This document shows positions 1 to 64,000 of a stretch of 64,000 nt of DNA, piece by piece. Both the position numbers and the translations under genes were made by a program. The stretch lies in IMG/VR virus record IMGVR_UViG_3300015371_000023; one strand, given 5' to 3'. The first letter of the stretch is position 1, and each line of letters starts with the position of its first letter. The DNA comes from an uncultured virus (IMG/VR IMGVR_UViG_3300015371_000023) (taxonomy: Duplodnaviria > Heunggongvirae > Uroviricota > Caudoviricetes). The notes beneath the pieces are model-generated. The model saw only the letters and a list, made by a program, of their open reading frames with translations, ran no database searches and was not told the DNA's origin.

Positions 1-253
1 CCAGTTCGCACACCAGCTGGTGCGCGTACCGGGCGCGGAGCCAGAATTCGGCGTCGATGCCGAGGGCCTCTTCGAGGTCGATCGCGGTGTCGGCCGTGAT
101 GGACTTCTTGCCTGTGACGATCAACGAGATCGCCTGGTACGGCCGCCCCATGGCCTTGGCGAGGTCCTGCTGCAACATGCCCCGGCTGTCCAGCTCGCCG
201 CGGAGGATCTGCCCCGGGTGCACCGGGGCGTGGTTCTGTCGTGGTTCTGTCAT
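1..253 (-). CDS. HigA-like XRE HTH protein (copy 4; runs off the window edge)
   Basis: Manual translation from ATG at 253: MTEPRQNHAPVHPGQILRGELDSRGMLQQDLAKAMGRPYQAISLIVTGKKSITADTAIDLEEALGIDAEFWL; HPG start and ITxxTAxxLxxALG..FW signature of HigA/VapI antidotes; absent from the ORF track. Confidence 0.85.
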   Translation of the reverse strand, partial: MTEPRQNHAPVHPGQILRGELDSRGMLQQDLAKAMGRPYQAISLIVTGKKSITADTAIDLEEALGIDAEFWLRARYAHQLVCEL

Positions 254-519
254 GTTGGAGGAAGCTCCCGCTCCTGTCGCCTCCGTCGGGCTTGGGCGAG
301 GTCGTACATCGCTTGGGCCCGGACCCAGAAGCCGGCATCGAGGCCCAGCGCCTTCTCCAGGTCGATGGCGGTGTCCGGGGTGATGGACTTCTTACCCGTG
401 ACGATCTCGGAGACCATTTGCGGCGGCCGCCCCATGGTCAGGGCTAGCTCCAGCTGGCTCATGCCCCGGCCGCTGAGCTCGGTGCGCAGGATCAGCCCTG
501 GGGGAGCGGGATCTGTCAT
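250..519 (-). CDS. HigA-like XRE HTH protein (copy 3)
   Basis: PPGLILRTEL..GMSQLELA..VSEIVTGKKSITPDTAIDLEKALGLDAGFWVRAQAMYDL. Confidence 0.88.
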   Translation of the reverse strand: MTDPAPPGLILRTELSGRGMSQLELALTMGRPPQMVSEIVTGKKSITPDTAIDLEKALGLDAGFWVRAQAMYDLAQARRRRQERELPPT

Positions 520-773
520 CGTTCACCGCGCCGGTAGCGGTTGTTGGCTACGTCGATGGTGATCTGTGCGACGAGCAGGTCCACGGCGGACACGCCCAGC
601 TCGTCTTCGAGCCGCACCGCGACATGCCGGCTCAGGCGGGATTTGCCGGTGACGACCTCGCTGAGATGCTTCCCGGTGATCCCGATCCGCTCCGCGCCGG
701 TCTTTTGGTTGAGCCCAGCGGCGGCGATCGCCTGCCGGATCAGCTCACCCGGTGTCTGTTCAGGGTTAGTCAT
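516..773 (-). CDS. HigA-like XRE HTH protein (copy 2)
   Basis: TPGELIRQAI..GLNQKTGAERIGITGKHLSEVVTGKSRLSRHVAVRLEDELG; 4-nt overlaps with both neighbours. Confidence 0.8.
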   Translation of the reverse strand: MTNPEQTPGELIRQAIAAAGLNQKTGAERIGITGKHLSEVVTGKSRLSRHVAVRLEDELGVSAVDLLVAQITIDVANNRYRRGER

Positions 774-1036
774 GTTTTGTGCTCCTTGAGGGCGCGCGCG
801 GCGGCGGCATCGGCCAGGGCTTGAGCGATCAGCAGAACCTCGGCGGGGACGCCGAGCACTTCATCGAGCTTGACCGCGATACCGGGGCCGAGGCGGGCGT
901 GGCCCTGGATGACCTGACTGAGGTGCTTGGCTGACATGCCGGCGCAGTCGGCGATGGCGGCTTGCGAGCGCTGCTCCGGGTCGGCCGCGATCGCGTCGAG
1001 GAGCAGCCGCCTCACCGTCGGCGGGGTCTGATTCAT
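770..1036 (-). CDS. HigA-like XRE HTH protein (copy 1)
   Basis: Start refined to ATG 1036 (MNQTPP); RSQAAIADCAGMSAKHLSQVIQGHARLGPGIAVKLDEVLG. Confidence 0.78.
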   Translation of the reverse strand: MNQTPPTVRRLLLDAIAADPEQRSQAAIADCAGMSAKHLSQVIQGHARLGPGIAVKLDEVLGVPAEVLLIAQALADAAAARALKEHKT

Positions 1037-1215
1037 TCCGCCTTCCCTGCGGCGCCGGTGAAGTTCTCTGCCGCAGCGCAGCCCCTGCACATGTCCCACT
1101 TTTGTCCACTCGCGTCCTCGAACAGCTGATCCAGCGTGAACCACTCAAGGCAGATCGCGCACATCTTGGACTTCCCGTCCGGGGAGGTCGTTAGATCGAC
1201 CCAGGGGCTACACAT
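1033..1215 (-). CDS. small Cys-rich (two CxxC) hypothetical protein
   Basis: CAIC and CRGC; translationally coupled to its neighbours. Confidence 0.55.
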   Translation of the reverse strand: MCSPWVDLTTSPDGKSKMCAICLEWFTLDQLFEDASGQKWDMCRGCAAAENFTGAAGKAE

Positions 1216-1657
1216 CAGAGCTCTTCAGGCCCCCCAGGATCGTGCGCCACCGCTCGCCAGTGTCGATCGGATCTTCGGCGAGGTCCCGCCATGCGTTGGC
1301 CTGCTGCTCCGGCAACCCGAACCAGAACGAGGCGTACGTGCTGTCGAACGTGTCGTCGGCATCGCGCAGATAGGTGGATGTCCGTCGCAGCAGCTCGATT
1401 ACGGTGGCGTAGCGCGCGCGGTTGCCGCCGCCGACGCGGGTGTAGACGTGAACCACGATGCCGGAGGCAGCCCAGGGAGCTTTCTCTAACCAGGCGTCAC
1501 GAAGTCGGAAGGCGGGGCCGGCGTCCGGGTTGATGCCGATCAGCGGCAGCAGCGCTGCCGCGCGCTCGAAGCCATGGGGCACGAGCGCGTTGTAGAGCCC
1601 ACCGCGGTTCTCGTTGTCGCCCACGCGGATGGTCACGATCTCAGGTGTGTCGGTCAT
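1208..1657 (-). CDS. hypothetical phage protein
   Basis: 149-aa ORF with a GGGAG RBS; contains VYTRVGGGNR..D.DDTFDSTYA. Confidence 0.65.
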   Translation of the reverse strand: MTDTPEIVTIRVGDNENRGGLYNALVPHGFERAAALLPLIGINPDAGPAFRLRDAWLEKAPWAASGIVVHVYTRVGGGNRARYATVIELLRRTSTYLRDADDTFDSTYASFWFGLPEQQANAWRDLAEDPIDTGERWRTILGGLKSSDV

Positions 1658-1681
1658 GAGGGGTCTCCCGGTTTGGTCGGG

Positions 1682-2050
1682 TTACGGGTGGATGATCAGG
1701 TGCAGGGCGAGGGCCAGTGCGCGGGCCAGCTCGCCGGGGTCCTTCTCCTTCAGCCTGGTGGCCATCTCGTTCACGGCGGCGTTGGTGCCGATCCGATCTT
1801 CGGCCTCCTTGAGGTGCTCCCAGAGTTTGAGTACGTACAGCTGATCCGCCAGGCGGGCCTCGTCGAGGGTCCTGCATCGGCTGGCTGCGATGGCGGCGGC
1901 CAGAAGCTTCACGTTCTCGGCGGCGGGTTGCCGGCTCAGGTGCTTTTCCAGAGCTTCGCGGGCCCGGTCGGCGCCGTACGTGCGTTCGCCTGCCGCGTAG
2001 AGCATCCCCAGCTCAACCAACGGTTCGAATGCGGGGGGTTGAGATGACAT
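1682..2050 (-). CDS. hypothetical protein
   Basis: Start refined to ATG 2050 (MSSQPPAF) after AGGAG; high-GC3 codon pattern. Confidence 0.6.
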   Translation of the reverse strand: MSSQPPAFEPLVELGMLYAAGERTYGADRAREALEKHLSRQPAAENVKLLAAAIAASRCRTLDEARLADQLYVLKLWEHLKEAEDRIGTNAAVNEMATRLKEKDPGELARALALALHLIIHP

Positions 2051-2152
2051 TCCTGCTCCTGGTTGCCCTGTTCCTTGTTCCCGTTGCGCTGTCGGATCTG
2101 CGCCGCGGCTACCGACCCTTCGACCGCATCCCCGCCGAAAGGAACACCCGTA

Positions 2153-2419
2153 GTGGCTCTCGTGAAGTTCCAGGCTCGCGTTGACGCTCTCGATCTCGCA
2201 GCCGAGGGCCGGCTCTTCGTGGAGGTGGGTACTTCCGACTTCGTGGTGAAGGCGGGGGACGAGCTGCAGGACGCCGACCCGGATCTTTCCGATGCTGCCG
2301 ACGATCTGCGGGACAACCTCGACCTGGAGGATGGCGACGAGGGTTCCGGGCCGGAGGGCCTGACGCCGGTTGTGATCACGCCGCAGGGTGCCGCGCTGCT
2401 GGAGCAGTGGATGCGCTAG
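2153..2419 (+). CDS. acidic hypothetical protein
   Basis: GTG start after AAGGA; D/E-rich. Confidence 0.5.
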   Translation: MALVKFQARVDALDLAAEGRLFVEVGTSDFVVKAGDELQDADPDLSDAADDLRDNLDLEDGDEGSGPEGLTPVVITPQGAALLEQWMR

Positions 2420-2439
2420 AGCTGCGTGGAGCGCCCGCC

Positions 2440-2685
2440 TCATTCTTCGGGTGCCACCACGCTCCACACGCTGTCAGGTGCGGGGACGTACACCACCGGC
2501 CAGTTGGCGATCTCCTCATCGGACAGCATCTCCATGGCGCCGTAGAGATCGACGCATTCCCAGGAAGGAGCGTCGTCGCGCTGCTGGCACAGCACGGCGT
2601 GCGCAAACCCACCTCGGGTGCGCCGAATCGTTCCGTACGGAAGGCCGTTCGGGTGCACGGGCAAGTCAGCTTGCGCTTCGGTCAC
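2440..2685 (-). CDS. hypothetical protein
   Basis: 81-aa ORF with plausible codon usage. Confidence 0.5.
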   Translation of the reverse strand: MTEAQADLPVHPNGLPYGTIRRTRGGFAHAVLCQQRDDAPSWECVDLYGAMEMLSDEEIANWPVVYVPAPDSVWSVVAPEE

Positions 2686-2973
2686 CTCAGCACCGCGCGG
2701 GTTCAGCGACGGCGTGGACGTGGCATAGCGCCTCCGGCTCGACGCCGGGGATCGGTTCGCCCCATTCGTCGGCGGCCGCGTAGGGCCGGACCCGGCCGGC
2801 GCACGAACCTTCAGTCTTGCGGGCGCACTCCAGCCCGGCCTCGTTGCTCTCGGGATTCATAACCGCGCAGCGTACCGATGTTCGGTTGCGTCGCTACAGG
2901 AACCGCTGCATCGCCACCCGTCCGGGAGATTTCCGTTTACCCGCCATCGGAGATATCGCGAGGGGGGTGACCA

Positions 2974-3024
2974 ATGCTTCAGGTTGTTCTCAACATCTGC
3001 CTCACGCTCAGTGTTCTCCGCTGA
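2974..3024 (+). CDS. putative 16-aa hydrophobic micro-peptide MLQVVLNICLTLSVLR
   Basis: Strong SD-like GAGGGGGGTGA just upstream of the ATG; followed by GC hairpins. Confidence 0.35.
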   Translation: MLQVVLNICLTLSVLR

Positions 3025-3145
3025 GCGGGCCCCGTATTTCCCGCCGGTGGCCGTTCGCTCGATTGTGGATCGGCCACCGGCCGGGCACCCCTCCCATTTC
3101 ACGGTCCGTAGCAGACCGGCTCTTTTACACCCAGAAGGGGGACGC

Positions 3146-3349
3146 ATGGATCTGCTGCGTACCTGCATCGGCTGCGGCCAGTCCGACACCGCCCCCCGCC
3201 ACGTCATCGCCCTGCCCGGCGACGTCGAGGTCACCTGGCATCTCGACTGCCACAAGATCGCCGGCTGCGCGTCGTGCGCGGACCAGCTGGGCGACACCGA
3301 AGGCCTCACCGGGGGCGATCTCCGGGCCCATCTCCAGAAAGGCGCCTGA
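3146..3349 (+). CDS. small Cys/His-rich protein, first gene of the late operon
   Basis: ATG after AAGGGGG; CIGC, HLDC, CASC. Confidence 0.65.
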   Translation: MDLLRTCIGCGQSDTAPRHVIALPGDVEVTWHLDCHKIAGCASCADQLGDTEGLTGGDLRAHLQKGA

Positions 3350-3732
3350 TGTCCAATCTCGTTGAGGCCGAGGCGAACCGGCTCCTCGACGGCTCGCTCG
3401 GAACCACCACCTACGCCGACCCCACCGGGCCCATGAAGCTCGCGCTCGTCACCGCGAACGGCTCCGCGACGGCCGCGGGCACCGAGGTGACCGGCGGCGG
3501 CTACGCGCGGCAGACGGTCGCCTTCTCCGCAGCGTCGGCTGGCGCCGCGTCCAACACCGGCATCGTCAGCTTCACCAACATGCCCGCCGCGACCGTCGTG
3601 GGCGCGGAGATCTACGACAGCGCCGGCACGCCCCGGCGGGGCTGGTTCGGTGGGCTGGCGACCTCGAAGACCACCGGCGCGGGCGACACCCTCTCCTTCG
3701 CCGTGGGTGCACTGACGGTGAGCCTGAGCTAA
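3349..3732 (+). CDS. virion structural protein (tail-fibre/decoration-associated)
   Basis: GTEVTGGGYARQTVAF and GDTLSFAVGALTVSL motifs typical of phage minor structural proteins. Confidence 0.7.
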   Translation: MSNLVEAEANRLLDGSLGTTTYADPTGPMKLALVTANGSATAAGTEVTGGGYARQTVAFSAASAGAASNTGIVSFTNMPAATVVGAEIYDSAGTPRRGWFGGLATSKTTGAGDTLSFAVGALTVSLS

Positions 3733-4796
3733 TGGCCGACAACATCACGCTCCCCGCCTCTGGCGCCGTCGTCTCGACCGACGACCTCGGTGGCGGCGTC
3801 CAGGTGCAGAACGTGAAGAACACGTTCGGCCCCGACGGCGTGATGACGACCGTCACCACCACCAGCGGGCTCCCCACCACCCACACCGACAACACCAACA
3901 CCGCGAACGTCCTCAAGGGATCGGACGGCACCGCGGCCGGCCAGAACGCCGCTCTGACCGCCGGCAGCTACCTCTCCGTGCCGTTCAACTCCACCGGCGC
4001 GGGCAACTACGCCACCACCGACGCGGGAAACTACCGCTGGGTCACCGTCCAGGCTGCGACGATCACCTCCGGCTCCGTGTACTTCCAGGGCAGCAACGAC
4101 GGGACGAACTGGGTCTACCTCTGCCTGTACAGCACCACGGATGTCCAGAACAGCGGAAGCGGACCGGTCTACTACACGTCGTATATCGGGGCCTGGCACG
4201 GACCATTGCCCGTCCGGTACTTCCGGATCAGCACCATCGGCGTGTCGACCGGCACGATCCTGTTCCACGCGAACCCGGCGCCGATCAGCCCGAACGGGGT
4301 CTGGCTCACCACCTCGCCGACGGTGACGATCTCCGGGTATTCCGCCGGCACCACCGACGCCGCCGGAGGCATGGGTGGCCGACCGCTCGTGTCCAACATC
4401 CAGATGGCCTACAGCGGGGTCACCTCCGACAGCGTGGACCGCTGGCGTAACAACCTCTCCGCCGCGCTCGTGGCGGCCGGCACCACCACGACGCAGACGA
4501 ACAAAACGATCACGACCTACAACGCGCGCAGCCTCACCATCGTGCTGAACGTCTCCGCGGTCTCCGGCGGGTCGGTCACCCTCGCCATCAACGGGACCAC
4601 CGTCAGCAGCTACGCCTACTCGCTGATCTCCGCGACCGCCGTCACCGCCACCGGCGTCACCGTGTACCGGATCTCCCCGCACCTCACCGCCGTCAGCGGC
4701 CTCACCGCCGCCGAGGCAGTGCCGCGGACCGTTCTCGTCACGGCCACCGTCTCCGGGTCCATCACCTACGGCATCGACCACATCCTGTCCGTTTAG
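3732..4796 (+). CDS. putative virion protein (Thr/Gly/Ser-rich, beta-rich)
   Basis: 354 aa, coupled to the upstream gene; FQGSNDGTNW motif. Confidence 0.65.
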   Translation: MADNITLPASGAVVSTDDLGGGVQVQNVKNTFGPDGVMTTVTTTSGLPTTHTDNTNTANVLKGSDGTAAGQNAALTAGSYLSVPFNSTGAGNYATTDAGNYRWVTVQAATITSGSVYFQGSNDGTNWVYLCLYSTTDVQNSGSGPVYYTSYIGAWHGPLPVRYFRISTIGVSTGTILFHANPAPISPNGVWLTTSPTVTISGYSAGTTDAAGGMGGRPLVSNIQMAYSGVTSDSVDRWRNNLSAALVAAGTTTTQTNKTITTYNARSLTIVLNVSAVSGGSVTLAINGTTVSSYAYSLISATAVTATGVTVYRISPHLTAVSGLTAAEAVPRTVLVTATVSGSITYGIDHILSV

Positions 4797-4805
4797 GAGG
4801 ACGCC

Positions 4806-5237
4806 ATGGCCGACAACGTCACCCTCCCCGCGGCGGGAACCTCCGTTGCCGCGGACGAGATCGGCGGGGTGCTGTATCAGCGGGTCAAGAACCCCTTCGG
4901 CGCGGACGGCACCGCCACCGACGTCTCCGCCAACACTCCGATGCCGGTCACCATTGACTCAGGCGCGCTCCTCGCCGTTCTTGAGGAACTCGCCGAAGTG
5001 ATCGGGATGCTCCGTACCGGTGCGGGTAGCCAGCTGCCCGACGGATACGGACGAACCCGGGTCAGTGTCGACAATATCGGAAGCACGGTAACTATTCCGA
5101 CGGTTACTACCGTCTCCGCCGTTAGCAGGGTAAGTGCCATTGGTAACTCGGGCATGGCAGCGACGGGGGAATTTCTAGCGGTTCCCATTGCTAACGGGCC
5201 ACCGTCTGACCTATATCGAAACATCAGCGTTCAGTAA
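4806..5237 (+). CDS. putative virion protein with an N-terminus paralogous to the 3732 gene
   Basis: MADNVTLPAAG..DEIGG..QRVKNPFGADG versus MADNITLPASG..DDLGGG..QNVKNTFGPDG. Confidence 0.65.
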   Translation: MADNVTLPAAGTSVAADEIGGVLYQRVKNPFGADGTATDVSANTPMPVTIDSGALLAVLEELAEVIGMLRTGAGSQLPDGYGRTRVSVDNIGSTVTIPTVTTVSAVSRVSAIGNSGMAATGEFLAVPIANGPPSDLYRNISVQ

Positions 5238-5252
5238 GCGGAGGTTCACCAA

Positions 5253-6689
5253 ATGGCAACGACCGTGAATCTTCGTCCTATGCTTCACCGGAAGCAGTGG
5301 GAGCTGGATGCCTACGTCTATAACAGCACGGTCGATCTCACCGGCGCCGCGTCGACGCAGTCCGACGGCCTGTATCTGTGGATGTCTTCGGCGGCGGCGT
5401 CCGCGAGCATTTACGACCCTAAGCAGCAAGGCTACGTCGGTACGGCCCAGAACACGTTGCCAACGTGGTCCTTGGGGAACTGCGCAATTGCCTACCATCC
5501 CAACGGTCCAACCGGAACCGCTAGTGCCGGCACGAGCAACACGATTACTACGACCTCGACCATTGTTCAGGGGCTCGTCGGGTACACGATTCGTATCACC
5601 GCGGGCACTGGGGCCGGGCAAGAGCGAACGATCCTCCGGAACACGTTCGGCGGGAACTCCGTAATTACAGTGTCTGCCGCGTGGAGTACTACCCCGGACA
5701 ACACGAGCACGTACCTCATCCTTTCCGGTCGCTGGTGGTGCATCAACGTCTCGACTTCTCAAGGATTTCGTTACTACGATCTCGCGTCCAACTCGTGGTC
5801 CGGCGCTCTATCCGTCTCAGGCATGGGGCTCACAACGTCACCTGGGATGATCTCAACCCCGGCGTTCGGGAACGCGGTGTCGTCCGGAACGGCGACGTCG
5901 GCCACCTCGACCACGCTCACCGATTCGACGAAATCGTGGAGCGCGTCCCAATTCGTTAACTCGCAAGTTCGGATCGTCAGCGGCACTGGGGCAGGCCAGG
6001 TTCGGACAATCACCGCAAGTTCTGCGACCGCCGTTACGGTGGCAGCTTGGTCAACTACACCTGACACGACAAGCACCTACGTCGTCGAGCCCAACGATGA
6101 CTACATCTATCTCGGCGGAGGCAGCTCCGTCACGTTGTACCGGTACAGTATTTCTGCGAATACTTGGACGACCCTCAGTCCGGTTGTGGCCAGGACAACC
6201 GCCTTGTCCGCGCCCTCCCACCTGTCATTCATCGGCATCACCTCCGATACGGGACCAGGGTCATGGGCCGACGAGACCAATATCAAGAACTGCCGTTACA
6301 TCTACAGCTTTGCAGGCAATGGCGGAAGCAATGTAATTGCAGCATACGATATTGCGGCGAACTCGTGGAACAACATCGGCAGCAACTACGGCCGGTACGC
6401 CACCAACAACCCTATTATTGGCTTGGGCTATACCTTCACGGCGGACCGCGAGTACATATATGTCATGTCGAACCCGTCGAGCACGGTCAACACGACGTAC
6501 CGATTTAACTGTGTCACAAACATATTTGAACCCCACAGCGCCTCCTTGGCGCTGAATTCTGGGTTTACGCCATCGGGCACGGGGCGCACATTTGTGGCAA
6601 GTTACACAGACGGAGCGACGGTGATTCGCTGGCTGTACTACCTCAGCTACTCGACGCCATCCGCGATGTATCGAATGCTCCTCATCTAG
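5253..6689 (+). CDS. putative virion/receptor-binding protein with beta-propeller-like repeats
   Basis: Two internal repeats (RI.(A/S)GTGAGQ.RTI..WSTTPD.TSTY) and Kelch-like Y(D/S)I.(A/S)N(S/T)W motifs; lower GC than its neighbours. Confidence 0.6.
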   Translation: MATTVNLRPMLHRKQWELDAYVYNSTVDLTGAASTQSDGLYLWMSSAAASASIYDPKQQGYVGTAQNTLPTWSLGNCAIAYHPNGPTGTASAGTSNTITTTSTIVQGLVGYTIRITAGTGAGQERTILRNTFGGNSVITVSAAWSTTPDNTSTYLILSGRWWCINVSTSQGFRYYDLASNSWSGALSVSGMGLTTSPGMISTPAFGNAVSSGTATSATSTTLTDSTKSWSASQFVNSQVRIVSGTGAGQVRTITASSATAVTVAAWSTTPDTTSTYVVEPNDDYIYLGGGSSVTLYRYSISANTWTTLSPVVARTTALSAPSHLSFIGITSDTGPGSWADETNIKNCRYIYSFAGNGGSNVIAAYDIAANSWNNIGSNYGRYATNNPIIGLGYTFTADREYIYVMSNPSSTVNTTYRFNCVTNIFEPHSASLALNSGFTPSGTGRTFVASYTDGATVIRWLYYLSYSTPSAMYRMLLI

Positions 6690-6693
6690 AGCC

Positions 6694-7542
6694 ATGACGC
6701 TAACCCTGCTCCTCAACGGAGCGCAGCAGAAGTACGCGATCGCGAACTTGAGCGGCTCCGGCGCGTTCCCCCTAACCGCCACGCGGAGCCTGCCTGGCGC
6801 GCTGGAGCTGGCTGCCACCAGCTCGCTGACGGCGGCGGCGCTTCCTGCGCGTACGGCGTCGGCCACATTCGCCGGGGTCGGCGGGTTCACCGCATCCGGC
6901 ACGCTGACTGTGGCAGCGTCGGCCAGCTTCACCGGCACGGCCAACCTGGACTCCTCCACCGGCCGAGAAGGCTTCCTTGCCTGCCAGCTGGCCGCCGTTG
7001 CCGGGTTCGGCACGACGGGCACCGTCACCGCCCGCGCGGTGCTCCAGCTGGCCGCCGAAACCACGGTTGACGTCGCCGCGCTTGCGATACACCTGGCAGC
7101 CGGAGACTTCTCCGGCGCGAGCTCGGTTACGGCAGCCGCGGTTCGCGCAGCTCCTGCCGGTGCTGCGTTCGCCGGCCAGGCGGCGTTCGGTTCGTCGCCG
7201 ACCACCACCAGCTACCCGGTGCTCGGGCTCGTCGGGGTGTCCGTACTCGAAGGCCACGCTTTCCGCGAGACCACGATCACCGCCGACCTCCTGGCCGCAG
7301 CGGAGCTTCACGCACCCGCGAACGTCACCTACTTCGTCGCGGCGACCTTCACCGCCGAAGGCGTGTGGGAATCGGTTGCGGTCCGGGCCGTGCTCGCCGA
7401 GCTCGGCCTCACCGCCACCAGCACGTGGCAGGCGACCGGCCGAGCCTTCACCACAGCGACCATGGTCGCCGGTTCCGTTGCTGCGCAGTGGTTCGCCGGA
7501 GTCAACCGCCACAACTGGAGCGTCGGGAGCGTGAAGCGATGA
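6694..7542 (+). CDS. Ala-rich putative virion protein
   Basis: 282 aa, low-complexity Ala/Thr/Gly, in the late operon. Confidence 0.55.
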   Translation: MTLTLLLNGAQQKYAIANLSGSGAFPLTATRSLPGALELAATSSLTAAALPARTASATFAGVGGFTASGTLTVAASASFTGTANLDSSTGREGFLACQLAAVAGFGTTGTVTARAVLQLAAETTVDVAALAIHLAAGDFSGASSVTAAAVRAAPAGAAFAGQAAFGSSPTTTSYPVLGLVGVSVLEGHAFRETTITADLLAAAELHAPANVTYFVAATFTAEGVWESVAVRAVLAELGLTATSTWQATGRAFTTATMVAGSVAAQWFAGVNRHNWSVGSVKR

Positions 7543-7868
7543 CGGACGTTTCAGTGTCCCACCTCTCCCTCGAAGACCTGGTCCTTCCCCTCACCGCCCT
7601 GCACGGCGGGGACGTGCTGGATCCATCCCAATGGCCGGTGGAGATCGCCATCACGCCAACCGGGACCGATCCGGCCGACGAGGATTGGCACCCCGCCGAG
7701 TGGGAGTCCGCCGGCACCGCCCGCCGCACCGCTCGCGTCCTGTTCGTTGTGGGACCCGGCTCTCCGTCCGGTTCACAGGATCCCGGGGTCTACCGGGTGT
7801 GGGTGCGCGTCACCGCCGAGGAACTCACTCCGGTTCTTCGGGCGGACAACGAATTGATCGTGTACTAG
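7539..7868 (+). CDS. hypothetical virion-associated protein
   Basis: ATGA overlap; PGVYRVWVRVT..E.TPV. Confidence 0.6.
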   Translation: MTDVSVSHLSLEDLVLPLTALHGGDVLDPSQWPVEIAITPTGTDPADEDWHPAEWESAGTARRTARVLFVVGPGSPSGSQDPGVYRVWVRVTAEELTPVLRADNELIVY

Positions 7869-7902
7869 CAGCGGCAATCGCTGCTCAACGAAAGGCACCG
7901 CA

Positions 7903-8334
7903 ATGGGCCAGCGAGGACCAGTTCCCAAGCGCAGCGAAGAAACCATGGGCCACCGGTCGAAAGCCGAGCTCGCCGACCGTCAAACCGGAGTCGGCAGCGT
8001 CGACCGCGTCCCCATTCCCGACCCAGATCCGGATTGGCACCCGATTGCCCGGGACTGGTTCATCAGCCTCGGGGAGTCGGGGCAGCACGCGTTCTTCCAG
8101 CCCAGCGACTGGGCCACCGCCCGGTTCGTCGCCGAGGCGATGTCCCGCTGCGTGGCCCGCGACTACATGAGCGCGAACATGTTCGGCCAAATCATGTCCG
8201 CGGCCTCCGAACTGCTCTCCACCGAGGGCGCGCGCCGCCGGCTCCGCATGGAGCTCCAGCGCCGCGACACCGACCCCGGCGTCAACGCCGGCGTCACCGC
8301 CATCAACGACTACAAGAAGCGGATCACTGGATGA
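7903..8334 (+). CDS. terminase small subunit
   Basis: MGQRGPVPKRSEE start, WHPIARDWF..SGQ..F..SDW and LL.TEG.RRR.R.EL motifs of actinophage TerS; upstream of TerL. Confidence 0.8.
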   Translation: MGQRGPVPKRSEETMGHRSKAELADRQTGVGSVDRVPIPDPDPDWHPIARDWFISLGESGQHAFFQPSDWATARFVAEAMSRCVARDYMSANMFGQIMSAASELLSTEGARRRLRMELQRRDTDPGVNAGVTAINDYKKRITG

Positions 8335-8663
8335 TCGGGCCCATCCCCACTATCGGACGGATCGTCCGCTACACCCTCAGCGCCACCGACGCCGAGAACA
8401 TCAACCGACGACGCTCAGGCGCTCGGACCCTCAACGCCGCCGGCGTCACCCTCGCCAGCCAGAACCTCGGTGCTCAGATCCACGTCGGGAACATCGCCGT
8501 CGAAGGCGACGTCTACCCGATGATCATCACCCGGGTCTGGGGCGACCGGCCCGAAGCCGCGGTCAACGGATCGGTGTTCCTCGACGGAAACGACCTGCTC
8601 TGGGTCAGTTCCGTGCAGTGTGGCGACGGCCCGCGCACCTGGGCCTGGCCGGTGATGGCGTGA
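8331..8663 (+). CDS. hypothetical phage protein
   Basis: PTIGRIVRY..PMIITRVW..VNGSVFLDGND; coupled start. Confidence 0.65.
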   Translation: MIGPIPTIGRIVRYTLSATDAENINRRRSGARTLNAAGVTLASQNLGAQIHVGNIAVEGDVYPMIITRVWGDRPEAAVNGSVFLDGNDLLWVSSVQCGDGPRTWAWPVMA

Positions 8664-8866
8664 AGCTCTTCCACCTCGTCCGACACGAGGACGTCACCGG
8701 CGTCAGCGGTACCGGCGTGGTCGCCGAAGGCGTCCAGTGGTCCAACGGCCAGGTTTCCCTGCGCTGGTTCGGCGAGCACTCCAGCATCGCCATCTGGTCC
8801 TCCCTGGAGGACGCGATGTTCATCCACGGCCACGACGGCGCCACCGAAGCTGTCTTTCTCGGATGA
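8660..8866 (+). CDS. hypothetical phage protein
   Basis: F.LVRHEDVTGVSGTGVVAEGV..HGHDGAT; GTGA overlap. Confidence 0.7.
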   Translation: MKLFHLVRHEDVTGVSGTGVVAEGVQWSNGQVSLRWFGEHSSIAIWSSLEDAMFIHGHDGATEAVFLG

Positions 8867-8892
8867 CTGCGGACGAATAGCAGGGGGGTCTC

Positions 8893-10572
8893 ATGACCTC
8901 CCTTGCCGAGCCCGTCTACAAGCCGGTCACTATCGGGCCGAGCTGGCAACGTGACGACGACGGCAAATTCGTTCTCCCCGTCCTCACTCTCGGCTGGCAG
9001 GTTCTCGGCTGGACCGCTGACTGGCTTCAGCACGGCGACGGCCGGCCGTGGCGCTACACCGACGAGCAAGCCAGGCTGACCCTCTGGTGGTACGCCATCG
9101 ACGAGACGGGCCGCTTCCTCTACCGGGAAGGGGTTATTCAGCGTCTGAAGGGGTGGGGGAAGGACCCGCTCGTCGCGACCTGGTGCGCGGTCGAGTTCGT
9201 CGGCCCCTGTCGGTTCTCCCATTTCGACTCCGACGGGGACCCGGTGGCGAAGCCGCACCCGGAGGCGTGGGTCCAGGTGGCTGCGGTGTCAAAAGATCAG
9301 ACCCGGAATACTTTTACCCTTTTTCCGCAGATCTTCAGCAAGCGCGCCATCAAGCAGTATCGTATCGACCTCGGGAAAGAAATCATCTACGCCGACCACG
9401 GCGCCCAGCGTATCGAGGCGGTGACGTCCTCGCCTCGTGCACTCGAAGGTGGTCGCCCGACGTTCGTGGTGAAGAACGAAACCCACCACTGGCTTCAAAA
9501 TAATGAAGGCCATGAAATGGATGCGGTTATTGACCGCAACTCCACCAAGTCCGCGGATGGCGCCGCCCGGATCATCGGCATCACCAACGCCTACGAGCCG
9601 GCGGAGGATTCCACCGCCCAGCGCACCCGGGAAGCGTGGGAGGAAGCCGAAGCCGTCGGTGTCGGCAGCGGCATTATGTACGACTCGCTGGAAGCCCCGC
9701 CGGAAGCTCCGCTCACCCTCGACGCCGCGCCCGCGGTCATCGAGGCTGTCCGCGGAGACTCCTACTGGCTTGATATTCCCCGCATTGTCGCGTCCATTGC
9801 GGACCGCAGGAACCCGCCCAGCCGAAGCCGTCGATTCTGGTACAACCAGGTCGTCGCGGCCGAGGATTCCTGGATCGACCCGCGCGACTTCGACCTCTGC
9901 CAAGCGCCACCGGACGTTGCGCCTCTCGGTCCGAAGGATGAGGTCGTCCTCTTCGCCGACATGAGCAAGAGCGACGACGCCACCGGCGTTGTTGCCTGCC
10001 GGCTCTCCGACGGGCTCGTGTCGGTGCTCGGGATGTGGCAACGCCCGCCAGGGCTACGAGGCGCCGACTGGATCACACCTCGTCACGCCGTGGACGCCGT
10101 GGTGGATTCCGCGTTCGACACGTACAAGGTCGTGGCCTTTTGGGGTGACCCGAGCCACGTACTGGATGACGAAACCCAGGAACGCTACTGGGATGGCCTC
10201 TTCGACGACTGGCATCGTCGATTCGGCCACAAACTTGAGCTGTGGGCAGAAGGCGGTACCCACCGCGGCCACTCGATCATGTGGGACATGAGCAGCCCGC
10301 AGCGGACAGCTCAGTTCACGGGTGCGGCCGAGCGCTGCGCCCTGGAGATCGGCGAACACACCCTCCTGCACGACGGAGATGGCCGGCTCCGCGCTCACGC
10401 CCGCAACGCGAAGCGCTACCCCAACCGGTACGGGGTGAGTTTATGGAAGGGCCACCGCGAATCCAAACGCAAGATCGACCTTGCCGTGTGCATGGTCGGC
10501 GCACGGATGGTTCGCCGTCTCGTACTGAACAACCCCGACAAGAAACGTCTTCGCTCCGGGAAGGTCTGGTAG
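8893..10572 (+). CDS. terminase large subunit
   Basis: RLKGWGKDP Walker A variant, NETHHW Walker B region, D.SKSDDATG nuclease motif, KIDLAV. Confidence 0.93.
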   Translation: MTSLAEPVYKPVTIGPSWQRDDDGKFVLPVLTLGWQVLGWTADWLQHGDGRPWRYTDEQARLTLWWYAIDETGRFLYREGVIQRLKGWGKDPLVATWCAVEFVGPCRFSHFDSDGDPVAKPHPEAWVQVAAVSKDQTRNTFTLFPQIFSKRAIKQYRIDLGKEIIYADHGAQRIEAVTSSPRALEGGRPTFVVKNETHHWLQNNEGHEMDAVIDRNSTKSADGAARIIGITNAYEPAEDSTAQRTREAWEEAEAVGVGSGIMYDSLEAPPEAPLTLDAAPAVIEAVRGDSYWLDIPRIVASIADRRNPPSRSRRFWYNQVVAAEDSWIDPRDFDLCQAPPDVAPLGPKDEVVLFADMSKSDDATGVVACRLSDGLVSVLGMWQRPPGLRGADWITPRHAVDAVVDSAFDTYKVVAFWGDPSHVLDDETQERYWDGLFDDWHRRFGHKLELWAEGGTHRGHSIMWDMSSPQRTAQFTGAAERCALEIGEHTLLHDGDGRLRAHARNAKRYPNRYGVSLWKGHRESKRKIDLAVCMVGARMVRRLVLNNPDKKRLRSGKVW

Positions 10573-10632
10573 CCAACCCGATCACGTCGGCCTCATCAGA
10601 TCGCTAAACCCAGTAGCAAAGGATTCGAGCGC

Positions 10633-11169
10633 GTGCTGTTCTTCTACGACACCGAGTTCATCGAGGATGGCAAGACGGTTGAGCTGATCTCCATTGGCAT
10701 CGTCGCCGAGGACGGACGCGAGTACTACGCCGTCGACCGCGGTGCACCGTGGAAGCGGATCGCGGACCATCAGTGGCTGCGTGAGAACGTCGCCCGCTAC
10801 CTGCCACGTATCCACGGCGATCGCCGACTCCAGGTCAGCTACCGGAAGAACCCGCTGGCGCTGGACTTCGACTCTCCGCTAATGAAGACCCGCGCGCAGA
10901 TCGCAAGCGACGTCCTCCAATTCATCCAGCCTCAGCATGGTAAGAACACCGAGCTGTGGGCCTACTTCGGCGCCTACGACCACGTCGTGCTCTGCCAGCT
11001 GTTCGGCACGATGATGGACCTCCCCGAGGGCATGCCGATGTTCACCCACGACCTCATGCAGCTATGGGAGACCGCCGGGCGCCCGGAGAAGCCGGAACAG
11101 AGCGAGTGCGCGCACAACGCGCTGCACGACGCCCGCTGGAACGCCGCGCTCTACAAGGCCTGCGTATAG
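10633..11169 (+). CDS. DEDDh 3'-5' exoribonuclease (Rv2179c/RNase AS-like)
   Basis: YDTEFIEDG.T.ELISIGIVAEDGREYYAV, AYDHVVLCQLFG.M, HNALHDARW. Confidence 0.85.
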   Translation: MLFFYDTEFIEDGKTVELISIGIVAEDGREYYAVDRGAPWKRIADHQWLRENVARYLPRIHGDRRLQVSYRKNPLALDFDSPLMKTRAQIASDVLQFIQPQHGKNTELWAYFGAYDHVVLCQLFGTMMDLPEGMPMFTHDLMQLWETAGRPEKPEQSECAHNALHDARWNAALYKACV

Positions 11170-11259
11170 GCGGACGCTCGGCTCGCTCATCAACGCAACC
11201 GCTTCGTCTTTGGTCATGGCCGGGACACCACACCACGACAAGCTCGGAGGACGTGCGAC

Positions 11260-12639
11260 ATGATGCAACCCCGGGCCGTGGTGGACCTGGTGTTCGACAG
11301 CCTTTACCCCAAGTGGCAGGCGGAAAAGGACCGGCTCGACCGCATCGACAACTGGTACCGCTGGCAGGCCGAGGACATCAAGCTCCCGCGGCGGGCCACG
11401 CCTGAGCTCCGGCGGCTCGCCGAGATGTCCAAAGTGCCATGGCTGGGGCTGGTGGTGTCCTCCGCTTCCCAGTGCATGTACGTGGACGGCTACCGCTCCC
11501 CGCTGGACCAGGCCGACACCGACATGTCCCCGCCGTGGCGGACATGGCACGCCAACGGCATGGACCAGCGGCAGACTCCCGTTCACCGGGCTGCGCTGGC
11601 CTACGGCTACTCCTACGTCAAGGTCCTGCCGGGCCAGGACTTCGAGGGCAAGCGGTCCGTCCTACGTGGAGTGTCACCGCGGCGCGCGTTCGCCGTCTAC
11701 GGGGATCCCGCTGAGGACGAGTGGCCGATGTACGCCATCCAGGTCGAGAAGGCCCCGAACTCCGGCATCCTCGTGAAGTTCTACGACGAAACCGACGTGC
11801 ACTACGTCGGGCTCAACGGGATCGGCGCGAAGCCCGAGTGGATCTCGTACGAAACCCACGGCGCCGGCGTCTGCCCCTGGGTCCGCTTCGCGAACATGCT
11901 GGACCTCGACGGTCGGTGCGACGGCGAGGTGGAGCCGTTCATCAGCGCCGCCTCGCGGATCAACAAGACCGCGTTCGACCGGTTGCTGACGCAGCACTTC
12001 TCGTCGTGGAAGATCCGCACCGTCTCGGGCATGGCCCAGCCCGACGACGAAGAGGCCGCCAACCGGAAGAAGTTGGAACTCCGCCAAGATGACCTTCTCG
12101 TCGCTGAGGACCCGGATACGAAATTCGGGACCCTGGATGAGACGCCGCTGACGGGATTCATCGAATCCTGGCGCTCGGACATTGAAGCGCTCGCCGCGGT
12201 CACCCAGACTCCCACCCACGCGTTGACGGGGCAGCTGGTCAACCTCTCGGCCGAGGCGCTGGCCGCCGCGCGCGCCGGCTTGACGCAGAAGATCACCGAA
12301 CGTCAGAAGTCGTTCGGTCGCTCACACGTCCAGGTGCTGCGGCTCGCCACCCAGCTGGAAGGGCACCACGACTACGCCGACGACGTGTTCGGACGAGTCA
12401 CCTGGCAGGACATGGAAATCCGCTCCATCGCCCAAGCCGTCGACGCCCTCGGCAAGGCCGCCACGATGCTCCAGATCCCGCCGAAGGCCCTCTGGGGTCG
12501 CATCCCCGGCGTGGAGAAGAGCGACGTCGACGAGTGGGAGCAGATGGCCGAGGAAGCCGACCCGGTGGCCGCGATGGCAGCCACCCTGATGGCGAAGGCC
12601 AAGCCCACCCCACCGCCCACGGCCCCGGCAAAACTGTAG
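11260..12639 (+). CDS. portal protein (SPP1 gp6-like)
   Basis: 459 aa after TerL; HGAGVCPWVRF.N, NLSAEALAAA motifs. Confidence 0.9.
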   Translation: MMQPRAVVDLVFDSLYPKWQAEKDRLDRIDNWYRWQAEDIKLPRRATPELRRLAEMSKVPWLGLVVSSASQCMYVDGYRSPLDQADTDMSPPWRTWHANGMDQRQTPVHRAALAYGYSYVKVLPGQDFEGKRSVLRGVSPRRAFAVYGDPAEDEWPMYAIQVEKAPNSGILVKFYDETDVHYVGLNGIGAKPEWISYETHGAGVCPWVRFANMLDLDGRCDGEVEPFISAASRINKTAFDRLLTQHFSSWKIRTVSGMAQPDDEEAANRKKLELRQDDLLVAEDPDTKFGTLDETPLTGFIESWRSDIEALAAVTQTPTHALTGQLVNLSAEALAAARAGLTQKITERQKSFGRSHVQVLRLATQLEGHHDYADDVFGRVTWQDMEIRSIAQAVDALGKAATMLQIPPKALWGRIPGVEKSDVDEWEQMAEEADPVAAMAATLMAKAKPTPPPTAPAKL

Positions 12640-13436
12640 TGGCCGCCACCCTCGCCGGAACCCAGCTCACCGAGGCCCACCGTACCCACCAGCTCGCCAT
12701 GCAGGCCCTGTTCCTGGATGAGCTCCGGCGGTACTGGCCACTGCTGGACCCCTACCGGCTCGACGTCACCGCAGCCGGCTGGATCGACGCCCTCATCAGC
12801 CTCATCGTCGGCTACCGCACCCAATCCGCGGTGATCTCCCTGGACTACTACCAGCGGTTCCGTGCAGCCGAGATCGGCGCCCGCGCGCTCGATCGGCCGG
12901 CGATCCTGCACAGCATCCCGGCGAACGAGGACGCCATCCGCGCCTCCCTCATCGCCACCGGCCCGGCGAAGATCAAGCACGACACCCGCGCGGGCCGAAC
13001 CCCCGAGCAGGCCATCGGCGCCGCCTTCCCCGCGGTCGCCGGTGCCGCCACCCGGCACATCCAGAACGGCGGCCGGGACGCCCTGGTGGCCGCCGGCGAC
13101 ACCGAACCGCGCCGTGTCCGGTGGTTCCGGGTCACGGCCGCCGAGCCCTGCGCATTCTGCGCGATGCTCGCCTCCCGGGGGCCGGTCTACCTGTCCCGGG
13201 CATCCGCGCTCTACGCCACCGAGTCCGCGCCGAGTCGCCAGCCCGGCGAGAAGTATCACGACAACTGCCACTGCACCGTGGAACCCCGACTGTCACCCAC
13301 CGCCGAATGGCCCGGCCGCGGACGCGAGTTCGAGCGGCTCTGGAAAACGGTCAAGAACCAGCCGGACGCGTTCAACGCGTTCCGTCGCGCCTACGAGGGA
13401 AGCCTGCGCACCGGCATCCCCTTCCAGGCGCGCTGA
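12639..13436 (+). CDS. minor head (MuF-like) / capsid maturation protein
   Basis: CAFCAMLASRG..Y and YHDNCHCTVEP motifs; between portal and scaffold. Confidence 0.8.
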   Translation: MAATLAGTQLTEAHRTHQLAMQALFLDELRRYWPLLDPYRLDVTAAGWIDALISLIVGYRTQSAVISLDYYQRFRAAEIGARALDRPAILHSIPANEDAIRASLIATGPAKIKHDTRAGRTPEQAIGAAFPAVAGAATRHIQNGGRDALVAAGDTEPRRVRWFRVTAAEPCAFCAMLASRGPVYLSRASALYATESAPSRQPGEKYHDNCHCTVEPRLSPTAEWPGRGREFERLWKTVKNQPDAFNAFRRAYEGSLRTGIPFQAR

Positions 13437-13500
13437 TCCCCAACCGACACGCCGCCGTCCGCAATGGACGAGCGGCTATCCCGCAATGGGAAGGAAACCC

Positions 13501-14067
13501 ATGGCCGACGACGACAAGCCCGACGAGAAGCCGGAAGAGAAGCCCGACGCGAAGCCCGACGGTGACACACCCGAGGATGCGCCGGACGACGAAACCGGCG
13601 ACGTCAACAAGCTTGGCGACGCGGGTAAGAAGGCCCTCGAAGTCATGAAGCGGGAGCGCAACGCCGCCCGCAAGGAAATGAACGACCTGAAGGCGAAGCT
13701 CAAGGAATTCGAGGACAAGGACAAGACCGAGGCTCAGCGGCTTCAGGAAGCCACTGAGGAAGCGAAGTCTCGCGCCGCAAAGGCCGAAGGCAACGCCCGC
13801 CGGCTCCAGACCGCCATGGACCGCGCGCCGGAAGGCGCCACCTTGGTCCAGATCAAGGCCGTCGCGAAGCGCCTCCACGGCGACACCGACGAGGAGCTCG
13901 AAGCCGACGCCGACGAACTGTTCGCCCTCCTCGCACCATCCACTCAGGACACAAAGAAGACCCTGCCGGGCAAGCCGAAAGAGGCTCTGTCCGGCGGCGG
14001 CGACCCGGGCGACGAGCCCGAGGAAAAGGATCCGCGGAAGCTCGCGGACCTCATCGGCCGCCACTGA
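13501..14067 (+). CDS. capsid scaffolding protein
   Basis: Acidic N-terminus, LGDAGKKAL, coiled coil, L.GDT.EELEADA. Confidence 0.85.
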   Translation: MADDDKPDEKPEEKPDAKPDGDTPEDAPDDETGDVNKLGDAGKKALEVMKRERNAARKEMNDLKAKLKEFEDKDKTEAQRLQEATEEAKSRAAKAEGNARRLQTAMDRAPEGATLVQIKAVAKRLHGDTDEELEADADELFALLAPSTQDTKKTLPGKPKEALSGGGDPGDEPEEKDPRKLADLIGRH

Positions 14068-14135
14068 CATCTCCACCGCACGGCTAGCCGCGAAGGCCGC
14101 TGGCGGTCCTCTCGACCTTTCTAAGGAGGTCTCTC

Positions 14136-15359
14136 GTGGCCAATTCCTACCTCAAGGCGAACAAGATCGCCGCCGCCGCGCTCGGTCTGCTGGAGCGCGA
14201 AATCATCCTGCCGGCCCTGGTGTGGCGGGATGCCGGGGGTGATTTCGCCGGAGCCGGCGGCGACACCATTTCGATCCGTGTTCCGGCCCGCACTCAGGCG
14301 CGGACCCGGCCCCTCCGCGGCGCGCGTACCAGCGCCTCCGAAGGTAACGGCATCATCACCATGGATGAGCTGACCGAACACAAGGTTGACGTGACCCTGG
14401 ACGAGGCGATTTACAACGCCGTTCCCATCACCGATGAGGAACTCGCGCTGGACATCTCCAACTTCGGCCAGCAAATCCTCGCGCCGCAGGTCCGCGCGGT
14501 CGCGGAGGGCCTGGAAAACAAGCTCGCCGACGAAATGGTGAACGCGACCTACGCCACCACCCTCGACGTCGACACCACCGACCCGTACAAGACCCTCGTC
14601 GACGCCCGCGTGGCGCTCAACAAGGCGAATGTCCCGATGGCGGAACGAACCTGCGTCGTCGGCGCCGACCTCGAAGGGGTGTTCCTCAAGAGTGAGCACC
14701 TGAGCATGGCGGACAAGTCCGGGTCGGATTCCGCGCTCCGCGACGCCGCGATCGGCCGTGTGGCGGGCTTCGGTCCGATCTACGTTTCCAACGCCCTTCC
14801 GCCGGACGTCGGTTTCTGCTTCCACAAGACCGCGTACGTCCTCTCGATGAAGGCCCCGCTGGTGCCCGATGGTGCCTCTTACGGCTCGTCGCAGAGCTAC
14901 GCGGGACTCGCCATGCGCTGGATCCGCGACTACGACTTCCGGAATGTCCAGGACCGGAGCCTGATCGACGTCTACGCGGGCACAAATCACGTCGCCGACG
15001 GCGCGACGAACGAAGTGCAGACCGTCAGCATCACCGGTTCTCCGACCGGTGGAACGTTCACGTTGACCTACTCGGGTCAGACCACTTCCGGAATTGCGTA
15101 CAACGCGTCGGCGACCGCGGTTCAGAGCGCGCTGACCGCGCTCTCGAACATCGGCAGCGGAAACGTCGCGGTCACCGGTTCCGCCGGCGGGCCGTACACG
15201 GTGACGTTCAAGAACGACCTCTCCGGCATCGACGCCGCGGCGCTCACCGCCAGCGGCGCCAGCCTCACCGGCGGCACCTCCCCGTCCGTGGCCGTCGCGA
15301 ACGTCACCACCGGGGATGCGCTCGGTCAGTTCGTCCGCGCGATCAAGTTCACCCTGTAA
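14136..15359 (+). CDS. major capsid protein with C-terminal accessory domain
   Basis: MANSYLKA..ALGLLEREI, GDTISIRVP; AAGGAGG RBS; follows the scaffold. Confidence 0.9.
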   Translation: MANSYLKANKIAAAALGLLEREIILPALVWRDAGGDFAGAGGDTISIRVPARTQARTRPLRGARTSASEGNGIITMDELTEHKVDVTLDEAIYNAVPITDEELALDISNFGQQILAPQVRAVAEGLENKLADEMVNATYATTLDVDTTDPYKTLVDARVALNKANVPMAERTCVVGADLEGVFLKSEHLSMADKSGSDSALRDAAIGRVAGFGPIYVSNALPPDVGFCFHKTAYVLSMKAPLVPDGASYGSSQSYAGLAMRWIRDYDFRNVQDRSLIDVYAGTNHVADGATNEVQTVSITGSPTGGTFTLTYSGQTTSGIAYNASATAVQSALTALSNIGSGNVAVTGSAGGPYTVTFKNDLSGIDAAALTASGASLTGGTSPSVAVANVTTGDALGQFVRAIKFTL

Positions 15360-15372
15360 TAGGGAGAGTCCG

Positions 15373-15843
15373 ATGTTGCCTGCGCTCGCAACGCTGAACG
15401 ACCTTGAAGCGCGTCTGGGCCTGGAGCCGGGCGAGCTGTTCGGCGCTGAACGCGTCCGGGCGCAGGCAGCGTTGGATGACGCCTCCGCCCTCGTCCGGGA
15501 GGAGACCCGCCGGGACTGGGTCGGCGTCGCCGGAGAGATCACCGCCCCGCCGTCGCTGATCCGGATCACCCTCGGCGCCGCGCAACGCACCTACCGCAAC
15601 CCCGATGGTGAGATCAGCCAGACCACCGGGCCGTTCTCCCGCACCATCAAGGCCGCCGACGTCGGGGTGTACCTGACCCCGGCCGAGGTGGAGATCTGTC
15701 GGCGCTACCGGCAGGAATCCACCGGCCTGTGGACGTTGCGCACCACTCGCGGGGATGACGACGACTCGACCCTGTACATGGATGATCAGTACGGCTTGGA
15801 ACCGTTCCCCGTCGGCTACGACAAAGATCGGCCCTGGCTGTGA
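15373..15843 (+). CDS. head-to-tail connector/adaptor
   Basis: LATLNDLEARLG..ALDDASALVR..R.YRNPDG; follows the capsid gene. Confidence 0.8.
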   Translation: MLPALATLNDLEARLGLEPGELFGAERVRAQAALDDASALVREETRRDWVGVAGEITAPPSLIRITLGAAQRTYRNPDGEISQTTGPFSRTIKAADVGVYLTPAEVEICRRYRQESTGLWTLRTTRGDDDDSTLYMDDQYGLEPFPVGYDKDRPWL

Positions 15844-16157
15844 ACCCGCAAACGGTGACGGTCAGCCGGTACCGTCTCGACAAGTACGGCGACCGTCACC
15901 TCATCGCGAAATTCATCGTGGGCGAATGCATGTTCGCCCCCCGCGACACCACCGAAGTGGACAACCGCTCCACCGCCGTGAACGCGGACGCGGACCTGTA
16001 CGCACCGCCGTGGATCGGCGTCGAACCGCAGGACGTCGTCAAGCTGGCCGACGGGACCGAATGGGAGGTCACCGGGCTGCCTGCCCGCTGGGACTCCCCA
16101 TACCCCGGCTCCTGGAACGCCGGCGTGCTGGTCCACCTCAACCGGGCTCGGGGGTGA
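15840..16157 (+). CDS. head-to-tail stopper
   Basis: D.YGD, WEV.G.P..W motifs; synteny. Confidence 0.7.
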   Translation: MNPQTVTVSRYRLDKYGDRHLIAKFIVGECMFAPRDTTEVDNRSTAVNADADLYAPPWIGVEPQDVVKLADGTEWEVTGLPARWDSPYPGSWNAGVLVHLNRARG

Positions 16158-16160
16158 CTC

Positions 16161-16493
16161 ATGGGTCGCTACAAGCCGAACAAGGCAGGCTTCACCCGTC
16201 TCGCCACCGGACGCACGGTCCGGCAGCACATGCTGGAGATCGGCGAGTACTGGGCGGCCGAGCTGCGGGCCTCCGCACCCCACGTCCACGGCAACTACGC
16301 CAACAGCATCACGGTGCAGGCCGTCATCGTCGAGGTCAAGAAGCTTCCCCGGGTCGGCGCCCAGATCACCGCCGGGGTCGACTACGCCTCGGTGCTGGAA
16401 CACGGCAGCGCCCACGTGCGCAACCCGCCGCGGCCGATGACGAAGCTGCTTGACCGCATCCGTGCCGCAGACCCGAAGCACCAAGTGAGGTGA
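16161..16493 (+). CDS. HK97 gp10-like tail completion protein
   Basis: AP...GNYANSI, YASVLEHG. Confidence 0.65.
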   Translation: MGRYKPNKAGFTRLATGRTVRQHMLEIGEYWAAELRASAPHVHGNYANSITVQAVIVEVKKLPRVGAQITAGVDYASVLEHGSAHVRNPPRPMTKLLDRIRAADPKHQVR

Positions 16494-16497
16494 TGCG

Positions 16498-16875
16498 GTG
16501 GAGTTGCTGGACGCGTTCCCGGACATCGAAGATTTCGCCATGGAGCTGCTGGAGCCCGCGGGGCCCACAGTTCTCGCCACACCCGAAGTGATCACACCTC
16601 CGCTCATCGTGATCCGCCGCATCGGTGGATTCGACGACGTGATCACCGACTCCCCGCGCATCCAGGTGGACGTATTCGGTGCTACCCGCCGGCAAGCGGC
16701 GGACCTGGCTGAGCAGTGCAGGCAACTGATTCTCGCCTCTCCCGCAACGGGAGTGGGGCACGCCAGCATCGACCAGGCCTGGACCGAGACGGCGCCGACA
16801 TTCGCGGCCTACGACGACCGCAACTCGCAGCGGTACATCGCGACCTACGGTCTCGCCCTGCGCCGCCCTCGGTAA
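16498..16875 (+). CDS. tail terminator
   Basis: P.IVIRRIGG..D.PRIQVDVF; upstream of the tail tube gene. Confidence 0.75.
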   Translation: MELLDAFPDIEDFAMELLEPAGPTVLATPEVITPPLIVIRRIGGFDDVITDSPRIQVDVFGATRRQAADLAEQCRQLILASPATGVGHASIDQAWTETAPTFAAYDDRNSQRYIATYGLALRRPR

Positions 16876-16936
16876 ATCAGCCAATTCCCAGCCCCGCTCG
16901 GGGCTGTCTCTTTCAGCCCAACCGAAAGGGGCTCAC

Positions 16937-17875
16937 ATGTCCATCGGCACGCTTGCCGCCCGTCAGCAGAAGTTGATCCGCAAGGCGCAGGACGCGGCCA
17001 TTTTCGCCGCGCCTGACTCTGCGACGCCTATCACCTCCATCACCACCGGCTCCAGTGGCGACCTCATCACACTGCCGACCGCGTGGCGCTCTCTGGGCCA
17101 CCACACCGAATCGGACGGCATCAACTGGACCCGCGACGTCAGCTCGGATGACGTCCGTTCCCACGGCTCCAGTGAGCCGACCCGACGGGACATCTCCTCG
17201 GACGTCACCGGCTTGGTGGTCCTGGCCCAGGAGACCAAGCTGCTGAGCCTGGAAATGTTCCACAACGTGGACCTGACCGCGATCACGCCGGACGGCACCA
17301 CCAACGAGATCGCGTTCAACCGGTCCCGGACGCCGGCCACCCGATACTGGCGGCTGCTCGCCGTCGCCAGCGACGGCGCGGGTGAGGACACCATCTACTT
17401 CGCCCGGTTCTGCCCGCGGGCGTCCATTTCGGACTACGCGGAACAGCCGTGGACCAAGGGTGATGAGCTGCGCTACCCCCTCACCTTTACCGCCTATGTG
17501 GACGATGACCTTGGTTACGCCATGCGGGAAATGTGGGGTGGCCCCGGAATTGCGGGTCTGCTGAGCGACATGGGCTTCGCCAACGAGGTGCAGAACGTCA
17601 CCGTCAGCGGCTCGCCCACCGGCGGCACGTTCACGTTGACCTTCGATGGTCAGACCACGGGAACGATCGCGTACAACGCCACTGGCTCCACGGTGCAGAC
17701 CGCCCTGGAGGCGCTGTCGAACATCGCGCCGGGCGACGTGTCGGTCACCGGCTCCGCGGGTGGCCCGTACGCGGTGACGTTCAGTGGCGCCTACGCGGGC
17801 GTCAACGTCCCGTCGATGACCGCCAGCGGCGCTGGCCTCACGGGCGGCTCCAGCCCGGCTGTCACCGTCTCCTGA
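16937..17875 (+). CDS. major tail (tube) protein with C-terminal accessory domain
   Basis: WRSLGH.T.DG, SHG..EPTRRDI, EMWGGPG motifs. Confidence 0.88.
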   Translation: MSIGTLAARQQKLIRKAQDAAIFAAPDSATPITSITTGSSGDLITLPTAWRSLGHHTESDGINWTRDVSSDDVRSHGSSEPTRRDISSDVTGLVVLAQETKLLSLEMFHNVDLTAITPDGTTNEIAFNRSRTPATRYWRLLAVASDGAGEDTIYFARFCPRASISDYAEQPWTKGDELRYPLTFTAYVDDDLGYAMREMWGGPGIAGLLSDMGFANEVQNVTVSGSPTGGTFTLTFDGQTTGTIAYNATGSTVQTALEALSNIAPGDVSVTGSAGGPYAVTFSGAYAGVNVPSMTASGAGLTGGSSPAVTVS

Positions 17876-17883
17876 TCCGGTTG

Positions 17884-17920
17884 GGGCGCCGGCCGAACTT
17901 GGGTGGGGTCCGGCGCCCCC
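17884..17920 (+). terminator. GC-rich hairpin after the major tail gene
   Basis: GGGGCGCCGG ... CCGGCGCCCC inverted repeat. Confidence 0.5.
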
Positions 17921-17958
17921 ACCCCCATTTCTGCTTCCACTTTCCCGTGAGGACATCC

Positions 17959-18165
17959 ATGAGCGAATACCGTGAAACCCTCGTATCCCCGCAGGGCCGC
18001 ACCGTCACCGTGACCTCGCCCGGCGAATACAACGACCTCCGCTACGGCCTCGGATACCGCCCGCCGGCCGAGGTTGCCCAGAAGCAGCCAGCCGAGCAGG
18101 AGCGCCAGGACGAGCCCGAGCGCGACAACACCAGCGTCGAGGACGACGCGCCCGCCGACCTGTAA
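17959..18165 (+). CDS. small hypothetical tail-region protein
   Basis: ATG after GAGG; 68 aa. Confidence 0.6.
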   Translation: MSEYRETLVSPQGRTVTVTSPGEYNDLRYGLGYRPPAEVAQKQPAEQERQDEPERDNTSVEDDAPADL

Positions 18166-18193
18166 CCCGACCATCCACCCAAGGAAAAGACTC

Positions 18194-18595
18194 ATGCGGA
18201 AACTGAAGGGCTGGGACGCCTACGTCGCGGAAGCCAGCAACCGCAACGACCGGTGCATCGAACTCCCGCTGACCGATGACGAGTGCTACATCATCCAGTA
18301 CCCCCCCCGTCGGCAGGGCAAGGCGATCGCCGAAGCGCAGCAGGCCGACGACATGGATGGCCTGCTCGTCGCCCTGCTCGGCGAAGAGTGCGGGCAGCGG
18401 GTTGCCGAACTGTCGGCCGACGCGCCCGGATTCGTGCTCGACGAACTGCTGCTGGACGTGATGCGCGCGTTCGGGTTCGTGCCTGAGGAAGCGGACCCGC
18501 CGCAGGAGCTGGACGCGGGAAAATCCTCCACACCGCCGCGGCGTGCCACCACGCGCAAGCGTGGCAGCTCGCGCGTCAGCTCGTCGGCCGCATAG
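18194..18595 (+). CDS. tail assembly chaperone (gpG-like)
   Basis: Upstream of the tape measure; in-frame slippery G GGA AAA at 18517-18523. Confidence 0.8.
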   Translation: MRKLKGWDAYVAEASNRNDRCIELPLTDDECYIIQYPPRRQGKAIAEAQQADDMDGLLVALLGEECGQRVAELSADAPGFVLDELLLDVMRAFGFVPEEADPPQELDAGKSSTPPRRATTRKRGSSRVSSSAA

Positions 18596-19041
18596 AACTG
18601 ATCGACCGGTTCGGACCGGAGATCGAGTTCGATCTGTTCGAACGCGGGTGGGACCTGCTCGACGTGTTCCGGCGTCGTCGTCCATGGGGGCAGCTGGAGC
18701 GGATTCTGGAGCGCCTCCCGCGGCATTCCCTCTACCGGGCCGCCTTGGACGACGATGAGGAATACGCCGAGCTCGCCGCCCGCATGCTCGATGAGGAACC
18801 CCCACGGGAAAGCCGGGTCCCTCTCGTTCGGTATGACGAAGTGGTTCTCCGGCTCGACAACGTCTTCGACGTCCTCAATGCCATCAACGAGACGTTGATC
18901 GCGGTCAATTCGAAACGCAAATCGGCGGTGCAGTTCCCGAACCGCGCGCCGCGGCCGGAAACCGCGAGCCAACGCCTCAAGGCACGTCGTAAACGCGAAC
19001 GCATCGACGGACTCGTCCAACACATGACCGGAGGGAGATAG
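18523..19041 (+). CDS. tail assembly chaperone -1 frameshift extension (gpGT-like)
   Basis: The -1 frame is open from 18523 into the 18664-19041 ORF (ELIDRFGPEIEFDL..LPRHSLY). Confidence 0.75.
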   Translation: MLHTAAACHHAQAWQLARQLVGRIELIDRFGPEIEFDLFERGWDLLDVFRRRRPWGQLERILERLPRHSLYRAALDDDEEYAELAARMLDEEPPRESRVPLVRYDEVVLRLDNVFDVLNAINETLIAVNSKRKSAVQFPNRAPRPETASQRLKARRKRERIDGLVQHMTGGR

Positions 19042-19044
19042 CTC

Positions 19045-22000
19045 GTGCCCGCTCGTGGCGGATATGACGTCGGTACTGCCTTCCTCCAGGTGCTGCCCAG
19101 TTTCGACCACACCCAGAAGGCCATCAACACCTGGGTATCGAAGCTACGGCCCGTCTCGATCCCGACGAAGATCGAGGCCGGCCAGCTCAGCAGCGCCATC
19201 GACGACGCCGCCCGCCGCGCAGCCAAGGGCACGACGATCGACCTCCGGCCCAAGGTCGACACCTCCGGCATCGCCGACGACCTCGCAAAGGCAACAAAAA
19301 ACCTCAAGGTCACCGCGAAGGCCGAACTCGACGACCGGCAGCTCGACGCGAAGATCAAGGAAGCGAACGCCAAGGGCATCGCGATCCTCGCGAAGCTGGA
19401 CCTCGACGAGTCCGAACTCCGCGCGAAGCTGGCGGCCCTGGACACCGAGACGCCGAAACTGGGCGTCGATGTGGACCTCAACCGCGCCAAGCTGGACGCC
19501 CAGCTCGCCGCGATCCAAGCCCGTCGCGAGAAGATTCAGCTCGACGTCGAGGCCAATACCGCGGGTGCAACCGCGGCCCTGGACCGAGTCGACGAGGAAG
19601 CCGACCGGCTGGACGGCAAGAAGGTCAACGTCCAGGTCGAAAGCTCGGAGGCGTCCCGAGCGATCGGGATCATGGCGTTGCTCACCGCGGGCATCGCCGC
19701 CGCCGGTTTCGCCGCCCCCGCCGCGGCCGCCGCCATCGCCGCCATCGGTCCGGCGGCCAGCGCGGCGGGCCAGGGTGTCACCGTCCTTCTCGCCGCATTC
19801 AACGGCGTCGGCGACGCGGTCAAGGCCTACCAAGCGGTCGACGATGAGGCGATCGGCCGTGCGACCCGCAACGCGCGACAACGCATCACTCAGACGAACG
19901 CGATCGCCTCCGCACAGAGCTCCCTCGCTTCAGCCCAGGCATCGGCTGATCACACCGCCATTTCCGGTGCTGAACAGGTCCAGTCGGCCCGCGAAAGTCT
20001 GACGCGCGCCGAGGAGCAGCTGGCGACCGCGCGGGAAACCGCGACTCGGCGCGTCGAGGATGCGGAACGCTCTTATGCCGCGGCGCAGCTGAATGCCCGC
20101 GATGCGCAGGTGGCGCTGAATGAGGCGCGTGAGGAAGCGCTTCAGCGGATCGAAGATCTGAAGCTGTCGCTTAAAGGCGCGGCTCTGGATGAGGAATCGG
20201 CCTCGATCGCGTTGGAGAAGGCGCAAGCCAAGCTCCAGACACTGAAGAACGCCGGCGTCGGTCCCTCCACATTGGAATACCGCGAGGCCGACCTTGCCGC
20301 CCGCCAGGCCGCCCAGTCCGTGGACGAGGTCCGCGCTCGCTACGCCGATCTTCAGCAGCAGTCCGACCACGCCGCGAAAACGGGCGTGGAGGGCGACAAG
20401 GCGGTCATTGCCGCCCATAAGGCCGCCGACGCCGCGACTGTCCGCGTCCAGGACAGCGAGCGCCAACTGGCGCAGGTACGCGCCGACGGCGCCCGCGAGG
20501 TCTCGCGCAGCCAAGCGCAAGTCGCCGCGGCGACCGTGGCCGCCGGCCAGGCCCAGGAGCACGCCGCGTGGGCCAACCAGGCGGCCACCAAGGCCGTGGC
20601 CGACGCGCAGCGAAACCTGGCCGAAGCGACCCAGAAGGCCGGCGAGGACGGCACCGCCGCGATGGACAAGCTGAACCTTGTCCTTTCGAAGCTGACCCCC
20701 GAGGGGCGCGCGTTCGCGCTGTTCCTCCAGCGTGAGGTCAAGCCGGCCTTGCACGATATCGGCGACGCGGTTCAGGCGACGCTGCTGTCGAAGATGCAGA
20801 GCGCGTTGGCGCGGCTGATCACTCTTGCCCCGGATGTGAAGTCGGCGCTCACCTCCACCGCGGACGTGATCGGTGATCTGGCGGTCAAGGGCGCGCAGCT
20901 GGTCACCAGCGGACCGTGGCGACGGGACTTCGCCACGATCGCGCGGAACAACAACGCGCTGATCGACTCCATGGGCACCACGGCGCTGTACCTGGCCGAT
21001 GCCCTGCGCAACATCACCGTCGCCGCCGGCCCGATGCTCGTTCGCTTCGCGCGCATCGCCGAGCAGGGAGCGGCGACCTTTGCTGCCTTCGTTCAGGGCA
21101 AGCGCGACTCCGGCGAGCTCACCCAGTTTTTCCACGACATGGGTGACCGGCTGGAGGAAATCTTCACCGTCCTCAAGGACGTCACGGTCGCGGTCTGGGA
21201 TCTCGCCAACGCGCTCGGGCCGCTGGTCGGGTCGGGTCTGATCAAGGCGATCGACAGCGTGGCCAAGCTCCTGGATGGCTTTGCCACCGCGAACCCGCTG
21301 CTGGCGAACATCGTGGCAATTGCCGGCTTGGCCGCATCGGCGTTCGTCTACCTGGGTCGCTCGGTGATCGGCACCGTGGGGGCGTTCCGGAAAGGCGCGC
21401 AAGGCTTCAGGCTCCTCACCCGCCCGCTGCGTGGCGTCACCGAGAGCGTCCAGAAGGCCGCTGACGGCACGGGCCGGCTCGCCGGGGCCGCGAACGCCGT
21501 GGTGTCCCCCCTCTCGCGGATGCGCCAGGCCGCGCGGGACATCGCCACCGCCTACAGCGACGGCGCCCAGCGCACCCGGGACTGGATCGGCGCCCACTCA
21601 CAGATGGGACTGGTCGGAAAGGCGCTCGACGCCGCCAATGACGCCGCCACGCGCCTGAACAAGGGTGCTCGCGACGCCGTGGGCAGCCTCGACGACGCCG
21701 CCGGCCGGGCCGCGAAGTCGATCCGAACCCAGCTGCTGCCGGCGCTGGCCTCCACTGTCGACACCATCTCCGGACGGTTCGGCCACGCGTCGGTCGCCCT
21801 GGGCGATGCGTTCGAGACGGCCGCCGCCACCACCGCGCGCGTCGGTCGCGCGATCGGCATCAACATCGCCAACGGCGTCGAGGTGGGCCGCCGTGCCCTT
21901 GGCGACCTCGCTGGGAGCCTTGGTTCGCTGCGCGGCGGAGGAGATCCGCTGGGCGGGCTCGCCGCCGGCATCTACCATGCCGACGCCGCGTTCGACGCCC

Positions 22001-25000
22001 TCACCCGCACCGCGGGCCGAGTCCGTGACGTCGTCGAGACGGGTGTGGTTCGGGCCAGCATCGCGGGCAACCGGGCGCTCGACGCGATGGGGCGCACCGT
22101 CCTGCGGGCCCGTGACGCCCTCGAAACGGGGTTCATCCGGGCCTGCATCGAAGGCAACCGCGCACTGGACGGCCTGGGCAACACGATCCAGACCGGCTTC
22201 ATGCGGGCTGTGATCGAAGGCAACCGCGCGCTCGACGCGGTCGGCAACACCCTCACCAACGGTGTCCTTCGCCCCCTGGTGGACGCCCGCAACGCCTACC
22301 AGGAAACCACCACACGGCTGCGCGAGTTCAGTGCAGTGCAGCAGGCCGTGGCCGGAGACCTCGACCGCAGCGGCGGGTTCGTGTCCCGTCTGCGGGGTGC
22401 GCTCTCGGATCTGGGTGCCGTCAGTGCCGGCGTCGGGGAAGCGGTGCGGACCGGACTGTCCGGGCCGATGGAGGTCGCTCGGGCCGGGCTGACGAACGTC
22501 GCTTCCGCAGCGGGCGGTGTTGTCAACGTCGTCGGTACCCGCGTCCGCAACGCCCTGGTCGGACCCAACGGCCTGGTCGGCGCGCTCGGCGGCCCCTGGG
22601 GTCTGGCGATCACCGGCGCCGTCGCCGGCCTCGGGCTGCTCGCCCAAGCCCACCAGGACGCCAGCAACGACGCAGCAGCCCAGGCCGACCGTGAACGTGA
22701 CCTGGCGGCAGCCCTGCGCGAGTCCAACGGGGTCATCGACGCCAACGTGCGCAAGAAGGCCGCCAGCGACCTGCAGAACTTCAAGCTGCATGACGGCAAC
22801 CGCAACCTTCTCGAAGACGCCCGGAAGCTGGGCGTGTCCATTCCAGACCTCACCGATGCCTACCTCGGCAACGGCCAGGCGCTGGAGCGGGTGAAGGAGT
22901 CGCTGCGCAAGGCGATCGAGGCCCACACCCATTTCGCGGGCCTGGGCGAGTGGTTTACGACGAACGTTGATCACATGACCACCGGCGTCGGTGGCGCCGT
23001 GATGGCCTACGACGATCTCGGGTTCACCGCAAAGCAGACTCTCGACATTGTCGATCAGGTCGGCGGAACGTTCGCGAACGCCGTCCAGGACAACAAGAAC
23101 CTCGCGACCGCGCTCGGGGAGACGGGCGCGAACACCACGAAGGTCGCCGATTCGATGACGGCCGCCAAGGCGGCGGCGACCGAATTCAAGAACAAGCTGG
23201 CCGAAATCGCCGACACCTCCCAGGACGTCGGTACCCAAGGCCGAGCCGTCCTCGACTTCCTCGACCAACTCAAGGGCCGCACGCCCGACGCTGGCGAAGC
23301 CGTCGACAAGATCAACGGTGACCTCCGGACCCTCCTCGACGGGTTCAAGGACGCGGCGGGCAACGTCATCTCGTTCCGCAAGGGCTTCATCGCCGCCAGC
23401 GGCGAAATCGACACCACCAGCCAGGCCGGCAGTGACCTGCGGCGCACGGTGAAGGACCTCGGCGGCCACCTCGCCGCCGCCGGGAAGGCGGCGTTCGACC
23501 AGGCCAAGGCCATGGGCAAGAGCATGCCCGAGGCGTACCAGGCTGCCCTCGACGCCATGGACCCGTATCTGGGACGGATCCACGACGCGCTGAAGGCCAA
23601 TGGCCTCACCGAGGACCAGATCAAGCGGCTCCTGGGCTTCTACAACCTGGTGCCGCCCGACATCGCCACCACGATCCTGCTCGCCGGCGACAAGACCGCC
23701 TCCGACCAAGTGTCGAACGTTCTCGCGTCGCTCCAGCAGCTGCCGCCGGAAGTGCCGGTGAAGGTCGATGCCCTCACCGGCCTGGCCGAGCAGTCGCTGA
23801 TCCAGCTCGGGTACCACATCGTCCAGCTGCCGGACGGCACCTTCAAGGTCTTCTCCAACACCGCCATCGGCCAGCAGCAAGCCGACGACTTCATCGCGCA
23901 CAACAACGGCCGGCCCGTCACGTTGGAAATGGCGATCGCCACCGCCAAGGCGCAAGCCGATCTGGATGCTTTCAAGGCCCGCAACAGCGGCATCGAATTG
24001 CACCCGTTCCTCACCGGCTCGGGAAAGATCGGCTACACCGGCGTCGACGGCGACACCCGCATCCTCGGCACCAACCTGCGGATGGTCAACGCCATCGGCC
24101 GGATCATCGAGTTCTACGGCAACGGCGGGCTCACCCCCATGTCCGCCGACGTCGCCGCCGTGGTCCCGCCGAACACGATGCGCGTCATCGGCGACCGGGC
24201 TTCGGGCGACGAGGCGTTCATTCCGATCAACAAGTCTGCACGGTCTCTGGCAATCCTCGCCGAGACGGCGAAGCGGATGGGCTATGCCCTTTCGCCGCTC
24301 GCTCGCGGGGCGTTGCTAGCGTTTGCTGGCGGTGCGGTGGCCGTTCCGGGATCGTCGGCTACCGCACCGTCCTCCAGTGCCACGACGCCGGATGCCGCCG
24401 CCTCGGCGGACACCATGGCCGACGCCGCCAAGGCCGCCGACGTCCTCGCCACGGCACTCGCGGCGCTCCAGGCCGCGACAATCGCCTACACCACCTCAGC
24501 CCTGGCTCCCCAGGTCGACGAGCTCACCAACGCCGTCGTCCCGGCCGTGGATCTGCTCCGCACCGCGCTGGCGCCGCTGCAAACCGAGTACTGGACGACC
24601 AGCACCACCGTGGCGACCACCACCAACGCCATGGTCGCCGCCACCGCCAGCTCGGTCGCGCAGATCACCGGCCAGCTGGGTGTGCTGCGCGCCGGCCTCA
24701 ACCTGACCGGGCAGGCGTTCCAGAACACGGCGAGCTGGGTCAACACCTCGTGGAGCCAGATGCGCGGGTACGCGCAGGCCCCCACCCGGGACATCCTCAC
24801 CGGACCGCTGAACGCCGGTCTGATCAGCGCGTGGAACTACCTCGATTCCTCGTTCGGGCTGAACCACCACCTCAACCCGGTCCCCGTGCCGTTCTCCGAA
24901 GGCGGCCCGGTCAAGGGCCCCGGAACCGGCACCTCGGACAGCATCCTGGCGCGACTGTCCAACGGCGAATACGTCCTGCCGGCCGACCTGACCCGGAAGA

Positions 25001-26211
25001 TCCTCCCGTTCCTGGAGGCCCTGCGAGGCCGGAAGGCCGAAGCGCTCCAGGCGGCCGGCTACGCCAAGGGCGGCCTTGTCGCCGACACCGGCAGCGCGCT
25101 CAACGCGATCGTCGCGCGGGCGAAGCTGTTCGCCTCCGCCCAACAGGGCAAGCCCTACATCTGGGGAGGAGTCGGCCCCAACGGCTACGACTGCTCCGGC
25201 TTCATGTCGGCCATCACCAACGTCCTGCGCGGCGAAACCAACCCCTACCAGCGGCTCGGCGTCGCCGCGTCCGAACCGTGGCCCGGCTTCGTCCGAGGGC
25301 TGTCCAGCGCGTTCGCGCTGGGCGCCAGCTCGGTGCACACCGCCGGCACCTTGGGCGGGGTCAACGCCGAGAGCACCGGTGATCACGTCCGCTTCGGTGG
25401 CGATGCTCACGGCGCCGACGATGGCCAGTTCACCGTCCAATCGAGCCTGCCCCTGGCCGGGGGGACATTCGTCTCCGGCGGCGGGACGTTCGACCCCGCC
25501 GCGCTCGTCGCGGGCGCCTTCACCGACACCCGCGCCATGGTCCGGGACATCCTCGGGCGCTACCCGGGCAACATCATGGCCCAGCACGGCGGCGGCGAAG
25601 TCTCCTACGCCGCGGACCGGCTCCAGAAGCTCGCCACCGAACGCCTCGCCGCCAACACCGTCAGCGGGGGACCGGCGGTGGACGCGGCGCAGAACTTCGC
25701 CCGCGGCGCTCTTGGCCGGTTCGGCTGGGGCCAAGAGCAGATGGCGCCCCTGATCGCGCTGTGGAACGGCGAATCCGGCTGGAACTACCAGGCACTGAAC
25801 AAGAGCTCCGGCGCCTACGGCATCCCGCAGGCGCTCCCCGGCGACAAGATGGCGTCGCAGGGGCCGGACTGGCGCACCAACCCCGCGACCCAGATCCTCT
25901 GGGGGCTGGGGTACATCAAGAGCCGGCCGGACTACGGCAGCCCGGCCGCCGCGTACGCGAAGTGGTTGTCCCGCAGTCCGCATTGGTACGACGACGGTGG
26001 GTGGATGCCGCCGGGAATGAGCGTCACCGCCAACCACACCGGCAAGCCCGAGGCCGTCTTGACCGCGCAGCAGTGGCAGGACATCCGCACCATCGCCGGC
26101 ATAGACCGCGGCGGCAGCCGCAACATCACCGTCAACGCCAAGACCGACGCGTCCCCTGAGCACATCGCGAGCGTCATCGATCGGCGCCTCGCCATCGGGA
26201 CCCGGCTGTAA
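19045..26211 (+). CDS. tape measure protein with C-terminal NlpC/P60-like and lytic transglycosylase domains
   Basis: 2388 aa, Ala-rich helical; GKPYIWGG.GP.GYDCSG; ESGWN..SGAYGIPQALP. Confidence 0.95.
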   Translation: MPARGGYDVGTAFLQVLPSFDHTQKAINTWVSKLRPVSIPTKIEAGQLSSAIDDAARRAAKGTTIDLRPKVDTSGIADDLAKATKNLKVTAKAELDDRQLDAKIKEANAKGIAILAKLDLDESELRAKLAALDTETPKLGVDVDLNRAKLDAQLAAIQARREKIQLDVEANTAGATAALDRVDEEADRLDGKKVNVQVESSEASRAIGIMALLTAGIAAAGFAAPAAAAAIAAIGPAASAAGQGVTVLLAAFNGVGDAVKAYQAVDDEAIGRATRNARQRITQTNAIASAQSSLASAQASADHTAISGAEQVQSARESLTRAEEQLATARETATRRVEDAERSYAAAQLNARDAQVALNEAREEALQRIEDLKLSLKGAALDEESASIALEKAQAKLQTLKNAGVGPSTLEYREADLAARQAAQSVDEVRARYADLQQQSDHAAKTGVEGDKAVIAAHKAADAATVRVQDSERQLAQVRADGAREVSRSQAQVAAATVAAGQAQEHAAWANQAATKAVADAQRNLAEATQKAGEDGTAAMDKLNLVLSKLTPEGRAFALFLQREVKPALHDIGDAVQATLLSKMQSALARLITLAPDVKSALTSTADVIGDLAVKGAQLVTSGPWRRDFATIARNNNALIDSMGTTALYLADALRNITVAAGPMLVRFARIAEQGAATFAAFVQGKRDSGELTQFFHDMGDRLEEIFTVLKDVTVAVWDLANALGPLVGSGLIKAIDSVAKLLDGFATANPLLANIVAIAGLAASAFVYLGRSVIGTVGAFRKGAQGFRLLTRPLRGVTESVQKAADGTGRLAGAANAVVSPLSRMRQAARDIATAYSDGAQRTRDWIGAHSQMGLVGKALDAANDAATRLNKGARDAVGSLDDAAGRAAKSIRTQLLPALASTVDTISGRFGHASVALGDAFETAAATTARVGRAIGINIANGVEVGRRALGDLAGSLGSLRGGGDPLGGLAAGIYHADAAFDALTRTAGRVRDVVETGVVRASIAGNRALDAMGRTVLRARDALETGFIRACIEGNRALDGLGNTIQTGFMRAVIEGNRALDAVGNTLTNGVLRPLVDARNAYQETTTRLREFSAVQQAVAGDLDRSGGFVSRLRGALSDLGAVSAGVGEAVRTGLSGPMEVARAGLTNVASAAGGVVNVVGTRVRNALVGPNGLVGALGGPWGLAITGAVAGLGLLAQAHQDASNDAAAQADRERDLAAALRESNGVIDANVRKKAASDLQNFKLHDGNRNLLEDARKLGVSIPDLTDAYLGNGQALERVKESLRKAIEAHTHFAGLGEWFTTNVDHMTTGVGGAVMAYDDLGFTAKQTLDIVDQVGGTFANAVQDNKNLATALGETGANTTKVADSMTAAKAAATEFKNKLAEIADTSQDVGTQGRAVLDFLDQLKGRTPDAGEAVDKINGDLRTLLDGFKDAAGNVISFRKGFIAASGEIDTTSQAGSDLRRTVKDLGGHLAAAGKAAFDQAKAMGKSMPEAYQAALDAMDPYLGRIHDALKANGLTEDQIKRLLGFYNLVPPDIATTILLAGDKTASDQVSNVLASLQQLPPEVPVKVDALTGLAEQSLIQLGYHIVQLPDGTFKVFSNTAIGQQQADDFIAHNNGRPVTLEMAIATAKAQADLDAFKARNSGIELHPFLTGSGKIGYTGVDGDTRILGTNLRMVNAIGRIIEFYGNGGLTPMSADVAAVVPPNTMRVIGDRASGDEAFIPINKSARSLAILAETAKRMGYALSPLARGALLAFAGGAVAVPGSSATAPSSSATTPDAAASADTMADAAKAADVLATALAALQAATIAYTTSALAPQVDELTNAVVPAVDLLRTALAPLQTEYWTTSTTVATTTNAMVAATASSVAQITGQLGVLRAGLNLTGQAFQNTASWVNTSWSQMRGYAQAPTRDILTGPLNAGLISAWNYLDSSFGLNHHLNPVPVPFSEGGPVKGPGTGTSDSILARLSNGEYVLPADLTRKILPFLEALRGRKAEALQAAGYAKGGLVADTGSALNAIVARAKLFASAQQGKPYIWGGVGPNGYDCSGFMSAITNVLRGETNPYQRLGVAASEPWPGFVRGLSSAFALGASSVHTAGTLGGVNAESTGDHVRFGGDAHGADDGQFTVQSSLPLAGGTFVSGGGTFDPAALVAGAFTDTRAMVRDILGRYPGNIMAQHGGGEVSYAADRLQKLATERLAANTVSGGPAVDAAQNFARGALGRFGWGQEQMAPLIALWNGESGWNYQALNKSSGAYGIPQALPGDKMASQGPDWRTNPATQILWGLGYIKSRPDYGSPAAAYAKWLSRSPHWYDDGGWMPPGMSVTANHTGKPEAVLTAQQWQDIRTIAGIDRGGSRNITVNAKTDASPEHIASVIDRRLAIGTRL

Positions 26212-26219
26212 GGAGGGCC

Positions 26220-27161
26220 ATGCAGGGCACCGTCTGGACCCTCGAAGACATCACCTTCCACTACAGCCCCAACGTCCGCGATTCGGCGGGCGTGCAATGG
26301 ATCCTGACCAAAGAGGAAGGATTCTGGGGCACCCCCGCCCCGGCCGCCGACCTGACGCCGCGATTGAACCGGCACGGCGCCTACCGCAGCCCCGGCTGGA
26401 AAAAGGAACGCATCGTCAGCCTCACCGGCCGAATGTACGCCGACAGCTTCACCGCCCTGCGGCAAGCCGAGGCGAACCTTCTCGGGATCCTGTCCGACCC
26501 AACAAAGCCCGGCAAGCTCACCTGCTACTCCGAGCTCGGTCCAATGTGCCTCGACGTGTTCCTCGACGACGCGATCATCTGCACACCACTGGAGATCGTC
26601 AGCGAGCCCGGGATCGAATTCTCGCTTCAGCTTGTGGCGCCGGATCCCCGCAAGTACGCCGACGTCGTGCAAACCCGGACCGCGGGCCTGCCGCAAGACG
26701 ACGGCGACGGACTGGACTTCACCACCGTGGTTGCACCCGAGACCGACCCCGGCCTGTTCTTCGGCTCCGGCGCCCCCGCTGACGGCCTCCAGTTCGGGAC
26801 GTTCTCCGGGTCCGGCTTCATGACGCTCAGCAACCCCGGAACCGCACCGGCCAGCCCCGTCTACACCTTCTACGGTCCGCTGAACATCCCGGTGCTCACC
26901 ACCAACACCGGGTTCACCATGCGGTACAACAACGCGCTCGCCGCGGGCCGCTACATCGTCGTCGACCCCGCCGCCCCGAGCGTGCTCTACGGCGGCTTGT
27001 ACTCCGTACGCGCCTCCATGTTCCCCACCCACTTCGACGAGTTCTTCGTACCCGCGGCCAAGGGCGGGGTTCCCGGGGAACTCACCGTCGGCCTCTCACA
27101 CTCCGGCGCCGTCACCGACGGGGGCTACGTCCAAGCCAGCTACCGGACTAGCTGGTTCTAA
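26220..27161 (+). CDS. distal tail (Dit-like) protein
   Basis: Directly after the tape measure; FSLQL.APDP.KY, NPGTAPA.P. Confidence 0.8.
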   Translation: MQGTVWTLEDITFHYSPNVRDSAGVQWILTKEEGFWGTPAPAADLTPRLNRHGAYRSPGWKKERIVSLTGRMYADSFTALRQAEANLLGILSDPTKPGKLTCYSELGPMCLDVFLDDAIICTPLEIVSEPGIEFSLQLVAPDPRKYADVVQTRTAGLPQDDGDGLDFTTVVAPETDPGLFFGSGAPADGLQFGTFSGSGFMTLSNPGTAPASPVYTFYGPLNIPVLTTNTGFTMRYNNALAAGRYIVVDPAAPSVLYGGLYSVRASMFPTHFDEFFVPAAKGGVPGELTVGLSHSGAVTDGGYVQASYRTSWF

Positions 27162-27191
27162 GCAAACGTCAACCACACCAAGGGAGAACGC

Positions 27192-27485
27192 GTGGGTACG
27201 TACTCCGACCAGCCGGACCCGCCGGTCTACTACCAGGTCGTTGATACCCGTGACTGCGTCCGGTACACCGACGTCGACCAAGCGCAGTGGTTCATCGACC
27301 GCATCAACCGCGCCTACGGCTCCGACACCGGCGCCCGTCTCGACGGCGAAATCGTCCGCTGGTACGGCTACTACCAACTGCACGTCGGCGACTGGCTTCT
27401 CAACGGCACCACCCCAATGAGCGATGCCGTGCTCCGCGCCAGCCGCCTGCGTCCCGTTACCGGCACGTTCCCCGAGGAGGCGTAA
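27192..27485 (+). CDS. hypothetical tail-region protein
   Basis: GTG after AGGGAG; coupled to the next gene. Confidence 0.6.
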   Translation: MGTYSDQPDPPVYYQVVDTRDCVRYTDVDQAQWFIDRINRAYGSDTGARLDGEIVRWYGYYQLHVGDWLLNGTTPMSDAVLRASRLRPVTGTFPEEA

Positions 27486-28681
27486 TGGTCGCCCTCGGCT
27501 CCGTTGTCCAATCCGCCTACGACCCGTGGGCCGTGCAGAGCCGCATCGGCCTCACTGACGCACGGCTGGCCCTCGACTCGGTCCTCATGCCGCGTCCCAA
27601 CCTGTCCTATATCGACTTCCGCAGCGGCGTCATGGCCTCCGGGGACTCCGCGAGCTCCGGCACCCCCGGCCATATGGCCATGAAAGTTCAGCCGGCCACC
27701 GGTGGCGCCTTCGCGGTGACCGTCGAGATGGGCAACGCGGTCATCAACTCACCCGGCCAGGGCGCGTACATGTGCGCTTTGGACAGTCGAGCGACCCTCA
27801 CCCTGGCCGCCGCCAGCCCGACCACCAACCGAATCGACCTCGTGGTGGCCCGGGTCTACGACGACTACAACACCGCCATCGCCAGCGAAAGCGGCGAACG
27901 CAAGTTCACCGTCGAAGTCTGGCAAGGCGACCCCACCACCGGGACGCCGGTCCAACCCCCCCCCGAGCCGACCAACGGGTGGCACCCCCTCGCGGCCGTC
28001 CTCGTCGCCAAGGACACCGCCACGATCACGACGTCGATGATCACCGACCTGCGTGGACCCGGGTTGGTGGCCCGCGGCGGAATGCGGTCGCTCTACGGCA
28101 ACGACGCGAAGACAACCAGCTCCGCGTTCCTGGAGGCCGGGGCGTACCCCGGCGACCAGCGTTTCGTGTACGCGCCGGGTTTCCAGCACCAGATCTACTA
28201 CGGCAGCGACACCGGTTGGCGCGGCGTCATGAACTGCATCAGGTACTACGCCACTGCGCCCGAGGGCGGATTCTCCTGGTTCCCGGGATACGGGACGGCA
28301 GCCGAACTGTGCCGGGTGACGATCCCGTACCCCGGTGTCCCGTTCTTCGTGTACCCGACCGCCCGCGCGAAGATCACCATCTCCGCCAACTGCGCCGCCG
28401 ACCTCGTCATCGCTGTCGGGTCCGTGGGCGGACCGGGTGTCAACTGGGTCCGGTTCGACTCCTTCGGCGCCTCCGGCGACACCGATCACGTCGTCGGCGT
28501 GCCCCCGATGCACTACGGGCCTTTCACGGCCGGGGTGGACATCGTTCTCCTCGCAGCGATCCGCGTCAGCCACAGCTCGTCCGAGGGCTTCGGGTTCTAC
28601 GGCAACACCGGGGCCGAGGCGAACCACAACGTGCTGTCCTGCCTGGTCTTCCCGTCCACCAACCAGCCCCCGGCGGTGTGA
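27485..28681 (+). CDS. minor tail protein
   Basis: RIDLVVARVYD..LAAVLV..ITDLR baseplate-like motif. Confidence 0.78.
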   Translation: MVALGSVVQSAYDPWAVQSRIGLTDARLALDSVLMPRPNLSYIDFRSGVMASGDSASSGTPGHMAMKVQPATGGAFAVTVEMGNAVINSPGQGAYMCALDSRATLTLAAASPTTNRIDLVVARVYDDYNTAIASESGERKFTVEVWQGDPTTGTPVQPPPEPTNGWHPLAAVLVAKDTATITTSMITDLRGPGLVARGGMRSLYGNDAKTTSSAFLEAGAYPGDQRFVYAPGFQHQIYYGSDTGWRGVMNCIRYYATAPEGGFSWFPGYGTAAELCRVTIPYPGVPFFVYPTARAKITISANCAADLVIAVGSVGGPGVNWVRFDSFGASGDTDHVVGVPPMHYGPFTAGVDIVLLAAIRVSHSSSEGFGFYGNTGAEANHNVLSCLVFPSTNQPPAV

Positions 28682-29829
28682 TGGGAACCTGGCGGACACT
28701 GATCGCGGAGACCATCACCGGAGTAATCGTCGCTGACGTGTCACCGCGGGACCTCCCGTCGTTCTCGCGGAAGGTCACGGACAAGGGTTCCTGGACCATC
28801 AACGTTCTGCCCGACGATCGGGACAACGCCGCCCTGGACCTGCACACCTACACCTCCGCGGGGAAATACAGCTGGCTCGTTCTCCACGACGAACAAGTCA
28901 TGCAGGGCGGACCGGTCGCGACGTACCAGTACGACGAGCACACCCGCAACCTCAGCGTCTCGGGCACGGGAATCCAGGGGCTACTCGACCGCCGGGTGCT
29001 GCGGAAGTTCGACGGGCCACCCCACAACATCGTCCACGTCAACAACGACCTGAGCTTGCAGGGCCAGACCCTCGGGGACATCGCGCTGCAAATCGTCGCC
29101 AACTCCGTCGCCGGCGACGGCTACGCCCTGCCCATCGAGATTCCCACCCCCGTGACCTCGGTCGGGCACGTCCGCAACTACCTCGGCTACGACCTGGCCA
29201 CCGTGTGGGACCGCCTCACCGACCTGGCCAAGAACGACGCCGGCCCCGAAATGGACTTCGCGCCCAGCCTCGACGACACCGGCACGTCCGTGTCCTGGGC
29301 CATGAGGGTCGCCCGGAACTCCAGCGGGCAGCTCGGCTACCCCTACGCCCCCGCAGTCTGGGACTACGGAGGCGCCCTCGGCGCCATCGACGTCGACGTC
29401 AACGGGGCCGCGTCGCCGTGCACCACGGTGTGGGCCCGCGGCAGCGGCGCGGAACGCGCGCTCATCGTCGGCTACGCCACCGACCCGACCCTGACCGGCT
29501 TGGGGTTCCCCGCCGCCGACTTCGTCGACGCCGACCACACCACCGCCGTGGAGCTGTCCACCCTCAACAACTACGCCACGGCGGACCTGGCGAAATTCGC
29601 CGCCCCCACGGAGACGTGGAAATGCGGCATCCGGATCGAGAGCACCGAACAGTCCTGGTACCCGAACGCCGTGATCGGCGGAATCGGGCTCGGTGACGCC
29701 GTCCTCTTCGGCGTGTCCCGGCACCCGTGGATCCCCGACGGACTGTACCGGCGCCGCATCGTCGGATTCAGCAGCGACACCGACGCGACCATCACCCTTG
29801 AGGTCGAATCCACCCTGGAGGTGCTGTGA
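28681..29829 (+). CDS. minor tail protein (hub/Gp37-like)
   Basis: L.DLA...GPE.DF.P motif; start ATG 28681 coupled to the previous stop. Confidence 0.78.
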   Translation: MGTWRTLIAETITGVIVADVSPRDLPSFSRKVTDKGSWTINVLPDDRDNAALDLHTYTSAGKYSWLVLHDEQVMQGGPVATYQYDEHTRNLSVSGTGIQGLLDRRVLRKFDGPPHNIVHVNNDLSLQGQTLGDIALQIVANSVAGDGYALPIEIPTPVTSVGHVRNYLGYDLATVWDRLTDLAKNDAGPEMDFAPSLDDTGTSVSWAMRVARNSSGQLGYPYAPAVWDYGGALGAIDVDVNGAASPCTTVWARGSGAERALIVGYATDPTLTGLGFPAADFVDADHTTAVELSTLNNYATADLAKFAAPTETWKCGIRIESTEQSWYPNAVIGGIGLGDAVLFGVSRHPWIPDGLYRRRIVGFSSDTDATITLEVESTLEVL

Positions 29830-30383
29830 CGCTCCCCGGGTCCGGCACCCTCGCCGAGCAGATAAACGACCTCCGTAAGCAGATCGCCGAAGCCAAGCGC
29901 GTACCAGCCGCGGGGCCGGCCTACTCGGAATCGCGGATGGTCGAGGATGTCCCGCTGGCCAGCGGCGACAACTTCGTGACCCAGTGGGCGTTCTACCGGG
30001 ACAGCGTCTTTGCCCGCCCCGGCGTCTCCGTCGATCTGGGCTGGTTCGACGAGTTCGCCGTTCCGCCCCGCTTCGTCGCCCAAACCGACGGCTACTACTC
30101 GATCCACTACCACGTCACCATCGCCGGGGCCGGCGCCGGCGACTCCCTCGCCGCCCACGTACACCAGGCCCCCGACTCGGTGGACCCGTCGATGGCGGCA
30201 GCCACAGCGAAGAGCACCGGCGCCCCCGAAGGCACCACTCTCGACGCGATCACCCCCCGCGTCTCGCTCTATGCGGGGGATTCGGTGTATTGGAGCGTCT
30301 TCACCAGCGGAACGGGGACCCTGCTTCAAGCGTCACTCGGTGTCCCATCGTCGATCCACCTCCAATACATCTCGGCGATATGA
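29826..30383 (+). CDS. minor tail protein
   Basis: Short N-terminal coiled coil followed by a beta-rich C1q-like region (F.AQTDGYYSI..V.L.AGD.V). Confidence 0.6.
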   Translation: MTLPGSGTLAEQINDLRKQIAEAKRVPAAGPAYSESRMVEDVPLASGDNFVTQWAFYRDSVFARPGVSVDLGWFDEFAVPPRFVAQTDGYYSIHYHVTIAGAGAGDSLAAHVHQAPDSVDPSMAAATAKSTGAPEGTTLDAITPRVSLYAGDSVYWSVFTSGTGTLLQASLGVPSSIHLQYISAI

Positions 30384-30763
30384 ACATCGCCGCGGAGTCT
30401 GCCAACATCAACGACGTCACGACGTGGATCAACTACGGCGTACTCGGACTCGTTGTCTTCGGGCTTCTCGTGGGCGCATTCTGGACGAAACCTTCCGTGG
30501 ACAAGCTCCTTCAGGAACGTGACCGGATCATCAAAGAAAAGGAACTCGCGGACGCCCAACGCGACGCCATGGCGCGGGTCCTCCAGGAAAAGCTGCTTCC
30601 CGTCGTCGGGGACTTCATCGCCACCACCCGCGCTCTACTCCCTGTGCTGCAGCAACTCCAGCAACTGCAGGCCATGATCCCGATCCTTCAGGAGATCATC
30701 CGAACGAACGAAGGAACGCATGCCGCCCCCGAAAAGCGGCGACGACCCAAACGTCAGCCGTGA
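30380..30763 (+). CDS. membrane protein of the lysis cassette (holin-like)
   Basis: N-terminal TM segment YGVLGLVVFGLLVGAFW followed by a coiled coil. Confidence 0.6.
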   Translation: MNIAAESANINDVTTWINYGVLGLVVFGLLVGAFWTKPSVDKLLQERDRIIKEKELADAQRDAMARVLQEKLLPVVGDFIATTRALLPVLQQLQQLQAMIPILQEIIRTNEGTHAAPEKRRRPKRQP

Positions 30764-30884
30764 ATACACCCCGGATGAAGTTCAAGCCATAACCGAGAGG
30801 GCGAGCCGGCTCCTCGATGAACTCCATGAAGTCATGAGCGAGATGGCTCGAAGGCTGAATAGCTTCGTGGGAGAAAAGCCATGA
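30720..30884 (+). CDS. 54-aa helical protein (not in ORF track)
   Basis: ATG after AAGGA; MPPPKSG..VQAITERASRLLDELHEVMSEMARRL; ATGA overlap with the next gene. Confidence 0.55.
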   Translation: MPPPKSGDDPNVSREYTPDEVQAITERASRLLDELHEVMSEMARRLNSFVGEKP

Positions 30885-31057
30885 AATGGAATCGGCGATT
30901 CATGGAGCGGAACGCAGGTCCTAGCCGGACAGCTTCGCAGGATGCCGAGGTTGCCCGACTCACGGCACGTGCAGACCTCATCCTCGAAGAGCTGGACGGC
31001 GTCGTAAAGGAAATGAGCTCCATGCTCCAGTCGGCATACAGGACAGAAGAGAAATGA
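30881..31057 (+). CDS. 58-aa helical protein (not in ORF track)
   Basis: MKWNRRF..VARLTARADLILEELDGVVKEMSSML; coupled on both sides. Confidence 0.55.
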   Translation: MKWNRRFMERNAGPSRTASQDAEVARLTARADLILEELDGVVKEMSSMLQSAYRTEEK

Positions 31058-31479
31058 CTGATCCCACCCAACGGCAGGCAACTCTCGCCGCCGCACTGCG
31101 CCTGAACGAGTCCATGGAGAACCTGGGCGGCGAAATGCGCGCGCTGCGCACATACGGCAAGCAGAACCGGCACTACATCTGGGCCCTCGCCGTGTCGCTG
31201 CTCCTGGACGTCGTCCTCACCGTGGTCGTGGTCATCGTCGCCGGCCAGGCCCGCGACGCCAACAACCTCGCGACCGCGAACCGCAACTCCCAGATCGAGA
31301 CGTGCAACAGCAGCAACGTCGCGCGCCAAACCAGCCGTGAACTCTGGAACTACATCCTCGACGTGGCCGCGAAGCAGCCCGAAAACGAGACCCCGGACCG
31401 AAAGAGGCAGCTCGCCGACTTCCGGGCCTACATGGAAAAGACGTACGCGCCTAGGGACTGCGCCCAGATCGGGAAGTGA
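31054..31479 (+). CDS. single-TM lysis-cassette protein
   Basis: TM segment IWALAVSLLLDVVLTVVVVIVA; two Cys in the C-terminal part. Confidence 0.65.
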   Translation: MTDPTQRQATLAAALRLNESMENLGGEMRALRTYGKQNRHYIWALAVSLLLDVVLTVVVVIVAGQARDANNLATANRNSQIETCNSSNVARQTSRELWNYILDVAAKQPENETPDRKRQLADFRAYMEKTYAPRDCAQIGK

Positions 31480-31484
31480 GAGTC

Positions 31485-32285
31485 ATGGCGGTCTCCCAAA
31501 ACGGCTACTCAGCCAACGACATCAACGCCACCAGCACCCGCCAGATCCCGGGCACCTCACGCAAGGTCCGAGTCCGAAAAGGACCCGCGGGAGACTTGCT
31601 GCTGTGGGTCGCCGCTCAGTTTGACGCCCGCGTAGAGGACATCGACCCCGGCCAGCTCGACGACTGGGGCTACGCCGAACGTCCCATCCGTGGCGGAACC
31701 CAGCTGTCCAACCACAGCTCCGGCACAGCCATCGACCTCAACGCCACCCGCCACCCACTCGGCACCCCGCCGCTGGCCAGCTTCAGCGCCACCCAGGTCG
31801 CCACCATCCGCGCCATCATCCGCGCCACCAATGGCTGTGTTCGCTGGGGCGGGGACTACAGCGGCCGGACCGATCCCATGCACTTCGAGATCGTCGCGTC
31901 AGAGAGCCGCTGCGCCGACGTCCTCATGCACCTGACCGCCGCCCGGAAGCCGTCACCCCCCAAGGAGGAAGAGATGGCCGGCCACTTCATCGATCACGAA
32001 TACCCCGCCAGCGACAGCCGCCAGTATCACCACCGTGCCATCCAGACCTCTGTGGACAGTGCCGTGGTGATGGGTGGCACGTGGTTCGAGCTGTCCGCCG
32101 GTTACCACGACATTGAGGATCTCAACCTGTACTTCAACAAGATCCAGGCGCCGATCCACATGGACAAGATCACCAAGGACCAGCCTTACCAATGGAAGGT
32201 CCCCGAAGTCTGCGACAGCATCAGCTTCGATTACGTGTGCACCGGCCCGTCCTCGTCGCTGATGATCTACGGGAGCAAGCAGTGA
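31485..32285 (+). CDS. endolysin, M15-family Zn peptidase
   Basis: SQNGY, DDWGYA.R, SNHSSGTAIDLNA..HP, WGGDY..DPMHFE. Confidence 0.9.
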   Translation: MAVSQNGYSANDINATSTRQIPGTSRKVRVRKGPAGDLLLWVAAQFDARVEDIDPGQLDDWGYAERPIRGGTQLSNHSSGTAIDLNATRHPLGTPPLASFSATQVATIRAIIRATNGCVRWGGDYSGRTDPMHFEIVASESRCADVLMHLTAARKPSPPKEEEMAGHFIDHEYPASDSRQYHHRAIQTSVDSAVVMGGTWFELSAGYHDIEDLNLYFNKIQAPIHMDKITKDQPYQWKVPEVCDSISFDYVCTGPSSSLMIYGSKQ

Positions 32286-32614
32286 TGTACGCGAAGGCGG
32301 CCGCCGCGATCCTGGCCGCGGGTGCCTCAGCCGTCGTCGCCGCGCTCACCGGCGACCAGACCATCGACAGCGTGGAGTGGATCAACATCCTGACCGCGAT
32401 CGCCGCCGCCCTCGCGGTGTTCGCCGCACCCAACGTGCCCGGCGCGTCGGTGACCAAGTTCATCGTCGCCGCCATCATGGCCGGCCTCACCGCCGCAGCG
32501 AACCTCGTCACCGACGCGGGCCCGACCCCGTGGTGGCAGCTCGTCACCGCCGGCCTCGGCGCGGCCCTGGTGTACGCGGTCCGGAACACGGCAGAGCTTC
32601 GACCGGCAGCCTGA
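32285..32614 (+). CDS. holin
   Basis: Four hydrophobic segments in a two-fold repeat ending (A)PN / VRN; coupled to the endolysin. Confidence 0.75.
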   Translation: MYAKAAAAILAAGASAVVAALTGDQTIDSVEWINILTAIAAALAVFAAPNVPGASVTKFIVAAIMAGLTAAANLVTDAGPTPWWQLVTAGLGAALVYAVRNTAELRPAA

Positions 32615-32968
32615 ACAGCACTGGCAGACACCCTGCTTCCTGTTGCTCCCACCGCGCCTGTTGCGTCCGCGCTTTACCGGGCGTCGGGGATGCCCGATTT
32701 GAATCATCCACCACCGGACGGCACCGAAGGCGACGCCGAGCTCTTCTCCGATGTCCCTCAGACTCCAGCCCAGGGCGTACAGCTCGACTGCGGCCCACAC
32801 AGCGAAAGAGTTGTGCTGGCATTGGGGTACGTAGAGCTGGTAGTCCTCCGGGCGGAGGGTTCTCCCTAGCCAGTCGACGTCAACCCGGCGGTCTTGCATT
32901 GCCGCACGAACGGCGATCTCCTCACCAATCGTTGGCCACACAATGCGCCGGCTTACGTTTCGTTTCAT
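32327..32968 (-). CDS. putative HTH protein (C-terminal extent uncertain; frame stays open antisense through the holin)
   Basis: ATG 32968 after AAGGGG; LYALGWSLRDIGEELGVAFGAVRWWM HTH-like segment. Confidence 0.45.
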   Translation of the reverse strand: MKRNVSRRIVWPTIGEEIAVRAAMQDRRVDVDWLGRTLRPEDYQLYVPQCQHNSFAVWAAVELYALGWSLRDIGEELGVAFGAVRWWMIQIGHPRRPVKRGRNRRGGSNRKQGVCQCCSGCRSKLCRVPDRVHQGRAEAGGDELPPRGRARVGDEVRCGGEAGHDGGDDELGHRRAGHVGCGEHREGGGDRGQDVDPLHAVDGLVAGERGDDG

Positions 32969-33020
32969 GAGCCCCTTGTTCACCTGAGACGGGCCGGCCT
33001 CCCCCCAGGCCGGCCCACCC

Positions 33021-33075
33021 AGAGCCCCCCGCCGCTCCCCGGTACTCGATCCCGGGTTGAGCGGCGGGGGGCTCT
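33021..33075. terminator. long GC hairpin
   Basis: AGAGCCCCCCGCCGCTC ... GAGCGGCGGGGGGCTCT inverted repeat. Confidence 0.6.
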
Positions 33076-33187
33076 CCTCGCGTTCAGGAAGCCCGCCGGT
33101 CCTACTATCCACCCGTCGTGACCCAGTCATCGCCCAGGTCACCGACGATCTCCCCGTCCTTCCGCGGTCCTATCGCCATCACTCCGA

Positions 33188-33835
33188 TCACCTCCATTCC
33201 TGACCAGTGTCGTCGTCACCCGGGTTGAGCGGCGGGGGCCCTTGGCTTGCCGCCATCTCCGCCGCCGCGATTGGCCTAAAACGATCCATAAGCGCGACCA
33301 TTAATTCGGGGTCAATCCTTGCCGTTCCTCTGGCTCTCATTTCGACGCCCGAGGCCCGCAGTCGAAAGCCGACGACATCCGCAGATATGCCACCCCACAA
33401 GGTTCCGATAGCATGCCTAGGAAGACCTGCGTTGTGTGCCTCGACCATGCCCGTCGTCGCACGCTTGTCCAGCGTCGGATGCCGGAAAAGTCCACTAGCT
33501 ATTTCCCGTGCCGCGACGACACGATACTCATCAATGACAGCTGGCGGCGGGGCCGGCTGGTAGTTCTCCAACCTCATCGTCACTCCTGCTTGTTGCAGCT
33601 TGCTGCGCACAGTGGACGGTGCCATGCCGCCCCACAGGATGCCGATCTTTCTCGGCGACAAACCAGCTTCGTAAGCTGCAATCATACCTTCAGTTGCGGG
33701 CGCACGCCGCCGACGCCTCGTTCGCCGGGGCTTTTCTGTTTCGTCGTCTCTAGCTTTGGGTCCGAGCCGCTGAATGGCGCCAATCAGGTCGTCAACTGTA
33801 CATGCGGCGGCTCGTGCGGGGACATCTAGGCTCAT
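33188..33835 (-). CDS. protein with two tandem HTH repeats
   Basis: YEAGLSPRKIG.LWGGMAPSTVRSKLQQAGVTMR and HNAGLPRHAIG.LWGGISADVVGFRLRASGVEMR. Confidence 0.7.
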   Translation of the reverse strand: MSLDVPARAAACTVDDLIGAIQRLGPKARDDETEKPRRTRRRRRAPATEGMIAAYEAGLSPRKIGILWGGMAPSTVRSKLQQAGVTMRLENYQPAPPPAVIDEYRVVAAREIASGLFRHPTLDKRATTGMVEAHNAGLPRHAIGTLWGGISADVVGFRLRASGVEMRARGTARIDPELMVALMDRFRPIAAAEMAASQGPPPLNPGDDDTGQEWR

Positions 33836-33895
33836 TAATAGCCTGCGCGCTTCCTCAGGTGGATGGGATGGATGCGTGAATCAGTGAATCAACTG

Positions 33896-33967
33896 CTACC
33901 CCGCCAGGGCTCGAACCTGAACCGACAGGACCAAAGCCTGCCGTGCTGCCAATTACACCACGGGGTA
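33896..33967 (-). tRNA. tRNA-Gln(UUG)
   Basis: Minus strand folds into a cloverleaf: acceptor TACCCCG/CGGGGTA, anticodon loop CTTTGGT, T loop TTCGAGC; no encoded CCA. Confidence 0.9.
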
Positions 33968-34144
33968 TCACTCCGGGCGAAAATGGAAAAACAGCCCGAA
34001 GCTTTCGCTGCACAACTATGTTTCCTCTTCGGGTGAATCAGTCAACGGGTTACCCTCCACTTTGACTGACTGCCACGCAGGGACATTGTCTCGCGGGGAA
34101 GAAAGCCCCAACCTATTATTGTGCAGCTACAAATCTGTGGGTAC

Positions 34145-34585
34145 CTATAGGCCGACGATACCGGCCCGCGCGTCTGCCGGTTCTTCAGGGGTCCAAACCT
34201 CGTGGTGTACCACGTAGTTGGTGGCGTCGATGGCCGCGATCGTCCCCTCGACGTCAGCCTGAAGAGCCCCCGGACAGGGCAGCCAGTCAACGAAGGTGCC
34301 CAGCTTGTCCGTCAAGAGGCGGTAGACGGTGGTGTGTTTGATCAGCACCGTCCACGCCTCCGCGACGTCCCAGCACGGAACCAGGGCGTGCGGCAGCTGC
34401 TGCCAGCGGCCCTCGGAGGCGATCGCCGCCGCCGTCGCCACCAGCGCGATCGCCTGGTCTACGACGAGGCCGGCGGGCTTGAGGGTGCTGCCGCGCCGTC
34501 GTGCGTCGTAGTCCTGGACAATAGCCTGGTAGTCGCTCGCCGGTATGAGGGCGAACGCTGCCTTGCGGTCCAGCTGCCGTCCCAT
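34145..34585 (-). CDS. GRDP-like hypothetical protein, copy A
   Basis: DQAIALV..LVPC.DVAEAW..LI.HT.VY..L...G.FVD..P resembles the PS..VD..WH..IL.T..Y..G.FIHH.P family. Confidence 0.5.
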   Translation of the reverse strand: MGRQLDRKAAFALIPASDYQAIVQDYDARRRGSTLKPAGLVVDQAIALVATAAAIASEGRWQQLPHALVPCWDVAEAWTVLIKHTTVYRLLTDKLGTFVDWLPCPGALQADVEGTIAAIDATNYVVHHEVWTPEEPADARAGIVGL

Positions 34586-34613
34586 GTGGCTCCTTCTGTC
34601 AGCTCCCGCAGTG

Positions 34614-35618
34614 TTAGGGGGAGACCTGCTTGACGATCAGCGTGTCCATCTTGATGCTGCCTTTCGGGATGATCCCCTGGTCCGCCATCAGGTCTGGTAC
34701 GCGCTGAAGGCGCCTCGCGTCGGCGGTCGAGGAGAAGCGCGGCGCAACCATCAGCTTCGCGTCCGCGTCTTCCACCTTGGCGAACTCGACGACCAAGGGT
34801 TCCCACTTGCTGCGGTCGGCTTCCGCGAGCCGTGATGCCCTCTGCATGGCGCGTTGGAACGCGGCCATGGTGGTCGGGTTCTGCTCTGTCCACTTTGTTG
34901 TGGCGACGTACCCGAGGATCGGGAAGTCGTCTGTGCTCGTTCCCCGAGCCGCAACATCGATGACCGGCGTCGCGCCGACCGTTCGAGCCGCTTTGTGTAT
35001 GAACGGCTCCGGTTGGTAGGCGGCATCGATCTGGTTGTTTTGCAGTGCCGCCGCCATGTCGGACAGCCCCAGCTGAATCCACGTGACCTGGTGGTAGTCC
35101 TTGCCGTGAGCAGCCATCACAGCCTGGGTCAAGAGCTGGGATGTCGAGTTGGCCGACGTGATGGCGATCCTCTTACCCGGCAAGTCGTTGACCGATTTCA
35201 CCGGAGAGTTCGGGACGGTGATCAACACGTTGCTGTTGGGGTTCGCCGCCGTGCCGTCGGCAACGATCCGAAGGTCCTCCCCTTTCTTTACCGCGATGAC
35301 GAACGGCGGGTACGTCAGCTCCGCCAGGTCGGCCTCTCCGGAGATCACCTTGGACCGCGAGATGTTGGGGTTCTCCGCGAGGGTGGTCTTCACGTCGAGG
35401 CCCTCATCCCGGAAGAAGCCCAGCTTCTGCGCCATCCAGTACGGCGCGGCATCCACTGACGGTTGGATGGCTACCGTCAGCGACGTTCTCTCCAGCCCGC
35501 CGGGGCCGGGTTTCGCCGGCTCATCGCCGGAGTCTCCAAGGGCAGAACACGCACCGCTGAGGCTCACGATGGCCGCGAAAGCTATATAGGGCAACATTTT
35601 CCAACGTCTGCCAGACAT
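34614..35618 (-). CDS. ABC transporter substrate-binding lipoprotein (NitT/TauT/SsuA-like)
   Basis: Lipobox LSGAC; GFFRDEGLDV, DL.GKRIA, IDAAYQPEP. Confidence 0.9.
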   Translation of the reverse strand: MSGRRWKMLPYIAFAAIVSLSGACSALGDSGDEPAKPGPGGLERTSLTVAIQPSVDAAPYWMAQKLGFFRDEGLDVKTTLAENPNISRSKVISGEADLAELTYPPFVIAVKKGEDLRIVADGTAANPNSNVLITVPNSPVKSVNDLPGKRIAITSANSTSQLLTQAVMAAHGKDYHQVTWIQLGLSDMAAALQNNQIDAAYQPEPFIHKAARTVGATPVIDVAARGTSTDDFPILGYVATTKWTEQNPTTMAAFQRAMQRASRLAEADRSKWEPLVVEFAKVEDADAKLMVAPRFSSTADARRLQRVPDLMADQGIIPKGSIKMDTLIVKQVSP

Positions 35619-35678
35619 ATTTCTGCCTTCTTTCCTTCGGTGGGGATGGGAGTGTGAGCGAACCCCGGCCGTGTTACC

Positions 35679-36158
35679 TCAAGCCGGGCGGAGCACCTCC
35701 GGCCTCCGATTTCTCGCCGCCGGAGACAGAAGATGAGACTTCACCAAGGCAACCGCACCGGCCCCCGGCCGGCCGTGCCAGGCATACCGGTCGATCATGA
35801 ACCCGTGTTCTTGGATCACCTCGGAGGTACGGACCAGCTGCCCCGGCTCGGCCGGGTCGATCATCGGGATTCTGTCCACGTACACTCCGGCAACGACAGC
35901 GAGTTTGCTGTACAGCAACGGGTCCGACCGCCAGACCTGCCACGCCTGGTCCACGGGGACGCTGACCCAAAGGTTCTCCCGCCGAGCCGTGGATGCGGCG
36001 GCGGCAGTCATGACCAACGCGATGGCCTGGTCGAGGAAGGTCTCCGCGTCATGCTCCGCGGTGTCGTAGATGCCGCAGATCTTCGAGACGGTGTCCGCGA
36101 AGTCCGCCGGGTCCATCAGCGACCGGCCGGTTCTCTCTTCTCGCGTCGCGGTGATCAT
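35679..36158 (-). CDS. GRDP-like hypothetical protein, copy B
   Basis: TGRSL.DP..F, FLDQAIALV..VS.PVDQAW..DP.LY..G.YVD..P; shares DQAIALV with copy A. Confidence 0.55.
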   Translation of the reverse strand: MITATREERTGRSLMDPADFADTVSKICGIYDTAEHDAETFLDQAIALVMTAAAASTARRENLWVSVPVDQAWQVWRSDPLLYSKLAVVAGVYVDRIPMIDPAEPGQLVRTSEVIQEHGFMIDRYAWHGRPGAGAVALVKSHLLSPAARNRRPEVLRPA

Positions 36159-36175
36159 GGTGCCGTCCTTCGGGG

Positions 36176-36379
36176 TTAGAGCTGCGTCACGATGGACGCG
36201 AGGATCAGGAGCACCAGGCCGGCGAGGACCACCACGATGCAGTGGCCAGGGCGCCGCCGGCACTCCATGAGGTGCTTTTGCAAATCAGCGGTGGTCTGGA
36301 ACTCGGAGGGGGCGGGCTCCGGGTCCAACTCGGGTCCCGGAGCCCGCCTGTGGCGGCCTGAAAGGGGATATCTCATCAC
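36176..36379 (-). CDS. small protein with a C-terminal TM segment
   Basis: CIVVVLAGLVLLILASIV. Confidence 0.45.
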   Translation of the reverse strand: MMRYPLSGRHRRAPGPELDPEPAPSEFQTTADLQKHLMECRRRPGHCIVVVLAGLVLLILASIVTQL

Positions 36380-36394
36380 TCAGGTTTGCCGCGG

Positions 36395-36691
36395 TCAGCT
36401 TTTTCGTTGCTGCTCACGTACCTTCAGCATGTAGTGGATGGAGTGCATCAACTGATCGCCCGAAGGTGGCCGTTCCGGGTTCACGGCCACGGTCATCTCC
36501 TCGTCCGCGAACCGCTCGAACTCGACCGGCACGCCATTTTGTTCGCAGACCAAAGTAACGCCCTCGCGCCAAACCTCGGCGGATTGGCCGTCCAGCTCGG
36601 ACCACTCGTCCGGCCTGACAGCCCACTTGCCTTGAACGATCGTGGCCGCGACTTCAACGGCGGACTGAGTGAGAGGCGGCAGATCGGCCAT
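36395..36691 (-). CDS. hypothetical protein
   Basis: ATG after AAGGGA; 98 aa. Confidence 0.6.
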   Translation of the reverse strand: MADLPPLTQSAVEVAATIVQGKWAVRPDEWSELDGQSAEVWREGVTLVCEQNGVPVEFERFADEEMTVAVNPERPPSGDQLMHSIHYMLKVREQQRKS

Positions 36692-36713
36692 GTCGGTCGA
36701 CTTCCCTTCAGGC

Positions 36714-36908
36714 TCAGGCGATGCCGGTGAGGAACAGCGCGAACGTCTTCTGGCTGACGTCGATCACCGAACCCGGCTGCTTGGTGTCGTGGATGGCGAC
36801 CCGACCGTCCGCGGATCCGATGTTGACGCAGTTGTCGTGGTCGTCCTTGGTGCACCGCGACGCTCCGCGGAACTTGACGCTGCCGTCGAACCATTTCTTG
36901 CCGATCAC
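36714..36908 (-). CDS. DUF397 (BldB-like) protein
   Basis: FR.ASRC....NCV.IG...G.VAIHDTK.PG..F..FL.GI; GTG start after AGGAG. Confidence 0.8.
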   Translation of the reverse strand: MIGKKWFDGSVKFRGASRCTKDDHDNCVNIGSADGRVAIHDTKQPGSVIDVSQKTFALFLTGIA

Positions 36909-37201
36909 GATCTCTCCTTTTCGGTCGACGCAGGGATTCCTGCGTCCCTGTCGAACTCGCCTTTGTGGACTCCGTCCACCCAGGCCTTCCACTCGTCGGG
37001 GGTGAAAGCCATATACGTGCCGCTTCCGCGCAGCAGCGTGTACTCGTCACCCAGGAACTTGACCTTGGCGATCTGCACGCGGTCTTCCGGCGGGCCGTAC
37101 GTCTGCCAGCCGGCCACCTCTGAGGAGGCGAGGTCCGCAACGGCACGGATCAACGCGGTCGCGTCGGAAAGCTGCTCGGAGTTGTCGTCGGGCAAAGTCA
37201 T
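36905..37201 (-). CDS. DUF397 (BldB-like) protein
   Basis: WQ......VQIA..Y.LLR..FTPDEWKAWVDGVHKGEFD. Confidence 0.75.
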   Translation of the reverse strand: MTLPDDNSEQLSDATALIRAVADLASSEVAGWQTYGPPEDRVQIAKVKFLGDEYTLLRGSGTYMAFTPDEWKAWVDGVHKGEFDRDAGIPASTEKERS

Positions 37202-37348
37202 CCCTTCGCTGGTGTGGAGCCCGGCCCGTCGCCTGAGGGGTGGACTGAGTAGTTCGGCGACGGGCCGGGGATTAACGCGTGCGCACCGCCAGTAACCGCA
37301 CGCGAACTTGAGGGGGCCCCGTCCCCGCCGCCGACCCGGAAAGGGATT

Positions 37349-37701
37349 TCAGGGGGTGGCAGACGGGGACGGGGGTTCGTGCACACCGGCCTCTGGCGGG
37401 ACCGGTGACACAGGCTCAGCGTCTTCGCAGGTGTCCTCGTAGACGATGGCGAAGCCGCCGCGGGATACATGAGCCACGATGGGCGTAATGCCGTGCGACC
37501 TCAGGCAGTCCAGGACACCCGCGAACTCCTCGGCGAGCCGCTGGCGGTACTGCCTCTCGATCAGGGCCTGCGAGTCCTCGTCGGAGATGGCGGTAGGCGG
37601 CGGCTCGACGCGCGGCAACACGCTGAGCTCGGGCCGTCCGGAGCCATCCGGAGCACCCGGTACAAGTTGGAGTCCAGGGCCGTCGGTCGGTCGGTGCATC
37701 A
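37349..37701 (-). CDS. hypothetical protein (start uncertain)
   Basis: Coding-like C-terminal half (RQRLAEEFAGVLDCLRSHG); overlaps the 37416-37871 frame. Confidence 0.4.
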
Positions 37702-37871
37702 TCAGGATCTCCCCAGACGAGGTCGCCGCAAGCAGCGCGGAAGAGGCGACCGATTTCGTAGGACCCGCGAGGCATGAAATGCCAGAACCAGGGCGGAGCA
37801 CCCTTGGGTGTTCGCGGGGAACGCAGCCAGATGCCCGGCGCGATTGGGCGGAAGCGCTCAGTAGGAGTCAC
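37416..37871 (-). CDS. putative zinc-finger protein
   Basis: WH..AACG..CTGC motif in the N-terminal half. Confidence 0.45.
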   Translation of the reverse strand: MTPTERFRPIAPGIWLRSPRTPKGAPPWFWHFMPRGSYEIGRLFRAACGDLVWGDPDDAPTDRRPWTPTCTGCSGWLRTARAQRVAARRAAAYRHLRRGLAGPDREAVPPAARRGVRGCPGLPEVARHYAHRGSCIPRRLRHRLRGHLRRR

Positions 37872-38112
37872 TCGCCCACCCGCCGTGCCCGCCAGCTGGT
37901 GCGCCGGGTGCCGCTGCGTCGTAGTTCACAGCAGCGGCACCCGGCCGTCTTGCCCTCGCGATCTCCCGAGTTGTCGGGACTCCCCGGGAGATCGCGAGGC
38001 TTCCCCAGGGCCCGCGTGAGGGGGGGCGCGGGCGCTGGAGCTTTGAGGCGGCAGATCCGCCGAGATGGACGCGGGTCCTGTGTGTCGCCGGGCACGAAGA
38101 TGAAGTTGAGGG

Positions 38113-38418
38113 TCATGCCGCGCTCCCGTGGTGGAGCCTGCGGATCAGGCCAACCAGCCCGCCCTGGCGCGATCCCCGCTGGTCCGGGATCGCGACGACC
38201 CGCGGGTTGAGTGCACGCACGCACAGCGGGCACAGCGGGCCGGGCGGGCAGGTCATGGATGTGACCTCGACCATCCCTCCGCATGCTGCCCTGTAAATCC
38301 CCAGGCCGGCCCTGCGTCCCTCGGCGAAGGCCGCGGTGCTGACGGCATGGTCGAGGCCGTCCCGCGCGCAGGTCATCGGAGTGACGTCGTCCGGCGTGAG
38401 TGCCGGGTTCTCGGCCAT
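38113..38418 (-). CDS. putative zinc-finger protein divergent from the Xre gene
   Basis: ATG after GGAGG; DG.DHAV..YRAACG..CPLC. Confidence 0.7.
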   Translation of the reverse strand: MAENPALTPDDVTPMTCARDGLDHAVSTAAFAEGRRAGLGIYRAACGGMVEVTSMTCPPGPLCPLCVRALNPRVVAIPDQRGSRQGGLVGLIRRLHHGSAA

Positions 38419-38585
38419 CTCGCCTCCCCAACTTGTGATCCGAGCACCCGCCGCGACTCGATTCCGCGTGATGCCAACTAATGCCACGCGCAAGCATGGT
38501 GTGGCATCGTGACGCACGCAATACTCCGCGTGGGTGACATGCAACATCACGCCACGTAGCCGGACTCGGAGGTCGAAGCCGCACT

Positions 38586-39449
38586 ATGCTCAACCGCATG
38601 GCGACGGATATGCGCGACAAGCGCCTCGGCGGGAGGCTGCGCAAGATCGCGGAGCGGGCCGGGTTGACCACCTATGTTCTGGCCGCCGAGCTGGGGCTAA
38701 GCCAGGGCCAGATCTCGAAGATCTTCAACGGCAAGCGCAAGATCAGCCAAGTTAACTTGATCAAGGCGCTTGCGCTTGCGAACGCCACTCCCGAGGAGAC
38801 GGATGGCCTACTCCGCCTCCTGAACCCGGAGGGTGGCGATCTCGACGAGTCCACCTGGGTTGCCATCCGGGCCGTGGAGCGCGACCACATGATCGGCGCC
38901 GTGATGGCCGCCGAAGAGGAAGCGAAGACCATCACGTACTTTGCCGCACTGATGGTTCCAGGACTGATCCAGACGGCTGCCTACGCTCGCGCCCAGATGG
39001 AAGCGGACGGCGTATCGCCCGCAGACGCGCGTCGATGGGTTGCGGAGCGCATTGGTCGACGGAACATCCTCGAACGCCGCGAGAACCCGGTTCACCTCGT
39101 AGCGTACTTCCACGAGGGCGTGCTACGCACCGTTATAGGTGACATCTCGGTCATGATTGAACAGCTCGAATACCTCATCGAGCTGCAAACCAAACTTGAT
39201 AACGTGACAATTCGTGTTGTCCCCTTCGCGGCAGGTAAGACGCCGTTGCAAGATGGGCAACGTCTCGTTATCGAGTCGCCGGATGCTGCGCCACTGGTTC
39301 ACTCGGATCTCCACTACGTCGGGCTGTTCCTTGAAGATCCGGCGTTGGTTGAGCGAACCACGTTGCAGATGGCGGTGCTCAACGAAAAGGCGCTGGATGC
39401 GGCCAAGTCTGCCGCGTTCATCGCCAACATCATCAGTGAGTGGAGATAA
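38586..39449 (+). CDS. Xre-family HTH regulator with DUF5753 domain (WhiJ/Scr1-like)
   Basis: LG.RLR..E..G.T...LA..LG.SQ..ISKI; VPGLIQT.AYARA; EGVL...IG...VM.EQL..L; IRVVPF. Confidence 0.92.
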   Translation: MLNRMATDMRDKRLGGRLRKIAERAGLTTYVLAAELGLSQGQISKIFNGKRKISQVNLIKALALANATPEETDGLLRLLNPEGGDLDESTWVAIRAVERDHMIGAVMAAEEEAKTITYFAALMVPGLIQTAAYARAQMEADGVSPADARRWVAERIGRRNILERRENPVHLVAYFHEGVLRTVIGDISVMIEQLEYLIELQTKLDNVTIRVVPFAAGKTPLQDGQRLVIESPDAAPLVHSDLHYVGLFLEDPALVERTTLQMAVLNEKALDAAKSAAFIANIISEWR

Positions 39450-39453
39450 CTAG

Positions 39454-39663
39454 ATGGATCTAAAGCAGCCAGCTCTCCCGGATGAGGAGGGTTTCTTTCC
39501 CTACAAGAAGTCAAGTGCTTCCGAGGGGGAGACGGCCTGCGTTGAGGTGGCGGTTGGCTCCAAGGGTGCCAAGCTGCGTGACACCAAGAACCGTGCGGGC
39601 GGCGCGCTTCAGGTCGGCCGTGAAGGGTATGTAGCGTTCCTGCGTAAGACGGGCGCCGCCTAG
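39454..39663 (+). CDS. DUF397 protein (partner of the Xre/DUF5753 gene)
   Basis: KKSS.S.....CVEVA.....LRDTKN..G..L. Confidence 0.9.
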   Translation: MDLKQPALPDEEGFFPYKKSSASEGETACVEVAVGSKGAKLRDTKNRAGGALQVGREGYVAFLRKTGAA

Positions 39664-39687
39664 GTTCTATATCAGGTAATAGGAAAG

Positions 39688-39730
39688 GGAAAGCGAGCCC
39701 CCCGGCCGAGTCCGCCGGGGGGTTCGCTTT
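39688..39730. terminator. intrinsic terminator-like hairpin
   Basis: AAAGCGAGCCCCCGG ... CCGGGGGTTCGCTTT. Confidence 0.7.
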
Positions 39731-39787
39731 GTGTCCGGGCCGGATCGACACGCATGACTCCCCGGCCGGTCGCTATCATCCCAGGTC

Positions 39788-40081
39788 ATGCAGCCAAGCC
39801 CAGAACCCCGGTCGGAACGCTTATCGATCTCTGAAAGCCTCGAACTCCTCGCCGCCGTCGAGGCCGGGGTTGTCCGCCAGGAACCGGACGGGATCTCGAT
39901 CATGACGTTTTGGGCGGAGCCACCCCAGCTCAGCGCACTGGACACCTACGCGAGCTTCGAGTTCGTCCGGATTGCCGACGGTGGCGTCTTCGTCCTGACC
40001 GATGCTGGCCGAAGTCACCTGGACCGCCACTACGCCACCCGCGACAAGAAGGCGTACACCCCGCAGGCGGGTGACGAGTGA
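39788..40081 (+). CDS. hypothetical protein
   Basis: 97 aa with a winged-helix-like tail (FVLTDAGR..L). Confidence 0.5.
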   Translation: MQPSPEPRSERLSISESLELLAAVEAGVVRQEPDGISIMTFWAEPPQLSALDTYASFEFVRIADGGVFVLTDAGRSHLDRHYATRDKKAYTPQAGDE

Positions 40082-40426
40082 CCGCCGGCATTGCGAGCGC
40101 GGTCGTTGGTGGCGAGCCCGGGAGGCTGGCCCTCACGGCGTCCCGGTCGTCTTCGACGGCGAGGACAGCCGCTGGGACGAGTTCGTCCGGGGTGTGCATG
40201 GAGCCGGGATGAACCTCGTTTGCCCCGAGGCCGCACCCCGGCCCCATGCTGAGTTCGGCGCGTTGCAGCTTGCCGAACTCCATTTCACCCGCGCACACGG
40301 AGACCGAACCCGCTTCACGCCACCACAGCTAAGCATCCACGAACGTGTCCGGCCATCGTCGGACAAGCATCCGGACAACTCCGGACAGGGTTGCGTCGTC
40401 CTCGCACAAATGTTCGACTGTGCGAC

Positions 40427-40858
40427 ATGGGTGCGACATGGACCTTTCCGGGCTGGTGCCCGTCGGCCACAGACGGGGAGCGGTACCGCTGGACCATCAG
40501 CTTCAAGCCCGCGGACAAGCGCTGGGCGCCACAGGAGGAGCTGATCGGCGGCCCCCCGGCCGGCGTGGACCTGGCGGCTCTACTGAAGGCCTGGTTCCAG
40601 GAGCGCGGCGGCCCGGTGGCCTGGTGGCGCCTGCGGGTGACGCCGCTGGAGGATGAGACGACGGTCCTGGCGGAGGTTGAGCTGTACTTCGCCGAGGCGG
40701 TGGTGCACAAGGTGCGGCGGCTGGGGCCGGATCGCGGGCCAGTCGCCCCGACCTACTGGACGTCGACCCGGCGGTTCCCGCCTTCGCCGGCGCAGATCCG
40801 GGCCTGGGAGACTCGCCCCGAGGGACCTCCGGAGGCTTGGAAAGCTAGATCAAGGTAA
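40427..40858 (+). CDS. hypothetical Trp/Pro-rich protein
   Basis: ATG 40427; ends at the 40860 hairpin. Confidence 0.5.
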   Translation: MGATWTFPGWCPSATDGERYRWTISFKPADKRWAPQEELIGGPPAGVDLAALLKAWFQERGGPVAWWRLRVTPLEDETTVLAEVELYFAEAVVHKVRRLGPDRGPVAPTYWTSTRRFPPSPAQIRAWETRPEGPPEAWKARSR

Positions 40859-40896
40859 TGCAGAAGGCCCCCGGTTTACGACGCCGGGGGCCTCTG

Positions 40897-40970
40897 TGGC
40901 GGGGGCAGGATTCGAACCTGCGACCTCTGGGTTATGAGCCCAGCAAGCTACCGAGCTGCTCCACCCCGCT
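40897..40970 (-). tRNA. initiator tRNA-fMet(CAU)
   Basis: Cloverleaf with anticodon arm CTGGG-CTCATAA-CCCAG (three G:C pairs) and an unpaired 1:72 position. Confidence 0.93.
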
Positions 40971-40982
40971 CCGATGATCAAC

Positions 40983-41012
40983 AGGCTACCGGAGCGGGCC
41001 GGGCCCCGGCAA
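40983..41012 (-). promoter_or_regulatory. putative housekeeping promoter of tRNA-fMet
   Basis: TTGCCG-N18-TAGCCT ending 12 nt upstream of the tRNA. Confidence 0.6.
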
Positions 41013-41013
41013 A

Positions 41014-41093
41014 GCAGAAGGCCCCGGTGTACAACGCCGGGGCCTTCTTGTCTCCGCAAGTCATCCGGAGCACGGATCAACAGGTGGAGGCTT
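41014..41093 (-). ncRNA. putative unknown small RNA (about 80 nt)
   Basis: Lies between CTGTCG-N18-TATGAT (41099-41128) and terminator copy 2; internal hairpin ATCCG-TGCTC-CGGAT closed by CTCC/GGAG. Confidence 0.45.
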
Positions 41094-41236
41094 TGGCGAT
41101 CATACCCGCGGTTCGGGGCCTCCGACAGCCGATGCAGAAGGCCCCCGGTGCGACACCGGGGGCCTTCTGATGTTCCTGCCCCGCGTAGGCGGGGAGCGTG
41201 CACTTACGTGCGTTGCGATCCTCGGGTCCCAGAGAG

Positions 41237-41387
41237 TCCCGCTGCCCCGCTTGCGCGGGGACCACGATCCTGACCGCCCCTAGCAAACGAGCGCCTCAGG
41301 TTCAGCCCCGCTGACGCGGGGAGGTCGATCTTCCGGACCACAAGCGAATGTGGACCCTCGGATCAGCCCCGCTCTCGCGGGGACGCC
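41237..41387 (-). CRISPR. cas-less degenerate type I-E mini-array: three 29-nt repeats, two 32-nt spacers (possible fourth remnant at 41171-41199)
   Basis: Minus-strand repeats GGCGTCCCCGCGAGAGCGGGGCTGATCCG (41359-41387), GACCTCCCCGCGTCAGCGGGGCTGAACCT (41298-41326), GTGGTCCCCGCGCAAGCGGGGCAGCGGGA (41237-41265); exact 61-nt period. Confidence 0.82.
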
Positions 41388-41391
41388 GACG

Positions 41392-41420
41392 AGAGTACTC
41401 CGCCGTCGAACGTGCGTCCA
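41392..41420 (-). promoter_or_regulatory. putative promoter of the mini-array
   Basis: TGGACG-N17-TACTCT ending 4 nt before the first repeat. Confidence 0.6.
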
Positions 41421-41441
41421 GGCGGACGCGGGGTAGGCGGT

Positions 41442-41648
41442 CTACCTGCGTCGGGACAACCTTTGCCCAAACCTGTACACCAGGTAGCCGGTCAGGATGG
41501 CCAATACGGGGATAGACGACCATCGGTACTCGCCGGCGGCGGCCTGGCCGATCCAGAAGCCCAGGCATACCCCCGACGCGGCCACGAGGCCGAGCGCGAT
41601 CCACGTGTCGCGCTCGGCCCGCGCCTTCGCCTTCGCCTTCGATCCCAT
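41442..41648 (-). CDS. small two-TM membrane protein
   Basis: WIALGLVAASGVCLGFWIG and IPVLAILTGYLVY; basic termini. Confidence 0.6.
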   Translation of the reverse strand: MGSKAKAKARAERDTWIALGLVAASGVCLGFWIGQAAAGEYRWSSIPVLAILTGYLVYRFGQRLSRRR

Positions 41649-41714
41649 GTACGGAGTGTGCCACCCGATGCCCTCATATGAGGGGATGGCTGCCCCGTCC
41701 GCCACCCCCGGGTT

Positions 41715-41981
41715 CGTGGGAACGCGTGGGAACAGGCTCCGGTATCGCGCCTTTTGGGTCTACGTGGCGCGACACGGTCCGACACGTTGACACGACAAAC
41801 CCGCAGGTGAGACCCTACTTCTCAGGAAACACCAGGTTAGCTCGCGCAAGTCCCGCAAAGGGCCATTCACGGGACCAGGCTCGGCGAACGGGAGAGTATC
41901 AGCAAAGGCGCAGGTCAGAGGCTCGAAGATGATCAACGAGCCCTTGGATGCGCCCTCCGTGGGAAGACATTTCCCACGGAG
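41715..41981. other. probable attP region with arm-type repeats
   Basis: CGTGGGAAC twice in direct orientation (41715, 41725) and a perfect inverted pair CTCCGTGGGAA/TTCCCACGGAG (41955-41981), just upstream of the integrase. Confidence 0.55.
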
Positions 41982-42056
41982 CTTGATCCACTCCCAGCGG
42001 CCGGGCTACGGTCACCACGGGACGCCGCGCGTGCGCAAGCGAGAAGGCAGCCCGCG

Positions 42057-43403
42057 ATGACGACGAAGACCAAGACCCGCCGCAAGCCCGCGCCGAAGAG
42101 CGAGGAGGCCGGGCCGGAGCAGCTGCCCCCCAGCGGCCGGTACCGCATTTACTATTGGCACCCGATCAAGAAGAAGAAGATCTGGGTCCGGAACCCCGAG
42201 CCCGGCTCCCGCGGGACGTGGCCCACGCCCGAGTCCGCCCTTCTGGCGCGGGAGGAGTTCAAGGCCCGGCTTGACGGGGCGTTGATCGCCCAGGGTGTCC
42301 CCGTGCAGCGCCAGACCCACCGGCCGAACGTCCCCACAGTCACCGAGGTGATCGACGCGTGGTTGCCGCTTCAGGACGGTACCAAGCAGACCTGCGCCAC
42401 CCGCACGTCCGTGGTGGGGGCGTTCAAGCGGCAGTGGCCCGACCTGCCTATCGATGAGCTGGACAAAGACACCTACGTGAAGTGGGACCTCGCGGAGAAG
42501 GATGCCGGCCGGTCGACGTCGACCCGATCTCAGCGGCTGATCTACATGGGGCAGATCATCCGGTGGGCCGTCAAGAAGGAGTGGCGGAAAGACGACTTCA
42601 CCGAGGACATGAAGGCGATCCGCGTTCGCCGGACCATCCGACCGGAGATCTTGACGTTCTCCAACTTCATCGCCCTGACGTATCACCTGGACTTCTGGGC
42701 TCTTCCGGCTCTGGTGCTGGCCTACGAGTGCGGGATGCGGGCAGGGGAGATCACCGGCCTCACCTGGCAGCGGATCGACCTCGACGGGCCTAACCCCAGC
42801 GTGCTCGTCCGCGACGTCATGGAGAACGACCTCACCACCCGACCCAATACGAAGGGTGGCGGCGAGGAGGGGGAACGCAGGGTCAGTCTCAGTCCATACG
42901 CGGTGCAGCTCCTCCGGGGGATCCGCGATTGGCGCGGCGACGGTCCGGAGGATTTCGTGATCCGCAACAGCCGCAACAACCCGGTGTATGCGGCGTACCT
43001 CGGCCGCCGGTTCCGGGTTGCCTGGCGTCGAGCGTCGGAACTCGGTGAGGTCACCGGCCCGCGGCCCCGCTTTCACGACCTCCGCCACACCGTCGGGACC
43101 GGCCTGGCGGCGGCCGGGGCGCCGATCACCGTCATCATGGATATCCTCGGACACAGCAGCACGAGGATGACGAAGGGGTACCTGCGGGATGCGCAGCTCC
43201 CGGAGATCGCCGCGTGGATGAACGTCGTGGCCCAGCGGCACGAGGTGGCGCCCGTGAGCTACCTGCCTACCCCGGAGCCCGAGTCCACCACCCTGGACCA
43301 GTTGGCAACCTCCGTCGGCCTCGATGCCGATGCGGTGATCACCATCGTTGCGGAACTCGGCCGGCGGGGACTCCTGCGGCAGGACCTCGACCTCGCGGCG
43401 TAG
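42057..43403 (+). CDS. int: tyrosine integrase
   Basis: GMRAGEITGL.W, FHDLRHT, ILGHSS..MT..Y catalytic motifs. Confidence 0.95.
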   Translation: MTTKTKTRRKPAPKSEEAGPEQLPPSGRYRIYYWHPIKKKKIWVRNPEPGSRGTWPTPESALLAREEFKARLDGALIAQGVPVQRQTHRPNVPTVTEVIDAWLPLQDGTKQTCATRTSVVGAFKRQWPDLPIDELDKDTYVKWDLAEKDAGRSTSTRSQRLIYMGQIIRWAVKKEWRKDDFTEDMKAIRVRRTIRPEILTFSNFIALTYHLDFWALPALVLAYECGMRAGEITGLTWQRIDLDGPNPSVLVRDVMENDLTTRPNTKGGGEEGERRVSLSPYAVQLLRGIRDWRGDGPEDFVIRNSRNNPVYAAYLGRRFRVAWRRASELGEVTGPRPRFHDLRHTVGTGLAAAGAPITVIMDILGHSSTRMTKGYLRDAQLPEIAAWMNVVAQRHEVAPVSYLPTPEPESTTLDQLATSVGLDADAVITIVAELGRRGLLRQDLDLAA

Positions 43404-43416
43404 GCCCGGCAGCGTC

Positions 43417-43737
43417 TCAGCCCTGCGGCTCGGCGGGGCTGAGATCCGGGTCGCTCTCGGCGTCGCCGACCCCCTGAAGATCGTTGATGATCTTCAGGTC
43501 CATCGGACTGAGCACGATGACATCGCCGCACGGACGTAGGAACAGCTCCGTGATTTCGCCTTCGCTTCCAGCACGCAGCTCTACGGCGCGCTTCTGGTTC
43601 GCCCGTCCCACGACGAGCCTTAGCGCGGTCAACGTAACCGACCACCTCTCTGCACCGGGTGGCACCACGAGTATCTCTGGGGTGCTGCATAGCACCCAGA
43701 CGGGCGGCATCGTTTGATGCACATGCACTAATATCAC
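43417..43737 (-). CDS. hypothetical protein downstream of the repressor
   Basis: 106-aa ORF between repressor and integrase. Confidence 0.45.
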   Translation of the reverse strand: MILVHVHQTMPPVWVLCSTPEILVVPPGAERWSVTLTALRLVVGRANQKRAVELRAGSEGEITELFLRPCGDVIVLSPMDLKIINDLQGVGDAESDPDLSPAEPQG

Positions 43738-43757
43738 ACGACGTTGCGGGTCGACAG

Positions 43758-44246
43758 TTATTCAGAGTCATCCGATTTGACACGATCGGCGGACGTCTCC
43801 CATAAGGGAACCACACTTTTGGCGTAGCGCACCACATCGGCGTTCTGCTCCGTGGTGCCCGCCAGAGTCACCTTTGCAAGTTCAACAAGTGCACGCCGCT
43901 GCCTGTCCGTCATCGGAGCGGCAAGCTTCGCTATCTTCTGCATAGCCGGGGCGCAGTTCTGCGTCTCCGGGTATAAGTCCTCAGTGAATGCCAGATAAAC
44001 CTCGTTGTAGCCACATCCGAGAAACTTGGCGATATCGGAGAGCTTGTCACTCTTGGGGATCCCCTGGTATGTGGCGTCTCCGCGCTTGAAGATCCGGTCG
44101 ATCGTGTGGACATCCACACCTAGGGCCACTGCCCGGCGCGACCTGCTTTTACAGGCGTCGTACATAACGAAGAGCTGTCGGACTTTCGCCAATCTATTCC
44201 ACGTTGGGGACAGTTCACTGGGCCCCGTCGAACTGGGATTCGACAT
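43758..44246 (-). CDS. putative immunity repressor (divergent XRE HTH)
   Basis: SRRAVALGVDVHTIDRI..P..DKLSDIAKFLG; divergent from the excisionase; start refined to ATG 44246. Confidence 0.65.
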   Translation of the reverse strand: MSNPSSTGPSELSPTWNRLAKVRQLFVMYDACKSRSRRAVALGVDVHTIDRIFKRGDATYQGIPKSDKLSDIAKFLGCGYNEVYLAFTEDLYPETQNCAPAMQKIAKLAAPMTDRQRRALVELAKVTLAGTTEQNADVVRYAKSVVPLWETSADRVKSDDSE

Positions 44247-44642
44247 CCTATCGACCTTCCTCCTTGCTCTGCGGGGGTTTGCCATCCAGGCAAACCCCCG
44301 CCTTGGCCTGATGGAAACCCGTCGTGGACATGCTCGTCGGACAGTTTGGCACGGCGTCGCATCCATGCTTCCAGCATCTCTCAGTCACCGCCTGCGCAGG
44401 GACGTCCCGATCGGGTCAGTTTCGATATTACTTAGCGCCGCCATGCATCGCACGTCGTCGCTTGACCAGGCGCAATACCGCAATCTTGGTAAAATCTGTC
44501 AGATTTCTTGATCTTCGGCGTGTCCCCGTGCAAGGTCATCACCGAAGCCCTCCCGGGCCGATCGACGGAGACACCAACCGCCCACAGCGCACGCGCGGCC
44601 CGTCGATCCCAGAGGAGGGGAACAGGACGAGAGGAGGGCCCC

Positions 44643-44912
44643 GTGTTGGCCACCGCGGATGAGACGCGGCACGTGTCTATGCCCGAATTCCTACGAAACA
44701 GCGCGATGCCGCTGGACGAGGCGGTGGATTACCTCCGGATCGACCGCTCGACCGCGTACCGCTACATCGAGGACGGGAAGCTCGCCAAGATCAAGCATGG
44801 GGGGCGGACGTGGATTACCCGGCGGTCCATCGAGGAGTACGAGCAGTCGCTGATCGACGCGGCCACGAGGGAGCAGGGTCGGGCCGCGCGCGCAGCCAAA
44901 CGTGCACAGTGA
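44643..44912 (+). CDS. excisionase/Cro-like HTH_17 protein
   Basis: LDEAVDYLRIDRSTAYRYIEDGKL..IK.GGRT.I. Confidence 0.85.
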   Translation: MLATADETRHVSMPEFLRNSAMPLDEAVDYLRIDRSTAYRYIEDGKLAKIKHGGRTWITRRSIEEYEQSLIDAATREQGRAARAAKRAQ

Positions 44913-45400
44913 TCCGCGCGGCCGGGCTGGCTGCTACCCATGCCCGGCCGCGCTTGACCCCCGAAAAGGAATCCGGATGACCCAGACCCATCATTCCATC
45001 CCCCGGCAGGGTGGCCAACATCGCCGGCAGCGTGACGATATCGAGGCAAGGTGTGTTGCCGCGATGTGGGAGCGCCTGCACTGCGGTGTGCCGACCGACC
45101 CGATCCGGGATCTTGGGCTGCGCAACTACACCCCGCGGCATGCGGCGTCGGCGTCGCGCCGGCGGGTGTACTTGCCCGAGGACGGAGTGAGTTCCCAGTG
45201 ACCGACGCCCGTGTTCGTGTCACGCATGTCCTTCGCCGCCGGCTGCGGCGCCTCGACGAGGCGCGGTTGCTGTACGTCGACGCGGTCTACACCCGCATCG
45301 GCCAAGCGGCCGTGAAGATGTTCATCGCCGCCGCCGTGCTGCTCGTCATCTTGATGGCGAGCATCGCGATCGTGTGGTCCAGCTGAGAAAAGGAAGCACA

Positions 45401-45724
45401 TTGCCCATCACCGAAGCCCCGATCGACGTCAGCGACCTCGTGGCGCCGGCCGACCTCCGCCGCATCCTCCAGAAGCAGCCGAGCACCCCCGTCTTCAACC
45501 GCGTCCTGGCCAAGCACGGAACTCGGGTGACGCGACTGCGTAAGCAGGTGTGGCCGGTTGTCGCGACCGACCCGGCGGGCGAGCCGCAGGAGCCAGCTGA
45601 CGAGCCGGAAGCGACCCCGCAACCGGATGCTCCGCAGACGGACGCCCCGCAGGACCCGACACCAGAGTTCACCGAGCCGGAAGCGACCCCGAATCCCGGC
45701 GACGAACCGACCGAAGACCGGTAA
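45401..45724 (+). CDS. hypothetical protein with an acidic Pro-rich tail
   Basis: TTG after AGGAA; EPEATP repeated. Confidence 0.5.
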   Translation: MPITEAPIDVSDLVAPADLRRILQKQPSTPVFNRVLAKHGTRVTRLRKQVWPVVATDPAGEPQEPADEPEATPQPDAPQTDAPQDPTPEFTEPEATPNPGDEPTEDR

Positions 45725-45727
45725 GCC

Positions 45728-45967
45728 GTGAGCCGCACCCACGAGTGCCCGGGTGGGTGTGAGGCACGCGTCCCGAGACATCTCTACGCGTGCAACGAGT
45801 GCTGGTATCGCCTTCCCCTTCCCCACCGGATCGCCATCCAGCAGAACAACCGGCATAGCACCCTCGGCTATGCCTGCGCGCGGTACGAAGCACACACCTG
45901 GTATCACGACCACCCGCTGACCACAAAGGACAGACGTAGCAGCTCAGAAGGGGCTTCCCAGCAATGA
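45728..45967 (+). CDS. small Cys/His-rich protein
   Basis: HECPGGC..C..CWYRLP. Confidence 0.6.
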   Translation: MSRTHECPGGCEARVPRHLYACNECWYRLPLPHRIAIQQNNRHSTLGYACARYEAHTWYHDHPLTTKDRRSSSEGASQQ

Positions 45968-46380
45968 CCATCATGTTCCACGATGACCTTGACGTTCGAG
46001 CGCAAGCCTTCCGTGACGTCGTCCGCGACTACCCGGACCTCCCGCGCCCGCACACCACCGAGGTCAAGGGGACAGGCGAAACCGGCGTCCGGATGCAGTT
46101 CCTGCGGCTCGACGACGTGATCACCTGGTGCATCCGGTTCGGCACCCCCCTTCAGCTCAAGCCGACGACGATCTTCGTCCGCGCTTCCACCACCATCCTT
46201 GTGGAGGACGTCTTCATTCTCGCGTGGACCCAGCTCGACCCCGTCGAGGCGTGGTCGCTGTTGGTCAAGGCCGGCTACGACGCCACGGACCGCGAGTTTG
46301 AGGGGCTGTTCAAGGCCAACGGCGTAGAGATCCCTGCGAGCCACGCGTTCGCGATCTCCACGTTGGCTGCGGCCAGCTAA
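45964..46380 (+). CDS. hypothetical protein
   Basis: 138 aa, coupled start. Confidence 0.6.
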   Translation: MTIMFHDDLDVRAQAFRDVVRDYPDLPRPHTTEVKGTGETGVRMQFLRLDDVITWCIRFGTPLQLKPTTIFVRASTTILVEDVFILAWTQLDPVEAWSLLVKAGYDATDREFEGLFKANGVEIPASHAFAISTLAAAS

Positions 46381-46452
46381 CAAGACCGAGGTGGGGCGTG
46401 TTGTGCCCCGACCGCGCACGCCCCACCTCTTCCCACCTTCAAGGAGTACCAC

Positions 46453-46740
46453 ATGCCCGTCACGCTTTCAGGGCGTCTGCCCGCCAATCACGGTCTCGCC
46501 GACCTGCTCTACACCCTCGTGGAGCACCCGGGGCACGAGCATTACGTTGTCGCGCGCCTCAAGTGCAGCAAGACCACCAAGCTCGCGAAGGATGGCTCCA
46601 TCACCGCAGAGGTGTGCCTGACGGCGATCGAGGCACCGGATCCCAACATGAGGGCCGACGCCGCAGCGGATCTTCAGAAGCTGTTGACTGAGCTGCAAGA
46701 GCAGCGAACCGGAGAGGTCCCGCTGCCCCTCGACGGCTAG
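46453..46740 (+). CDS. hypothetical phage protein
   Basis: AAGGAG RBS; C-terminal RTG...LP. Confidence 0.7.
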   Translation: MPVTLSGRLPANHGLADLLYTLVEHPGHEHYVVARLKCSKTTKLAKDGSITAEVCLTAIEAPDPNMRADAAADLQKLLTELQEQRTGEVPLPLDG

Positions 46741-46785
46741 CATTGCCGACCCCACCCAACTACGACCCGCAGGCAGGGATCAGAT

Positions 46786-47268
46786 ACGACCGATCAGGCA
46801 CTCGACACCCGCGAACAAGCGGCACAGCTGGCAGTACTGAAGGCTCTGAAGTCTCGCATCCGAGACCTTGAAATCCAGATCTCCGAGGCCTTCCTGTCCA
46901 TTTTGGACGAAGGCGACTCGAAGGCCGCGACCCTCCCCGACGGGGTGCGGCTCGGAAAGATCACCAAGACCCGCGGCCGCGTGACCCCCACGGTTACCGA
47001 CGAAGCCGCCCTCCTGCGCTGGGTCCAGACGAACTACCCGAGCGAGATCCAGCCGACCGTCCGGCCGGCGTTCCTCGCCCGGATCTTTGACTCCCTCAAG
47101 ACGCACGGAGCGCCGGTCGACGTTCGCACTGGTGAGGTCATTCCCGGGATCGAGGCCCGACACGGCGACCCGTACGTGAGCTTCCGCAGTGAACCGGGCT
47201 ACCAGGAGATTGTGGCCAAGCGGTGGCACGAGCTCGTCGGCCCCCGCCTGTTGGACGGTGAGGCCTGA
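46786..47268 (+). CDS. recombination-associated protein (gp157/Gam-like); start codon unclear
   Basis: VTDEAALLRWV..P, TGEVIPGIE; frame is open well upstream of TTG 46903. Confidence 0.6.
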   Translation, partial: TTDQALDTREQAAQLAVLKALKSRIRDLEIQISEAFLSILDEGDSKAATLPDGVRLGKITKTRGRVTPTVTDEAALLRWVQTNYPSEIQPTVRPAFLARIFDSLKTHGAPVDVRTGEVIPGIEARHGDPYVSFRSEPGYQEIVAKRWHELVGPRLLDGEA

Positions 47269-47840
47269 TGGCCGGCGACCTGGGCGACTACAACGACGTC
47301 GCCACGCGGATCGCGGAGTTCCGTACGAAGTGGCCCGAAGGCTGCCTCCGGCCGGCGGACCTTGACACGCCGTACGCCATCGAGCACATCGGAGAGCAGG
47401 CGTACATCGTCGTCGTGGCTGCCGCGTACCGGACCCCCGAGGATCCGACCCCTGGTGTTGGCATGGCCTACGAGCCCGTACCCGGCCGCACGCCCTACAC
47501 GAAGTTTTCTGAGCTCCAGAACGCGGAGACCGCCGCGTGGGGGCGCGCGATCGTCGCTGCGCTGGCGGCTGATACCCGCAAGGGGGTTGCCTCCCACGAG
47601 GAAGTCCGCAACCGCACGGCCGAACGGGACGTCGACCCGGAAGCGGAAGTCTTGCGAGCCCAGATCAAGGCCCTTGCCGCCGTGCGAAAGTGGCCGCTGC
47701 GCGACGTTGCGCATGAGTTCGACCTGCACACCGGCGGCGATATCCGTGACGCGTCAGCAGAGGAGCTCACGCGCTTCCTGACAGACCTCCGTGCTGTCGG
47801 GATGGGTGTTTCGCTCGCCAGCGGCGAGGAGGCCTCATGA
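47268..47840 (+). CDS. putative single-strand annealing recombinase
   Basis: DY.DVA.RI.EFR.K.PEG, ELQNAETAAWGRAI, ASHEEV. Confidence 0.65.
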   Translation: MAGDLGDYNDVATRIAEFRTKWPEGCLRPADLDTPYAIEHIGEQAYIVVVAAAYRTPEDPTPGVGMAYEPVPGRTPYTKFSELQNAETAAWGRAIVAALAADTRKGVASHEEVRNRTAERDVDPEAEVLRAQIKALAAVRKWPLRDVAHEFDLHTGGDIRDASAEELTRFLTDLRAVGMGVSLASGEEAS

Positions 47841-48064
47841 CCGGCCTCACTCACACGCAGCAGGGCATCATGCACTACCTGCGTACCTACATCAAGGATG
47901 TGGGTTACCCGCCCAGCGTCCAGGAGATCGCCGACGGCGTGAAGCTCCGCTCCAAGTCGTCGGTTCTGTACCAGCTGCGGACCCTCGAAGCCCTCGGCCA
48001 CATCCGCCGTGACCACAACAGGCCGCGTGGGCTGGTGATCCTGGCGGAAGAGGCGACGCCGTGA
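47837..48064 (+). CDS. LexA N-terminal-like winged HTH protein (no protease domain)
   Basis: GYPPSVQEIA..V.L.S.SSV.YQL..LE..G.IRR....PRG. Confidence 0.88.
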   Translation: MTGLTHTQQGIMHYLRTYIKDVGYPPSVQEIADGVKLRSKSSVLYQLRTLEALGHIRRDHNRPRGLVILAEEATP

Positions 48065-48426
48065 CCGAACCCCTGGACCACCTGGGAAACGTCAGCCGCC
48101 AGTACCAGCTCAAGGCGCAGGAGTACCGCGAAGTCCTTGTCTCCGCGGCAAAAGCCGAAGCCGCACACAAGTCCGCGCGGGCACAGGCAATTCTGCGCGC
48201 CAAGGCCGAGGGTGACCGCGTCTCCCACGCGACGGCCGAGACGATCGCCGAGGCCGACGACCAGATCGCCTCCCTCTACCTGACTCGGTTGGTCACCGCA
48301 GCTGAAGCAGAAGCGCACAAAGCGCAACTGCTCCAGCTCCGCGAGCAGGTCGCGAACGGCAGGACGGTCGTTGCCTCAGCCCGAGAAGTCGACAAGATGC
48401 ACGCTGAAGGACGCGCGGGCATCTAG
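48061..48426 (+). CDS. helical hypothetical protein
   Basis: Coupled ORF, coiled-coil character. Confidence 0.65.
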   Translation: MTEPLDHLGNVSRQYQLKAQEYREVLVSAAKAEAAHKSARAQAILRAKAEGDRVSHATAETIAEADDQIASLYLTRLVTAAEAEAHKAQLLQLREQVANGRTVVASAREVDKMHAEGRAGI

Positions 48427-48446
48427 CGATCCATAAAGGACATACC

Positions 48447-48737
48447 ATGCGCATCCTCATCGGGGTCGCTGCTGCTGTCGTACTGCTGGGCAGCGTCACG
48501 GCGTGTGCCCGCACCATCGACCCGGCCGCCACGAACGCCACACTCGTTCCCGGAACGAGCAGCCTGTACCGGTTCTGCGACGGCGCGAACCTGATCTACT
48601 TCTCCAAGGTCGACGGCGACCACGACCAGTTCGAATTCTTCGTCCCGGCTGGATGCGACGCGCCACCGCCCGTTGTCACGGCGCCGTCCACTGCCCCGTC
48701 CACGACCGCGACGGCAACCATTGGCGGTGGCCGATGA
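48447..48737 (+). CDS. putative lipoprotein
   Basis: Signal peptide with lipobox-like VTAC. Confidence 0.6.
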   Translation: MRILIGVAAAVVLLGSVTACARTIDPAATNATLVPGTSSLYRFCDGANLIYFSKVDGDHDQFEFFVPAGCDAPPPVVTAPSTAPSTTATATIGGGR

Positions 48738-49174
48738 CCGACACCCGCCGCTGGCGCGTCGGCACCCACTACGGCATCCACGGCTACGCCGAGAACGCCG
48801 ACAAGTTCGACGACGAGGACGAACCGATCTTCACGGCGCATACTCGCGCCATCGCAGAGCAGATCGTCTTCGATCACAACGCGCTGCACCTGCACCTCGC
48901 CAACGACGGCCGACCGGCGGACATCGAGGTTGGCGGCTTGCTGCATGAGATCGCCAAACTCAAGCGGAAAGCCGAACGCCTGGAGCGCCGCAACGAGGAC
49001 TTGCAGGAGCGCGGGCTGCGCCTGGCCGGTCAGCTGCTGCGGGCCAACGGCGAACTACACGAATTCCGTGTTCGGCTGGTGCAACTGGCCGGTGGGGATG
49101 CCTCCCAGATGCCCCGAATGCTGGAGGCCACGACCGCGGAGGACTACGGGGTCGACGGGGCGGACTGCGCATGA
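48734..49174 (+). CDS. hypothetical protein
   Basis: WRVG.HY N-terminus and coiled coil; coupled. Confidence 0.6.
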   Translation: MTDTRRWRVGTHYGIHGYAENADKFDDEDEPIFTAHTRAIAEQIVFDHNALHLHLANDGRPADIEVGGLLHEIAKLKRKAERLERRNEDLQERGLRLAGQLLRANGELHEFRVRLVQLAGGDASQMPRMLEATTAEDYGVDGADCA

Positions 49175-49539
49175 ACAGCACGCAGGCCCGCCGCGTGGTT
49201 GCCGCGCGTAGCGACGGACTCTGCGAGGTGTGCGGTAGAGCCAAGGCGACGAACATCCAGCACCGGAAGAACCGTTCGCAGGGTGGCACGTGGGACATCT
49301 CGAACCTGTTGCACGTCTGCGGGTCGGGTACCACCGGATGCCACGGCTACATCCATGCGAACCCGCTCAAGGCCTACGCCAACGGGTGGAGCGTGCGCGG
49401 AGCACTCACGCCCGCCGACATGCCCGCGTTGCTGTGGAAGCACTTCGGCCGGATCTACGTCTGGTTGAGCGACGACGGCAGCTGGAACCCCGTCGACTTC
49501 ACCGAAACCGCCTGTAGGCAGGGAAAGGACATCGCGTGA
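49171..49539 (+). CDS. HNH endonuclease
   Basis: CEVC..QHRKNRSQGG....NLLHVCG.GTTGCH. Confidence 0.85.
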   Translation: MNSTQARRVVAARSDGLCEVCGRAKATNIQHRKNRSQGGTWDISNLLHVCGSGTTGCHGYIHANPLKAYANGWSVRGALTPADMPALLWKHFGRIYVWLSDDGSWNPVDFTETACRQGKDIA

Positions 49540-50402
49540 CGGCCCTGGTGTGGCGCCCCGAAGACGCAATCGCGCATCCCGCGGCGGAGCTGTTTCCCCT
49601 GATGTCCGAGGACGAGTTTCACGAGCTGACCGAAGACATCCGTACGAACGGGCTGCTGGAAGCAATCGTCCTGACCCCGTCCGGGCAGGTCCTCGACGGC
49701 CGACACCGGTTGATGGCGTGCCGTGAGGCGGGCATTGAACCGACCTTCTCAACGCACGCCGGCGACCCCTGGATTTTCGTCATCAGCGCCAACCTGCACC
49801 GCCGCCACCTCACCGACACTCAGCGGGCCGTCGTCGCGGGAAAGATCGCGAGCCGCGGCCCCGGGGAACGTGAACGGGATTCAAATGCCTCACCTGAGGC
49901 ATTTGAACACCCCGCCCCGGCACAGAAGGAGGCGGCAGACCTGCTCAAGGTCTCGCGCTCAGCCGTCCAGCGTGCCCGCAGCGTGCTCCAGCGGGGCACA
50001 CCCGCGATGGCGGCGCTCGTCGAGGAAGGGAAGGTCCCGCTCGCCACCGCGGACCGCGTTGTCCGGCTGCCGGCTGCCGAGCAGGACGAGTTCGTCAAGA
50101 AGGTCAGCGGCGGAATGCGCCCCCGCGGCGCTGCGCCACCGGAGAAGGAGGGCCTCGAAGGGACCCGACGCCTCCGCACACCGGCCAAGAAGGACACAGG
50201 CGTCATTGCGCGAGACGCGCTCCAGGCCATCGCCAGCGACATGAACGGCCTGGAGCTGGCGGTCAAGGGCATCACCACCGCCGACCCCGGTCTGTCCGAT
50301 GAGGACAGGAAGGCGTTCGACCGCGCGTTGACGAAGGGGATTCGCGCACTGTCAAAGATCCGCAGGTGCCTGCGGGTTGTCAACGAAGAAGGGCAGCCAT
50401 GA
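49536..50402 (+). CDS. ParB/Srx N-terminal domain protein with HTH
   Basis: HPAAELFP.M, L.EDIR.NGL..AI, LDGRHRL.AC, N.HRRHLT. Confidence 0.85.
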   Translation: MTALVWRPEDAIAHPAAELFPLMSEDEFHELTEDIRTNGLLEAIVLTPSGQVLDGRHRLMACREAGIEPTFSTHAGDPWIFVISANLHRRHLTDTQRAVVAGKIASRGPGERERDSNASPEAFEHPAPAQKEAADLLKVSRSAVQRARSVLQRGTPAMAALVEEGKVPLATADRVVRLPAAEQDEFVKKVSGGMRPRGAAPPEKEGLEGTRRLRTPAKKDTGVIARDALQAIASDMNGLELAVKGITTADPGLSDEDRKAFDRALTKGIRALSKIRRCLRVVNEEGQP

Positions 50403-51196
50403 AAGAACCCAAGATCGAGGCCATTCGGGTGGACCACCTCACGGTGGACCGCCGCGTGCAGCGCACCATCGACACCGGCCGAGCGCGCAGCATCGCCGCG
50501 GAGCTCGACTTTGCGGCACTCGGAACCCTCATCGTCAGCCACCGCGAGGACGGCACCTACCACGTGGTGGATGGCCAGACCCGGGTGGCAGCGCTGAAGG
50601 AGGCCGGCCACGGCGAGTACGAGGCGGACTGCAAAGTTTTCACCGGCCTCACGCTCGCCGAAGAGGCCCGGTTGTTCCGCCTGTACAACAACACCAAGAC
50701 CGTCAAGCCCACCACCAAGTTCATCATCCGGGTGGTCGAAGGCGAGGCGAAGGCCGTCGCCATGAACCAGGTACTGGAGCGCAACGGCTGGAAGGTCACC
50801 GGCGCCGTCAGCCGGGGGCATTTCAGCGCCGTGAGCGCCTTGGAGTGGGTCTACGAGGGTGCCAAGATCTACGAGAGCGGCAACCTCGATGCCTGCGAGA
50901 CCGTGGTCAACGTGCTCACCGTGGCGTTCGGTATGAACGAGAACGGCGTCCGGGCCGAACTGATCAAGGGCTTGGGTCTGGTGGTTCTCCGGTACGGGGA
51001 CGAGCTCGACTTGCGCAAGTTGGCCACGGACCTGTCCACCCACGACGGCGGACCGCTCGGCGTCATCGGCGACGCCCGTCAGATGCGCCGGTTGCGCAGC
51101 GCCAACATCGCCGACGCCATGGCCGAGGTTCTCGTGGGCATGGTGAACAAGGGGCGGCGAACCAAGCGCATCCCCGAGTGGCGCGAGGCCGCCTGA
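50399..51196 (+). CDS. ParB-like (DUF6551-type) protein
   Basis: L.VD..VQR, YHVVDGQTR..A, EEA.LF...N. Confidence 0.75.
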   Translation: MKEPKIEAIRVDHLTVDRRVQRTIDTGRARSIAAELDFAALGTLIVSHREDGTYHVVDGQTRVAALKEAGHGEYEADCKVFTGLTLAEEARLFRLYNNTKTVKPTTKFIIRVVEGEAKAVAMNQVLERNGWKVTGAVSRGHFSAVSALEWVYEGAKIYESGNLDACETVVNVLTVAFGMNENGVRAELIKGLGLVVLRYGDELDLRKLATDLSTHDGGPLGVIGDARQMRRLRSANIADAMAEVLVGMVNKGRRTKRIPEWREAA

Positions 51197-51254
51197 ACGG
51201 GCGCACAGATGTTCACACAGCCGCCTTAGAGGCATCGAGGATGAGGTACGTCGG

Positions 51255-52049
51255 GTGGTGTGGTTCAAGGTTGACGACGGGTTTTACGACCACCCCAAGG
51301 TCTTCGATCTATCGGACAGCGCTGTGGCGCTCTGGACTCGGGCCGGCAGTTGGGCTTCGCGAAACACCACTGACGGTTTCGTCCCGTCCAACCTGCCCGC
51401 CCGTTTCTGCGGCGACCCCGAGACAGCTGTTCGAGAACTCGTAGATCGCAGGTTGTGGCGACGAACCCGCGGAGGCTTTCAGTTCCACGATTGGCAGGAT
51501 TACAACCCGCTCGCGGAGACCGTGACCGACAAGCGCGAGAAGGCGCGCAAACGGATGCGAAAACTCCGCGAAGCCCGCCGCGAAGAAACGATAATTGCTG
51601 GTAGTGACGCAGATGGTTCGCGCGAACTTCGCGAGAACTTCGCCGTCACAACCCGCGAACGTTCGCGCGAACTTCGCGACCCCCGACCCGTACCCGTACC
51701 CAAAGGTTCTTCTGACGAAGAACCTTCACCACCGATCCGGCGGACGACCAAGACCCGAGGAGACCCTGAGTTCGAACTGTTCTACGCCGCCTACCCGAAG
51801 CACGTGGGGCGCAAGGCGGCAGAGACGGCCTGGAAGAAGGCCACCCACTCAGCTGACCCACAGGCCATCATCGCCGGCGCGAAGCGCTACGCGGACGAAC
51901 GAGCGGGCCAGAACCCGCAATACACGAAACAGCCCGCGACCTGGCTCAACCAGGGCTGCTGGGAAGACGACCCACAGCCCCGACCAACCCAGGGACACCT
52001 CGGGTTCCGCAACCCCACCGACCCCAACGACTACTACGGAGAGCTCTAG
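51255..52049 (+). CDS. phage replication initiator
   Basis: WFKVDD.FYDHPK, FHDW.DYN, F..FY.AYP...G.K.A, PATWLN...W.D. Confidence 0.85.
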   Translation: MVWFKVDDGFYDHPKVFDLSDSAVALWTRAGSWASRNTTDGFVPSNLPARFCGDPETAVRELVDRRLWRRTRGGFQFHDWQDYNPLAETVTDKREKARKRMRKLREARREETIIAGSDADGSRELRENFAVTTRERSRELRDPRPVPVPKGSSDEEPSPPIRRTTKTRGDPEFELFYAAYPKHVGRKAAETAWKKATHSADPQAIIAGAKRYADERAGQNPQYTKQPATWLNQGCWEDDPQPRPTQGHLGFRNPTDPNDYYGEL

Positions 52050-52705
52050 TGATGACGATGCCCGTGCCGAGCTTGCCGGCCGCGCTGGGCGCCGACCCCG
52101 CGATCGTGGCCGACAACATCAGCGAGGCCGAGGCGCGACTGGCGAAGACCATCCCGAGCCGCTACCAGACCGCCGAGCCCACCGACCCCGCGGTTCACCG
52201 GTGGGTGACGGACGTCGTGGCCGGCGCGAAGCAGCATCACTACCCGGTGCTTCGCGAAGGCCCGTCGCTGCTGCTCCTCGGGCCGACCGGAACCGGCAAG
52301 ACATTCCAGGCCTACGGCGCGATCCGATACCTGGCGCTGGCCGGCGCGCGGTTCTCCTGGGCGTTCACCACCGCCGCCGACGCCTACGCCCGACTCCGGC
52401 CCCGCCCGACCGTCGACCAGGAGGAGACGTTCCTCCGCCTGGCCAACGTCGCTGTCCTCGTCCTCGACGACCTGGGCGCCGCGAAGGCGAGCGAGTGGAC
52501 CGAGGAAGTCAACTACCGCCTGATCAACCACCGCTACGAACGTCAGCTGGCGACCCTCATCACCAGCAACGTCCCTGCGGGACAGCTCAGAGCCGACCTC
52601 GGCGACCGGGTCGCGTCCCGGCTCGTCGAAATGGCTGCACGTGCTGTCCTCGCCGGCCCCGACCGGCGCCGCAACATCCACCGAGCAGAACAGGAATCAG
52701 CATGA
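52049..52705 (+). CDS. DnaC/IstB-like AAA+ helicase loader
   Basis: GPTGTGKT, LVLDDLG, T.ITSN, RVASRL. Confidence 0.92.
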   Translation: MMTMPVPSLPAALGADPAIVADNISEAEARLAKTIPSRYQTAEPTDPAVHRWVTDVVAGAKQHHYPVLREGPSLLLLGPTGTGKTFQAYGAIRYLALAGARFSWAFTTAADAYARLRPRPTVDQEETFLRLANVAVLVLDDLGAAKASEWTEEVNYRLINHRYERQLATLITSNVPAGQLRADLGDRVASRLVEMAARAVLAGPDRRRNIHRAEQESA

Positions 52706-52893
52706 AGTTCATCAAGAACGCCACCGACGTCGTTCGCCTGGCCACGGCCGTCCTCATGGGCATCAGCGCCGGCCTGGCCCTGGCGCGCAATACCCGCGAA
52801 CTCGTCCGCGACGTCGCGGAGGACGACGGCCTCATGGAGAAGCTCGTCCACGCCCAGCGTGCGCGCCGCAAGGCCGGGGAGGAAGCCAAGTGA
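52702..52893 (+). CDS. small membrane-associated protein
   Basis: Hydrophobic LATAVLMGISAGLALA; coupled. Confidence 0.5.
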   Translation: MKFIKNATDVVRLATAVLMGISAGLALARNTRELVRDVAEDDGLMEKLVHAQRARRKAGEEAK

Positions 52894-53174
52894 GCACGGT
52901 CTACGTCTCCATCGGCAACTCCGATGATCGGCTGCCACAGCTGAAGTGGGCGACCTACGTCCAGGAGCTCCGCCACATCATGCGACTGCTCGCCACGGAG
53001 ATTCACGGCGACTGGTACTCCGCACCGGACTCGCCGTACCAGAACGCGTGCATCGCCGTGGCGGTCTCGGACGAGGCCCGCGGCACCCTCCGCGAGAAGC
53101 TGGAAATCCTGCGCGCCCTGTACGACCAGAAGGTGATTGCCTGGGCCGAGTGCCCCGAGACGGAGTTCCTGTAA
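52890..53174 (+). CDS. hypothetical phage protein
   Basis: [18 protein letters not shown]. Confidence 0.65.
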
Positions 53175-53593
53175 TGGCCGGAGAAACCAAGATCACCATC
53201 GTTGGAAACCTGACCGCCGACCCGGAAATCCGCTTCACCGCAGGGGGTTCGGCGGTGGCGAACTTCACCGTCGCGTCGACGCCGCGCACCTTCGACAGCC
53301 AGGCCGGCAAGTGGAAGGACGGCGAACCGCTGTTCCTCCGATGCAGCATCTGGAACACGGCCGCTGAGAACGTCGCTGAGTGCCTCGCCAAGGGCGCCCG
53401 CGTCGTTGTCCTCGGCAGCATCGTCCAGCGCTCCTACACCCCCTCTGAGGGCGAGAAGCGGACCGTGGTGGAGCTGCGCGCTGACGAAGTCGGCCCGTCG
53501 CTGCGTTACGCCACCTGCAAGATCCAGAAGGCAACGCGCTCCGCGGGCGCAGCCGGATCGGATCAGTGGGCGAGCGACGACCCCCCGTTCTGA
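53174..53593 (+). CDS. ssb: single-stranded DNA-binding protein
   Basis: [32 protein letters not shown]; acidic DDPPF tail. Confidence 0.95.
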
Positions 53594-53844
53594 TGGCCTT
53601 CATCCGGATCTGGTTCGTGCCTCGGTCCCACACGTGGGGCAACCGGGGGGCGGCCTACCGCTGGCGCTGCGACATTTGTCCGCACAGCACGGGGACGCAC
53701 CACTTCGACCGCTTCACCGACCGCATCCGGTACCGGCCCGACACCCACCCGTGGCGACGGTGCATCGACGCCGTGGATCGCCACATCTGCAACTACCACC
53801 GCGGCCTGATAGGGCCGCTGACGAAACGAAAGGAGCCGACGTGA
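53593..53844 (+). CDS. small Cys/His-rich protein
   Basis: WRCDIC..H...H; coupled. Confidence 0.5.
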   Translation: MAFIRIWFVPRSHTWGNRGAAYRWRCDICPHSTGTHHFDRFTDRIRYRPDTHPWRRCIDAVDRHICNYHRGLIGPLTKRKEPT

Positions 53845-54032
53845 GCTCCGCAGGCTCCACCCCGGAGTCTCCAACCGCGATCCTCCGCCAGATCCAGGTG
53901 GATACCCGCATGACCGTGACGATTCTTCAGCAGATCTACAGTGCGCTGCTGTACATGAACAAACGCGGCGACCGCGTGGCCGGCGAGATCCTGAACGTGC
54001 TCGCCGAAGCACAGGAAGAGCCCGAGCCGTGA
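53841..54032 (+). CDS. hypothetical protein
   Basis: GTG after AAGGAG. Confidence 0.55.
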   Translation: MSSAGSTPESPTAILRQIQVDTRMTVTILQQIYSALLYMNKRGDRVAGEILNVLAEAQEEPEP

Positions 54033-54571
54033 CCCCCGAGGCGATCGGCCGGGCAGCTCGGATCAAGGGCATCAAGGCCGAGCGGGACCTGGCGGCATAC
54101 CTGCGGACCTGGTGGCCCGACGCCGAGCGCGCCGTGGTCACCGGCTTCCGCTCCGGCGAGCACGTTAGCGCCGACCAGGGCGATATCCGCGGGGCCGGGA
54201 ACGTGGTCTGGCAGTGCAAGCACGTCGCCACCCTGTCGGACACCCAGGTGATCGAGATCCTGGAGCAGACCCGCAACCAGACCTACGCGGCGGGCGCGGC
54301 CTACGGGATCTTCGTCCAGCGCCGCCAGGGCAAGACACACCCCGGCCACTGGTGGGCCTGGCTCAACCTCGACGAACTCAGCCAGTTGGCCAGCTCCGGC
54401 CGCTACAACCTCGGGCCGGGCCGGCACCCATACCGCTACCCGTTCACCGGTCGGCGGATGCCGCCCGTGCGGATGCTGCTCGCCGACGTGGTCGAGCTGC
54501 TGATCGACGCAGGATACGGAGAGGAGGACACGTGGACCCGCATTGCCCGGGATGTGAATCAGGCGACGTGA
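54029..54571 (+). CDS. PD-(D/E)XK Holliday-junction-resolvase-like nuclease
   Basis: KG..AER.LA.YL...WPDAER, DQGDI.G...WQCK. Confidence 0.7.
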   Translation: MTPEAIGRAARIKGIKAERDLAAYLRTWWPDAERAVVTGFRSGEHVSADQGDIRGAGNVVWQCKHVATLSDTQVIEILEQTRNQTYAAGAAYGIFVQRRQGKTHPGHWWAWLNLDELSQLASSGRYNLGPGRHPYRYPFTGRRMPPVRMLLADVVELLIDAGYGEEDTWTRIARDVNQAT

Positions 54572-54702
54572 TCGGCGTGGAGGTTCGAGGCGTCTACGAC
54601 GGCGTCCTCTACTGGATGTGCGAAGCGTGCGGCCTGAGGTACCACCGATTCCCCGAGGGGCACTGGCTCCGCCCGCGAGCTGAAAGGCACATCGACGAAT
54701 GA
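54532..54702 (+). CDS. small zinc-ribbon protein
   Basis: CPGC..GVYDGVLYW.C..CG. Confidence 0.6.
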   Translation: MDPHCPGCESGDVIGVEVRGVYDGVLYWMCEACGLRYHRFPEGHWLRPRAERHIDE

Positions 54703-55070
54703 CGCGAACTGGCTTCTACGCCAGCCTCGGCTTTGTCCTATGGGTGTTGTGCCTGTTCCTCTGGACGGTATTCGGTGGCGTGTGGTGGCTCATCTTGGGA
54801 GGAATTGCGTTGATGCTGTGCTTTCTGCGATGCGAGAGGTACTGAGAGGACGACCTGCGATGAACAATGTTGAGCCGCGAGCGGAGATCCGCATGGCTGC
54901 GCACGAGCTTCGAGAGCTGTACGTTGCACTCCTGGCCGCAGGGTTCGACCAGGCCCAAGCGTTGACGATTCTCGGACACCTCGTCGCCACAAAGAAGGCG
55001 TGACACAGCGAACCCCCCGGGGAAGGGGGGCCGGGGGGTTCGCATGAAGGGGATTATCGGCAGCCAGCCA

Positions 55071-55820
55071 ATGAACCATTTCGGAGCCTACCCTACGGAG
55101 GACGAAATGGACCACCGGTGCCGCCGAGGACAGTACTGTGACAACCGCGAAACAGTCGACGGCGCGGTGGTGGGCCGCGCCATCCACGCCGAACACGGCT
55201 TCTGCGACGCCTGCACCCGGCAGGGGGAGCGCGCCGTCCACGACCTACCCCAGGACTACGTCCGGCTCAACCTCATCCTCGGGAAGGGCCGCACCGTCGG
55301 CGGCGAACCGGTCCGAATGACCAAAGAACTCCCGGTACCCATCCGGCTCCACATCGAAGCCCTGCAACGGAACATGGTCGACGAGACCGACGCGTGGGCG
55401 CACAGCTTGTCCCGCGTCCTCAACGTCGACTGGCAGGCTGGCGGCACCCGGCCGAGCTGGCGCCTCGATCGGGGATGCCGGCTCATCTGCGGTGCACTGA
55501 CCGCGTTCCTTTCCCTCCGCGACGAGAAGCACATCATCTGGGAATACGGCCACCGCTACGTTGCCGCGCGCGACGGCCTCGACGGCGGCCTGAAGTTCAT
55601 GTCGCTCAGCCACAAAGCCCAGCTCTTCCTCGGGCAAACGAAGCTCATCCACCGACTCCCGGTGCCGTGCCCCCGCTGCGACGCGATGGACCTCGTGCGC
55701 GAAGACGGCAGCGACATCATCGAGTGCCGTGACTGCACCAAGAAGTACACATGGGACGAGTACCAGCACCTCTGCCTGATCCTCGTCGACCGCGAAGAGA
55801 AGGGCCTGAACGTCGCATGA
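55071..55820 (+). CDS. zinc-binding phage protein (possible late activator)
   Basis: CRRG..C, CDAC, CPRC..CRDC; at the end of the replication operon. Confidence 0.65.
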   Translation: MNHFGAYPTEDEMDHRCRRGQYCDNRETVDGAVVGRAIHAEHGFCDACTRQGERAVHDLPQDYVRLNLILGKGRTVGGEPVRMTKELPVPIRLHIEALQRNMVDETDAWAHSLSRVLNVDWQAGGTRPSWRLDRGCRLICGALTAFLSLRDEKHIIWEYGHRYVAARDGLDGGLKFMSLSHKAQLFLGQTKLIHRLPVPCPRCDAMDLVREDGSDIIECRDCTKKYTWDEYQHLCLILVDREEKGLNVA

Positions 55821-56365
55821 ACCGACCACGGGAGATCATTCCAGGCTGGGAGGGAGCGGTTGGCCCGTTCCCCAGCGAATACGGCAAGCCCCACGTATAT
55901 GCCCGCGATGTCCACTCGGGGGCGGGAAACTGCGTGTGCGGCTGGGACCTCGGCTACCGCCTGCACATCCAGGCGGCTCCGGGCATTCCCGTGCCAGAGG
56001 ACATGCGGTGAAGCGGCGCACCGTCTACGCCGCGGAGCGGGATGTCCACGGTCGTTGGCGCCGGCTCTACTGCTGGACACAGAAGGCCGGCGCCGTCCGG
56101 AAGATCAAGCGCATCGGCAACCGACGCGAACGTCGTGAAGGCCGCGCGCAAGCCCGCAGCGGAGGTGACGAATGAAGATCCACGCCGACTCGACGAACGA
56201 CTACTACCTAATCAAGTACTTGTCGACCAGCCGAGGGCAAACCCCCCGGTACTTCGGGTTGCACGCCGCAGACCCGCGGGAGGCCGTAGCCGCGTTCCGG
56301 AGACTGTTCCCTCGCGGCATCGTCGTCGACGTGTTCCCCCCGCCGGTTCCCCCGCAGGCCTGGGC

Positions 56366-56734
56366 ATGACCCAACGAGCATGGCCGTGGCCGGCCGACAC
56401 GACCCTTGACCAATCTCGTCGGGTAGCACAGATGTACCGCCACCACCTGCACCGCGCCGACCCCGCCACCTGCGCATCCCTCGATGCGCAGTTGATCGCG
56501 ATGGGGCAGCCCTGGGTTGTTCCCGGCGCGAGCGTGCACGCGGACGACGACCTACTGACCGCCGACCTCGCGGCCGACGAGATGCGCGTCGCCCGGCGCA
56601 CCATCTACGCCTGGCGGGAGCGGGGCCTCCCCGTCGTCGCCACGCCGGATGGCCCGCGGTACCGGGTCGGCGACCTCCACCGGTTCGTCGCCGACCAGCG
56701 CCGGCAGCGGGCGCAGCGCCGCAAGCGGCAGTGA
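56366..56734 (+). CDS. MerR-like HTH protein
   Basis: WPWP.D, V.RRTIYAW.ERGL..RYRVGD. Confidence 0.7.
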   Translation: MTQRAWPWPADTTLDQSRRVAQMYRHHLHRADPATCASLDAQLIAMGQPWVVPGASVHADDDLLTADLAADEMRVARRTIYAWRERGLPVVATPDGPRYRVGDLHRFVADQRRQRAQRRKRQ

Positions 56735-56735
56735 A

Positions 56736-57008
56736 TCACGTGCGGATGCCAGCCCACGTCTCCGCGGACAGCAGCAGCTGCACCCACACCTGCGCCTCGT
56801 TGATGGCCTCGCGGTGGTAGCCGTGAAACCCCAGTCCCTCCAGCGTCGCCGCCATCCGATCCGCAGACTCCGCCGCGCAGTACACCGAGACCGACCAATC
56901 CGCCGCTGGCGTCCGCTGGTACGCCACCGTGCGCGCCGAGACTTGAGCCACGATCCCCGCAACAGCCAACCTGGCCTTCACGAACTCCGCCGGGTTTCCG
57001 TCTCCCAC
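56736..57008 (-). CDS. hypothetical protein
   Basis: GTG after AAGGGA. Confidence 0.55.
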   Translation of the reverse strand: MGDGNPAEFVKARLAVAGIVAQVSARTVAYQRTPAADWSVSVYCAAESADRMAATLEGLGFHGYHREAINEAQVWVQLLLSAETWAGIRT

Positions 57009-57019
57009 GTCCGTCCCTT

Positions 57020-57271
57020 TCAGTTCGCGTCGTCCACTGTCGCTGCCAACATCCGGATCGCCTCGTCCACGCTGCGCGCCCCCACGGCCTCTGGGAGCGG
57101 CTCATAGGGTGGTGTCGTACACGCCGACACCCACCAGTTCGGTCCGGCGCTCGCAATGTTGCGATCTGCGAATCCGAGAAGGCGGGTTCCGTCCCAGATG
57201 TACCAGCGGCCGTTTCGGGGCTTGGCGTGGCCGACGCCGTAGCGGCTCCGATGGAGTCTCATGCTGCTCAC
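57020..57271 (-). CDS. hypothetical protein
   Basis: 83-aa ORF with RBS. Confidence 0.5.
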   Translation of the reverse strand: MSSMRLHRSRYGVGHAKPRNGRWYIWDGTRLLGFADRNIASAGPNWWVSACTTPPYEPLPEAVGARSVDEAIRMLAATVDDAN

Positions 57272-57401
57272 CTATTCCATGTCGGTTGGCCGGGACTCGG
57301 CGTCCCCCTGGACACCGAGCCCCGGCACCGCTCTACGACGCGCGAGGACAAGACCCACCCAATCCTCGTCGCCGCAGAACCCTTCTACCCCCGCCCGGCA
57401 A

Positions 57402-57671
57402 TCACCGTTGCCGCAGGAGCACGCCGCTCAGAAAGAAGATCCCGCCGACCACGACCAGAAGCCAGAGCCACCACGTCGCCCCGCGGACGGCCCATTCGCA
57501 CAGCAGAACCCTGCTCTCATGCACCGAGCCGGAGAACAACACGCTGCCGCACGGCGCTCCCGCGTTGTCCTTGTGGGGCACAACTGCCACGATGGATCCG
57601 ATGATCAGCAGCGCGACTCCGATCTCCAGCAACGGAGTCGACAGTTTAGACAGCTTCGAGGTTTCCGTCAT
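57402..57671 (-). CDS. two-TM membrane protein
   Basis: Two hydrophobic segments flanking CGS..C. Confidence 0.6.
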   Translation of the reverse strand: MTETSKLSKLSTPLLEIGVALLIIGSIVAVVPHKDNAGAPCGSVLFSGSVHESRVLLCEWAVRGATWWLWLLVVVGGIFFLSGVLLRQR

Positions 57672-57673
57672 CG

Positions 57674-58003
57674 CTATCCCCTTCCCTTCCGGGCGGTCAA
57701 CGCCCGCTCCATTTCTTTCAGGACGTTCTCGCCCTGCTCGGTGAGGAACATCCGGTGCATCTCGCCCAAAGGAGCGATATCCACCGCCATCTTCCACAGC
57801 TCGGGAACCTCAAGCAGCCAGGTAACAGTCCAGCTGTCTCCGTGCGGCATCCACGTCTTGACCGGCTGGCCGTTGCGCACGCTGTTCACCAGGAACGCCT
57901 TCAGCTCGCCGGCGGCGATCGCTTGCAGTCGACGCAAGCGCGGCTCACTCGGGCGAAGGCGCTTCGGCGAAACGCAGAAGGGAACCAACCGCAATTTGCA
58001 CAT
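57674..58003 (-). CDS. hypothetical winged-helix-like protein
   Basis: C-terminal LTEQGENVL. Confidence 0.5.
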   Translation of the reverse strand: MCKLRLVPFCVSPKRLRPSEPRLRRLQAIAAGELKAFLVNSVRNGQPVKTWMPHGDSWTVTWLLEVPELWKMAVDIAPLGEMHRMFLTEQGENVLKEMERALTARKGRG

Positions 58004-58156
58004 GCGAAAGCCTCTCGTTCTTGCGCCCCCGAATAGTGAATTGAGACAATATGCGTCAAGACACGCCGTTATGAGATGGCGCGGACGCGGAGTGGTGCGC
58101 AGGGGGTGTGCACGGTGGTAACGTTTCGCGCGGTACCCCCTGCGCGAAAACAGCAG

Positions 58157-58618
58157 CTAGCGCGACCTCGGCTTGCGCGTCGTGGAAGCGGCTCGGCTAG
58201 AGCCTCCGGCCTTCGGTGCAGCCGCCTTACCTGAGGCGCGGCGCTTCCGGGTGGCGAGCTTCCGCCGGTCCTCGGCCTCGCGCTCAAAGATCTCGTCGAT
58301 ATCCGCTTCCTTCGCATCGCGGGACGTGATCCGACCGCGCCTCGCGAGGTACGACTTATCCGTGTAGGCGCTGCGTCGCCGGATAAGAGTCTTCTCGCCC
58401 GTCTTAGGATCCCGGTACCACAGTTCGGCGACCTCGTAGCCACAGCCGCGGGTGCACCGGGCTACGTACTGACAGTTGGCCTCGGCGTCGTTGTACAGCC
58501 GTTCCCAGACCTCGTCACTCCAGAGATGTCCCCTGCGGCACCTGCGGAAGATCTTGTTCCGCAGGTACTCGGCCTTGTCGGTCACCTCGACGGGACGAGC
58601 GGTGCCCTTCGTGGTCAT
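58157..58618 (-). CDS. basic zinc-binding protein
   Basis: CRRGH.W..CTRGCG; RRGRI; K/R-rich tail. Confidence 0.65.
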   Translation of the reverse strand: MTTKGTARPVEVTDKAEYLRNKIFRRCRRGHLWSDEVWERLYNDAEANCQYVARCTRGCGYEVAELWYRDPKTGEKTLIRRRSAYTDKSYLARRGRITSRDAKEADIDEIFEREAEDRRKLATRKRRASGKAAAPKAGGSSRAASTTRKPRSR

Positions 58619-59178
58619 CGTCGCCTCCGTGCTGGCTTCGGCGGCGCGGGGATCAGCGCCTGCTCGTCCTGCTCGTCCTCATCCGCCGGTTCCGGCGGGG
58701 CCCCCTGCGTCGGCAGCCAGACCTCGTTAGTCCAGGCGAACCCCACCTCCTTGGGGAGTGCCCCCACGCAGGCCTGTGACAGCTTCGGGAACCGCGGCTT
58801 CCCCTTGCCATCCTTCTGCGCGTGCCCCCAATCCCAGATCGGCCGGCGCGCGTCGGAGAACAGCTGTTTCTCCCGGCGGTTCGGGTCCGTCGGCGTCACC
58901 CACCAGGCAACCCCGGGTCGCGGATCGGGGAGGCGGTTACCGCCAGGGCCATAGACTCCGATCGCCGGGAACGGGTCGTCCGGCACATCCAACGGGTTGA
59001 ACACCCCGAGGATCTCCGCCCGCGCCGTGTACATGCTCATGAAGGTGGCCAGGGCGATCTGGCAACTCTCGCAGAGGTCGAATCGGTGGACCTTGCTGTA
59101 GATGCCTACCTGTTCCTCGTACACGGCGCCAGGTTCGCCGCACCTGTCGCATTTAGCACTTACCGTAATGACTTTCAT
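58615..59178 (-). CDS. divergent Lsr2-like nucleoid-associated protein
   Basis: N-terminal CD.C..(F)DLCESC..L..F...Y resembles the Lsr2 dimerisation domain; RRPIWDWG..VGALPKEV..AW resembles IR.WA..RGRIP..V..AY. Confidence 0.55.
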   Translation of the reverse strand: MKVITVSAKCDRCGEPGAVYEEQVGIYSKVHRFDLCESCQIALATFMSMYTARAEILGVFNPLDVPDDPFPAIGVYGPGGNRLPDPRPGVAWWVTPTDPNRREKQLFSDARRPIWDWGHAQKDGKGKPRFPKLSQACVGALPKEVGFAWTNEVWLPTQGAPPEPADEDEQDEQALIPAPPKPARRRR

Positions 59179-59217
59179 GTTCTGCTGATCTTTTCTCGCA
59201 TGTTGGGTTGAGGGTGT

Positions 59218-59406
59218 ATGTGCGATTGCATCTCGCTAACTCGTGCCGCGACCCTCCTCAACGTCCGCGCCAAGCTACTCGCCGAGCTGGCACACGCCGG
59301 ACACGTCGAACATCACCGCCACGGTGACCGGTATGCGATCACGCGGAACGGCCTGGCCGACCTGCGCTGGCAATTGCTGACATCCAGCGAGGGCGACGCC
59401 GCGTAG
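59218..59406 (+). CDS. small HTH (excisionase-like) protein
   Basis: SLTRAATLLNV....L..L...G....R.G.RY.I. Confidence 0.5.
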   Translation: MCDCISLTRAATLLNVRAKLLAELAHAGHVEHHRHGDRYAITRNGLADLRWQLLTSSEGDAA

Positions 59407-59415
59407 CTGGATGGT

Positions 59416-59491
59416 TGGTACCGCCTGCGGGACTCGAACCCGCGACCTGACCCCTATAAAAGGCGCGCTCTGCCGACTGAGCTAAGGCGGC
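59416..59491 (-). tRNA. degenerate tRNA with anticodon UAU (Ile) on a Thr-like body
   Basis: GCCGCCT/AGGCGGT acceptor with encoded CCA; intact D and T arms; weak anticodon stem CGCCT/GGGTC, loop TTTATAG. Confidence 0.7.
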
Positions 59492-59653
59492 TTATGCGAA
59501 TCGCTATCTACGTTCTCGGCGCCGAGCTCGTGGCCGTCGACTTCAGCGCCGAGGAGTCCGAGCCCATCACACCTGGGCCGGGCGCGGCCGGACCTCAGTT
59601 CGAACTGGGGTTCCGGCCGCCGCAGCCGGGCCCGGAATGCGCTTCCTCGCCGT

Positions 59654-59998
59654 TCAGGGCTCCACCAGCTTCACCGAACCGGACGCCGTGACCTCATCGA
59701 CAATTGTCGACATAGGCCCGATCGTCACGCGGTACTGGCGCTGACGCGCCACCCCGGCAACCCGGAACCCCGCTCGACAAGGGCCGGTCCCGAGCACGAT
59801 CCCCAGGTAAGGCTCACCGTCGAGGTGTCCACCCTGCACAGTGGATACCTCGGGCATCGGTCTCGCTTGCAGCGTCTCGCACGAGGCGACGACGGTCCCG
59901 GATACCTCGGCGAGGTCCGGCTCAGCGGCAGCGTGCACAACGACCACGCTGGCGGCGAGCAGGCCGGCCGCGAACATGACTGCCATTGCCGTACTCAT
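59654..59998 (-). CDS. putative secreted protein
   Basis: Signal-peptide-like N-terminus ending AAA-E. Confidence 0.5.
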   Translation of the reverse strand: MSTAMAVMFAAGLLAASVVVVHAAAEPDLAEVSGTVVASCETLQARPMPEVSTVQGGHLDGEPYLGIVLGTGPCRAGFRVAGVARQRQYRVTIGPMSTIVDEVTASGSVKLVEP

Positions 59999-60013
59999 GG
60001 GTTCCCCTTTCTC

Positions 60014-60517
60014 TCAGCCAGCCCGGCGATGCACACCGGGCTGGGCGTAGATGACTGCTTCCAGCTCGGCGAGCCGGGACGCCAGGCCGGCCAGCTCGGC
60101 CAGCTCGGCGACCCGGGATTCCAGAATCCTGATTTTGGCCTGCGCTACCCGGAGTTCGCGGTCCCGCGCCGCTTCCCTCGTCTCGGGAGTTGTCGCGGGT
60201 GGTTGCCACTTCTTCGGCTGAACCTTGCGGGTCTCCGGCTCCGGAAGGTCCTGCGGGTCGTCCGTGAACGAGTACGTGCCATCGAAAAGGCCGGGCAGCC
60301 AACGTGCGTCGAACCCGAGGGCTACGGATACGCTGGCCAACATCTTCGCGTCTGGCACGGCACCGGTCCGGTAGATTAGCTTGCTTCGCAGGGCCGAAGT
60401 TTCAAGCCCGACCGTCTGAGCCAGTCTTTCCTGAGTCATGCCTCGCAGCTTCAAGCACTCTCGCACGTACTCGGCTACTGCCTTCGCGCGGCGATCCCGC
60501 TGACACCTGCTCGTCAT
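60014..60517 (-). CDS. XRE HTH regulator with C-terminal coiled coil
   Basis: RGMTQERLAQTVGL..SAL..PDAKML..VS.ALG...WL. Confidence 0.75.
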   Translation of the reverse strand: MTSRCQRDRRAKAVAEYVRECLKLRGMTQERLAQTVGLETSALRSKLIYRTGAVPDAKMLASVSVALGFDARWLPGLFDGTYSFTDDPQDLPEPETRKVQPKKWQPPATTPETREAARDRELRVAQAKIRILESRVAELAELAGLASRLAELEAVIYAQPGVHRRAG

Positions 60518-60757
60518 GCGTAAATTTCCGTTCTGACTCCGTAGAGGGCAATGCCCGGAGTCCGCTGTCCGTCAGTGTTCGAGCTAACGCGTCGGGTTGC
60601 GACGTTCGGGAACGTTAGACCCGACACATGACAAATTCTACTATTTGCACTGCTCCATTCGGGCGTAATCGATCATGACGGAGCGTAGTATCCGCTGGCT
60701 ATGCCGCCCGATCGAGGGAGTAACAGGAATAATCCACAACCGCTATCAGGGGGTGGG

Positions 60758-61054
60758 TCAAGTCGCGTCAGCGTCGTTCAATATGGTGCTGACCTGCTGT
60801 TGCTTCATGCCCGAGCGCTTCACGAGGTCCGTCACCCGATAGCTGGGACCCAAACGGCGTAGAACAGCTGCACGCTCGGCGAATGCCGCCCGTTCTTCTT
60901 CCAGGCTGTCTTTGTGTGCCTTATCGGCTCGCGCCTTTGCCTCTCGCGTCCGCTCGGAGGCCTCCTTTGCCCTGGCCACCCTCATAACCGCACGGTCAAG
61001 GTCCTCCAGGGAGGCCGGCTCCGTCAGCACCTCCGGCTTCTCGGCGTCCGCCAT
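60758..61054 (-). CDS. hypothetical protein with a C-terminal HTH
   Basis: YRVTDLVKRSGMKQQQVSTIL. Confidence 0.6.
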   Translation of the reverse strand: MADAEKPEVLTEPASLEDLDRAVMRVARAKEASERTREAKARADKAHKDSLEEERAAFAERAAVLRRLGPSYRVTDLVKRSGMKQQQVSTILNDADAT

Positions 61055-61096
61055 AGCACCCTCACCCTCCGTCGAAACTGTCGAATAGGCGTGGTC

Positions 61097-61804
61097 CTAC
61101 TCGACCGTGTCACCGTCCGTCTCGGTGCCCATCGTCCCGCGCCGGCCACCCGGGGTCCAGAGCCCGGCCGGCCACACCACCGCCGCCAGCGGCAGGTCCG
61201 CGCAGTAGTCGTACGCGTCGTCCTCGCACGGCGACGGCGTCCCCGTGTCCACCGCCACCGGGGGCGACGCGATGACCTCGGCGTCGCCCGGCCGGGACGG
61301 GTTCGCGCACACCCTGTACTCGTCCTGCCGCCACAACACCAGGTCGCCCTCGCCGGTGACGTCGGCGGTGCCGAGGTAGGTGTGGACGTCGACCACGGCC
61401 CAGTGCTGGCTATCCGCCAACGGGGCGACGAACCGCCGGGAGTAGGAATCGCCGGCCTGGACATCCCCACCCACGTCACCCCCCGGCATCACCTCCGGGT
61501 GGGGCTCGGTGAACACGGGTCTGTCTGCCGGGACCAGCACCTTCTGCGTGATGACCAGGTCAGCGGCAAGGCGGTTGTACGGCCCGTCCGCGGCCAGCTC
61601 GTCGGACTCCAGCACCCGGGCGGCCCACTCGTGCAGCGGCGCGAACTCCCCGCGCTCCAGCGCCACGCTGGCGGCCGCGCGGGTCACCTCGACGTCGGTC
61701 GCGATGCCCTCGTCGGCGAGCGTGTCGGAAGCCCACAGTGTGAGCTCGGCCACGCCCAGCATGTAGCGCGCCCAGTCGGCCGCGTTCCAGTCGGCGGTGC
61801 TCAT
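61097..61804 (-). CDS. acidic hypothetical protein
   Basis: 235 aa, GAGGA RBS. Confidence 0.65.
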   Translation of the reverse strand: MSTADWNAADWARYMLGVAELTLWASDTLADEGIATDVEVTRAAASVALERGEFAPLHEWAARVLESDELAADGPYNRLAADLVITQKVLVPADRPVFTEPHPEVMPGGDVGGDVQAGDSYSRRFVAPLADSQHWAVVDVHTYLGTADVTGEGDLVLWRQDEYRVCANPSRPGDAEVIASPPVAVDTGTPSPCEDDAYDYCADLPLAAVVWPAGLWTPGGRRGTMGTETDGDTVE

Positions 61805-61883
61805 GGTCGGTTCCTCTCGGTTGGTGGGTTCGGCCGTGTGGCCGCGCCCGGGGCCACCGCGTGCACGGTGGCCGCGAGCGTGA

Positions 61884-62174
61884 TCACGCGGACTTCTTGA
61901 ACGCTTCGGCGTACTCGCTGCGGAACTGATCGCAGAAGCAGACGAGGCACAGCTCCTCCGGCTTCACCCCGGCGAGCAGCAGCCGCCGGCGGGTTCCGGG
62001 GTCTTCGTCCAGCCGTGATCCCACTGGCAGCGTGCTGACCGGGTAGAGCGCTTGAAACTTGCGGAGGCACAGCAGCGCCCGGCCCTGCGTGTACGCGAAA
62101 TGCACCTTCCGCGTGGTGTTCCGCGCGAGGAACATCCGTCCCGCCACCGGGGCCGGGAATTCCTGGCCGCTCAT
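61884..62174 (-). CDS. Cys/His hypothetical protein
   Basis: MSGQEF..KVH..LLC..CLVCF; coupled to the 62171 ORF. Confidence 0.55.
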   Translation of the reverse strand: MSGQEFPAPVAGRMFLARNTTRKVHFAYTQGRALLCLRKFQALYPVSTLPVGSRLDEDPGTRRRLLLAGVKPEELCLVCFCDQFRSEYAEAFKKSA

Positions 62175-62545
62175 TGCGACACCACGCCGTCGGCCTTCCG
62201 GGTGGCACGGGCTTTTCTCGCAAAGTTGTCGTCGACGTCTTCGCGGATGCACTTTGCCAAAGCCGCGATGTGCACGTCGGCTCCGCGCTCTGCTTCTCCG
62301 TGAGACAGGCCGTGTACGTCGGTGCCGATCGCGATGGCTGCTGCCTTCATGCCGTCGAGCTGCAGGAGTGCGCGGTATCGGCCCTCTACGTGCGGGACGT
62401 ACATCTGATCGGTTGTTGTCGTCTGACTTGTCAGCGTCTGGTGCAGGTTGCCAGCGAGCCGGATCACGGCGGCGTACGACGCCCCGTGCTTTTCGGTCAG
62501 CTCGGCGGCGTACGCATTGGTCTTGTGGAAGTCCTTCGATTCCAT
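62171..62545 (-). CDS. hypothetical protein
   Basis: AAGGGA/GAGG RBS. Confidence 0.6.
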   Translation of the reverse strand: MESKDFHKTNAYAAELTEKHGASYAAVIRLAGNLHQTLTSQTTTTDQMYVPHVEGRYRALLQLDGMKAAAIAIGTDVHGLSHGEAERGADVHIAALAKCIREDVDDNFARKARATRKADGVVSQ

Positions 62546-62643
62546 GCCTCATCCCTTCTCGGTTGGCCGTGTAGCCACGCCCGCGCCTGTTCGGTGTTCT
62601 GTCATGCCAGAACACCGAGCAGGCGCGAATGGGGTTACACGGA

Positions 62644-62904
62644 CTAGCTGACGACCCGGGCCCTACTTCGAGTCGCCGTCCACAGGTAGAAGTCGCGGTG
62701 CCCCGTCTTCCCGGCGTGCTCGTGCTGCCAGGCGTAGACCCCTTCCGCGACGCCGTCCACTTCCCGTTCCCAGGCGGACGACTCCGGGCAACCGCGACAG
62801 GTGCTCCGCGCAACGGACACGTGCGCCTCGTCGTCGGCGACCCCCGGCAGGATGCCCGGCACCGTGCCCCTCAGCCGCTTACGCGGGGTGCTGTTCCCTG
62901 TCAT
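62644..62904 (-). CDS. small zinc-binding protein
   Basis: CRGC..WQHEHA.KTGH; ATG after GGGAG. Confidence 0.55.
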   Translation of the reverse strand: MTGNSTPRKRLRGTVPGILPGVADDEAHVSVARSTCRGCPESSAWEREVDGVAEGVYAWQHEHAGKTGHRDFYLWTATRSRARVVS

Positions 62905-62998
62905 GCTTCTCCCTTCCGTTGACCGTGCGGTCACGGCGCCGGCACGGGCCACTGTGGCCCGTGCCCCGCCGATGTCACGCGCGGGTTGGCGTGCGGGC

Positions 62999-63649
62999 TC
63001 AGAACACGGACGGGAGCCAGCCGTCCGTCCCGTTCTGATTGCGGATCGGCATGAGCCACGCGCGGTAGTCCGGACCGATGCGGATGTGCGCCGGGCGGTT
63101 GCCGGTCTCGCCCGCGAACATCTGCACGTACTCCTTGCGTCGCTTGCCGACCTTCGCGAAGTCCGCCAGGAACGCCGCGTTGAACATGACGTGCGTTGCG
63201 GAGTCGGGCAGGGAGTCGACGGCGATGCGCGGGAGCATGTCCCCGAGGTCGTTGGAGGACTTCGGGCGCAGCTTGACGGCCAGCGTCACCCCGAGGCCGG
63301 CGAATTCCGCGGTCATCTCCCCGGTGTTCACGGTGACCGTGACCGTCAGGGCCTGCCGGAACGTCTTCTCCAGGTTCGCGACGTCCTCCGCACCGATGGT
63401 CACGGCGTGGGGCAGCTCTCCGCCGTCCACGGCCGCGTGTGCGGCGCGGTACCGGTCGGAGGACCAGCCGTGAAGCCGCCCACCCTCGGTGTGCAGGCGA
63501 ACGACCGTGAACTGTTCCAGGGCGCCTCGGCCCGTGTCGGCGGTAAGCGCCAAGTCGGCGAGCATCCCGACAAGCGCGCCCTTGCCGTTCGCCGTGAACG
63601 CGGTCACGGTGCCGGTTTCGGTGCTCGTCGTTTCCATCATGGCAGTCAT
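62999..63649 (-). CDS. DNA polymerase III beta-clamp-like protein
   Basis: VVRL......L...SSDRYR.A and FNAAFLADF.KV..P..IRIG..Y.A.LMPIR. Confidence 0.6.
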   Translation of the reverse strand: MTAMMETTSTETGTVTAFTANGKGALVGMLADLALTADTGRGALEQFTVVRLHTEGGRLHGWSSDRYRAAHAAVDGGELPHAVTIGAEDVANLEKTFRQALTVTVTVNTGEMTAEFAGLGVTLAVKLRPKSSNDLGDMLPRIAVDSLPDSATHVMFNAAFLADFAKVGKRRKEYVQMFAGETGNRPAHIRIGPDYRAWLMPIRNQNGTDGWLPSVF

Positions 63650-63735
63650 GGTGAATCCCTTCGTCACGTTGGGGTTGGCCGTGCAGCCATGGCGCGCGGG
63701 CCGCCCGAAGGCGGCCCGCCACCAAGTGCGCACGG

Positions 63736-64000
63736 TCAGGCGTCGGCGAGCACCCGGTCGAGCGTCTTCACGGTTTCCAGGTCCAGCACGTCGAACTTGC
63801 CGAGCACGGCGCTGGACATGTTCCGTTCGGCGCGCGAGGCACCCCGCACCGTGCCTTCGTGGTGCACGTAGGTGTTGACGGCCTGGAGCACGCCGTACGC
63901 GGTGCCCTTCCACGGCTCGACGCGGTTGTCGCTGTTCCAGAGCCGGGACAGCGCGGCGCGCTTGTTCGCCGCGGTGGTCTGCTTGGTTTTGCTGTCCGCG
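63736..64000 (-). CDS. DUF932-like phage/plasmid protein, C-terminal part
   Basis: Manual translation: LW.SD.RVEPWKGTAYGVLQAVNTY.HH..RAERNM. Confidence 0.7.
   Translation of the reverse strand, partial: ADSKTKQTTAANKRAALSRLWNSDNRVEPWKGTAYGVLQAVNTYVHHEGTVRGASRAERNMSSAVLGKFDVLDLETVKTLDRVLADA

Follow-up and report, generated by a model that had tools for sequence, protein, structure and literature searches.

The phage DNA analyzed in this study carries, beside its integrase gene, a compact locus of 29-nt repeats, which as far as its sequence goes has its origin in a CRISPR array of type I-E. To the explanation of its function that we prefer, we give roughly even credence: the cas-less cassette might produce crRNA-like RNAs for the Cas6e and Cascade proteins of the host, and these would act as an RNA anti-CRISPR or as a guide of the Cracr or Racr type.

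The window, that is, the whole 64-kb stretch of DNA analyzed, has a G+C content of 66% and contains a tailed-phage gene set, including genes encoding a terminase small subunit, an SPP1-type portal, a major head protein, a tail tube, and a tape measure protein of 2,388 aa. Additionally, we found genes for an M15 peptidase, an excisionase-like HTH protein, an HTH_31/DUF5753 regulator, and a DUF397 protein. The nearest named relative of the tyrosine integrase (57% identical) was from Amycolatopsis sp., and the portal was at most about 52% identical to the portals of Gordonia phages. The window is a temperate phage of an actinomycete, and the actinomycete host is probably filamentous. A DNA-level search of deposited phages yielded no close relative of the window. 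The integrase, searched against IMG/VR singly and as a four-sequence alignment, recovered its own contig only; a search of genome contigs with the integrase gave no match, and none of 401 family genomes had one at E <= 1e-60 (four candidates scored per genome). Of the 401 class genomes, 62 had a match to the DUF5753/HTH_31 protein, with identities of about 30-35%; this tally includes the unpublished genome G020.

The same element was recovered as an IMG/VR record (G001), with 100% identity across 40800-42100, and the same phage as a metagenome contig (L378), with one mismatch in 6,087 bases. The array was identical in every phage copy seen (G001, L378, and X4), with no variation of the spacers among these copies. 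Searching IMG/VR and metagenomes with a unit-specific pattern also led to the same phage only (L378), the remaining 10 metagenome loci being genuine arrays or unrelated hairpins. No Cas family was detected among the 86 ORFs of the window by a Pfam scan, which agrees with the sequence-only reading of this DNA.

The features of the locus are compiled in Table 1.

Table 1. Features of the repeat locus and its surroundings, with positions in the 64-kb window.
Feature	Position	Strand	Description
Tyrosine integrase	42057..43403	+	phrog_1 3.2e-51; PF00589; marks the lysogeny region
Small membrane ORF, 68 aa	41442..41648	-	Two hydrophobic stretches; GC3 0.85; upstream of the array, same strand
Relic repeat R0	41410..41438	-	Hairpin 41418-41433 with 2 mismatches, folds as a shifted stem
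Candidate promoter pair	41392..41420	-	TGGACG-17 nt-TACTCT; by eye, weak; ends 4 nt before R1
Repeat R1	41359..41387	-	GGCGT-CCCCGCGAGAGCGGGG-CTGATCCG; intact I-E-type 5' handle; hairpin -14.8 kcal/mol
Spacer-like S1, 32 nt	41327..41358	-	Last 13 nt (41327-41339) leader-end-like; 7-of-8 inverted repeat inside
Repeat R2	41298..41326	-	GACCT-CCCCGCGTCAGCGGGG-CTGAACCT; I-E-type handle; hairpin -12.9 kcal/mol
Spacer-like S2, 32 nt	41266..41297	-	Last 10 nt (41266-41275, GGTCAGGATC) leader-end-like
Repeat R3	41237..41265	-	GTGGT-CCCCGCGCAAGCGGGG-CAGCGGGA; handle decayed like that of a terminal repeat; hairpin -15.0 kcal/mol
Interval S3, 37 nt	41200..41236	-	Extra small hairpin GCAC-GTAA-GTGC; 6/11 against the leader-end motif
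Repeat R4	41171..41199	-	ACGCT-CCCCGCCTACGCGGGG-CAGGAACA; fourth copy, handle decayed; hairpin -13.3 kcal/mol
Strong hairpin 3' of R4	41135..41169	-	16 bp, -34.6 kcal/mol, z = -8.2; likely factor-independent terminator
Similar hairpin	41016-41048		-27.1 kcal/mol; brackets tRNA-Met
tRNA-Met (CAT), initiator-like	40896..40970	-	62.7 bits; downstream of the array, same strand
Similar hairpin	40861-40895		-26.3 kcal/mol; brackets tRNA-Met

Four 29-nt repeats (R1 to R4) were identified on the minus strand, all within 217 nt and with start-to-start spacings of 61, 61, and 66 nt, so that two of the three intervals have the canonical 61-nt period (29+32). The sequence-only reading had described three such repeats, with TCCCCGCG-NN-AGCGGGG at a 61-nt period; these are present as R1 to R3, but its count has to be raised by a fourth full repeat, R4, which lies 66 nt further on. 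Its two 32-nt spacers were recovered with exactly the sequences given, as were the I-E-like 8-nt handles of R1 and R2 that precede them, and the decay that it saw in the handle of its last repeat, R3, extends to R4. The hairpin of relic R0, a possible fifth repeat, is found 51 nt upstream of R1. The array is spanned by no ORF, and its 61-nt period is not divisible by 3.

All four repeats fold into an invariant hairpin of the form CCCCGC-N4-GCGGGG with a 6-bp stem and a 4-nt loop (-12.9 to -15.0 kcal/mol). This hairpin sequence occurred four times in the 64 kb, in every case at the array locus (expected 0.09 copies), and among 100 shuffled sequences none had four copies and none had more than one. 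Hairpins with up to two mismatches were at the chance level over the whole window (31 versus 24.95 +/- 4.98, with 12 of 100 shuffles reaching 31). Scatter of a REP-like kind, which the earlier reading had named, for host genomes, as an argument against itself, was accordingly not seen in the window. When the whole locus was folded as RNA, the repeats paired mainly with one another, and the fold was uninformative.

We compared the locus with genuine type I-E arrays. A search of species-representative genomes for this hairpin with a trailing CTGA(A/T)CC revealed genuine long arrays in several actinomycetes, including Thermocrispum agreste, Actinokineospora auranticolor, Amycolatopsis spp., Streptomyces spp., and Kitasatospora misakiensis. 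R1 agreed with the T. agreste array repeat (L302) at 26 of 29 positions and R2 shared 24 of 29 positions with a genuine repeat of the CTGAACCG type, and the host's own repeats may differ from both; in genome G003, the repeats of one array (L400) were 100% identical to the first 21 nt of R3. The handles of R1 and R2 occur in real actinomycete I-E arrays and those of R3 and R4 do not, a match that is not independent evidence because the genuine arrays were chosen by their handle. In a scan of viral contigs that was unbiased with respect to the handle, I-E handles generally had the form xTGAxCCx, to which R1 and R2 conform and from which R3 and R4 deviate. In addition, Cse1 was found above the Pfam cut-off in five of five actinomycete genomes whose repeats and handles are of this type; such actinomycetes, at least, do have type I-E systems, which the earlier reading had feared the hosts might lack. 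The genuine actinomycete arrays have the same stem as the phage locus, repeats of the same 29-nt length, a 61-nt period, and the CTGATCC/CTGAACC handles, whereas they differ from it in their near-identical repeats, their many unrelated spacers, and the presence of cas genes in the genome.

The minus-strand repeats have the same orientation as the flanking ORF, the tRNA, and the terminator hairpins. As well-folded a structure as that of any of the three flanking hairpins was obtained in none of 200 shuffles; these hairpins have no T-run, and therefore a terminator consensus scan makes no call on them. The downstream terminator of the sequence-only reading can be retained as the strong hairpin at 41135-41169, but not as a T-run terminator on which the consensus scan would agree. 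Its promoter abutting R1 could not be upheld, since a consensus scan of 40700-42200 gave no promoter-like site and only the weak pair in Table 1 was noticed by eye. The 68-aa ORF had no homologue except itself among 5.8 billion proteins. An Rfam scan of 40700-42200 for a hidden attP or tRNA fragment detected only the tRNA-Met above threshold.

A diverged relative was found in X9, an isolate-like sequencing run, in which the tRNA flank (40915-40996) showed no differences. On a single X9 contig, this flank and the sequence corresponding to 41748-41854 were 291 nt apart, compared with 751 nt in the window, and no X9 sequence matched 41053-41520 at >=80% likeness. Going by these contig coordinates, on which the comparison rests, the terminators and the array cassette are probably missing from the X9 relative, and the cassette therefore looks like an accessory insertion. 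Relatives without the array thus appear to exist, and they would permit a clean comparison.

The spacer-like segments S1 and S2 do not look, by their composition, like ordinary acquired spacers. They are alike at 17 of 32 positions (P ~0.003 against random 32-mers of the window) and, after removal of the common GATC end, at 13 of 28 positions (P ~0.03). In 18 genuine actinomycete leaders, GGTCA(G/A)GAAGT stands immediately before the first repeat. S1 terminates in GGTCCGGAAGATC, abutting R2, and S2 in GGTCAGGATC, abutting R3; against the leader-end 11-mer GGTCAGGAAGT, they score 9/11 and 8/11, respectively. Among 1,239 genuine spacers drawn from 57 GC-rich arrays, one reached the score of S1 and 17 reached that of S2. 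The motif was spotted post hoc, yet it was defined on independent sequences. In genuine arrays, a long leader precedes the first repeat and no other, whereas the leader-end motif recurs inside the phage units, before R2 and R3, and upstream of R1 we found neither a GGTCAGGAAGT-like motif nor a leader. Because the ends of S1 and S2 copy the leader end, only about 22 nt per unit are unique. The likeness between S1 and S2, together with this motif, suggests a regulatory or decoy RNA rather than an immune memory against competitors, and the presence of the motif within both segments hints at an undescribed link to the leader or to adaptation.

Searches for targets covered phages, the window itself, and actinomycete genomes. 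Against 50,697 deposited phage records, S1 had no protospacer and S2 had only 22-nt matches in coliphages (E = 3). Against IMG/VR, with 20 PAM-proximal positions specified, both segments matched only the phage's own contig. Within the window, the best seed runs of S1, S2, and S3 were 7, 9, and 8 nt, compared with shuffle means of 8.2-8.6. No match above chance was found for S1 to S3 in the sequence within 1.5 kb of cse1 (six loci in five I-E actinomycetes), where the longest seed runs reached at most 9, the chance level, in sampled genomes that may not include the host.

In the order of G002, 43 of 401 genomes had BLAST matches to S2+R3 at E <= 0.01. The 12 loci inspected were rejected as targets, four of them being array repeats and eight being chance matches with no array; seven of these eight had no hairpin match, and one (L398) had a lone near-match 6 nt from the BLAST match. 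Similarly, in the family of G784, S1+R2+S2 matched 8 of 401 genomes, and these matches were rejected as two array repeats and six chance matches with no array, five with no hairpin match and one (L411) with a lone near-match 11 nt from the BLAST match. The target searches sampled these 802 actinomycete genomes, among which the host is perhaps not represented. The spacer matches that the sequence-only reading had proposed to look for were found neither in phages and IMG/VR nor in the 802 genomes and the six cse1 loci. None of the uses that it had suggested, namely attack on competitors, silencing of promoters, or titration of Cas proteins, could be shown, and no protospacer came to light in the searched sequence. 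With about 22 unique nt per unit and no full protospacer in that sequence, an anti-CRISPR role is the most likely use.

These results bear on the possibility that the locus is an ordinary viral mini-array, whose spacers would be true guides and would let the prophage use the host Cascade-Cas3 against related phages or plasmids (superinfection exclusion). The canonical 29+32 geometry, the two intact handles followed by a decayed terminal handle, and the situation in the lysogeny region beside the integrase all agree with such an array. We nevertheless consider it unlikely, as S1 and S2 have no protospacer in the phage records or, apart from the phage's own contig, in IMG/VR, resemble each other more than random 32-mers do, both end in a leader-end motif almost never seen in acquired spacers, and are invariant among the phage copies seen. 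Four features favor an anti-CRISPR RNA over immune memory: the searches yielded no target, the spacer-like segments are partly fixed, the repeats are heterogeneous, and the array is situated in the lysogeny region.

The repeats are also informative in the way they diverge. Pairwise identity among R1 to R4 was 16-23 of 29 positions, with differing loops and 5' flanks, and not the near-identity expected of an I-E array. Fifteen of 29 columns were invariant in all four copies, and these comprised the stem, one base on each side of it, and one base of the handle. All 12 stem positions were unchanged in the four copies, and no covariation was seen in the stem. Cas6e reads the sequence of the repeat stem. 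The retention of the stems without covariation indicates that the sequence itself, and not just the pairing, has been kept, which fits a sequence-reading partner such as Cas6e. This pattern of conservation fits neither a terminator nor a neutral relic. With only the Cas6e stem kept and the rest drifting, the locus could serve as a naturally occurring map of the requirements of the host protein.

A piece of a host array that was gained by illegitimate recombination and is now decaying without a function would produce heterogeneous repeats, two decayed handles, the relic R0, and the odd 37-nt interval, and it would be in keeping with the lack of a leader and of targets and with an X9 relative that seems to manage without the array. 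However, neutral drift that randomized the loops, 5' flanks, and spacers would not spare 12 stem positions in each of four copies, and the cassette is neatly placed, with an ORF on one side and a strong terminator hairpin on the other. Simple decay is, in our view, improbable.

The leader-like ends raise the further possibility that the phage units mimic a leader-repeat junction, so that Cascade would be guided onto host CRISPR leaders, or so that the DNA would act as a decoy or an ectopic integration site for Cas1-Cas2. A sequence resembling the motif shared by the 18 genuine leaders stands directly before R2 and R3, and the end of S2 together with R3 follows the leader-repeat junction of L138 almost colinearly. 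On the other hand, the final 2-3 nt before the repeat are ATC or TC in the phage units and AGT in the genuine motif, and the 21 nt upstream of the leader-like ends match none of the 18 leaders (best 10-11/21, the chance level). Nor did the 401 + 401 sampled genomes yield a CRISPR leader that matches S1 or S2; R1 has no such motif upstream, and the motif was noted post hoc. This mimicry is quite doubtful. If true, it would be an anti-CRISPR aimed at the control region of the array instead of at cas promoters or Cas proteins, and it would block pre-crRNA transcription and spacer uptake at their source or supply false Cas1-Cas2 sites.

It is very improbable that the 16-bp palindromes have nothing to do with CRISPR and serve as protein-binding sites (repressor operators or integrase/attP arms), terminators, or REP-like elements: their half-sites form perfect inverted repeats with a centre-to-centre distance of 10 bp, they lie about six helical turns from one another and 670 bp from the integrase gene, and the same hairpin sequence, followed by a CTGATCC tail, is present in single copy at non-CRISPR sites of Streptomyces genomes (for example, the conserved 5' region in L284, L289, L298, and L335), but such roles leave unexplained the 29+32 geometry, the I-E handles of R1 and R2, the leader-end motif, and the 26/29 and 21/21 matches to genuine repeats, and the locus is downstream of an ORF and not at a promoter, with no further copies in the 64 kb and, apart from the tRNA, no Rfam family above threshold.

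Under the preferred explanation, that of crRNA-like RNAs made for host Cas proteins, the course of events can be proposed from the anatomy of the locus. The array would be transcribed on the minus strand, either jointly with the small membrane ORF or immediately behind it, as far as the strong hairpin beyond R4, where transcription would end. Host Cas6e might recognize the invariant CCCCGC/GCGGGG stems and cleave at their 3' base. Cleavage would yield two 61-nt crRNA-like RNAs, one composed of the R1 handle, S1, and the R2 hairpin and the other of the R2 handle, S2, and the R3 hairpin, and the R3/R4 portion would give hairpin-bearing by-products with bad handles. Both crRNA-like RNAs could load into the host Cascade, where they might occupy Cas6e and Cascade subunits, or direct Cascade, with no cleavage, to a site in the host that matches in part, or both. 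Counting against this explanation, the repeats diverge far more than those of working arrays, and the locus has no consensus promoter, no leader upstream of R1, and no target for S1 to S3 in the searched sequence; among the sequencing runs listed for the stretch, none was an RNA run.

Cas-less CRISPR repeats in phages are now recognized as RNA anti-CRISPRs (Racr and Cracr) or as inter-virus weapons, and the locus described here is an added case of such phage-borne repeat RNAs. Tested cases of Racr, Cracr, and inter-virus arrays come from Pseudomonadota, Bacillota, and archaea, and the present locus contributes a clear case from an actinophage, in which the I-E geometry is canonical. Virus-borne mini-CRISPR arrays were reportedly described by Medvedeva et al. 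in 2019 as being used in conflict between viruses.

The locus closely resembles Cracr, the viral crRNA-like anti-CRISPR RNAs, which in the report by Liu et al. (bioRxiv 10.1101/2024.10.29.618823) include an I-E array of a Salmonella prophage. The same report describes phage type I-E Cracr arrays with two or three spacer-like units and places Actinomycetota among the target phyla (10.1101/2024.10.29.618823). Cracr arrays, as presented there (10.1101/2024.10.29.618823), are like our locus in being phage-borne and cas-less, in having two or three spacer-like units and degenerate I-E repeat-like sequences, in their defective last unit, and in the expected cleavage by Cas6e, with Cascade occupied or redirected. 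In contrast, the spacer-like parts of the I-E Cracrs are given as 21-24 nt, compared with 32 nt in the phage locus (about 22 unique and 10 leader-end-like), and Cracr spacers are reported to match host CreR or casA promoters over at least 9 PAM-proximal bp (10.1101/2024.10.29.618823), whereas the phage locus gave no match to a cas promoter at six loci.

Racrs are solitary-repeat RNA anti-CRISPRs, two of which, of type I-E, inhibit a Pseudomonas I-E system according to Camara-Wilpert et al. (2023, PMC10651486). Like the phage locus, they are viral copies of host CRISPR repeats that keep the Cas6-binding hairpin (PMC10651486). The Racr finder outlined there drops repeats clustered within 100 bp (PMC10651486), whereas the phage locus has four to five units at crRNA spacing; it is not solitary, with four units within 217 nt, two of them with usable handles. 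Virus-borne mini-CRISPR arrays, as covered in PMC11656645, resemble the phage locus in having one or two spacers, in lacking cas genes, and in depending on host Cas proteins. In that account, their repeats are identical to those of the host and their spacers match related viruses (PMC11656645), whereas the repeats of the phage locus are alike at only 16-23 of 29 positions and no viral target of its spacers was found in the phage records or in IMG/VR.

In a distant-mode search of 50,697 deposited phage genomes, the array gave two chance-level matches and no similar array, and cultured actinophages therefore seem to lack one. Neighboring genes were considered at ten other GC-rich viral loci, where 44 of 90 ORFs were tested, overlapping or shorter ORFs and two loci with hairpins inside a long ORF being excluded; no Cas family was detected by Pfam in these 44 ORFs, which came from eight loci. 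None of the ten other loci had a tRNA within 3 kb, and adjacency to a tRNA was rejected as a general feature. Among the matches listed, several GC-rich viral arrays had heterogeneous repeats with short, irregular spacing. At least 123 viral contigs carried two or more such hairpins 60-62 nt apart, and many of these represented arrays of 2-5 repeats.

Groups of four to five stem-loops of the I-E type were also found on each of the GC-rich viral contigs L193, L199, L226, L210, L156, and L130. The loops of these hairpins differ and their spacing is irregular, ranging from 43 to 62 nt, and none of the Cas families looked for was found in the tested flanks of these contigs. These hairpin sets possibly represent short-spacer crRNA-like arrays of actinophages.

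Single hairpins of the array type, followed by the CTGATCC tail known from genuine actinomycete I-E repeats, were identified in the genomes of four Streptomyces species (L284, L289, L298, and L335), where the hairpin is located in a conserved 5' region with divergent genes on either side. This occurrence indicates that one copy of the motif does not prove a CRISPR origin.

In the phage, the tRNA-Met gene and the array are flanked by three much-alike, highly stable hairpins, which resemble the borders of a module. The anticodon stem of this tRNA contains three G-C pairs, and the tRNA shows a first-pair mismatch in the Rfam alignment; by these features, it resembles an initiator tRNA. Additionally, contigs from an isolate-like sequencing run (X9) matched window positions 40406-42823, representing a diverged relative of the region containing the tRNA, the small ORF, and the integrase. 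This relative seems to lack the array cassette, and it provides a pointer to the host genus.

The window harbored a second tRNA, which is ochre-suppressor-like and carried by a GC-rich phage, as well as several protein-coding genes. The gene encoding an NMT1/THI5-like protein looks like a host-like accessory gene on the phage. Relatives of the HTH_31/DUF5753 regulator were identified in 62 of the 401 sampled genomes of the class (a count that takes in the unpublished genome G020), for the most part large genomes.

Positions of the tRNAs, stable hairpins, and other genes in the window
Feature	Position	Strand	Evidence or sequence
Three tandem HTH_3 genes, window left end	250-1144	-	Pfam scan
NMT1/THI5-like periplasmic substrate-binding protein	34614-35618	-	PF09084, 1.2e-29
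DUF397 protein	36714-36992	-	Pfam scan
HTH_31/DUF5753 regulator	38586-39449	+	Pfam scan
Three stable hairpins	40861-40895, 41016-41048, 41135-41169		CAGAAGGCCCC...GGGGCCTTCTG; -26 to -35 kcal/mol
tRNA-Met(CAT)	40896-40970	-	Aligned to Rfam
LexA DNA-binding domain, stand-alone 75-aa protein	47837-48064	+	Pfam scan
tRNA-Stop, anticodon TTA	59416-59491	-	ARAGORN call; Rfam tRNA score 56.9 bits
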